From Candidatus Saccharimonadota bacterium (GTDB lineage Bacteria; Patescibacteriota; Microgenomatia; UBA1406; GWC2-37-13): a stretch of 32,000 nt of DNA. Positions 1 through 32,000 of the stretch are shown piece after piece; the stretch's first letter is position 1, and each line of letters starts with the position of its first letter. A program made the translations under genes and the position numbers. Where the stretch lies: contig MGBH01000001.1 in assembly GCA_001790095.1 (NCBI GenBank), positions 570,001 through 602,000 of the forward strand, written 5' to 3'. The notes below the pieces were generated by a model. That model did not search any database, was not told the DNA's origin, and was given only the letters and a program-made list of their open reading frames with translations.

Positions 1-1
1 T

Positions 2-172
2 ATCAAGAATGCAAAAGCAATAGTAGTTGCAACAGCACATAAGGAAATTAAAATGGGTCTTGAGAGTTTATTAAAAAAATCAAAAGTTAAGGTGGTCATT
101 GACGGACGAAACTGTTTAGACAAAGAAAAAATAAAAAAAATGGGGATAGTTTATAAAGGAATAGGAAGATAA
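2..172 (+). CDS. 3' end of a nucleotide-sugar dehydrogenase (UDP-glucose/GDP-mannose dehydrogenase family, WbpA/WecC-like); 5' part is outside the window
   Basis: Frame 2 is open from the window edge to TAA at 170-172. The translation IKNAKAIVVATAHKEIKMGLESLLKKSKVKVVIDGRNCLDKEKIKKMGIVYKGIGR shows the C-terminal pattern (vv.ATaH.ef ... vviDgRN) typical of this family. It lies directly upstream of WbpB/D/E homologues. Confidence 0.55.
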   Translation: MKNAKAIVVATAHKEIKMGLESLLKKSKVKVVIDGRNCLDKEKIKKMGIVYKGIGR

Positions 173-187
173 AAATAAAAGTTGTCC

Positions 188-260
188 GTCATTCCCGCGA
201 AAGCGGGAATCCAGACATAAATTACAAATTTTATAGATCCCGATTTTCATCGGGATGACA
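188..260 (+). repeat. Double-hairpin intergenic repeat, divergent copy A (H1a + 26-nt spacer + H2a)
   Basis: GTC-ATTCCCGC-gaaa-GCGGGAAT-C at 188-211 and G-ATCCCGAT-tttc-ATCGGGAT-GACA at 236-260. It has the same GTCAT...ATGACA ends and 8-bp stems as the copies at 1323, 1909 and 2253, but different stem sequences. Confidence 0.8.
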
Positions 261-263
261 TAA

Positions 264-1316
264 ATGAAAAAACTTGGCATCGGAGTCATAGGTTTAGGAA
301 GAATATTCCTTCGTCATTATGATGACAGTATCAAACAACTGCCAGAGATAGAACTCGTTGCAGTGTGTGATAATAAAAAAAGTGTACTTAATAAATACAG
401 GGATGAACTATCTAAAGATAAGACACCCCCACCATCATTTTATACCGACTATCAGCATCTTATTGATGATAAACGTGTTGATGTGGTCACGATAGCTACA
501 CCTAATGGCCTACATAATATCATGGGTATGGCTGTTGCAGTGGCTCAAAAACACTGCATTATGGAAAAACCTATTTCGCAAAATTTTAAAGATGCGCAAA
601 GACTGGTCAATGCTTTCAAAAAATCAAAAGGCAAACTTTTTCCTGTTCTACAGGTCAGATATAATCCAGCAGTACAAACACTACGAAGCGCCATAAAAAA
701 AGGGCTACTGGGTAAGATACTTACTGCTTCAGTTATCATCCGATGGACCCGCCCCCAGGAATATTTTGATGAAAGCGACTGGAAAGGTACTCTCAAGATG
801 GACGGAGGCACGCTTCTCACACAGGCGATCCATTATGTTGACATAATGCAGTATGTGCTTGGACCGGGTAAATCGGTATTTGGCAAACTGGACAGAGTAG
901 CGCATAAGATCGAAGCAGAAGATATCGCAAACGCCATCATAGATCTCAAAACAGGTACCAGGGTCAATCTTGAGTTCACCGTCTGCACTTATCCGCACAA
1001 TCTTGAATGTTCTCTTACCGTGCTTGGAGAAAAAGGAACGGTTAAAATAGGAGGAACCGCAATGAATAAATGTGAACTTTGGGAAGTGAAAGACACTCCA
1101 ATGCCATATATTCCCGAAGGGTTGATTCCAAACGTATATGCCGGAGGAATGTATGTGGGATCATGTCCCAACCATAAATCAATCTATGAAAATATGATCA
1201 ATAATCTTGTGTACAAAAAAGAGTCGTTTCTTAAAGCCGAAGATGCACTTGAGTCTTTAAGAATTATAGACGGAATCAAAAAATCAAGCGAGATGAAAAA
1301 AGAAGTAATATTATAA
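264..1316 (+). CDS. wbpB: Gfo/Idh/MocA-family NAD-dependent oxidoreductase, WbpB/WlbA-like (UDP-GlcNAcA 3-dehydrogenase)
   Basis: 350-aa ORF with an N-terminal Rossmann motif (MKKLGIGVIGLGRI). The central EKP motif (IMEKPIS) and the LQVRYNP...WKGT...DGG...HYVD segment resemble WbpB. It is in synteny with WbpD and WbpE homologues. Confidence 0.75.
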   Translation: MKKLGIGVIGLGRIFLRHYDDSIKQLPEIELVAVCDNKKSVLNKYRDELSKDKTPPPSFYTDYQHLIDDKRVDVVTIATPNGLHNIMGMAVAVAQKHCIMEKPISQNFKDAQRLVNAFKKSKGKLFPVLQVRYNPAVQTLRSAIKKGLLGKILTASVIIRWTRPQEYFDESDWKGTLKMDGGTLLTQAIHYVDIMQYVLGPGKSVFGKLDRVAHKIEAEDIANAIIDLKTGTRVNLEFTVCTYPHNLECSLTVLGEKGTVKIGGTAMNKCELWEVKDTPMPYIPEGLIPNVYAGGMYVGSCPNHKSIYENMINNLVYKKESFLKAEDALESLRIIDGIKKSSEMKKEVIL

Positions 1317-1322
1317 TACTAT

Positions 1323-1382
1323 GTCATCCTGAACTTGTTTCAGGATCAATATGGAAGATGCTGAAATAAATTCAGCATGACA
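1323..1382 (+). repeat. Double-hairpin intergenic repeat, empty copy B (H1 + 9-nt spacer + H2)
   Basis: H1 is GTC-ATCCTGAA-cttgt-TTCAGGAT-C at 1323-1347, the spacer is aatatggaa, and H2 is G-ATGCTGAA-ataaa-TTCAGCAT-GACA at 1357-1382. It fills the gap between the wbpB-like and wbpD-like genes. Confidence 0.9.
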
Positions 1383-1392
1383 ATATAAATAT

Positions 1393-1899
1393 ATGAAAAA
1401 ATATTATTGCCATGAATCATCGATAGTTGATAAAAACGTAACCATAGGTGACGAAACTAAGATCTGGCATTTCTCCCATGTATCAAGTGGCGCCAAAATC
1501 GGTAAATCCTGCTCCCTTGGTCAGAACGTATTTATTGGTAACAACGTTACAATAGGAGACAATGTAAAGATCCAAAACAATGTATCAGTCTATGAAGGAG
1601 TGACTCTTGAGAACGATGTATTCTGCGGACCATCGTGTGTATTTACCAATGTGAGACAACCCAGAAGTGAGTTCCCGGTACATAAAAAGTATGACAAAAC
1701 ACTCATTAAAAAAGGAGTGACTATAGGAGCCAATGTCACAATAGTTTGCGGAGTGACTATCGGCAAATACGCATTTATCGGAGCCGGCTCTGTCGTCACC
1801 AAAGATGTTCCCGATTATGCCTTAGTCTATGGCAACCCCGCAAGAGTAAAAGGAAAAGTGGATGAGAAAGGAAAGAAAATTAACACTATGTCATCCTGA
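1393..1899 (+). CDS. wbpD: Left-handed beta-helix (hexapeptide) N-acetyltransferase, WbpD/WlbB-like (UDP-GlcNAc3NA 3-N-acetyltransferase)
   Basis: 168-aa ORF. The segment [63 protein letters not shown]...[41 protein letters not shown] closely follows the WbpD/WlbB pattern as I recall it. The last 4 codons and the stop lie inside a repeat fragment. Confidence 0.85.
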
Positions 1900-1901
1900 A
1901 C
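1888..1901 (+). repeat. Orphan 5' arm of hairpin H1 (atgtcatcctgaac)
   Basis: This is a 14-nt direct repeat (1 mismatch) of 1907-1920, the start of the complete H1 that follows. It lacks the 3' arm and overlaps the wbpD-like stop codon at 1897-1899. Confidence 0.7.
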
Positions 1902-1908
1902 AATAAAT

Positions 1909-2246
1909 GTCATCCCGAACTTGTTTCGGGATCTATGTATGACTTATTTCGTATACATTTTGACTAACATAACGAATAGCACTCTCTATATTGGAGTTAC
2001 AAATAACATTCAAAGAAGGATTTTTGAACATAGAGAAGGAAAAGTTGACAGTTTTACAAGAAAATACAGATTACATAGACTTATATATTATGAAGAGTAT
2101 AAAAGCATTGAAGAAGCAATAGAGAGGGAAAAACAACTCAAGAACTGGCATCGTAAATGGAAGTTTAATTTAATTAAAAAAACAAATTCTAATCTTGATG
2201 ATTTATCAAGAAACTGGTAAGATGCTGAAATAAATTCAGCATGACA
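1909..2246 (+). mobile_element. Candidate compact mobile element: hairpin H1 - GIY-YIG ORF - hairpin H2 (338 bp)
   Basis: H1 (GTC-ATCCCGAA-cttgt-TTCGGGAT-C) is at 1909-1933. The ORF spans 1939-2220. H2 (G-ATGCTGAA-ataaa-TTCAGCAT-GACA) is at 2221-2246, starting on the base after the stop codon. The same H1 and H2 occur back to back without an ORF at 1323-1382 and 2253-2315. Confidence 0.55.
1939..2220 (+). CDS. GIY-YIG nuclease superfamily protein (small UPF0213/YhbQ-like, 93 aa)
   Basis: MTYFVYILTNITNSTLYIGVTNNIQRRIFEHREGK...FTRKYRLHRLIYYEEY.SIEEAIEREKQLKNWHRKWK contains the (G)IY-...-YIG, RR..EH and RE.Q.K motifs. I prefer the ATG at 1939 over the TTG at 1921 in the ORF track, because the TTG lies inside hairpin H1. 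Confidence 0.85.
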   Translation: MTYFVYILTNITNSTLYIGVTNNIQRRIFEHREGKVDSFTRKYRLHRLIYYEEYKSIEEAIEREKQLKNWHRKWKFNLIKKTNSNLDDLSRNW

Positions 2247-2252
2247 GTGAAC

Positions 2253-2315
2253 GTCATCCTGAACTTGTTTCAGGATCCTATAAAAAAAAGATGCTGAAAT
2301 AAATTCAGCATGACA
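2253..2315 (+). repeat. Double-hairpin intergenic repeat, empty copy D (H1 + 12-nt spacer + H2)
   Basis: H1 at 2253-2277 is identical to the copy at 1323-1347, and H2 at 2290-2315 is identical to those at 1357-1382 and 2221-2246. It follows the GIY-YIG element after 6 nt. Confidence 0.9.
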
Positions 2316-2323
2316 AACAAGAT

Positions 2324-3445
2324 ATGAAAATCCCGATTTTAGACCTAAAAGCCCAATATAAATCGATTCAAAAAGAGATCGATAACGCGATTAAAACGGT
2401 GATAGCCGAATCTGCTTTTATTGGCGGCCGCCATGTAGAGGAGCTTGAAAAAAATATTGCCGCGTATTGCGGTACCAAATATGCAGTCGCACTTAATTCA
2501 GGAACAGACGCACTGTATCTTGCCCTTTGGGCACTTGGCATAGGGGAGGGGGATGAAGTCATCACCTCACCTTTTTCTTTTTTTGCTACAGCTGAGGTGA
2601 TCGCCAAGGTAGGAGCAAAACCCGTGTTTGTAGATATTGATCCGACCGCTTTTAACATCGATCCTGATTTGATAAAAGCAAAGATCACAAAAAAAACAAA
2701 AGCAATTATACCCGTACATCTTTTTGGTCAAGCAGCCGAGATGGATAAAATAAACGCCCTCGCAAAAAAGCACAAGTTCTTTGTGATTGAAGATGCATGT
2801 CAAGCCATAGGCGCCACTTATAAGGGGAAAAAAACCGGAAACCTAGGTGATATAGGAGCCTTTAGTTTTTTTCCTTCAAAGAACCTGGGGGCATATGGCG
2901 ATGGGGGAATAGTGACGACAAACAATAAGGACCTTGCAGACAAAATCCGGCAGCTTCGCAACCACGGATCAAAAGTGAAGTATTATAACGATGAGATAGG
3001 AGTCAGCTCACGCCTGGACGGCATCCAAGCTGCCATCTTGAACGCAAAGCTTAAGCATTTGGACAAATGGAACAAAGCAAGAAACAACGTCGCCAAAACC
3101 TACGCAAAACTCATGAAAAATGTTTCAGGCATTATTCTTCCCAACAATGAAAATTGTAAATTGAAAATTGAACATTGCCAACATGTGTTTCACCAATACA
3201 CCATCCGCGTCAAAAACGGCAAACGTGATGAGTTAAAGAAATATCTTGCGGATAAAGGCATACAAACCATGATCTATTATCCGGTACCACTTCATCTTTT
3301 AAAAGCAATGGAGTATTTAGGGTACAAAAAGGGTTCTCTCCCCGAAGCAGAAAAAGCATGTAGCGAAGTATTAAGTCTGCCTATTTATCCGGAGCTAAAG
3401 AATAAAACAATTACTCAAATAGGTAAGATTTTATCAAACCTCTAG
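2324..3445 (+). CDS. wbpE: DegT/DnrJ/EryC1-family PLP-dependent aminotransferase, WbpE/WlbC-like
   Basis: 373-aa ORF with NSGTDALYLAL, GDEVITSPFSFFATAE, AIIPVHLFGQ, FFPSKNLGAYGDGG (PLP lysine context) and NSRLDGIQAAIL motifs typical of sugar aminotransferases. It is in synteny with WbpB/D homologues. Confidence 0.85.
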   Translation: MKIPILDLKAQYKSIQKEIDNAIKTVIAESAFIGGRHVEELEKNIAAYCGTKYAVALNSGTDALYLALWALGIGEGDEVITSPFSFFATAEVIAKVGAKPVFVDIDPTAFNIDPDLIKAKITKKTKAIIPVHLFGQAAEMDKINALAKKHKFFVIEDACQAIGATYKGKKTGNLGDIGAFSFFPSKNLGAYGDGGIVTTNNKDLADKIRQLRNHGSKVKYYNDEIGVSSRLDGIQAAILNAKLKHLDKWNKARNNVAKTYAKLMKNVSGIILPNNENCKLKIEHCQHVFHQYTIRVKNGKRDELKKYLADKGIQTMIYYPVPLHLLKAMEYLGYKKGSLPEAEKACSEVLSLPIYPELKNKTITQIGKILSNL

Positions 3446-3451
3446 ATTTAC

Positions 3452-4318
3452 TTATTTTTTGAAGGCAAGAAATACTTCGTTTATATTGTTGTGTCTATAA
3501 TCAATTAATTCCATATTGTTCTTTTCGAAGCACTTTTTTATTAAGTCGGGGGTTTCATTAAAAGAATGAAATGGATCAACTGCACCATCTGGGATATAAT
3601 ATAAATGTGTTTTACTTGTAAAATAATACTTTTCTTGTCTATAACCGTTTTTTAGATAAAACAGTAAATTAGCGATTAATTCTTTAATATTTTTTTGTAA
3701 GAAACGGCTTCTGTCACTCATCCAAATCAATACTAAACCGTTATTTTTTAGCACTCTATATGTCTCAAAGATAGTTTTTTCTAAGGAGCAAAGATGATCT
3801 AAACTAGTTGCAAAAATTATTGCATCAAAATAGTCATTTACAAAAGGCATATATTCAGCAGTACCAACGACTCTATATCCATTAAACGACCTTTTATCTA
3901 TTGGATCAATTCCATATAGTTTGCATCCATGCAGTTTATTTGAGAACTGCAAATAACCAGGTAGTTTCAACGGTCCACAACCTATATCAAGAATTTTAAA
4001 TTTATCGTTAACTCTCTTTCTATGAAGGATGGATCTTTCAATAAAGAGTCGAAAATTAGTCACATCCTTACGGTATGGCAGGGAAAGAGAGGCGTCTTTT
4101 TGAGTAATATAACTTAGTAGCGCATTATTATTAAGAACTTGGTTTAATAAGTAATTCTTCTTGTAATTTTTTTTTAATAAGCTTGTATAATCAAACTTTA
4201 AATATTTAACACTTGATTTATATTCATAGCCACAATACAAACATTTTTGAGTTTTAATTAATGAGGTCTCTTTGAAATTTGTCCTTTGGTTACAATTGAC
4301 ACATTGAATTAAAATCAT
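3452..4318 (-). CDS. Class I SAM-dependent methyltransferase with an N-terminal 4-Cys zinc-ribbon
   Basis: 288-aa ORF. The N-terminus has CxxC-x16-CxxC (CVNC...CLYC). Motif I is ILDIGCGP, and the post-motif segment is DAIIFATSLDHL. Confidence 0.7.
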   Translation of the reverse strand: MILIQCVNCNQRTNFKETSLIKTQKCLYCGYEYKSSVKYLKFDYTSLLKKNYKKNYLLNQVLNNNALLSYITQKDASLSLPYRKDVTNFRLFIERSILHRKRVNDKFKILDIGCGPLKLPGYLQFSNKLHGCKLYGIDPIDKRSFNGYRVVGTAEYMPFVNDYFDAIIFATSLDHLCSLEKTIFETYRVLKNNGLVLIWMSDRSRFLQKNIKELIANLLFYLKNGYRQEKYYFTSKTHLYYIPDGAVDPFHSFNETPDLIKKCFEKNNMELIDYRHNNINEVFLAFKK

Positions 4319-4334
4319 ATTTAATAAACAGCCC

Positions 4335-5456
4335 TTAAGTGATATATGTTTTGTTATATTCTTTAATTAACTGATTGGCAATCCTATATGAATTATGCCA
4401 CCTCTTTACATATCTTCTGCCTCTTCTCCCAATTGACTCAAGCTTGTTTTTTTTAGTTGTTATATACTCTTTTAATACTAAATAAATTGTTTGCGGAGTA
4501 GCATTTATTACTGGCAACTCTTTTCTCATTTGTTCAGGAACAAACTTCAAATCTTCATTTCTGATATAAGCAATCACTGGCTTACCAAGAGCCATGAGTT
4601 CAACAGCAAGCCCTCCATACCACCCAGCAAGTAACTGATCTACTAGTATGTCTGATTTCATATATATTTTTTTGGCTTTTTCACGGGTCATGTTTTCGAC
4701 AAGTATGAAGTTAAACTTTAACCCTTCTCGCTTTAATTTATCAATAGCATCAACTATATATTTTGTTCCTTTTACAGACCTATCCGTAGGAGCATGCACT
4801 ATAGTAGTTTCATTATTTTTTTTATTCCTGTTCGTATCCAACGACTTCCAGGAATCAGGATTGATGTTTGTGTACGGAAGAAATTTTGCCCTTGCTGGTA
4901 GCAGATTAAGTAAATCTGGATTCAAAGAGTACAAAATATCAGCATGTTTTTCAAACTGCGCCACAATCCATCTTTTGTAGTCATCTGAACCCTTGAGGTA
5001 ATAATTCTTACTTACATCATTTGCAAATGTGATTTTGTAGTTTTTTTTACAATAATCTGCTTGCCTTATATCGTCGCCCTGAAATGTAACAATAATCTTT
5101 TTATTAAACAATTTTAGCAAAAAGAGATCCTTCAATGTAAACAGCTTAATATAAACTTTTCTTAATAGTTGAACATAATGATTAGAATTCCATTTTTGGG
5201 TCGATCTCCAATCAGGCATTAGAGTACTTCCAAAATTAAAATTGATGATATCATATTGGAGAAGTGCCCTAAACAACCAAAACCATCTTTGTATCTCAAA
5301 TAAAAAAATGTTTTGCGACTCAATGGTAAAGTCTGATTTAAATCCATACTTATTTTCAAACGATAAAGTATGACTTTCTAAGCCTTGTTCCTTTTCCGCA
5401 TTTGAAAGATGTGATGGATTTCCTGCAATATTGTACGGACAGTGTAAAACTTTCAT
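4335..5456 (-). CDS. GT-B fold glycosyltransferase (GT4-like), paralogue 3
   Basis: 373 aa. The C-terminal half (IVHAPTDRSVKGTKYIVDAI..LK.EG..F.F.LVE...ILVDQLLAGWYGGLAVELMALGKPVIAY) is shared with the ORFs at 7446-8699 and 10574-12043. It contains the GT4-type G..EAMA.G.PV motif. Its ATGA overlaps the upstream SDR gene. Confidence 0.65.
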   Translation of the reverse strand: MKVLHCPYNIAGNPSHLSNAEKEQGLESHTLSFENKYGFKSDFTIESQNIFLFEIQRWFWLFRALLQYDIINFNFGSTLMPDWRSTQKWNSNHYVQLLRKVYIKLFTLKDLFLLKLFNKKIIVTFQGDDIRQADYCKKNYKITFANDVSKNYYLKGSDDYKRWIVAQFEKHADILYSLNPDLLNLLPARAKFLPYTNINPDSWKSLDTNRNKKNNETTIVHAPTDRSVKGTKYIVDAIDKLKREGLKFNFILVENMTREKAKKIYMKSDILVDQLLAGWYGGLAVELMALGKPVIAYIRNEDLKFVPEQMRKELPVINATPQTIYLVLKEYITTKKNKLESIGRRGRRYVKRWHNSYRIANQLIKEYNKTYIT

Positions 5457-6322
5457 GCTTTGCTTTTTATAACGTCAAGGATACCTTTGTTAAATTGTAT
5501 TTTAGGTATGTATAATTCTTTTTTCATAAGATCTATGTTTGCTAGAATATAATCATTGCTTTCTGTATTTTCGATCTTAATAAGAGGCTTAACTCCTAAA
5601 AAAGACGATATCATAATTATTGCATCACGTAGGGAGAAATTTTCTGTACCTCCTAGATTAACAGCATAGATGCTTTTTTTGCTTATGAGACTTAGTACTG
5701 CATTGGCTACATCTTGAGCATGAATAGGATTAATAGTTACTCCGTTTTTTCCTTTTAGTACGATCTCTTTTTTCTCTTTAATCAGTTTTGTTAGTCTAGG
5801 AAACAACATGTGTTTTTTCTGGTTCTGCCCATATATAAAAAAAGGTCTGATGATTGATATATCAAAAAAATCTTTATAACTTTTTGCAAGATGTTCTAGA
5901 CATATCTTTGAAGTTATGTAAAAGTTGGGTTTATCTGTTAACGGATCTGTCTCTTTGTGTGGTTTTTTTGATTCTTTGTACACACCACCGCTTGAGGCAA
6001 TTATAACGCGTTTGACTTTGTTAAGGCATGAGTACTGTAAAAGTTTCAATGTACTTTCAGTGTTGATTCTAAATATTTGGGCTGCATTTTTTGGGAAATC
6101 ATTATAATTATCGCTTTGAGCAAGATGTATTACCAAGTCAACAGATTGAGGCAGCTTTCTTATCGACCAGTCTTTTGATAAATCAATATCAATATTATTG
6201 ACGTTGTACTGTCTTATACCTTTATTTCTAGATAGTGAATATATTTCGTATTCTTTTGAAAGCAGGGGAACCAGGTAACTACCAAGTAACCCGCTTGCTC
6301 CTGTAATAATACATTTTTTCAT
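5453..6322 (-). CDS. NAD(P)-dependent epimerase/dehydratase (extended SDR)
   Basis: 289 aa, with an N-terminal glycine-rich motif (IITGASGLLGSYL) and YITSK (YxxxK). Confidence 0.7.
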   Translation of the reverse strand: MKKCIITGASGLLGSYLVPLLSKEYEIYSLSRNKGIRQYNVNNIDIDLSKDWSIRKLPQSVDLVIHLAQSDNYNDFPKNAAQIFRINTESTLKLLQYSCLNKVKRVIIASSGGVYKESKKPHKETDPLTDKPNFYITSKICLEHLAKSYKDFFDISIIRPFFIYGQNQKKHMLFPRLTKLIKEKKEIVLKGKNGVTINPIHAQDVANAVLSLISKKSIYAVNLGGTENFSLRDAIIMISSFLGVKPLIKIENTESNDYILANIDLMKKELYIPKIQFNKGILDVIKSKA

Positions 6323-6409
6323 TTTGAATAATATCTACTTATAATATCAACCTATTTTTTATATTTATCTTTAATATATTAGATGAAATCATCTTCAAAT
6401 AATGCCTGA

Positions 6410-7423
6410 TTATGACATTACTATTTTCAATAAACCGTTATAGGATCGTTGAATTATATAACTAACTATAAAAATAGTAGGTATGCCTATAAAAAATATA
6501 TATAGGTGCTGATAGGGAGTGGGCTTATGGTATATCAGATTCATGGCATACCAGATTGGTCTGTGAAAAAGATATATTGAAAATGAGGCAAAACTTAATG
6601 AAAAAATTAGGTCTTTTATCTTGCCAGTGAACTTTACTCTTAAGGTAACCAACAAAAGTATTATATTTAGGGGAAGATGAAAAAATTGATGGAAAAGTAT
6701 TTCAAAATTCTTACTGGGTGGGTAAAAATAAATATTACTCAAAATCATACTACCGAAAAAAAGTAAATACAGAGTAACTAGATTTCTGAATTTATTGATA
6801 GTCGCTTCATGATATTTACCGAAATATATTCCTAATATAAAATAAGGAAAATACAACAAAACTCTTGAATCTATGATTTTGTCTGCAGTATAGGGACAAG
6901 AATCAAGTAATAATAATATACCGTATAAAAAGAAAGAAATAAAGAAAAATTTAGGTTTATTTCCTATAAAAGAACGCATAACTATAAAGAGGATATAATA
7001 AACAAATATCAAGCCAATAAACCACAGGGTCGGCAACATTTCTTTAAAAAGATGGGGAAAAATTAGTTGTCCTCCGAATAAATGAATTAGCAGTTTAGGT
7101 AAGGTGATATTATTTCTCATAAAAAGAATAAACAATAACAGAGATACATAATAAAGTGGGATTACCCGAAGGAAACGGGAGTGGAAAAAATCAGTCAAAT
7201 TTGTTTTTAGGTGTGAGTTGATGAGTTTAAAACCAGATATAAAAACAAATGCACCAAGAGCAAAAATTACTGGAGCAGTTCTGTCGATGAGGAATTGAGG
7301 GATAGAGTAAATGATCTTGACGGTATAAGCGCTGTGATGGGTCCATAAGATTATTAAAGCACTCATGGCCGTTATGAAGCTTATACCATCTCTATATACT
7401 AGTTTTTTTGATTTGTTAATCAC
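6410..7423 (-). CDS. Acyltransferase family 3 integral membrane protein (probable glycan O-acetyltransferase)
   Basis: 337 aa with about 10 hydrophobic segments. The N-terminal RDGISF...H(H) segment resembles the R.D..R.....V...H motif of Acyl_transf_3. The start is GTG. Confidence 0.6.
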   Translation of the reverse strand: MINKSKKLVYRDGISFITAMSALIILWTHHSAYTVKIIYSIPQFLIDRTAPVIFALGAFVFISGFKLINSHLKTNLTDFFHSRFLRVIPLYYVSLLLFILFMRNNITLPKLLIHLFGGQLIFPHLFKEMLPTLWFIGLIFVYYILFIVMRSFIGNKPKFFFISFFLYGILLLLDSCPYTADKIIDSRVLLYFPYFILGIYFGKYHEATINKFRNLVTLYLLFFGSMILSNIYFYPPSKNFEILFHQFFHLPLNIILLLVTLRVKFTGKIKDLIFSLSFASFSIYLFHRPIWYAMNLIYHKPTPYQHLYIFFIGIPTIFIVSYIIQRSYNGLLKIVMS

Positions 7424-7445
7424 AAAATGTCTTAAACTTATTTAA

Positions 7446-8699
7446 TTAAAAAGATTTTAATAGTGACGGCTTAATTCCTAGTTTGTTGTTTATTGAGGTA
7501 AATATTGAACCAATATATTCTACCGAGTGATGTTTTAAAACAAATTTCCTTGAATTTTCTCCAATTTTTTTTAATTTTTCTTTGTTTTTGATATTTTGCT
7601 TTATTACCTCTTTGATATTTGTAGGGTTTGCTTTAATGATCGGTATCTCATCTTTACTTATTAGACCCACATTAATATACAGATTCTCTAAGTTACTGTC
7701 TAAATAGCAAACAACAGGTTTTCCCAGCGCCATAGCTTCTATAGCAAACATCGCATACCACCCAATAACCAACTGATCAACTACTAAATCTGCATCTTCT
7801 ATTGCCCTTTTAACTACGTCATTACTCGCTTTTTCAATTAAGACAAGATCGATATCATAACCCTCGCGCTTCAGCTCATTTACAGCTTGGATTAAAAAAT
7901 CCGTTCCTTTTATTGCCCGATGATTGGGAGCATGTAGGATTTTAAAGCTTTTGTTTTTCTTATGTCTTTGAACAGGACGCCATCTATCAATGTCTATGGA
8001 AAAATGGCCCAGCATTAGTGTATCCCAATAGTATGTATAGTGAACCCAATCACAGCCGGATATAATATGATTTGAATGAACGGTCCATCTATCTATCTGT
8101 TCAGCAACTCTTCTTTTCATCCTTTTGCTATAGTCGGGGTAATTTACTCCCATAGCGTGCTTAAAAAGCAAATTAGGACATCTTGATAGGTCTTGAACAT
8201 CACCGCCATATGGAAAAACTACAATTTTTATATTTGCTAATTTATAAAAAATATGCTCATATCTACGAAGAATGATTGTAGGAAATAGGGGACCTCCGTT
8301 GAAATATATATATAATATCTTATATTTAAAAAGAGATCGCAAAAAAAGATGTATTGATCCTAAGAAAAGACTATCCATACCTAAATATCCTAGTAGTCTG
8401 TTAAATTTGCTAAATCTATCAACGATATAATCCCCTCGGTAATCAAACTCGCTTGTGATGAAATATACACTTATAACAAACGTCTCCACAGAGTATCCAT
8501 ATTTAAGAAGAGCCTTTTTATGATATATGTTATTTATAAGGGGTTCAGGACCCAAGCCCACATCAATTGGTTTCTTGAGAAGCCTTGCTATAAAACTAAT
8601 AGCAAGAAAAAATGGTATTAAAAAAATTTCAATAAGATGCCTCGCTATTTTCGCAGTCAAATCTTTTATATAGCAAATTATTCCTTTTATTAAACCCAT
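7446..8699 (-). CDS. Membrane-anchored GT-B glycosyltransferase, paralogue 1
   Basis: 417 aa with an N-terminal hydrophobic helix. It aligns by eye over roughly 390 aa with 10574-12043 (IDVGLGPEP/IDVGIGPLP, YFITSEFD/YFITSNFD, YFNGG, YGGDVQ, GCDWV.Y.Y.WDTL.L.HF, HAPNH..IKG, VVDQLV.GWY.MFA.EAMALGKPV). Confidence 0.65.
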   Translation of the reverse strand: MGLIKGIICYIKDLTAKIARHLIEIFLIPFFLAISFIARLLKKPIDVGLGPEPLINNIYHKKALLKYGYSVETFVISVYFITSEFDYRGDYIVDRFSKFNRLLGYLGMDSLFLGSIHLFLRSLFKYKILYIYFNGGPLFPTIILRRYEHIFYKLANIKIVVFPYGGDVQDLSRCPNLLFKHAMGVNYPDYSKRMKRRVAEQIDRWTVHSNHIISGCDWVHYTYYWDTLMLGHFSIDIDRWRPVQRHKKNKSFKILHAPNHRAIKGTDFLIQAVNELKREGYDIDLVLIEKASNDVVKRAIEDADLVVDQLVIGWYAMFAIEAMALGKPVVCYLDSNLENLYINVGLISKDEIPIIKANPTNIKEVIKQNIKNKEKLKKIGENSRKFVLKHHSVEYIGSIFTSINNKLGIKPSLLKSF

Positions 8700-8701
8700 T
8701 T

Positions 8702-9727
8702 TTATTTATAAAATTTACTCATAAACATCTCAAAATCAATATATTTGAAGGTGGGATTGTATGAATCTACTCTATTTTTATTTGCCCTATCAAAGTGATA
8801 AAATATTCCATCTATTTGGATCATGGGCACCTGAATAGTATTAGCGTACCAACTGCGCAAATTTTCTTCACTTGTAAGGTTTTGCTCTACTAACAACGAA
8901 TAATCAAAATTATTATATTTATTTCTAAATCCGCCGACATCTACTTTGAAATCATTAGCCAATTTAATTATCTGATAATCGTCTTTTATATGCTCCCAAT
9001 ACTCATAGAAGGAAAGCGGTACGCTGTTGTATGAAAAATACTGATTATTATCAAGATCATAAACTATCCATTTATGTAGCCCTTGATCGTAGACTTCAAG
9101 TAATGTATGACCATTATCATAAGTATTCCACTCCTTTAGGGTTAACCCCAATACAATTCTAGATGATGTGCCCAACCGGCTTAATAGAGACTGTGTCCAA
9201 CTTATCATCGTTCCGCACGTAATACTCAACTTTGAATCTTTTGCTTTATTTTCAAGCAGCTTAAAGGATAAAGTATCATCCGCATTACCGTGCGACACTA
9301 TCCAAGAAATACTTGATAAAAGCACGTTGTTATCCTTTTCATATACAATGCGTTGTTTATTAGATACTTCAGGGTAAATAAACCGGTATAGCCCTTCATT
9401 TTGCAGATCATATAATTGATTATTTACACGATAGATCCCCGGAGCTATGATTAAGGTATCAGGTAAATCTAATATTACTTCACGATTATCTATCGCTTCG
9501 TTAACAGCGGTAGTTTGTGTATATTTCAAGTAATAGGCATAGGGCTTGTTCCCTTGTTTAAACTGCGAATAAGGCTCTTTTTTCTTTATGTCCTTTTTTT
9601 TATTTATATTTGACCTATTTATTATGATTAAAGTTGCCATCAACATAAGAACCAGGGAGATATTAATTGCTATACTAATAGCAAATCTGTTCTTAGATAC
9701 AACTTTGGTGATATTTCCTGTTTTCAT
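8702..9727 (-). CDS. Membrane-anchored protein with a transglutaminase-like (papain-fold Cys-His-Asp) signature; function unknown
   Basis: 341 aa with a single N-terminal TM segment (FAISIAINISLVLMLMATLIII). The segments ITCGTMISWTQSLLSRLGTSSRIVLG ... NGHTLLEVYDQGLHKWIVYDLDNN match the transglutaminase-core spacing G.C..(x~35)..H...EVY..(x~10)..W...D. Confidence 0.45.
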   Translation of the reverse strand: MKTGNITKVVSKNRFAISIAINISLVLMLMATLIIINRSNINKKKDIKKKEPYSQFKQGNKPYAYYLKYTQTTAVNEAIDNREVILDLPDTLIIAPGIYRVNNQLYDLQNEGLYRFIYPEVSNKQRIVYEKDNNVLLSSISWIVSHGNADDTLSFKLLENKAKDSKLSITCGTMISWTQSLLSRLGTSSRIVLGLTLKEWNTYDNGHTLLEVYDQGLHKWIVYDLDNNQYFSYNSVPLSFYEYWEHIKDDYQIIKLANDFKVDVGGFRNKYNNFDYSLLVEQNLTSEENLRSWYANTIQVPMIQIDGIFYHFDRANKNRVDSYNPTFKYIDFEMFMSKFYK

Positions 9728-10599
9728 TTTTTTATACCTCTAATTGTAATGCCGTAATCGTCAATATTTTCATGGACTATTTTTATTTTTTTGTTTTTAT
9801 ACCATGACTGAACCTCTTTTATTGTGTGACGTGAACAAGTTTGAGGATGATACCAATCATAGTTAATAACACTATTTACTTTAGATGATAGATGATCGTT
9901 CCAAAAACATTTCATAAAATAATGATAGATAAATCTCTGAAGATCGTATGACCCTTTCTTTATCTGTAAAATGTCAACCTGTGGAATGTTTATCCTTACT
10001 TTTTTATCTGATAAAACTTTCCCTAGTTTAGTTATTTGATCTGTTGCCTTAATGGCATCTTCATAATTAAGACTAGAAATATTGTTACGGATATAATCAT
10101 CAACAAATTCTCTAACTGGGGCTTTCTTTTTATATACATACACCGCAATTTCACCATTTTGCTTAAGAATTTTCGTTAGGTTTGTAAAAGCCTTTTCAGG
10201 ATAAGCGGTATGGTGTAATACTTCTTGACAATAGATAAAATCGAACTTTGATAAATCAGTCAAATCCCCTAGGAGATCTTTTTGGTATATTAAAATATTT
10301 TTATACTTTCTAAGATTGTTTTTAGCCACTACACTAGAAACCAGATCAATTCCAACAACCTCAGTATGTTTTGGATCTGAACACTCTCTTAATAACGCAG
10401 TCACTCTTCCGTTTCCGCAACCTGCATCAAGTATCCTTTTTTTGCCTTTTAAGAAGGCTTTTAAATGTTGTTTAGTATTCCAGCCATTTCTTTGAAGAAT
10501 CCATGTCTGAATATCTGATCCATCTTTAAGGGTTTCCTGAAAAACCAATTTTTTGTTATTCTCCCATTTATCTTTAAAGCTTTTTTTTGTATTTTTCAT
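9724..10599 (-). CDS. Class I SAM-dependent methyltransferase
   Basis: 291 aa. Motif I is RILDAGCGNGRVTALL, followed by DFIYCQEVLHH and GEIAVYVY. Its ATGA overlaps the downstream gene, and it has a 26-nt same-strand overlap with the upstream glycosyltransferase. Confidence 0.75.
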   Translation of the reverse strand: MKNTKKSFKDKWENNKKLVFQETLKDGSDIQTWILQRNGWNTKQHLKAFLKGKKRILDAGCGNGRVTALLRECSDPKHTEVVGIDLVSSVVAKNNLRKYKNILIYQKDLLGDLTDLSKFDFIYCQEVLHHTAYPEKAFTNLTKILKQNGEIAVYVYKKKAPVREFVDDYIRNNISSLNYEDAIKATDQITKLGKVLSDKKVRINIPQVDILQIKKGSYDLQRFIYHYFMKCFWNDHLSSKVNSVINYDWYHPQTCSRHTIKEVQSWYKNKKIKIVHENIDDYGITIRGIKK

Positions 10600-12043
10600 A
10601 TTTTTTTTTAACTAGTTTTTTTCTTGGATATACACCAATTTTTTTATTAATTTGGTCAAAAACTTCACCCATTTTATTTAAGGAGTGGTATTTCATAACA
10701 AACGATCTTGATTTTTCTCCAATATCATTTAACCTTTGCTTTTTTCCAATCAATTGTTTAAGCGTTTCCTTAATATTGTCATAGTTACATTTAATAACCG
10801 GAAGGTTATTTTTCTTTATTATCCCTTCGAAGATAAATAAATTTTCAAGATTTTTATCAATATTACACAATACAGGCTTTCCCAAAGCCATCGCCTCAAC
10901 AGCAAACATTCCATACCAACCCACAACCAACTGATCAACGACGACGTCCACGTTTGCCATTAATTTTTTTATATTTAAATGTTTCATCTTTTGTTTCATA
11001 ATCAATTCTATTTTATAACCCTCTGATTTAAGTTCTTCTACCGCATTAATTATGAATCTTGATCCCTTTATATTAACATGGTTCGGTGCGTGAAAGACAA
11101 CCATATTATGGTTCTTTTTTTTGAAATTTGGAGGCTTCCATTCATGGGTGTCAACAGTAAAGTGAGCTAATACAAGAGTATCCCAGTGATACATATATTT
11201 GACCCAGTCACAACCCCCCAGAAGATGATCACCCGAAGTGGTCCATAAATCTATTCGTTTCTCAATACCATTTCTCAACATCCTAAACCCAGGGTAGTCT
11301 TTTGACATTGTTGTCTTATAAAGTAAGTTATCGCAATGACTCATGTTTTGAACATCACCTCCATAAGCGGTTATTATTGTCTTTACACCAGCTAAACGAT
11401 AAAAATGAGGTTCCAATCTCCAAAGTATTCTTGTCCTCCATAAAGCTCCACCATTAAAATAAAAATATAGTGATTTATATCGAAAAATAGTAAAAACAAA
11501 TAAAAAAATAGGGAGAAGACTATGATGTAAAAAAGGATATTTTTTGAAAAATAAATCAGCTCTGATGTCAAAGTTTGATGTTATAAAATATACTTGGTCA
11601 ACATATGTTTCTACTTTATAACCATATAATTCCATTGCTTTTTTTTGATACTGATGACTTACAATAGGTAAAGGACCTATTCCAACATCTATTTTTCTTT
11701 CACTTTTCTGTGATATGTAACATGCAACAATCAAGAAGGGGATGCTAATGAATTCTACTAAATAGGAATTGAGAAAAAAGAAAATAAAGCTTTTGTATGA
11801 TTTGTTTATCTGAAAAATAATTTTGAAAAATAACAAAAAAACAATCAAAATTCGTCTAAAAATAAAATATAAAGATTTGGTTTCCTTGTAATAAAATAGC
11901 TTCCTTAGCTTTTTCTTTTTCCCCCTTAGTAATCCCCTTATAATTGACTGAATAAAAACTACCAAGCGTCCTGTGTAGACCATCAACTCATCGATGATGA
12001 AAGACGCAACTGTAAACAAAAAAAAATACACTATATACCGCAT
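10574..12043 (-). CDS. Polytopic-anchored GT-B glycosyltransferase, paralogue 2
   Basis: 489 aa. It has about 110 extra N-terminal residues with 3-4 hydrophobic segments. The rest is co-linear with 7446-8699 and ends in a lysine-rich tail. Confidence 0.65.
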   Translation of the reverse strand: MRYIVYFFLFTVASFIIDELMVYTGRLVVFIQSIIRGLLRGKKKKLRKLFYYKETKSLYFIFRRILIVFLLFFKIIFQINKSYKSFIFFFLNSYLVEFISIPFLIVACYISQKSERKIDVGIGPLPIVSHQYQKKAMELYGYKVETYVDQVYFITSNFDIRADLFFKKYPFLHHSLLPIFLFVFTIFRYKSLYFYFNGGALWRTRILWRLEPHFYRLAGVKTIITAYGGDVQNMSHCDNLLYKTTMSKDYPGFRMLRNGIEKRIDLWTTSGDHLLGGCDWVKYMYHWDTLVLAHFTVDTHEWKPPNFKKKNHNMVVFHAPNHVNIKGSRFIINAVEELKSEGYKIELIMKQKMKHLNIKKLMANVDVVVDQLVVGWYGMFAVEAMALGKPVLCNIDKNLENLFIFEGIIKKNNLPVIKCNYDNIKETLKQLIGKKQRLNDIGEKSRSFVMKYHSLNKMGEVFDQINKKIGVYPRKKLVKKKYEKYKKKL

Positions 12044-12060
12044 ATAATTATTTAAATTGC

Positions 12061-13935
12061 TTATTTTATAAATATCTTACACCACCATTCATAGCTAATA
12101 AGAGACCAAAGCAAAAGCCTATGATTGATGTTCTTTTCGGTGTGTTCTAAAATTATTTTTTTTGTATATAAAGGATTAATGTATTCCGAAGAGATGTTCT
12201 TTGATCCCAATAATAAGTCTTTAACATATTTTGCATTCTCCCCTCGGTACCATGATTCATCTGGAGAAGAAAAACCTTGTTTGTTCCTTTTGAGAATGGA
12301 TGATGGAAGGATATCTTTCATTGCCCGTCTCAAAACATTTTTACCGTCATCGTGTTTTTGAATTTCTTTTTTATCTACTAATCTATTTTCATCTATTTGC
12401 TTCATTTTTTCTAAGTTTCCAAGTTTATACTTAATCGGTATTTTTTGTGCAAAATTAACTAAGTCATTGTCGAGAAAGGGAAATCTTTCCTCTAGTCCGT
12501 TAGCCATCGATAATTTATCACCCACTATCAGAAGACCCGAGAGAAATGTTTTTATCTCAAAATATAAACTATTTTGTATATGGTCCTCTGGGGTAGCATA
12601 TCTTAACTTGTTATTAAAAGTAAATACGCGTTTAAATACCTCTTTTGGTGATGATGTATCTATCTTGTCTAATATGTTTTTAGAGAATAGTTCTGACTTA
12701 TCATCATCAGAAACTAAACGTTGCCAGTAATTGTAATAGTTGTCAAAAAATTCTTGTTGACCAAGAGACTTAAAAATGCGATAGTATCTCCAAGGATATC
12801 CTCCAAAAAGTTCATCACCTCCTGTGCCTTGCAAACAAACCTTTACAAATTTCGAGGCAAGGCGGCTTATATAATAATTCGGATAGCTCATCCCAAGACG
12901 TAGGTCTTCCAGGTGCCATACCACGCGGGGGAGAGACCAACCTAAATCACCAGCATTAATCACTTGTTCATAATGCTCTGTTTTAAAATGGTTTGCAAGT
13001 AACTCCGCATCGCGCCGTTCATCAAATGTTGCCTCAATACCAGTAACTCTGGAAAGTTCAAAACCCGCAGTAAAAGTAGAAAGACGTTCTACATGTTGGC
13101 TAGCAACAGCAGTTATTGATCCTGAATCCATACCACCAGAGAGATACGATCCCACAGGCACATCAGCTATCATCTGTCTTTTCACCGCTTGTATGAATAA
13201 GCGCTTAGTCTCACGCCTTGCATCCTCAAATGTCATAGAGCTGTCTGGAGAACTAAAATCATAGTCCCACCAAGCATTATGTTCAATGTTGCGTGTCTGG
13301 GCAGTAATTTTTAAAGTATTCGCAGGTGGAAGCATATTTATACCTGAAAATAGGGTATAGAATCCAAACACGTTTTGAAAAGTAAAGTATTGATTTAGAG
13401 CTTCTAAATTTACAGATATTTTATAGCTAGGGTGTTTAAGAATTGCTTTGATTTCAGAGGCAAAAACTATAGATCTACCATTAAACCAATAATATAATGG
13501 TTTAACTCCAAATCTATCTCTACCTAAATATAAAGTTCTCGTCTTTTTATCCCAAGCCGCGAGAGCAAACATGCCATTTAATTCTTTAAGAAAATCAATT
13601 CCATTCTCATCTATTCCTTCTACAAGTACTTCCGTATCACAGGTGGAGATAAACTTGTGACCCTTTTTTTGAAGTTTTCTTTTTAGTTCAAGATAATTAT
13701 AGATACAACCGTTAAAAACTATAATCCATCTTTTATTGTGAGAGATCATGGGCTGTGCTCCTTTTGACGATGTGTCAAGAATTGCCAATCTTCGATGGCC
13801 TAAACCAACACTGTTATCAAAAAAGAATCCCTCTCCGTCAGGACCTCGATGGGCGATAGCCTTCGTCATCTCAGTTAAGACTTTTTCGGCAACCTTTTTT
13901 CCATCCAGATTGTATATTCCAGTAATACCACACAT
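12061..13935 (-). CDS. Asparagine synthase (glutamine-hydrolysing) family amidotransferase, AsnB/WbpS-like
   Basis: I set the start at the ATG giving MCGITGIY, because the class-II glutamine amidotransferase nucleophile must be Cys2. This leaves 1 nt after the upstream stop at 13937. The synthetase domain carries the PP-loop SGGMDSGS (within VGSYLSGGMDSGSI). Confidence 0.85.
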   Translation of the reverse strand: MCGITGIYNLDGKKVAEKVLTEMTKAIAHRGPDGEGFFFDNSVGLGHRRLAILDTSSKGAQPMISHNKRWIIVFNGCIYNYLELKRKLQKKGHKFISTCDTEVLVEGIDENGIDFLKELNGMFALAAWDKKTRTLYLGRDRFGVKPLYYWFNGRSIVFASEIKAILKHPSYKISVNLEALNQYFTFQNVFGFYTLFSGINMLPPANTLKITAQTRNIEHNAWWDYDFSSPDSSMTFEDARRETKRLFIQAVKRQMIADVPVGSYLSGGMDSGSITAVASQHVERLSTFTAGFELSRVTGIEATFDERRDAELLANHFKTEHYEQVINAGDLGWSLPRVVWHLEDLRLGMSYPNYYISRLASKFVKVCLQGTGGDELFGGYPWRYYRIFKSLGQQEFFDNYYNYWQRLVSDDDKSELFSKNILDKIDTSSPKEVFKRVFTFNNKLRYATPEDHIQNSLYFEIKTFLSGLLIVGDKLSMANGLEERFPFLDNDLVNFAQKIPIKYKLGNLEKMKQIDENRLVDKKEIQKHDDGKNVLRRAMKDILPSSILKRNKQGFSSPDESWYRGENAKYVKDLLLGSKNISSEYINPLYTKKIILEHTEKNINHRLLLWSLISYEWWCKIFIK

Positions 13936-13936
13936 A

Positions 13937-14884
13937 TTATTCTTTTTTTCTCCACTCAATAAGTTTTTTCATTCCTTTTTTCAAATCTGTTTTCCATACA
14001 TAGCCAAGCTCTTTCTCTGCCATCTTGGGGGAACCTATTCTGTTTGTAACGAAAGTTAAACCAGCAGGTTCATATTTTATCGATGTTTTGGCACCAAATA
14101 AACTAATTATTATCTCTGTCAGTTCTTTTAGCGAAGTACCAATTCCAGTACCGACATTGTAATTTTTACCCGTTGCTTTTGACTTCATAGCGCATATGTT
14201 AGCACGTGCTACATCACCTACATACACAAAATCATATTGCTGAGATCCGTCTCCATACAAAACTGGTTTTTTCTTTTCCTCAAGCCTATCAATTATTTTA
14301 TGCATCACTGCTGTATACGCGCCGTGATAATCCTGACGAGGTCCATAGACGTTCATATAGCGAAGACCCACCCAGTTTAAACCATACCTTTTGCCAAGTG
14401 ATTTAAACATATGCTCATCCGCTATCTTTGTGGCTCCATAGAATGTTTCGTTGTTATAGGGGTGGTCCTCAGTCATGGGTAATTCCAGAGCATTGCCGTA
14501 GACACTTGCGGATGAGGAAAATACGACTTTACCAACTTTTTGCTTTATAGCTGACATTATTACGTTGAATGTGCCTCTTATATTTACTTCAAATGCAGTC
14601 TCAGGATACTCATAACAGTGAAGAAGCCATACTGCAGCTAAATGAAAAACACCGTCTACCCCCCGCATTGCCTTTTCAAGAAAATCTCTATGGAGTATGT
14701 CGCCTTTGATGATAGTAACTCTTTTATCTTTCATAGATTCGTATAGGTTGCTCTCTGAGCCACGGGAAAAATTATCATATACTATAACTTCTTTGACGTC
14801 TTCTTTAAGTAAATGATCAACGACGTGTGAACCTATAAAACCCGCTCCTCCAATCACTAAAAATCTTTTGTTTTTTATTTCCAT
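13937..14884 (-). CDS. NAD-dependent nucleotide-sugar epimerase/dehydratase (extended SDR, GalE/WbpP-like)
   Basis: 315 aa with VIGGAGFIGSHVV, SSSASVYG and YGATK (YxxxK). The substrate is not determinable. Confidence 0.75.
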   Translation of the reverse strand: MEIKNKRFLVIGGAGFIGSHVVDHLLKEDVKEVIVYDNFSRGSESNLYESMKDKRVTIIKGDILHRDFLEKAMRGVDGVFHLAAVWLLHCYEYPETAFEVNIRGTFNVIMSAIKQKVGKVVFSSSASVYGNALELPMTEDHPYNNETFYGATKIADEHMFKSLGKRYGLNWVGLRYMNVYGPRQDYHGAYTAVMHKIIDRLEEKKKPVLYGDGSQQYDFVYVGDVARANICAMKSKATGKNYNVGTGIGTSLKELTEIIISLFGAKTSIKYEPAGLTFVTNRIGSPKMAEKELGYVWKTDLKKGMKKLIEWRKKE

Positions 14885-14903
14885 AGTTTAATAATTAATA
14901 AAT

Positions 14904-15959
14904 TTACTTATAATTTTTTTTTAACAAGGCAACAATTTTTTTACCGGCGTCCCCTTTTCCGTAAACGGAGCTTGCGGGAATTTTTACGGGTTTTTTGTGC
15001 AGAAGTTTCGCTATATTATTCGGATCGGCTAAATAATTCCACCCCAAAAGTTCTCTCCAACCGGTATCAGGCATGACCACTATGGCCTGCTTGCCAAAAT
15101 AAAAAGCTTCTTTTTGATACCCTCCGCTATCTGTTATTACTTTATAAGCACTTTTTGTTAAACCCATGAGTTGAAAATAAGTAAGTGGCTTCGTTACCTT
15201 TAAGTCTTTGAGTAAATGAGATAATCCAAAATTTTTAATTCTATTAGCTGTTCTTGGATGAAGAGGAAAAACTACTTCTACATCTTTTGAGATTTTGCTG
15301 AGTTGGTTAAGAATATTTTCAAGTGGTACTTTTTTATCTACATTATAATCTCTATGAATAGTTGCAACGACATATTTTTCCTCCTTTAAGCTAAGTTTTT
15401 TATGATATCCGAAGTCAAAGCTTGATTTCATAGAAAGAAACAGATCATACATAACGTCTCCAACAAGATGTACTCCTTTTGTAATTCCTTCGTTTTTCAA
15501 GTTTAATACTGTAAGTGCACTGGGACAGGAGAGGAATTGAGAAATATGATCGGTCACCACTCTGTTTATTTCTTCCGGCATATCTTTTGGCTCCATTCGG
15601 ATTCCCGACTCAACATGCGCAAGCGGTATTTTAAGCTTGGCTGCGACCAATGCGCCAGCAAGTGTAGTATTAGTGTCACCATTCACCTGAATAACGCTAG
15701 GTTTTTCAACTAATGTTATCTGTTCAAATCCAATCATCGTTTTGCCAGTTGTTTCGGCATGGGTCGTGGCTTTCACTCCAAGAAAATACTTAGGTTTTTC
15801 TATTTTAAGACTTTGGATGAAAGAATCGGACATGTCAAAGTCATAGTGCTGGCCTGAATGGACCAAAATCTCTTTTATACCCTGGAGTTTGAACTCCCTA
15901 TTGAGTACCGCCTCTTGGATAAATTGAGGTCTGGCGCCAACGAGTGAGAGGACTTTCAT
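14904..15959 (-). CDS. wecB: Non-hydrolysing UDP-N-acetylglucosamine-type 2-epimerase (WecB/WbpI family)
   Basis: 351 aa. It has the N-terminal VGARPQFIQ motif, HVESG, TDSGG.QKEA and the general WecB architecture. It may act on the UDP-diacetamido-uronate (WbpI/WlbD role). Confidence 0.8.
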   Translation of the reverse strand: MKVLSLVGARPQFIQEAVLNREFKLQGIKEILVHSGQHYDFDMSDSFIQSLKIEKPKYFLGVKATTHAETTGKTMIGFEQITLVEKPSVIQVNGDTNTTLAGALVAAKLKIPLAHVESGIRMEPKDMPEEINRVVTDHISQFLSCPSALTVLNLKNEGITKGVHLVGDVMYDLFLSMKSSFDFGYHKKLSLKEEKYVVATIHRDYNVDKKVPLENILNQLSKISKDVEVVFPLHPRTANRIKNFGLSHLLKDLKVTKPLTYFQLMGLTKSAYKVITDSGGYQKEAFYFGKQAIVVMPDTGWRELLGWNYLADPNNIAKLLHKKPVKIPASSVYGKGDAGKKIVALLKKNYK

Positions 15960-15975
15960 AGATAAGGTATATTAT

Positions 15976-15988
15976 AGCCCATTGGGCT
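15976..15988. promoter_or_regulatory. GC-rich perfect palindrome AGCCCA-t-TGGGCT in the divergent promoter region (candidate operator)
   Basis: The palindrome was read directly. It abuts a TATAAT on the minus strand (15976-15971) that lies 11 nt upstream of the wecB-like start. Confidence 0.3.
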
Positions 15989-15998
15989 CACTTAATAA

Positions 15999-16021
15999 AG
16001 GAAGATCATCTTTATCTTCCT
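15999..16021. promoter_or_regulatory. Inverted repeat AGGAAGAT-n7-ATCTTCCT in the divergent promoter region
   Basis: 8-bp perfect arms, 24-46 nt upstream of the TATAAT at 16045. Confidence 0.3.
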
Positions 16022-16044
16022 CCCTTAAAGACAAACTGATTTAC

Positions 16045-16050
16045 TATAAT
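16045..16050 (+). promoter_or_regulatory. -10 box TATAAT, 6 nt upstream of the ATG at 16057
   Basis: Consensus hexamer followed by aaaagc and then ATG. No SD motif and no convincing -35 were found. Confidence 0.35.
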
Positions 16051-16056
16051 AAAAGC

Positions 16057-17055
16057 ATGTCTTCTCCTTTTTGTTCGATTATTGTCCTTAATTACGAAGG
16101 TGAAAAATTCCTCGCCCAGACAATTGATTCGCTCCTTGCCTTAGATTACCCAAAAAATAGGTATGAGATCATCGTCGTCGACAATGCCTCAACCGATAGA
16201 AGTAGAGAAATTATCCATACTTTAGCGCATTCTATCAGCCCTAGTTTAACCTCGCAGGTTAAAAGTGGGCCGTCAGTATACTCTATATCCCTCCAAAAAA
16301 ATGTTGGCTTTGCAGCAGGAAACAATGTGGGTATAAAAGAAGCTAAAGGAAAGTATGTTGCGCTTCTCAATAATGACTGTACGGTTGATAAAGATTGGTT
16401 AAGCGAACTTATATCGGTTATAGAAAAGGATGATCAGACCTTTGCAGTTAACTCAAAGATATACCTTGCCAATACTAATAAAATCCAAAATGCCGGTATC
16501 AAAATATTTAGCAACGGATATGCGCAAGATAGGGGAGCAGTGCCCAAAAATAAAATACAGGATTATGAAGAAGATAAGGACCAATATGATAAAGAGGAGG
16601 AAGTCGATGCGGCATGCGCAGCGGCAGTTTTATATCGAAGATCCATCCTTGACAAGATCGGATTATTTAATGAAGATTTTTTTCTTTACTATGAGGACGT
16701 TGAGATATCGCAAAGAGCAAAAAAGAAGGAATATAAGATCATGTATGCGCCTCATGCTAAAGCTTATCATATACATGCAGTGTCATCTAAGGAATGGTCT
16801 CCATTTTTTATCTATCATAGCGAAAAAGGAAGACTCCTTCATGTACTTCTTCATTTTCCATTTTCAGTTTTTATTAAAGAATTCGCGATTTTTTCAATAA
16901 GAGCAAAGATGCGGTTCTTTATAAGACTTTTTACGAATCCAAAATCTACTCCGAAAAACTGGCAATATCTGAGAGTAAGATGGTATTTTATATTTAATCT
17001 ACCTTTATTACTATTTAAAAAAACAATGTATGAAAAAAACAGCCGTCATTTATGA
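16057..17055 (+). CDS. GT2 family glycosyltransferase
   Basis: I prefer the ATG at 16057 (MSSPFCSIIVLNYEGEKFL...) over the TTG at 15982 in the ORF track. Motifs include YPKNRYEIIVVDNASTD, FAAGNN, LLNND and YYEDVE. Confidence 0.8.
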   Translation: MSSPFCSIIVLNYEGEKFLAQTIDSLLALDYPKNRYEIIVVDNASTDRSREIIHTLAHSISPSLTSQVKSGPSVYSISLQKNVGFAAGNNVGIKEAKGKYVALLNNDCTVDKDWLSELISVIEKDDQTFAVNSKIYLANTNKIQNAGIKIFSNGYAQDRGAVPKNKIQDYEEDKDQYDKEEEVDAACAAAVLYRRSILDKIGLFNEDFFLYYEDVEISQRAKKKEYKIMYAPHAKAYHIHAVSSKEWSPFFIYHSEKGRLLHVLLHFPFSVFIKEFAIFSIRAKMRFFIRLFTNPKSTPKNWQYLRVRWYFIFNLPLLLFKKTMYEKNSRHL

Positions 17056-18223
17056 CAAATGGCTTCACCAGTTTGGAGGAGCTGAATTAGTAGCCTGTAC
17101 CATAGCAGACATACTAAAGAAAGAATGTTGGGATGTGACTTTTATTGGGGGAAAATATATACATCTTCATAAAATTAGGGACAAATTCGGTATTGATCTT
17201 AACAATGTACAGTTTTATGAAGTATGGAATCATGAGAACCATCTAAAAAAAATGGTTGAAGGTAAGGATCTTTTTATCAATCTCTCTTTTATGGACTATA
17301 GCTATGGGTATGCAAAAAAAAATATATATTACACTCATTTTCCAACCCCCCTAAGAAGCACCCTCTTTAATCTCTGTCTTGATTTTTTTCACATCACAGG
17401 ATCACATATCCTTTTCCCCACACATCTTCGCGAACGGATCTATAACCGCATACGTGCCGGAATTTATTTTGATATGAAAAAAAGGCTTGATTCCTATGAC
17501 ACAATCCTTGCAAACTCGCAGTTTACAAAAAAATGGATTAAAAATTATTGGAATAAAGAATCAAAGGTGCTGTATCCACCGGTAACAATAGACTCTAAAA
17601 CCAATACGGTTAATTCGATAACAAACCCCACTTCGCTAAAGCTCCGAGGGGCAAGGCAAAACTGGATCGTTTCTGTCGGCCGGTTCTTTACCCTTGGCCA
17701 TGGAAAAAAACAAGAGGTTATGATTGAAGCCTTTAAAAAACTAATCGCATCGGTTAAAGAAGGTTGGGAATTACATCTAGTCGGTGGGGTAGGGAATGAA
17801 CCTTCATCTCTTCGTTTTGTCGAACATCTGAAAAAGCAGGCAAAAGGGTATCCGATTTTCTTTCACTTTAATATTTCCCATAGTGAAGTACTTGAAATCC
17901 TTAAGAAATCCAAAATATACTGGCATGCGACAGGCCACGATGAAGATGAAAACACAAACCCGCTTGCGTTTGAACATTTCGGGATTGCGGCAGTTGAAGG
18001 AATACTTTCAGGGTGTCATCCGATACTCTATAAGGGAGGAGGCCTCCCCGAGATACTTGGAAAATTTAACCTTCTTGACGATCTCCATACATTTACAGGT
18101 GTGACACAACTCATTAAAAACACTCACATACTTATGAAAAAAGCACCGATACAACATGTTTCAAATCCATTTTCAGATAAGGAGTTCCGCTCTCATTTCC
18201 TTACACTTTGCACAAAGACATAA
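17030..18223 (+). CDS. GT4-type (GT-B) glycosyltransferase
   Basis: 397 aa with the C-terminal EHFGIAAVEGILSGCHPI...GGLPEI motif (E-x7-E region). It has a 26-nt same-strand overlap with the upstream GT2. Confidence 0.7.
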   Translation: MKKTAVIYDKWLHQFGGAELVACTIADILKKECWDVTFIGGKYIHLHKIRDKFGIDLNNVQFYEVWNHENHLKKMVEGKDLFINLSFMDYSYGYAKKNIYYTHFPTPLRSTLFNLCLDFFHITGSHILFPTHLRERIYNRIRAGIYFDMKKRLDSYDTILANSQFTKKWIKNYWNKESKVLYPPVTIDSKTNTVNSITNPTSLKLRGARQNWIVSVGRFFTLGHGKKQEVMIEAFKKLIASVKEGWELHLVGGVGNEPSSLRFVEHLKKQAKGYPIFFHFNISHSEVLEILKKSKIYWHATGHDEDENTNPLAFEHFGIAAVEGILSGCHPILYKGGGLPEILGKFNLLDDLHTFTGVTQLIKNTHILMKKAPIQHVSNPFSDKEFRSHFLTLCTKT

Positions 18224-18229
18224 CCCCTT

Positions 18230-19282
18230 ATGCCACCACCATCAACACAAAAAAGATTGTTAGTGCTTGATGCATGCCGCGGGCTTGCAGCTATATTGGT
18301 TGTGGTATACCACTATATCAGCATATTCAAAGAAAACTTTGGATACAACCTATTGGGTGGTTTTTTTCTTTTTGGCCAATGGGGAGTTGATTTCTTTTTT
18401 CTTCTAAGCGCCTTCATTCTCGCATATCGATATTCACAAAAAAAATTTACTTTCTTAGACGCGCTTCTTTTTCTAAAAAAACGCTTTGTTAGGATATATC
18501 CTCCCTATTGGTTTATTGCTTTAGTTGTATTTGTAATATATTTCTTTCTGTACCCCAACCTTGTTAATCCACTTTTTATTTTTTCCTCAATAACTCTTTA
18601 TCCTTATTGGCCACGCCTTATTACTCCCGCATGGACGATCACTTACGAAGTACTTTTTTATATCCTTTTTGCTACAGGATTGATTATTAGGAAGAAATGG
18701 GTTGTTATTTTTCTAAGTTGTACTGGAATTGGAGCACTCCTATATCACAATATTTTTATACATCAAATCCTACTTGTTGATCTTCCACTGACCAACGGAT
18801 TAACAGACTTTCTAACCAATTATATTATTATCGAATTTTTTATGGGATTGCTGATTTTCCACTTGTATAAAAAAATGCATAATATGAGTATAAATTTTAT
18901 AAGAATATTACTTTATAGTACATTATGCTCACTCATCGTGATTTCTATTATTTATGCACATTATTTTAGGGAACTAAATGATGTAAGAAGACTTTTTTTT
19001 ATTGCTGTTCCTATATCTGGCCTTATCTTAAGTTTTGCACTTCTTGAGTCCAAATCGCGCATCCAAATTCCTCAACCCCTCATGTCTTTAGGCAAAGCAT
19101 CTTATTCAATATTCATCACACATGGGGTAATTCTTTCGGTCCAAGCTAGGCTCATGAAATTGGTTCGCGCTTGGGATAATATTTCACTGCCTATCCTTCT
19201 CATTGGGGGGATCTTTACATCTATCACTTTCGGTATAGGATACTACTACTTTGTGGAGAGAAGGCTTACTAAGACAGTCTGA
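18230..19282 (+). CDS. Acyltransferase family 3 integral membrane protein (second O-acyltransferase)
   Basis: 350 aa. The N-terminal LDACRGLAAILVVVYH motif is typical of Acyl_transf_3. The protein has about 10 TM segments. Confidence 0.75.
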   Translation: MPPPSTQKRLLVLDACRGLAAILVVVYHYISIFKENFGYNLLGGFFLFGQWGVDFFFLLSAFILAYRYSQKKFTFLDALLFLKKRFVRIYPPYWFIALVVFVIYFFLYPNLVNPLFIFSSITLYPYWPRLITPAWTITYEVLFYILFATGLIIRKKWVVIFLSCTGIGALLYHNIFIHQILLVDLPLTNGLTDFLTNYIIIEFFMGLLIFHLYKKMHNMSINFIRILLYSTLCSLIVISIIYAHYFRELNDVRRLFFIAVPISGLILSFALLESKSRIQIPQPLMSLGKASYSIFITHGVILSVQARLMKLVRAWDNISLPILLIGGIFTSITFGIGYYYFVERRLTKTV

Positions 19283-19309
19283 GGAGAACTATTTGTTGCT
19301 TATAGACCA

Positions 19310-19338
19310 TTGACAGATAAATCATGATTGTTTATTAT
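19310..19338 (+). promoter_or_regulatory. Near-consensus sigma70-type promoter TTGACA-17 nt-TATTAT
   Basis: TTGACA is at 19310-19315 and TATTAT at 19333-19338. The ATG of the next gene is at 19346, 7 nt after the -10 box, which implies a leaderless or near-leaderless mRNA. Confidence 0.5.
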
Positions 19339-19345
19339 TCAACAT

Positions 19346-19687
19346 ATGATTACCGACCATGATATCCATAAATTAAAGTCAATTTTTGCCACAAAAGACG
19401 ATCTTAAACTGTTTGCTACAAAAGATGACCTAAAAAAGTTTGCAACAAAAAAAGATTTAGAGCAATTTGCCAAAAAAGATGATTTAAAAGGATTTGCAAC
19501 CCAGGAAAATCTAAAAGGTTTTGTCACCAGAATTGAATTTCATGATGCTATACACGAACTGGTAAACCTGATCACTGATGGATTTAACAGAATGGATCAG
19601 ATGCTTGAATCCATAAAAGACCAAAATGATATACTACATAATCATGAACGAGGACTTGACAAGATTGAGAATAAAGTTTTTGTGTAA
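19346..19687 (+). CDS. Small hypothetical protein with 9-aa tandem repeats (FATKDDLKx) and a C-terminal helical region
   Basis: I prefer the ATG at 19346 over the TTG at 19328. The translation is MITDHDIHKLKSI-[FATKDDLKL][FATKDDLKK][FATKKDLEQ][FAKKDDLKG][FATQENLKG]-FVTRIEFHD...HNHERGLDKIENKVFV. No TM segment or signal peptide is evident. Confidence 0.55.
   Translation: MITDHDIHKLKSIFATKDDLKLFATKDDLKKFATKKDLEQFAKKDDLKGFATQENLKGFVTRIEFHDAIHELVNLITDGFNRMDQMLESIKDQNDILHNHERGLDKIENKVFV
19385..19519 (+). repeat. 5 x 27-nt in-frame tandem repeat
   Basis: The units start at 19385, 19412, 19439, 19466 and 19493. Each begins with tttgc and encodes F-A-(T/K)-(K/Q)-(D/K/E)-(D/N)-L-(K/E)-x. Confidence 0.85.
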
Positions 19688-20460
19688 CCTTCATATTTTT
19701 TAGGGATATTACGTGCAAAACACGTGACAATCACCCAGTTCACGACCTCTTCCGGGATAAAATAGCGGTTAATCAAGCTAAGTTTGTCAATTAAACCAAT
19801 ATCAAGTGTCAATAACTCACCAATTGACACTTTTTTCATCCATTTTCCTGATAGATTCTCTGAAAAGATCCTCCTCAGCACATACGGTTCACCGAAATTA
19901 AACAACGTCTCTCCTCCTTTGCAGAGTATGTGTTTCATAAAATAGAAGTCCGTGCCTACTTTGATATGCGCGTCATAACGAAATCTCCTGTTCCTAAAAA
20001 TAAGTGATGTGTGCCATGCAGTTACTGATTTGCCTGATTGAGTCCTGTATTGATATGCTTCGTACTTTTCATACCAATTTACTATCGCGGTGCCACACCC
20101 GACATACTGAAGGTTTTTCTCAAGGAAATCAACCTGGACTGCAAGTTTGTCAGGATGCCAGATGTCATCATGATCGTTTATTGCAATATATGATCCTTTT
20201 GCTTTTTCAAGTAAAAAGTTGAGCCCCTTGTATGGACCCAGGTTTTTATCCGATGTAATAACTTTTACCCGCTTATCCCTTTGAGTTAACTGTTTGACTA
20301 TAGCAACTGTATCATCAGTTGAAGCGTTATCAAGGATAAGGAGTTCGAGATTCGGATAGGACTGGTTTAAAACAGATAAAATAGTACTCTGGATAAATTT
20401 TGCTGCATTGTAAGAACAAATCAAGACTGAGACAAGAGGTTTGTTTTTTTGGCTATTCAT
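19642..20460 (-). CDS. GT2 family glycosyltransferase
   Basis: 272 aa with VSVLICSYNAAKFIQSTILSVLNQSYPNLELLILDNASTDDT and INDHDDIW (DxD region). Its 3' end overlaps the convergent gene 19346-19687 by 46 nt. Confidence 0.8.
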   Translation of the reverse strand: MNSQKNKPLVSVLICSYNAAKFIQSTILSVLNQSYPNLELLILDNASTDDTVAIVKQLTQRDKRVKVITSDKNLGPYKGLNFLLEKAKGSYIAINDHDDIWHPDKLAVQVDFLEKNLQYVGCGTAIVNWYEKYEAYQYRTQSGKSVTAWHTSLIFRNRRFRYDAHIKVGTDFYFMKHILCKGGETLFNFGEPYVLRRIFSENLSGKWMKKVSIGELLTLDIGLIDKLSLINRYFIPEEVVNWVIVTCFARNIPKKYEGYTKTLFSILSSPRS

Positions 20461-20467
20461 AACTATA

Positions 20468-20473
20468 ATTGTA
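20468..20473 (-). promoter_or_regulatory. -10-like TACAAT (minus strand), 7 nt upstream of the ATG at 20460
   Basis: The reverse complement of 20461-20480 reads tgtaaaaTACAATtatagtt followed by ATG. Confidence 0.3.
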
Positions 20474-20480
20474 TTTTACA

Positions 20481-22019
20481 ATGTCAAAAAAACTATTTGT
20501 CATCATTCTTCTTTTGTTTTTCATCTTAACTGCCTCTGGCAATATCGACTCAATCGATGCCACAACACATTTATATCTTGCGAAACAGATAGTGACGCAA
20601 AGTAGAATCGATTTTGGGAAAGACGTGATTGGCTCACAGATGGTAGCTCAAAGCGATCCAAAAACAGGTAATTATTACCCCATATATAACTTCGGTTATG
20701 CGGTGCTACTCATCCCAGCAGTACTCTTAAGTAATTCTATACGGACTCTTTTACACACCTCCCCCTCTCTTTTCCCTCAACAACCAGACTGGATAATGAC
20801 CGCCTATCTTAACCTTTTTAATGGAGTTGTCCTCATTTTGATTGGATATATGATCAGGCGTTTTGTATACCAACTAGTTCGTGATCGATCAGAAAAGATA
20901 AACATATTTATGCTTGTTGGAATATTTGCATCCAATCTTATTATCCAGGGACATCAACAGTTTGCTCATCTTTTATTCTCTCTTTTTGTTCTTCTAGCGC
21001 TTGATCAATTAACTCAATATGCACACCACAATCGTGCAATAAACATAATCCTATTTTCTCTTGCATTTGCAGCAGTAGCTGCTTCTTATAACACAACGTT
21101 TATCTTTCTTATACCCGCCCTTTTGATTTATTATGTATTTGCATCTGAAAAAAAGCAAAGAAATGTCTATCAGACGCTCAAGTTGGGATTGTCCTTTTTA
21201 CCAGCCATTGCAGTTCAAGGGATATGGAATTACCTGAGATATGGCAACCCACTCCTCACCGGCTATCTTCAACGGGCAGAAGCGATTTATGTATTTAATA
21301 TAGGAGAGATGATAAAGCACCTCTATGGTATGACTATTGGCCCTAATAAAGGACTTCTTATTTATAGCCCTATCCTTTTTTTCTCATATCTTTACTGTCT
21401 AAAGAATATGAAGACAAAGAATAAGTCTGTTCGAAGCCTCATCGTTTTCTTTCTTACATTAACAGTGAGTTATTTACTTGGATATTCACCAGTTACATTT
21501 TGGCATGGAGACTCCGCATACGGACCCAGATATCTGACACCGCTGGTCGTAGTAGGGCTTGTTTTTTTTATATTGTTTATGCAGGAAACTAAAACAAAGA
21601 TGGCAAAAATTATTATTACTCTGTTTATCTTTTTTGGGGTCCTTGTCCAGATCCCGGGTCTACTTATTCCTCATTTCACCTATCGTTTTATCTCCAAGCA
21701 AACCTGTGTAGGCTCTGAGCGGTGGTATTATGATTTTCGGTGCGCTCCTTTTCTGGTCGGTTGGGCACAACTTCTCAAACGCGAAACAAAAGAAACACCT
21801 CTTATTTTTAAGGGGGATCAAAGCGATAAAATCGTTACGGATAAATATCCCAATCCTTTGACACCCTTTAAAACTATATATCCTGACCCATTTTTTGATA
21901 GATTTTCATCCCTTAAGACATCTCGCTATAAAGTAAGTGAAGATCTGTTTAATTGCATCTATGCATTTACACTTGATATGTGGTGGATAAAAAAATATTA
22001 TTATGCGAATATTTTTTAG
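20481..22019 (+). CDS. Polytopic membrane protein, probable GT-C fold (ArnT/PMT-like) glycosyltransferase
   Basis: I prefer the ATG at 20481 over the TTG at 20469. The protein is 512 aa with about 12 TM segments. It has a first-loop acidic motif (NIDSIDAT), plus GLLIYSPILFF and YGPRYLTPL motifs that I recall from phospholipid-carrier-dependent glycosyltransferases. Confidence 0.5.
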   Translation: MSKKLFVIILLLFFILTASGNIDSIDATTHLYLAKQIVTQSRIDFGKDVIGSQMVAQSDPKTGNYYPIYNFGYAVLLIPAVLLSNSIRTLLHTSPSLFPQQPDWIMTAYLNLFNGVVLILIGYMIRRFVYQLVRDRSEKINIFMLVGIFASNLIIQGHQQFAHLLFSLFVLLALDQLTQYAHHNRAINIILFSLAFAAVAASYNTTFIFLIPALLIYYVFASEKKQRNVYQTLKLGLSFLPAIAVQGIWNYLRYGNPLLTGYLQRAEAIYVFNIGEMIKHLYGMTIGPNKGLLIYSPILFFSYLYCLKNMKTKNKSVRSLIVFFLTLTVSYLLGYSPVTFWHGDSAYGPRYLTPLVVVGLVFFILFMQETKTKMAKIIITLFIFFGVLVQIPGLLIPHFTYRFISKQTCVGSERWYYDFRCAPFLVGWAQLLKRETKETPLIFKGDQSDKIVTDKYPNPLTPFKTIYPDPFFDRFSSLKTSRYKVSEDLFNCIYAFTLDMWWIKKYYYANIF

Positions 22020-22021
22020 GG

Positions 22022-23797
22022 TTAATGTCCTTTTTCTTTATCAAAGGAGTTGACGACTGGATCGTGAAGAGAGTTGTATTTGTAAAGAGAGGATGTCTCA
22101 TCTTCGGTCAATTTGTCAAAACCACCATTCTGAAGGACTGCACTCATTGAGCTGTTTTGCAAGGGAAAAAGTGCCTGTTTGTTTATCTTTACATATTTAA
22201 ACTGCATCTTTTTCAGGAAAGCAACACTGCTTTCATTAAACTCGTTATTTTCAAAGAATTTTTTGTATTCATTATATTTTTTGGGTTCATATCCTGAAAA
22301 TCCACTAAGGTATTCACACGTATATTCTGTGGAGGTTAAAAGTATATTGGTTGTGTACTCTAGATTGGAGATAGGATTATCTTTTTCCAGTCGGTATACC
22401 AAAGGATACTCAAGGAGCGGACCTGGATCTTTTTCACATTCTTTTTGAACTGTCAAAACCGTTTTTGTCATCCACTGACGACTTGTTGCCTGAATTGGTA
22501 GGGGATACTGTTCAACTAAAAGCAGAATAAATAATAAGATAAGAAAAATATTCATCGTACGATTGGCTTGTTTTTTCATCTGTTCATCAATTTGATTTAG
22601 AAGATATAACGACAAAAGATATATACCAAAATGAAATACAAAATACCATCTAGCAGTAGCCCGTATTGCGGTCATAAATGGAACAAATTTATATATCAGA
22701 TAGTAGGGAAGCGGGGTGACAAGATAAACACCGTTCCAATTTAAGCGGGGTCCTAAAGAAAAAATAAATCCGGTGACGATAAGAGACAGAGACCAAAATA
22801 GAAGAGCCTTTGATCCGTTTTGCTTTGCCACATTTTTATTTTTTTTGAAATAAAAGAATATCCCAATCAGGATAACGACAAGGGGGAATATCCCCGGGAA
22901 AGCGGCTGTTTCACCCCATGTATGGTGGTTTGCTTGAGAAAAGAAATCAAATATTTTGTGTAGCAAAGAGGTGGCTGGTGAAAGAACAAGTGCGTAGTCC
23001 GTTGGATGAGCGGCATAAGTGACCAACTGACCCTGGTCTATGACAGGTTTATATATCTCAAGCATCTGTATATATCCGTAAATCGAATACATCGATATCC
23101 CCAAGAAAACGGCAAATACGATACCTACCTGTTTGAAATATTCATGCAAAGATTTGTGTGTTAATACAGTATCTATAAACTGATATACATACCAAATCAA
23201 AACGATCATCATACCCATGACCCCCAGATAGACGGAGCTTAAAAACTGCAAACCTAAAAAAACACCGGTCAAAACGGTATGAAGGGGTTTGTGCTTCGGG
23301 TGGAATAAGAAATACAAAGATAAAAGAAGCGGCCAGAAAAAAACCATTTGAAAATGAGACATTTGAGACAGCATATAAGGACTAAAGACCATATAAAAAG
23401 ATAGAAGCACTTTAATCCATCTATTTTTGGTAAACCTACCTGAAAGCAAGTAGGTGCAGACATAGATTGCGATGTGATTTATAAGATACATGTTGTTTAT
23501 GACGACGATTATGTTTTTAGCAAATAACGATACGAAGAATGCCAAAAGTGATGGAAAAAACATATGTTCGGTAAAGGATAGGGTGTGGGAAAAAGGATAC
23601 ATGGCGTTGGTGTTGTAGAGATTATCAAAATCCATATTCCAGATATGCCATATGTTGTTCTGCATAACCCACGCAACAAATGGAACGTCGCGCCAATCAT
23701 AAAGATGAGTAGATATGTTGAGGATAATATCCTTCCAATAGTACAGGATGAGGATTACGGGAATAATAAATGCTATTACTTTTTTATTAACACGCAT
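22022..23797 (-). CDS. Large polytopic membrane protein with a C-terminal soluble domain, GT-C-like (YfhO/ArnT-like); function uncertain
   Basis: 591 aa with about 12-13 TM segments followed by about 170 hydrophilic residues. The N-terminal loop is DWRDVPFVAW...NAMYPF..TLSFTEH. The stop is 2 nt from the convergent stop of 20481-22019. Confidence 0.45.
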   Translation of the reverse strand: MRVNKKVIAFIIPVILILYYWKDIILNISTHLYDWRDVPFVAWVMQNNIWHIWNMDFDNLYNTNAMYPFSHTLSFTEHMFFPSLLAFFVSLFAKNIIVVINNMYLINHIAIYVCTYLLSGRFTKNRWIKVLLSFYMVFSPYMLSQMSHFQMVFFWPLLLSLYFLFHPKHKPLHTVLTGVFLGLQFLSSVYLGVMGMMIVLIWYVYQFIDTVLTHKSLHEYFKQVGIVFAVFLGISMYSIYGYIQMLEIYKPVIDQGQLVTYAAHPTDYALVLSPATSLLHKIFDFFSQANHHTWGETAAFPGIFPLVVILIGIFFYFKKNKNVAKQNGSKALLFWSLSLIVTGFIFSLGPRLNWNGVYLVTPLPYYLIYKFVPFMTAIRATARWYFVFHFGIYLLSLYLLNQIDEQMKKQANRTMNIFLILLFILLLVEQYPLPIQATSRQWMTKTVLTVQKECEKDPGPLLEYPLVYRLEKDNPISNLEYTTNILLTSTEYTCEYLSGFSGYEPKKYNEYKKFFENNEFNESSVAFLKKMQFKYVKINKQALFPLQNSSMSAVLQNGGFDKLTEDETSSLYKYNSLHDPVVNSFDKEKGH

Positions 23798-24351
23798 AAG
23801 CTATTTCCGCCAAGTTGAAATGTTTTATACTGAGTGACTACAAACCCGGTATTTTTTGCCAATATCTCAAGATCTTTTTTTCCATAATACTTTTTGTGAT
23901 CCATTACCTCTTCCTTTGAGATTATTCCCAGCTTAAAAGCAAGAAACTCCAAAATAACCTTGCCCCACTTAGTCGGAGTCGTAAGGACGACTTTACCTTG
24001 CGCCTTTAGGATTCTTTTTGACTCTCTCATAAGTTTTGAGGCATGTGGTGGTTCGACGTGCTCTAATACTGCCAATAAAAAGATTGTATCAAATATTTTA
24101 TCAGTAAATGGAAGTCTATCGGTAAAATGATACTTTCTTATCTCACAGTTTGGGGCAATATTTTTTGACTCGCTGTCACGATCAAGGCCAATACCTTTTT
24201 TAATACGGTTTTTTATATGCTTCAATAAATATGCCTGATAACCACAGCCAAAATCAAGTACAGTATCCCCATGCTTTACAAAGGGGAGCACTTTTCCAAG
24301 CCGCATCCAGGATATGAATTTATCAATAATATTAAATTCTTTGGTAGCCAT
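23776..24351 (-). CDS. Class I SAM-dependent methyltransferase
   Basis: 191 aa with motif I (VLDFGCGYQAYL), then DTIFLLAVLEHV and GKVVLTTP. It has a 22-nt same-strand overlap with the downstream membrane protein. Confidence 0.75.
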   Translation of the reverse strand: MATKEFNIIDKFISWMRLGKVLPFVKHGDTVLDFGCGYQAYLLKHIKNRIKKGIGLDRDSESKNIAPNCEIRKYHFTDRLPFTDKIFDTIFLLAVLEHVEPPHASKLMRESKRILKAQGKVVLTTPTKWGKVILEFLAFKLGIISKEEVMDHKKYYGKKDLEILAKNTGFVVTQYKTFQLGGNSLCVLIKK

Positions 24352-24359
24352 ATTTATGT

Positions 24360-25082
24360 TTACGAAAATCTGTGCTTTAATGCAACATACATGCTTTTAA
24401 TAAAATCCGCTGCTTTGATTTTTTTTCCTTCTTCTAGGGTGCGCGGTTTATAGTGAATAGGTATCTCCACAAAAGAAACTCCTTTTTTAGCCAATAATGC
24501 AGTGATTGCCACTTCATAGGCAAATCTCTTTTCTTTAGGTTTTAAAAGTACTCCCTTTAAACTTTTTAAAAAAAGTTTGTAACCGGTGGGTTGATCTGTC
24601 AATTTTAATCCATAAAGCAAGTTTATAAAGTATGTAAGCAATAATCCTCCTAAATAAAATATAAAGTATGAATATCGATTGTGAAAATTTTCGCGTTTCT
24701 TATTGCGACTTCCATATACGATCTGTGCGTTTTCCTTGATAAAAGGAGTGAGAAGTGAGGGATAGTCTTTGGTTGAATATTCTTCATCTGCGTCCTGGAC
24801 CATCAATATATCTCCTTTTGCCCGCTTGAAACCTGTCTTAAGCGCCGCTCCTTTTCCTTCATTGTTCTTTTTGAAAATAGTATAGATAACATAGTTTTGC
24901 TTTATCTTTATACTTGCTACTTTCTTCTTTATACTTTCTACTGTCTTATCCGTTGAGCCATCATCAACTACTATAATCTCTTTTTTTAAGCCAAGAGTGT
25001 CAGCAGAGATTACTTTTGTGATGGTTTGAGTAATAAGTTTCTCTTCGTTATAGACGGGGATGATGATGGAAAGAGTTCGCAT
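24360..25082 (-). CDS. GT2 glycosyltransferase of the polyprenyl-phosphate sugar synthase type (DPM1/ArnC/GtrB-like)
   Basis: 240 aa with LSIIIPVYNEE, IIVVDDGSTDKT and VQDADEEY (DxD), plus a central hydrophobic segment (YFIFYLGGLLLTYFINLLYGL). It is flanked by GT-C-like genes. Confidence 0.65.
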   Translation of the reverse strand: MRTLSIIIPVYNEEKLITQTITKVISADTLGLKKEIIVVDDGSTDKTVESIKKKVASIKIKQNYVIYTIFKKNNEGKGAALKTGFKRAKGDILMVQDADEEYSTKDYPSLLTPFIKENAQIVYGSRNKKRENFHNRYSYFIFYLGGLLLTYFINLLYGLKLTDQPTGYKLFLKSLKGVLLKPKEKRFAYEVAITALLAKKGVSFVEIPIHYKPRTLEEGKKIKAADFIKSMYVALKHRFS

Positions 25083-25088
25083 TGGTTA

Positions 25089-25094
25089 ATTGTA
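25089..25094 (-). promoter_or_regulatory. -10-like TACAAT (minus strand), 6 nt upstream of the ATG at 25082
   Basis: The reverse complement reads gcTACAATtaacca followed by ATG. Confidence 0.3.
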
Positions 25095-25125
25095 GCAGTC
25101 TTTTTTTTCTTTTCAAAGCCTATTG

Positions 25126-25134
25126 TGATAGAAT
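25126..25134 (+). promoter_or_regulatory. Extended -10 TGaTAGAAT, 6 nt upstream of the ATG at 25141
   Basis: The sequence was read directly, and aaaaag separates the hexamer from the ATG. No SD motif is present. Confidence 0.35.
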
Positions 25135-25140
25135 AAAAAG

Positions 25141-26739
25141 ATGCATTTGATCAAGAAAATACCGCACAAGATATACGCAATTCATCTCGTCATTTTACTT
25201 TTTCTTCTTGCTAAGAATCCTTTTTCCACCCGTACCCTCATCCCCAATCTAGAGCCATACCCTGATACGATCTACTACATAAGCTCTGCAATGAGCTTTA
25301 TCAAAGGGGAAACCATAATACCAACCACCATCCCACCGCTTTACTCATTATTCCTTTTACCTTTTTTTGTATTAAAATCAGATGCGCGAATGTTTTATGT
25401 TGGCAACGCCATACTTTCCCTTGCTTCTTTAACTTTTTTCTATCTAACAATCCGTAGACTAGCCCGCAATAACCTTATCATGGGAATGAGCCTTTTCCTG
25501 TATGTCACCAACTACTTTATATATTGGTATCCAAGTCTTGCAATGGCTGAAAACCTTACTCTTACCCTCTTTAACGTAAGTACATATCTTCTCTTAGCAA
25601 GATCAAACAAACGAAGCTCAATATTGTCAGGCATCCTTGTTATTGCGTTTTACATGACCAAGTATGCAAGCTTACCTTTGTCGGCTATCTACTTTTTTGC
25701 TTATTCGATAAAAGTAGCGAAAGACAAAGCTAAAAACAAACTAATGAACTTTCTCTTTTTTGTAGGTTCTAGTATCTTGGTTTTTCTCATTTTTTCTTTA
25801 TGGGAGTTTTGTACAAAAGGATCAACGCTCATTGCCACAATATTTAACACTATTGGTTCTTTACTTCTTAACTCTCAAAAACAAGTAGGTAATATAGCCG
25901 CAACTAACGATTGGTTTTCTTTTGGATACTTAAGCACTCATCTACCAGAATACTTGAGAGCGATTGTGGGAGGGTATTCCGTACGTTTTTTATGGGAAGG
26001 AACCCCTCTTATCCCCTTTTTTGTGGGATCAACGGGAATACTTGGTTTATTTATAGGACTAAGAAGCCAAAAAACGCGTCATATTTGCGGGTCTTTGATA
26101 GGTATGCTCTTCATTAGTATTTTGTTTATGTCTACATTTTATGCTATTGATATGCGCTATCTATATCATGCAATTCCAACGCTCATCATCGGATTTGTAA
26201 TATTTTGGGAAACATTAAAATCGTTTGTTACTCGGTTTACTGTGTTAAAAAAAATTGGATCGTTAGTGTTTATAGGCTTACTGTTGTTTTATTTTACGGG
26301 CAGTGTGGTTCGTCTCAAAACCCAGATAAGCATTAATCTTAGGTATGCCGAAACCCCATGGTATTATCTGTCGGTTATACAAATGAATGAGTATTTCAAG
26401 ACTAAAACCTCTAAGAAACCATACGTCATAACCGCTATGATCCCTTATTATGTCGATTATTTTAGTAATCATAATTATAAGCTTTTGCCTCTTTCACCAT
26501 CACAGGATTTTTTCAAGAAATACAACAAAACCATCTGGGGTAAAGATAATTACTCAGATCTTACACGGCTATATCAAAAGAAGATCTCTCAAAACAATGA
26601 AGTATATTTATTAAGCTACCTTGGAAGTGACGGAAACATCAAAAAAGACATGGAAGAAATCCAAAAAAACTTTTCTTTAACTTTAGTAAAAACTGGTTGT
26701 TATGGTTCGTGTAACATTTGGAAGATTAACATCAAATGA
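25141..26739 (+). CDS. Polytopic membrane glycosyltransferase, GT-C fold (GT39/GT83 ArnT/PMT-like)
   Basis: 532 aa with about 11-12 TM segments followed by about 130 C-terminal soluble residues. The first loop is PYPDTIYYISSAMSF.KGE. It is divergent from the polyprenyl-P GT2. Confidence 0.55.
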   Translation: MHLIKKIPHKIYAIHLVILLFLLAKNPFSTRTLIPNLEPYPDTIYYISSAMSFIKGETIIPTTIPPLYSLFLLPFFVLKSDARMFYVGNAILSLASLTFFYLTIRRLARNNLIMGMSLFLYVTNYFIYWYPSLAMAENLTLTLFNVSTYLLLARSNKRSSILSGILVIAFYMTKYASLPLSAIYFFAYSIKVAKDKAKNKLMNFLFFVGSSILVFLIFSLWEFCTKGSTLIATIFNTIGSLLLNSQKQVGNIAATNDWFSFGYLSTHLPEYLRAIVGGYSVRFLWEGTPLIPFFVGSTGILGLFIGLRSQKTRHICGSLIGMLFISILFMSTFYAIDMRYLYHAIPTLIIGFVIFWETLKSFVTRFTVLKKIGSLVFIGLLLFYFTGSVVRLKTQISINLRYAETPWYYLSVIQMNEYFKTKTSKKPYVITAMIPYYVDYFSNHNYKLLPLSPSQDFFKKYNKTIWGKDNYSDLTRLYQKKISQNNEVYLLSYLGSDGNIKKDMEEIQKNFSLTLVKTGCYGSCNIWKINIK

Positions 26740-27617
26740 ATACACCTCTCGTTCTTCTCATCTTTAACCGTCCTGATTTGACGCGGCGCGTGTTTGAGGT
26801 GATTAAAAGAATCAAGCCAAAACAACTTTTTATTATCTCAGACGGGCCAAGAAAAGACAGTATAGAAGATAAACAATTAATCACCAATACACGAAACGTT
26901 GTCAAAAACATCAATTGGCAATGTAAGGTATATAGAAAATACTCCTTAAAAAACCTTGGCTGTAGAGAGTCAGTATCAGACGGTCTCAACTGGGTATTCA
27001 CAAAAGTAGATAAAGCAATCATACTTGAGGATGACTGTGTTCCCGACCCAACTTTCTTTAGGTATTGTGAAGAACTTCTTAAGAAATATGAAAAAGATGA
27101 CAAAGTTATGATGATCTCTGGTAACAACTATATTGGAAAACAATCAGCGTATAGTTATGGGTTTTGCCGGCACTCACTCATATGGGGATGGGCAACATGG
27201 AAAAGAGCGTGGGTAAGTTATAACCAAACTTACACTTCTGGATTACAGAGTCTTGATAAAGAATATGACCGCCTCTCTCAAATGATGCCAAAATCAAGAC
27301 TTCTAGCAATTCAAAAAACACTCCAAGGAAAGATTGATACGTGGGATTATGTTTGGCAACTTGCGATATTGTTACATAATGGACTTTGTATTTTTCCCAT
27401 GAGAAATCTTGTTCAAAACATAGGGTTTGGGAAAAAGGCCACACACACCAAGAGGATTACATTCCATACCTTGATAAAAGCTCAACCCCTCTCATTTCCT
27501 TTAATCCACCCCAAAAAAATTAGTGTAGATCCTTTATTTGACAGATTGATCGCAAAGACCTATCAACCCTTCTATATGATGCTTGATATTCTCAAGCATT
27601 ATTTGATAAGAGTATAG
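26736..27617 (+). CDS. GT-A fold glycosyltransferase resembling GnT-I (GT13)/HlpA-like bacterial proteins
   Basis: 293 aa. The N-terminal PLVLLIFNRPDLTRRVFEVIKRIKPKQLFIISDGPR and the AIILEDDCVPDPTFFRY segment (EDD motif followed by P.FF.Y) parallel the GnT-I pattern as I recall it. Its ATGA overlaps the upstream gene. Confidence 0.5.
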   Translation: MNTPLVLLIFNRPDLTRRVFEVIKRIKPKQLFIISDGPRKDSIEDKQLITNTRNVVKNINWQCKVYRKYSLKNLGCRESVSDGLNWVFTKVDKAIILEDDCVPDPTFFRYCEELLKKYEKDDKVMMISGNNYIGKQSAYSYGFCRHSLIWGWATWKRAWVSYNQTYTSGLQSLDKEYDRLSQMMPKSRLLAIQKTLQGKIDTWDYVWQLAILLHNGLCIFPMRNLVQNIGFGKKATHTKRITFHTLIKAQPLSFPLIHPKKISVDPLFDRLIAKTYQPFYMMLDILKHYLIRV

Positions 27618-28363
27618 ATCGCCCTTATGATGTGGTTGTGAAGTTTGTGTAGTGCAATGATCGCCATGTTTTTTTGATATCTTTTTGCAACCTCTACCTC
27701 TTCTTCAAATTGAAGGTTATATTGTGATCCGCTTTTGGAATCTTTGTGTATGCGAAAACCGGAAAGGGGAAGGGGGATAAAAGAAAGGGGGTACTTTTTC
27801 ATGATACGCAACCAAAAATCATAATCCATACAATAATGCAGTCTTTCATCTACATATCCGAACTCATCATGTAGACTTCTTCGCCAAAACGTGCTTGGCT
27901 GATTGACATAATTAGCAAATGACAATGTGTTAAAAGAGTTCGACATACGCAGCATATTTTTATAGACACGCACAGGTGATTGTATTTTTCTTCCCATCTC
28001 ATCAACTATGATGTAATCACCGGTTAACCAAACCGAAGTGTGGTGTTTTTCAAAATAATAAGCTACTCTATGTAAAGTACCTGGCATATAGAAATCATCA
28101 CTACCAAGCCATGCCACAATGTCTCCCTTTGCCATGCGTAATCCTTGATTTATAGCGTCAGATTGACCTTTGTCTTTTTTCGAAATCCATTTTAATTTAC
28201 CTTCATATTTTTTAAGAATTGAAACTGTCTCATCGGTTGACCCGCCATCCATAACAATATATTCAAGATTCGGATAACCCTGGCTTAGAACGCTTTTGAT
28301 AGTCTGCTCGATAAAACGCCCCTGATTAAAAGAGGGAGTTATAATGGAGATCTTTAATCGCAT
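27599..28363 (-). CDS. GT2 family glycosyltransferase
   Basis: I prefer the ATG at 28363 (MRLKISIITPSFNQGRFIEQTIKSVLSQGYPNLEYIVMDGGSTDETV...) over the TTG at 28375. The DxD region is LGSDDFY. It has a 19-nt convergent overlap with 26736-27617. Confidence 0.85.
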   Translation of the reverse strand: MRLKISIITPSFNQGRFIEQTIKSVLSQGYPNLEYIVMDGGSTDETVSILKKYEGKLKWISKKDKGQSDAINQGLRMAKGDIVAWLGSDDFYMPGTLHRVAYYFEKHHTSVWLTGDYIIVDEMGRKIQSPVRVYKNMLRMSNSFNTLSFANYVNQPSTFWRRSLHDEFGYVDERLHYCMDYDFWLRIMKKYPLSFIPLPLSGFRIHKDSKSGSQYNLQFEEEVEVAKRYQKNMAIIALHKLHNHIIRAIYTLIK

Positions 28364-28384
28364 ATTAATAATCAATTTTCAATA

Positions 28385-28459
28385 TTCAATTATCAATTAA
28401 ATCTCAATTAATTATTGAGTCAATGAAAATTCATTGAAAACTGAAAATTGATAATTGAA
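28385..28459. repeat. AT-rich nested palindromic spacer
   Basis: A 14-bp perfect inverted repeat (ttcaattatcaatt at 28385-28398, aattgataattgaa at 28446-28459) encloses two small hairpins. These are ctcaat-taatt-attgag (28403-28419) and tcaatga-aaat-tcattga (28420-28437). Confidence 0.6.
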
Positions 28460-28461
28460 AA

Positions 28462-29406
28462 TTAAACGAACGGATTCTGGTAATACCACTCTACTGTTTT
28501 TTTTAGGCCTTCGTTAAAAGGTGTTTTTGCTTTAAAACCGAACTCTTTTTTTGCCTTTGATGTATCAAGGCTTCTTCGCGGCTGACCATTTGGTTTTGAT
28601 CTATCCCAAACGATATCTCCCTCAAATGCCATAAGTTTGACCAGCATCCCTACAAGCTCATCGATTCGTATCTCAAATCCTGCTCCGATATTCACAGGTT
28701 CTGTCTTTTCATATTTTGCAGTTGCTTTCACTATGGCTAAAGCTGCATCTTCAACGTAAAAAAACTCACGGGTTGCAGACCCATCACCCCATACTATGAT
28801 TTCTTTTTTTCCATTCCTTTTTGCTTCATAAATTTTTCTGATAAGCGCTGCAATCACATGGGAACTTTTTGGATCAAAGTTGTCCCCAGGTCCGTACATA
28901 TTAACCGGTAAAAGATATATTCCCCTGAAGTTATACTGTCTCTTATATGCCTGCATCATCACAAGCAGGGCTTTTTTTGCGATACCATAGGGTGCGTTAG
29001 TCTCTTCCGGATATCCGTTCCATAAGTTTTCTTCCTTAAAGGGGACGGGGGTATATTTTGGGTAAGAACAGATCGTTCCAATCTGCACAAACTTCTTAAC
29101 TTTATTTATGCGAGAGGCCTCAATCAAATTGACTCCCATCGTAATATTGTCATAAAAAAGAGCACCGGGATTTTCCCTGTTGTAACCTATCCCTCCCACA
29201 TTGCCTGCTAAATTAATCACTATATCAACTCCCTTTGTAAGCTTGTTGCATATATCCGCTTCTCGAAGATCAAATTTGTGGCTTCGAGGAATTATGATAT
29301 CTGAAAGCTTTGCTCCTTGTTTTACCAATTCCTTACATACATAGGTCCCTACAAATCCTGCTCCACCCGTCAATAAAATTTTTTTCTTATAAAAAAAATT
29401 GTTCAT
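28462..29406 (-). CDS. fcl: GDP-L-fucose synthase (GDP-4-keto-6-deoxy-D-mannose 3,5-epimerase/4-reductase)
   Basis: 314 aa with ILLTGGAGFVGT and NAPYGIAKKAL (YxxxK), plus LPVNMYGPGDNFDP..SHVI.ALIRK, which is characteristic of Fcl/WcaG. It is in the same transcription unit as gmd. Confidence 0.85.
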   Translation of the reverse strand: MNNFFYKKKILLTGGAGFVGTYVCKELVKQGAKLSDIIIPRSHKFDLREADICNKLTKGVDIVINLAGNVGGIGYNRENPGALFYDNITMGVNLIEASRINKVKKFVQIGTICSYPKYTPVPFKEENLWNGYPEETNAPYGIAKKALLVMMQAYKRQYNFRGIYLLPVNMYGPGDNFDPKSSHVIAALIRKIYEAKRNGKKEIIVWGDGSATREFFYVEDAALAIVKATAKYEKTEPVNIGAGFEIRIDELVGMLVKLMAFEGDIVWDRSKPNGQPRRSLDTSKAKKEFGFKAKTPFNEGLKKTVEWYYQNPFV

Positions 29407-29407
29407 A

Positions 29408-29749
29408 TTATTTCTTTACTATTAAGTCTTTCAGTGCCTCCTTACGTACGATCTCTGTAAGATTTCTCTCTAAATGTTCAATGCTTGATAGTAATTTAAA
29501 AAGCACAATGAAGACAATGACGAATCCAAAAAAGATAAGAGTATTGAGGTTCTCTCCAAATCCGAGAGTCTGGGATAGACGATGGACGACTGTGGGGAAA
29601 AGGGACGTAAAAAGTACTCCTCCCCAAACGGTCAGTGTCATCACGAGTTTGAATCCTGTCTGGGTCTTTTCACGCCTGATAAAACGTATGAATCGATTCA
29701 TCAAAAAATAAACTGAGATTGCGCTTAAAACCACTTGAATAATAGACAT
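29408..29749 (-). CDS. Small 3-4 TM membrane protein, DUF2304-like
   Basis: 113 aa with hydrophobic segments followed by a charged C-terminal helix (SSIEHLERNLTEIVRKEAL). It lies immediately downstream of a soluble GT2, the usual DUF2304 context. The family assignment is from memory. Confidence 0.5.
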   Translation of the reverse strand: MSIIQVVLSAISVYFLMNRFIRFIRREKTQTGFKLVMTLTVWGGVLFTSLFPTVVHRLSQTLGFGENLNTLIFFGFVIVFIVLFKLLSSIEHLERNLTEIVRKEALKDLIVKK

Positions 29750-29764
29750 GTATATAAACTTTAT

Positions 29765-30433
29765 TTAACCTGATAATAACATTTTCAACATTGTCTTTAC
29801 GGCGCCTAGATATGATTGTCTGTTTGTTTTGTTTTGGGAATAATGAGTATAACGGACGCTTATGGGCATTTCTGTATACTTTAGTTTGTGCCGAACTATC
29901 TCCCTCATGATCTCACTATCATATTCATACCTATCTGCAAAAATTTCAATGAGGTCAAGTGCCTTTTTTGAATAAGAGCGCATACCCGATTGACTATCTT
30001 GCACCCATAGTCCATATATTAACCAAGTGAGAAGATTGCCGAACCAGTTGCCTATTTTTTTGGCTATTGGAATATGTTTTTGGGTAAAATTTCGTTTTCC
30101 TAAGACTACATCGTATGAATCTAGGAGTTTAATCATGTTTTTTATGTCTTTTGGTTCGTGTTGGCCGTCTCCATCAAAAGTAATAACCCCCCTCGCACCA
30201 AGGAGTTTTGCAGCCTCAATCCCTGTCTTGATAGAGGCACCTTTGCCTCGGTTAAGTATGTGGCGCAGAACCGTCGCACCGCCTTCTTTTGCTTTGATAA
30301 AAGTATCATCGGTTGAACCATCATCTACCACAATGCAACGATCAAAACCATATCGATGAAGCTCCGCCAAGACTTGACCTATCACTTTTGATTCATTGTA
30401 AGTAGGTATAACGATATACATTTCTTTGTCCAT
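29765..30433 (-). CDS. GT2 glycosyltransferase, polyprenyl-phosphate sugar synthase-like (PpgS/DPM1-like)
   Basis: 222 aa with YIVIPTYNES, CIVVDDGSTDDT, GKGASIKTG and ITFDGDGQH (DxD). Confidence 0.7.
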   Translation of the reverse strand: MDKEMYIVIPTYNESKVIGQVLAELHRYGFDRCIVVDDGSTDDTFIKAKEGGATVLRHILNRGKGASIKTGIEAAKLLGARGVITFDGDGQHEPKDIKNMIKLLDSYDVVLGKRNFTQKHIPIAKKIGNWFGNLLTWLIYGLWVQDSQSGMRSYSKKALDLIEIFADRYEYDSEIMREIVRHKLKYTEMPISVRYTHYSQNKTNRQSYLGAVKTMLKMLLSG

Positions 30434-30449
30434 ACAGTTTTTCGGTATG

Positions 30450-31427
30450 TTATTTTTTTTGTAGCCTTTTAAGATCTGCTTTGACCATCATCTTTATAAG
30501 CTCTTTAAAAGTTACCTTTGGTTGCCATCCAAGTTTGTTCTTTGCCTTATCAATGCGCGCTCGAAGATGTGGTACCTCTGCAGGTCTTTTATAGCGGGGA
30601 TCAATAACAACGTATTTTTTCCAGTCACTCACTCCAATTTCCTTAAAGGCAAGATCAACAACGTCTTTTACGCTGTGATATGCGCCTGTACCTATCACAT
30701 AATCATCAGGTTCTTTTTCTTGAAGCATCAGATACATCGCTTCAACATAATCACCCGCAAATCCCCAGTCTCGTTTTGCGTCAAGGTTACCAAGTGAGAT
30801 GCTTTTTGTTAATCCCAGTTTAATCCTTGCAACACCGTCTGTAATCTTTCGCGTAACAAACTGTATGCCGCGAAGGGGTGATTCGTGATTAAAAAGGATA
30901 CCGTTAGCTGCAAATAAGCCATATGATTCACGAAAATTAACCGTCATCCAATAAGCGTAAACTTTTGAAATCCCATAAGGAGATCGTGGATGAAAAGAGG
31001 TTTTTTCGTCCTGATATCCTCCGTCGTTGCCAAGTCCAAACATTTCACTCGTTGATGCCTGATAAAATTTAGATGTTGGAGAGTTAAACTTGATCGTATT
31101 GAGAAGTGAAAGCACTCCAAGGGCGTTTATCTCTGTTGTTAACTTTGCCTGCTCCCAAGAAGATCCAACAAACGACTGTGCGGCTAGGTTGTATACCTCA
31201 GTTGGCCTTACATTTTTAATTATGTTGATAAGAGAAGACTCATCGGTCAGATCTCCCTCAACAAACTCAATTTTATCCATGATCCCCAAGAAGTTTAGAT
31301 TATCATAGTGTGGGGAAGAGTAACGGCGCATTAGTCCATATACCTTATATCCTTTTCCAAGAAGAAGCTCTGCGAGATAAGGACCATCTTGACCTAAAAT
31401 ACCCGTTATGAGTGCTGATTTTTGCAT
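30450..31427 (-). CDS. gmd: GDP-mannose 4,6-dehydratase
   Basis: 325 aa with ALITGILGQDGPYLAELLL.KGY.V.G..RR, SPYGISKVYAYW (YxxxK) and ILFNHESP.RG..FVTRKIT, which are hallmark Gmd motifs. Confidence 0.9.
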   Translation of the reverse strand: MQKSALITGILGQDGPYLAELLLGKGYKVYGLMRRYSSPHYDNLNFLGIMDKIEFVEGDLTDESSLINIIKNVRPTEVYNLAAQSFVGSSWEQAKLTTEINALGVLSLLNTIKFNSPTSKFYQASTSEMFGLGNDGGYQDEKTSFHPRSPYGISKVYAYWMTVNFRESYGLFAANGILFNHESPLRGIQFVTRKITDGVARIKLGLTKSISLGNLDAKRDWGFAGDYVEAMYLMLQEKEPDDYVIGTGAYHSVKDVVDLAFKEIGVSDWKKYVVIDPRYKRPAEVPHLRARIDKAKNKLGWQPKVTFKELIKMMVKADLKRLQKK

Positions 31428-31472
31428 ATAGTTTTACAACTCGTTAATAATTATTAGATTATACACTAATTA

Positions 31473-31481
31473 TGATACAAT
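31473..31481 (+). promoter_or_regulatory. Extended -10 TGaTACAAT, 6 nt upstream of the ATG at 31488
   Basis: This is part of a direct duplication of tgatacaa (31473-31480 and 31481-31488). The first copy places the hexamer 6 nt from the flippase ATG. Confidence 0.35.
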
Positions 31482-31487
31482 GATACA

Positions 31488-32000
31488 ATGATCCGTCGGA
31501 TTAAGTCCTTTGTAGCGCGCCCAACGAGCCGCGACATCATTATAAATACACTCGGCAATTATTTAAATGTTTTTTTCTCTGCTTTTTTTGTATATCTTCT
31601 TGTCCGGATTCTTGATCCAAATCAATATGGGGTGTTAAGCGTACTTTTTGGCATCGCATACGTGTTGGCAAACATTTTAGATTTTGGTACAACTGCAACG
31701 ATTTATTCATTTTTGCCCCCGCTTATAGATGAACGCAAACCGACCTTGTACAGATTTATTAAAAGCACTTTTTTCTATCAAACATTTTTTGCTCTTATCG
31801 TTATATCAACACTGTTTGTCACATTTCCCTATCTTGATAAGATTTTTTTCAAAACAGGCGCCCCAGTGCATGAACTATATATTACGGCCATCTGTGTTCT
31901 TTTTTTTATTTGGCAAAATTTTTTGGGGAACTGTCTCTATGCGGCAAAAAGAGTACTCCAGAATAATATTTATAATAATATAGCCAATGTCGTCAAGACC
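31488..32000 (+). CDS. wzx: 5' part of a Wzx-type polysaccharide flippase (MOP superfamily, Polysacc_synt-like); continues beyond the window
   Basis: This gene is absent from the ORF track because it has no stop. The frame is open for 171 codons from ATG 31488 to the window end. The translation MIRRIKSFVARPTSRDIIINTLGNYLNVFFSAFFVYLLVRILDPNQYGVLSVLFGIAYVLANILDFGTTATIYSF... has the typical N-terminal flippase pattern (L.R.L.P...G......... DFG). Confidence 0.65.
   Translation, partial: MIRRIKSFVARPTSRDIIINTLGNYLNVFFSAFFVYLLVRILDPNQYGVLSVLFGIAYVLANILDFGTTATIYSFLPPLIDERKPTLYRFIKSTFFYQTFFALIVISTLFVTFPYLDKIFFKTGAPVHELYITAICVLFFIWQNFLGNCLYAAKRVLQNNIYNNIANVVKT

Follow-up and report, generated by a model that had tools for sequence, protein, structure and literature searches.

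The closest described counterpart of the locus analysed here is the Ssn/NTS system of Neisseria, in which Ssn proteins act as site-specific single-stranded DNA (ssDNA) nucleases; they bind hairpins of the NTS type and cleave immediately on the 5' side of the hairpin (Chenal et al. 2025, PMC11893778). SsnA neither cleaves double-stranded DNA (dsDNA) nor acts on RNA; its recognition is sequence-specific, the GTC and the 3' C of the hairpin are critical for both cleavage and binding, and mutations at Y6, Y17 or E64 abolish cleavage (PMC11893778). The biological role attached to it is a transformation phenotype in Neisseria, and its authors pointed to the IS-like NTS-ssnA-NTS layout, drew the parallel with REP and IS200 sequences and raised the hypothesis of a mobile element (PMC11893778). 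The initial annotation of the present DNA had placed its small GIY-YIG gene in a family for which it knew of no characterised mobility mechanism; that family is the characterised Ssn family. The parallel with REP/RAYT and IS200/IS605 which it proposed holds for the layout but was already in print (PMC11893778).

The window, that is the whole stretch of 32,000 nucleotides under study, belongs to a CPR bacterium, Ca. Roizmanbacteria, with a genome of 1.2 Mb. It contains eight perfect hairpins of a common design, GTC-[8-bp stem starting AT]-loop-stem-C with loops of 4-5 nt, which form four convergent (+)(-) pairs. All lie inside positions 188-2315, each in an intergenic junction of a single co-oriented operon, and none was found in the remaining ~38 kb examined. 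One of the four pairs encloses a 93-aa GIY-YIG ORF (1939-2220, + strand), referred to below as ssn.

The wbpA-wbpB junction holds a canonical NTS/SRM hairpin, CGTCATTCCCGCGAAAGCGGGAATCCAG (187-214, +; ssDNA fold of -9.8 kcal/mol), as the left half of a pair whose right half, GTCATCCCGATGAAAATCGGGATC in the minus-strand reading (236-259, -), has a perfect 8-bp stem in the GTC...C frame and folds at -7.6 kcal/mol; the stems of this fourth pair, 188-211 (+) and 236-259 (-), are unlike those of the H1/H2 pairs. At the wbpB-wbpD junction an ORF-less pair consists of H1 (1323-1347, +) and H2 (1357-1381, -) with a spacer of 9 nt. Further downstream an orphan 5' half-hairpin, GTCATCCTGAAC (1890-1901), makes up with the following AATAAAT a 19-nt segment (1890-1908, +); the acetyltransferase gene that precedes it takes its stop codon, TGA (1897-1899), from within the arm. 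Directly upstream of ssn lies H1' (1909-1933, +), which is H1 with two compensatory changes (CCTGAA/TTCAGG to CCCGAA/TTCGGG) and ends 5 nt before the ATG. An H2 hairpin (2221-2245, -) begins at the base after the TAA, and 6 nt separate it from the next H1. The latter is part of an extra ORF-less unit (2247-2315) composed of gtgaac, H1 (2253-2277, +), a 12-nt spacer and H2 (2290-2314, -).

The H1 sequence GTCATCCTGAACTTGTTTCAGGATC is present at 1323-1347 and 2253-2277, none being expected by chance (100 shuffles), and H2, GATGCTGAAATAAATTCAGCATGACA, at 1357-1382, 2221-2246 and 2290-2315, again with a chance expectation of none. These positions, the placing of the ORF exactly between two hairpins and the distance to the next empty copy agree with the initial annotation. 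The orphan arm is present upstream of the full element as annotated, but it ends 7 nt and not 5 nt before the GTC of H1'. The distinction of H1 and H2 as two kinds of module has to be given up: on the minus strand H2 (GTCATGCTGAATTTATTTCAGCATC) has the same design as H1, and each unit is therefore a convergent inverted pair. Every hairpin folds as ssDNA (-6.1 to -9.8 kcal/mol, z = -3.3 to -5.5), and the whole 70-nt ORF-less unit at the wbpB-wbpD junction also folds as one long imperfect hairpin (-15.1 kcal/mol, z = -5.3). The stems covary (CCTGAA, CCCGAA, GCTGAA, TCCCGCG and others). Scans of the window with Rfam and for tRNAs gave no matches.

The GIY-YIG nature of the 93-codon ORF, proposed at the outset, was borne out by Pfam (PF01541; E = 3.7e-19, residues 3-77), which revealed no second non-overlapping domain. 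Compared with SsnA in the form of its N. gonorrhoeae orthologue, which was used in place of the N. meningitidis protein CAX49033.1, the product shows 46% identity, gapless over 89 aa, with 96% query coverage [E = 4e-19 by tblastn against the database; E = 4e-29 by pairwise BLASTP]. The orthologue is a 94-aa ORF, the sole match in its chromosome (L131), with NTS copies all around it. Y6, Y17 and E64, the catalytic residues, are kept and are invariant across a 21-sequence alignment. Ssn proteins, which belong to the cd10448 type of GIY-YIG domain (GIY-YIG_unchar_3), have been delimited by a BLAST match to Neisseria SsnA of E < 1e-10 with at least 75% query coverage (PMC11893778); they are shorter than 150 aa and have a single GIY-YIG domain, and the window protein falls within these limits of similarity, size and domain content. 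Other affinities are distant: the UPF0213 structures 1ZG2 and 1YWL [E = 9e-7 and 5e-4], a single sub-threshold match (UzuA, E = 6e-4) among the PADLOC defence models, and a single sub-threshold match in NCBIfam, to the group I intron endonuclease model TIGR01453. Phage records gave only distant GIY-YIG matches (33-39% identity) and hence no sign of a phage-borne cassette. By homology the ORF is a predicted member of the Ssn family of small single-domain site-specific ssDNA endonucleases.

The hairpin at 187-214 is identical to the Neisseria NTS consensus. It lies 1.7 kb upstream of ssn, and nothing else in the window matches the published SRM search pattern; for the Ssn family, SRM hairpins are expected on either side of the gene at distances of up to 500 bp. 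The immediate flanks of ssn share the SRM architecture GTC-AT-stem-loop-stem-AT-C with stem bases that differ from the pattern, and the H1/H2 flanking stems ATCCTGAA, ATCCCGAA and ATGCTGAA fall outside it. All eight hairpins retain the GTC and the 3' C. The window repeats are predicted to be Ssn-related hairpin motifs (SRM/NTS-like) cognate to this protein, in a form that is AT-rich and divergent. Since recognition by SsnA is sequence-specific, a single enzyme might not act on every one of the four types of stem in the window.

The layout was surveyed in 80 metagenomic relatives of the window protein. Upstream of the gene, the hairpin closest to it is (+) in 39 of 67 loci, and downstream it is (-) in 45 of 69; both sides conform, as (+)gene(-), in 26 of 56 relatives versus two with the opposite arrangement, so that the hairpin-gene-hairpin layout claimed for the window is conserved in its protein clade. 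The convergent rule is clade-specific, because Neisseria and some other loci (L080) show (-)gene(+) flanks. More than 600 nt away from ssn genes hairpin density drops to 0.038 per kb, with zero in shuffled sequence, and the hairpins near the gene stand out against this. In every case checked ssn is single-copy, and each exact protein leads to one genomic context. The ORF-less copies noted at the outset also have many counterparts: in 120 stretches taken from many phyla, isolated clusters are most often (+)(-) ORF-less pairs (60, versus nine (-)(+) pairs), and an ssn gene occurs within 8 kb in only six of the 120 stretches. Orphan half-hairpins lie 5' of intact hairpins in 18 cases versus two on the 3' side, with a spacing of 19-22 nt from start to start. 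The ends of the inverted repeats appear slightly extended, which reflects only a preferred pyrimidine before GTC.

A comparison of orthologous operons revealed how the wbp junctions came to be occupied. In L218/L219 and the P0138 contig the junctions measure 3, 12 and -4 nt and contain neither hairpins nor ssn, and in L217 and L220 other inserts are found at the same wbp junctions. The empty junctions of related operons show that the wbpA-B-D-E operon was compact in the ancestor and that both the ssn cassette and the ORF-less pairs were inserted into it. The initial annotation had chosen to stand or fall by hairpin enrichment and by presence/absence differences of this kind, and it survives both, the units differing between related wbp operons. 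Between wbpD and wbpE a sister species (L213) carries an H1'-ssn-H2 cassette that lacks the 19-nt orphan segment and the 69-nt extra unit of the window; these two length differences between the lineages are located exactly 5' of existing hairpins. The neighbouring genes share 81-85% protein identity, with synonymous sites saturated (pS 0.75-0.80), and ssn has a pS of 0.64, a pN of 0.16 and a dN/dS of ~0.12. Despite the saturation in the neighbouring genes, H1' is identical at 25 of 25 positions. The gene has been resident at one junction, single-copy and under purifying selection, since before the two Roizmanbacteria lineages split, and over the time that it took neutral sites to saturate the hairpins have hardly changed. 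Ten other assemblies of the same locus (L001-L010) show no insertion polymorphism, all differences being runs of N. A resemblance to a ~10-nt duplication of the old wbpD/wbpE overlap (AAAATAC-TATG) flanking the cassette was seen and is too degenerate to call.

In our judgement these data are very probably best explained by an Ssn-family ORF with its cognate hairpins, that is, a resident nuclease comparable to a RAYT together with REPIN-like convergent pairs. By homology with SsnA, a hairpin would fold whenever its DNA is single-stranded, during replication, repair or uptake from outside; Ssn would bind the stem and the following C and would nick the same strand a few nt 5' of the GTC. The geometry of a convergent pair suggests that the two cuts would then lie immediately beyond the unit, one on each strand. 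Ssn may resemble a RAYT in being a nuclease retained by the host, its hairpin sites being kept and occasionally multiplying beside cut sites. In the cell it probably processes ssDNA that is marked by hairpins, as happens during transformation in Neisseria; to give it a part in DNA uptake in the CPR organism would be an extrapolation. A further step, which we put forward tentatively and regard as rather doubtful, is that Ssn and the convergent doublets form a replicator of the REPIN-RAYT kind, in which a single-copy ssn mobilises ORF-less pairs in trans, new units are seeded at cut sites 5' of hairpins and orphan half-hairpins are the scars. Were this true, it would represent a mechanistically new class of prokaryotic mobile DNA spanning CPR bacteria, Bacteroidota, sphingomonads, spirochaetes and others.

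It is unlikely, in our view, that H1-ssn-H2 is an autonomous transposable element with the GIY-YIG protein as its transposase and the ORF-less units as MITE-like derivatives mobilised in trans. This possibility, also raised in the Neisseria study (PMC11893778), draws on the conserved TIR-like convergent layout, the excess of ORF-less (+)(-) pairs mostly distant from any ssn gene, and the empty and occupied sites in orthologous operons. An identical 25-nt hairpin is moreover present in distant phyla and on conjugative sphingomonad plasmids, and the contigs that carry homologues are in many cases very short, as is usual for repeats. The ORF-bearing copy is, however, single in every case checked, with one context per exact protein; it has kept its synteny over a deep split and evolves under purifying selection, and hairpins are rare far from ssn in the sampled flanks. 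Around 100 (+)(-) units there are no target-site duplications (mean best direct match 1.87 versus 1.74 +/- 0.13 in shuffled pairings). The autonomy and current mobility of the ORF copy, proposed in the initial annotation, are not supported, and its interpretation of the 9-nt spacer as the remnant of an internal deletion fails as well: the spacers of the other empty copy and of the sister species (ctataaaaaaaa, tgttattaattaa, tattattaattaa) are unrelated to it and to the ORF ends, spacers in the 100 units range from 6 to 70 nt, and among 25 of these units the spacers are unrelated to one another except in duplicated units. The chemistry also speaks against a transposase, as DNA hydrolysis by GIY-YIG enzymes involves no covalent intermediate and we know of no strand-joining activity for Ssn.

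Two other explanations fare worse. A free-standing GIY-YIG homing endonuclease, cutting the intact dsDNA wbpD-wbpE junction and spreading by gene conversion with the hairpins incidental, would account for the domain, for insertion between two genes whose junction relatives have intact and for the weak match to TIGR01453. That match reaches only 22.6 bits versus a cut-off of 56.05, however, and the protein totals 93 aa with no DNA-binding domain; its relatives occur in unrelated contexts (e.g. trmD, Ham1-serS) yet always with hairpins, and characterised Ssn members do not cut dsDNA (PMC11893778). We consider it highly improbable. Equally little weight attaches to the hairpins acting as RNA, whether as intra-operon terminators, attenuators or mRNA-stabilising stem-loops, with the nuclease gene an unrelated passenger. 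All hairpins do lie in intergenic junctions of one co-oriented operon, and two minus-strand hairpins score as terminator-like; but the terminator-like matches are on the non-coding strand and number four versus 2.4 +/- 1.6 in shuffles, and promoter and terminator scans around the units gave matches no commoner than in shuffles. The lack of any Rfam match and the inactivity of SsnA on RNA (PMC11893778) point the same way, and the GTC/C frame and the strict association with ssn across phyla are explained instead by Ssn recognition. The best reading remains a REPIN/RAYT-like arrangement, of putative mobility, whose nuclease comes from a known family.

Both the enzyme family and its association with hairpins are published, and the window is in itself no discovery. 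What is new is the extension of the Ssn system to an ultra-small CPR genome; the escape of H1 and H2 from the published motif, which means that censuses based on that pattern undercount the system; and the recurrence of (+)gene(-), the prevalence of ORF-less pairs among clusters and the empty junctions in related operons. The wbp operon offers a natural series for the question, asked in the 2025 paper, of whether NTS-ssnA-NTS is mobile now or was so formerly: its stages are an empty junction, a solo hairpin, the cassette with ssn and, last, such a cassette accompanied by an orphan arm and an extra doublet. Both length differences that are specific to one lineage sit exactly where Ssn would be expected to nick, and provide a concrete, testable idea of how hairpins multiply.

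Among other known systems, the GIY-YIG homing endonucleases (I-TevI, Seg proteins) have the same catalytic fold and are likewise inserted at gene junctions that are intact apart from them. Unlike them, the window protein does not combine an N-terminal GIY-YIG domain with a C-terminal DNA-binding domain, there is no intron, and the expected substrate is ssDNA. The palindrome core of the neisserial dRS3 repeats and intergenic mosaic elements (NIMEs), ATTCCC-N8-GGGAAT, is present at 188-211, and intergenic arrays of alternating orientation are common to both; the window units, however, are isolated pairs between genes of one operon rather than long mosaic arrays. With IS200/IS605 the locus shares structured subterminal hairpins, their recognition as ssDNA and a cut a short distance from the hairpin (both predicted for Ssn here), and the lack of target-site duplications. 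It differs in that neither TnpA (Y1 HUH) nor TnpB is present, the GIY-YIG gene being the only ORF between the hairpins; in that the end hairpins are inverted copies of one motif, not distinct left and right ends; and in that exact-protein look-ups gave one context each in place of several near-identical ORF-bearing copies per genome.

The REPIN-RAYT system (PMC3116915, PMC3337134, PMC5581495) agrees with the locus in its inverted doublets of a short palindromic repeat, able to fold as one long hairpin, in its single-copy, vertically inherited, hairpin-flanked nuclease gene and in the many ORF-less doublets and singlets elsewhere. Its RAYT is an HUH Y1 transposase with a covalent DNA intermediate, whereas the window has the doublets and the single-copy flanked gene with a hydrolytic GIY-YIG enzyme of no known joining activity in place of an HUH Y1 gene; the two proteins are not homologous. 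From the Ssn/NTS system, assayed for activity in Neisseria where the window system is known from sequence, the locus differs in its 1.2-Mb CPR host, in flanking stems outside the published pattern, in its convergent (+)gene(-) flanks as opposed to (-)gene(+) around the gonococcal gene, and in hairpins that are few and local rather than present in hundreds of copies. It shares with N. meningitidis SsnA a single-domain GIY-YIG protein of ~94 aa with the same catalytic residues, at the identity given above for the gonococcal orthologue, a GTC 5' and a C 3' of the stem, one hairpin that is the exact NTS consensus, a gene flanked by hairpins on both sides, and the clustering of hairpins around surface-polysaccharide genes.

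The window belongs to a groundwater metagenome-assembled genome (MAG) of Candidatus Roizmanbacteria consisting of a single 1.217-Mb contig. Positions 1–3445 hold four UDP-sugar pathway genes, all in one orientation and named as in the initial annotation: wbpA (UDP-sugar dehydrogenase, 3' end only, at the start of this region), wbpB (GFO/IDH/MocA oxidoreductase, 264–1316), wbpD (hexapeptide acetyltransferase, 1393–1899) and wbpE (DegT-type aminotransferase, 2324–3445). All junctions between these genes contain hairpins built to a single plan (GTC, an 8-bp stem beginning AT, a loop of 4–5 nt, the complementary arm and C). Eight perfect copies occur in the window, four per strand and without exception in the order (+) then (-): 188–211/236–259, 1323–1347/1357–1381, 1909–1933/2221–2245 and 2253–2277/2290–2314; in the last three pairs the (+) hairpin is termed H1 and the (-) hairpin H2. 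Between the two hairpins of the third pair lies a GIY-YIG ORF of 93 codons (1939–2220), designated ssn; relative to the other H1 copies, the hairpin upstream of it (H1') shows one compensatory pair of changes. Each hairpin is stable when folded as ssDNA (z -3.3 to -5.5) and, because H2 is the same motif on the opposite strand, a whole unit can fold as one long imperfect hairpin. Neither the rest of the window nor 8 kb of upstream sequence contains a further hairpin copy. The bracketing of the ORF by hairpins, first seen in the initial annotation, is confirmed, as are its distances between repeats and ORF, save that for the orphan arm (a 5' half-hairpin lacking its 3' arm), which was wrong. A separate 79-nt segment is present in three copies (71% identical) on the minus strand, ca. 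3.1 kb apart (4576–4654, 7714–7792, 10872–10950); the first falls within a 373-aa ORF (4335–5456), and the copies probably mark three paralogous genes of a glycan cluster.

In Neisseria meningitidis, the GIY-YIG protein SsnA has a single domain (CDD cd10448) and 94 aa; it binds the NTS hairpin repeat, CGTCATTCCCGCGMAVGCGGGAATCYRG, solely as ssDNA, cutting a few nucleotides upstream of it (Chenal et al. 2025, PMC11893778). The GTC preceding the palindrome is most important for cutting and the C following it for binding, while mutation of Y6, Y17 or E64 abolished cleavage (PMC11893778). Positions 187–214 are an exact NTS consensus and the sole window match to the published degenerate pattern of the Ssn-related motif (SRM). 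The gonococcal ssnA gene was recovered as an ORF of 94 aa set among NTS copies, from one of two 2.17-Mb Neisseria gonorrhoeae chromosomes (NZ_CP119140.1, NZ_CP119142.1) which are filed as plasmids, a labelling error in the plasmid collection. The window protein aligns with it without gaps over 89 residues (46% identity, E = 4e-29), Y6, Y17 and E64 do not vary among 21 aligned homologues, and UPF0213 structures and intron endonucleases are far more distant. We therefore assign the ssn product, from its sequence, to the Ssn family, with the caveat that the hairpins directly flanking the gene share the architecture of the published pattern but have stem bases outside it. The database version of the protein has 99 aa and starts at a TTG within H1'; the homologue alignment favours the ATG at 1939.

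Perfect-stem hairpins were called in 80 metagenomic loci carrying Ssn relatives (49–64% identical). The nearest upstream hairpin was (+) in 39 and (-) in 7 of 67 usable loci, and the nearest downstream one (-) in 45 and (+) in 6 of 69; with both sides considered, 26 of 56 loci read (+)gene(-) and two (-)gene(+). Upstream hairpins mostly end 6–40 nt ahead of the start codon and downstream ones mostly begin within 30 nt of the stop. At distances over 600 nt from the gene, the density is 0.038 hairpins per kb, with zero in shuffles. Stem sequences vary widely among loci while the GTC...C frame is constant. Exceptions to this convergent layout exist: at the gonococcal gene and in one Lutibacter locus the flanking hairpins are oriented the other way. 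In the published survey, an SRM lies near 71% of homologues and on both sides of 42% (PMC11893778). Hairpins are also translated as spurious ORFs or ORF ends, as in the window (116–289, minus strand; ...VIPMKIGIY...DSRFRGNDG) and in homologues P0013, P0036, P0037, P0050 and P0109 (e.g. DPETSSG, DAETSSA, VIPNLFRDH).

A scan with the H1/H2 25-mer, degenerate at four positions and limited to one genome per species, matched at least 120 stretches. Those listed include stretches from sphingomonads, Pedobacter and other Bacteroidota, Treponema, Ignavibacterium, Melainabacteria, many CPR lineages and one Nanoarchaeota MAG, and in only six of the 120 does an Ssn-like ORF occur inside the 8 kb examined. 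These 120 stretches contain 60 isolated (+)(-) pairs, mostly with spacers of 6–60 nt, nine isolated (-)(+) pairs, 104 singletons and a few alternating arrays. The ORF-less copy described in the initial annotation is therefore a real and widespread unit. One identical 25-nt hairpin occurs in the Nanoarchaeota MAG (L036), CPR loci L011, L027, L041, L053 and L060 and many bacterial phyla, as well as on conjugative sphingomonad plasmids (H46–H52), a distribution that suggests either horizontal spread or a very tightly constrained recognition site.

Ten other assemblies of the window locus differ from it by runs of N only and show no insertion polymorphism. Among distant relatives, both empty and occupied wbp junctions exist, the outcome on which the initial annotation had staked its reading. 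A sister-species locus, L213 (Ssn 76–79% and neighbouring proteins 81–85% identical), has ssn at the same wbpD–wbpE junction between the same hairpins; it lacks a 19-nt orphan segment (1890–1908) and a 69-nt extra unit (2247–2315), and carries an H1/H2-type pair at wbpA–wbpB where the window has an NTS-type pair. In loci L218 and L219 and the P0138 contig (WbpE 77–79% identical) the operon is compact, its junctions measuring 3, 12 and -4 nt, and neither hairpins nor ssn are present. In L217 (WbpE 76%) a solo NTS-type hairpin lies at wbpD–wbpE, and in L220 (79%) another small gene occupies that junction and a solo hairpin wbpB–wbpD. From these states it follows that the operon was ancestrally compact and that both the cassette and the pairs were inserted into it; units have since been gained, lost or replaced. 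The small gene, of the 23S_rRNA_IVP family (PF05635, 114–120 aa), is found at L220 3581–3925 and, between wbpB and wbpD, at L217 3040–3402; small, selfish-looking genes seem to have landed at these junctions repeatedly. NTS-type hairpins at different junctions of three genomes (window 188–232, L217 3957–4000, L220 3007–3050) have a common 3' tail, CCAGGCTATAAT(T/A)(A/T)CAAT, degenerate in the window copy, which makes the element ca. 45 nt in length; within it is a TATAAT box that points towards the gene downstream.

The two indels by which the window and L213 differ in length each adjoin a pre-existing hairpin on its GTC side, where a characterised Ssn cuts, and thus map to the expected nick sites: the orphan segment lies directly 5' of H1' on the top strand, and the extra unit directly after the ...ATGACA of H2, a position 5' of H2 when the bottom strand is read. 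The orphan arm, GTCATCCTGAAC (1890–1901, plus strand), supplies the acetyltransferase stop codon (TGA, 1897–1899), and the last residues of that protein (..NTMSS) therefore derive from inserted DNA; relatives end in ..KIL, ..NVI and ..IRN. Orphans were scored as at least 10 of 12 bases of a hairpin's own first 12 nt, 14–40 nt away. For 520 intact hairpins from all fetched loci there were 18 upstream and two downstream, the upstream ones with a modal spacing of 19–22 nt start to start (the window arm, L221 ca. 2463–2483, L227 ca. 2367–2385, L131 ca. 1370 beside the gonococcal gene, and 14 other loci). These half-hairpins (GTC plus 5' arm) are recurrent.

We consider it improbable that the cassette is an autonomous mobile element in the strict transposon sense. 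Against current activity, ssn occupies the same site in L213 although its neighbours are saturated at synonymous sites (pS 0.75–0.80), and it has evolved under constraint (pN 0.16, pS 0.64, dN/dS ca. 0.12). The upstream hairpin is identical at 25/25 positions and the downstream one differs in its loop only, conservation far beyond neutral expectation, so that either selection or homogenisation acts on the hairpins. Exact-protein look-ups for the window Ssn and two homologues seen on many contigs gave a single genomic context each, and no target-site duplications were found around 100 (+)(-) units. GIY-YIG chemistry is, moreover, hydrolytic, and no joining activity is known for Ssn. Mobilisation of ORF-less doublets in trans we regard as rather doubtful. 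The hairpins and ssn are inserted DNA, and ssn is kept as a single copy under selection.

By homology and from the literature, Ssn would be a hairpin-directed ssDNA endonuclease nicking just 5' of GTC, and in the cell it probably processes hairpin-marked ssDNA, as in Neisseria transformation. The initial annotation knew of no characterised mobility mechanism, but the core of its reading, partly supported here, was already in print: NTS-ssnA-NTS has been called insertion-sequence-like and likened by its authors to IS200/IS605 and REP/BIME (PMC11893778). The system itself is known; new here are the divergent hairpin variant and the comparative series of empty and occupied sites. The resident nuclease may be retained while hairpin doublets persist and occasionally multiply, probably via repair at Ssn nicks. 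Such behaviour would be like that of REPIN/RAYT systems. REPINs are inverted doublets of REP that transposases encoded by single-copy RAYT genes mobilise (PMC3116915, PMC3337134, PMC5581495), and the ORF-less (+)(-) units strongly resemble them.
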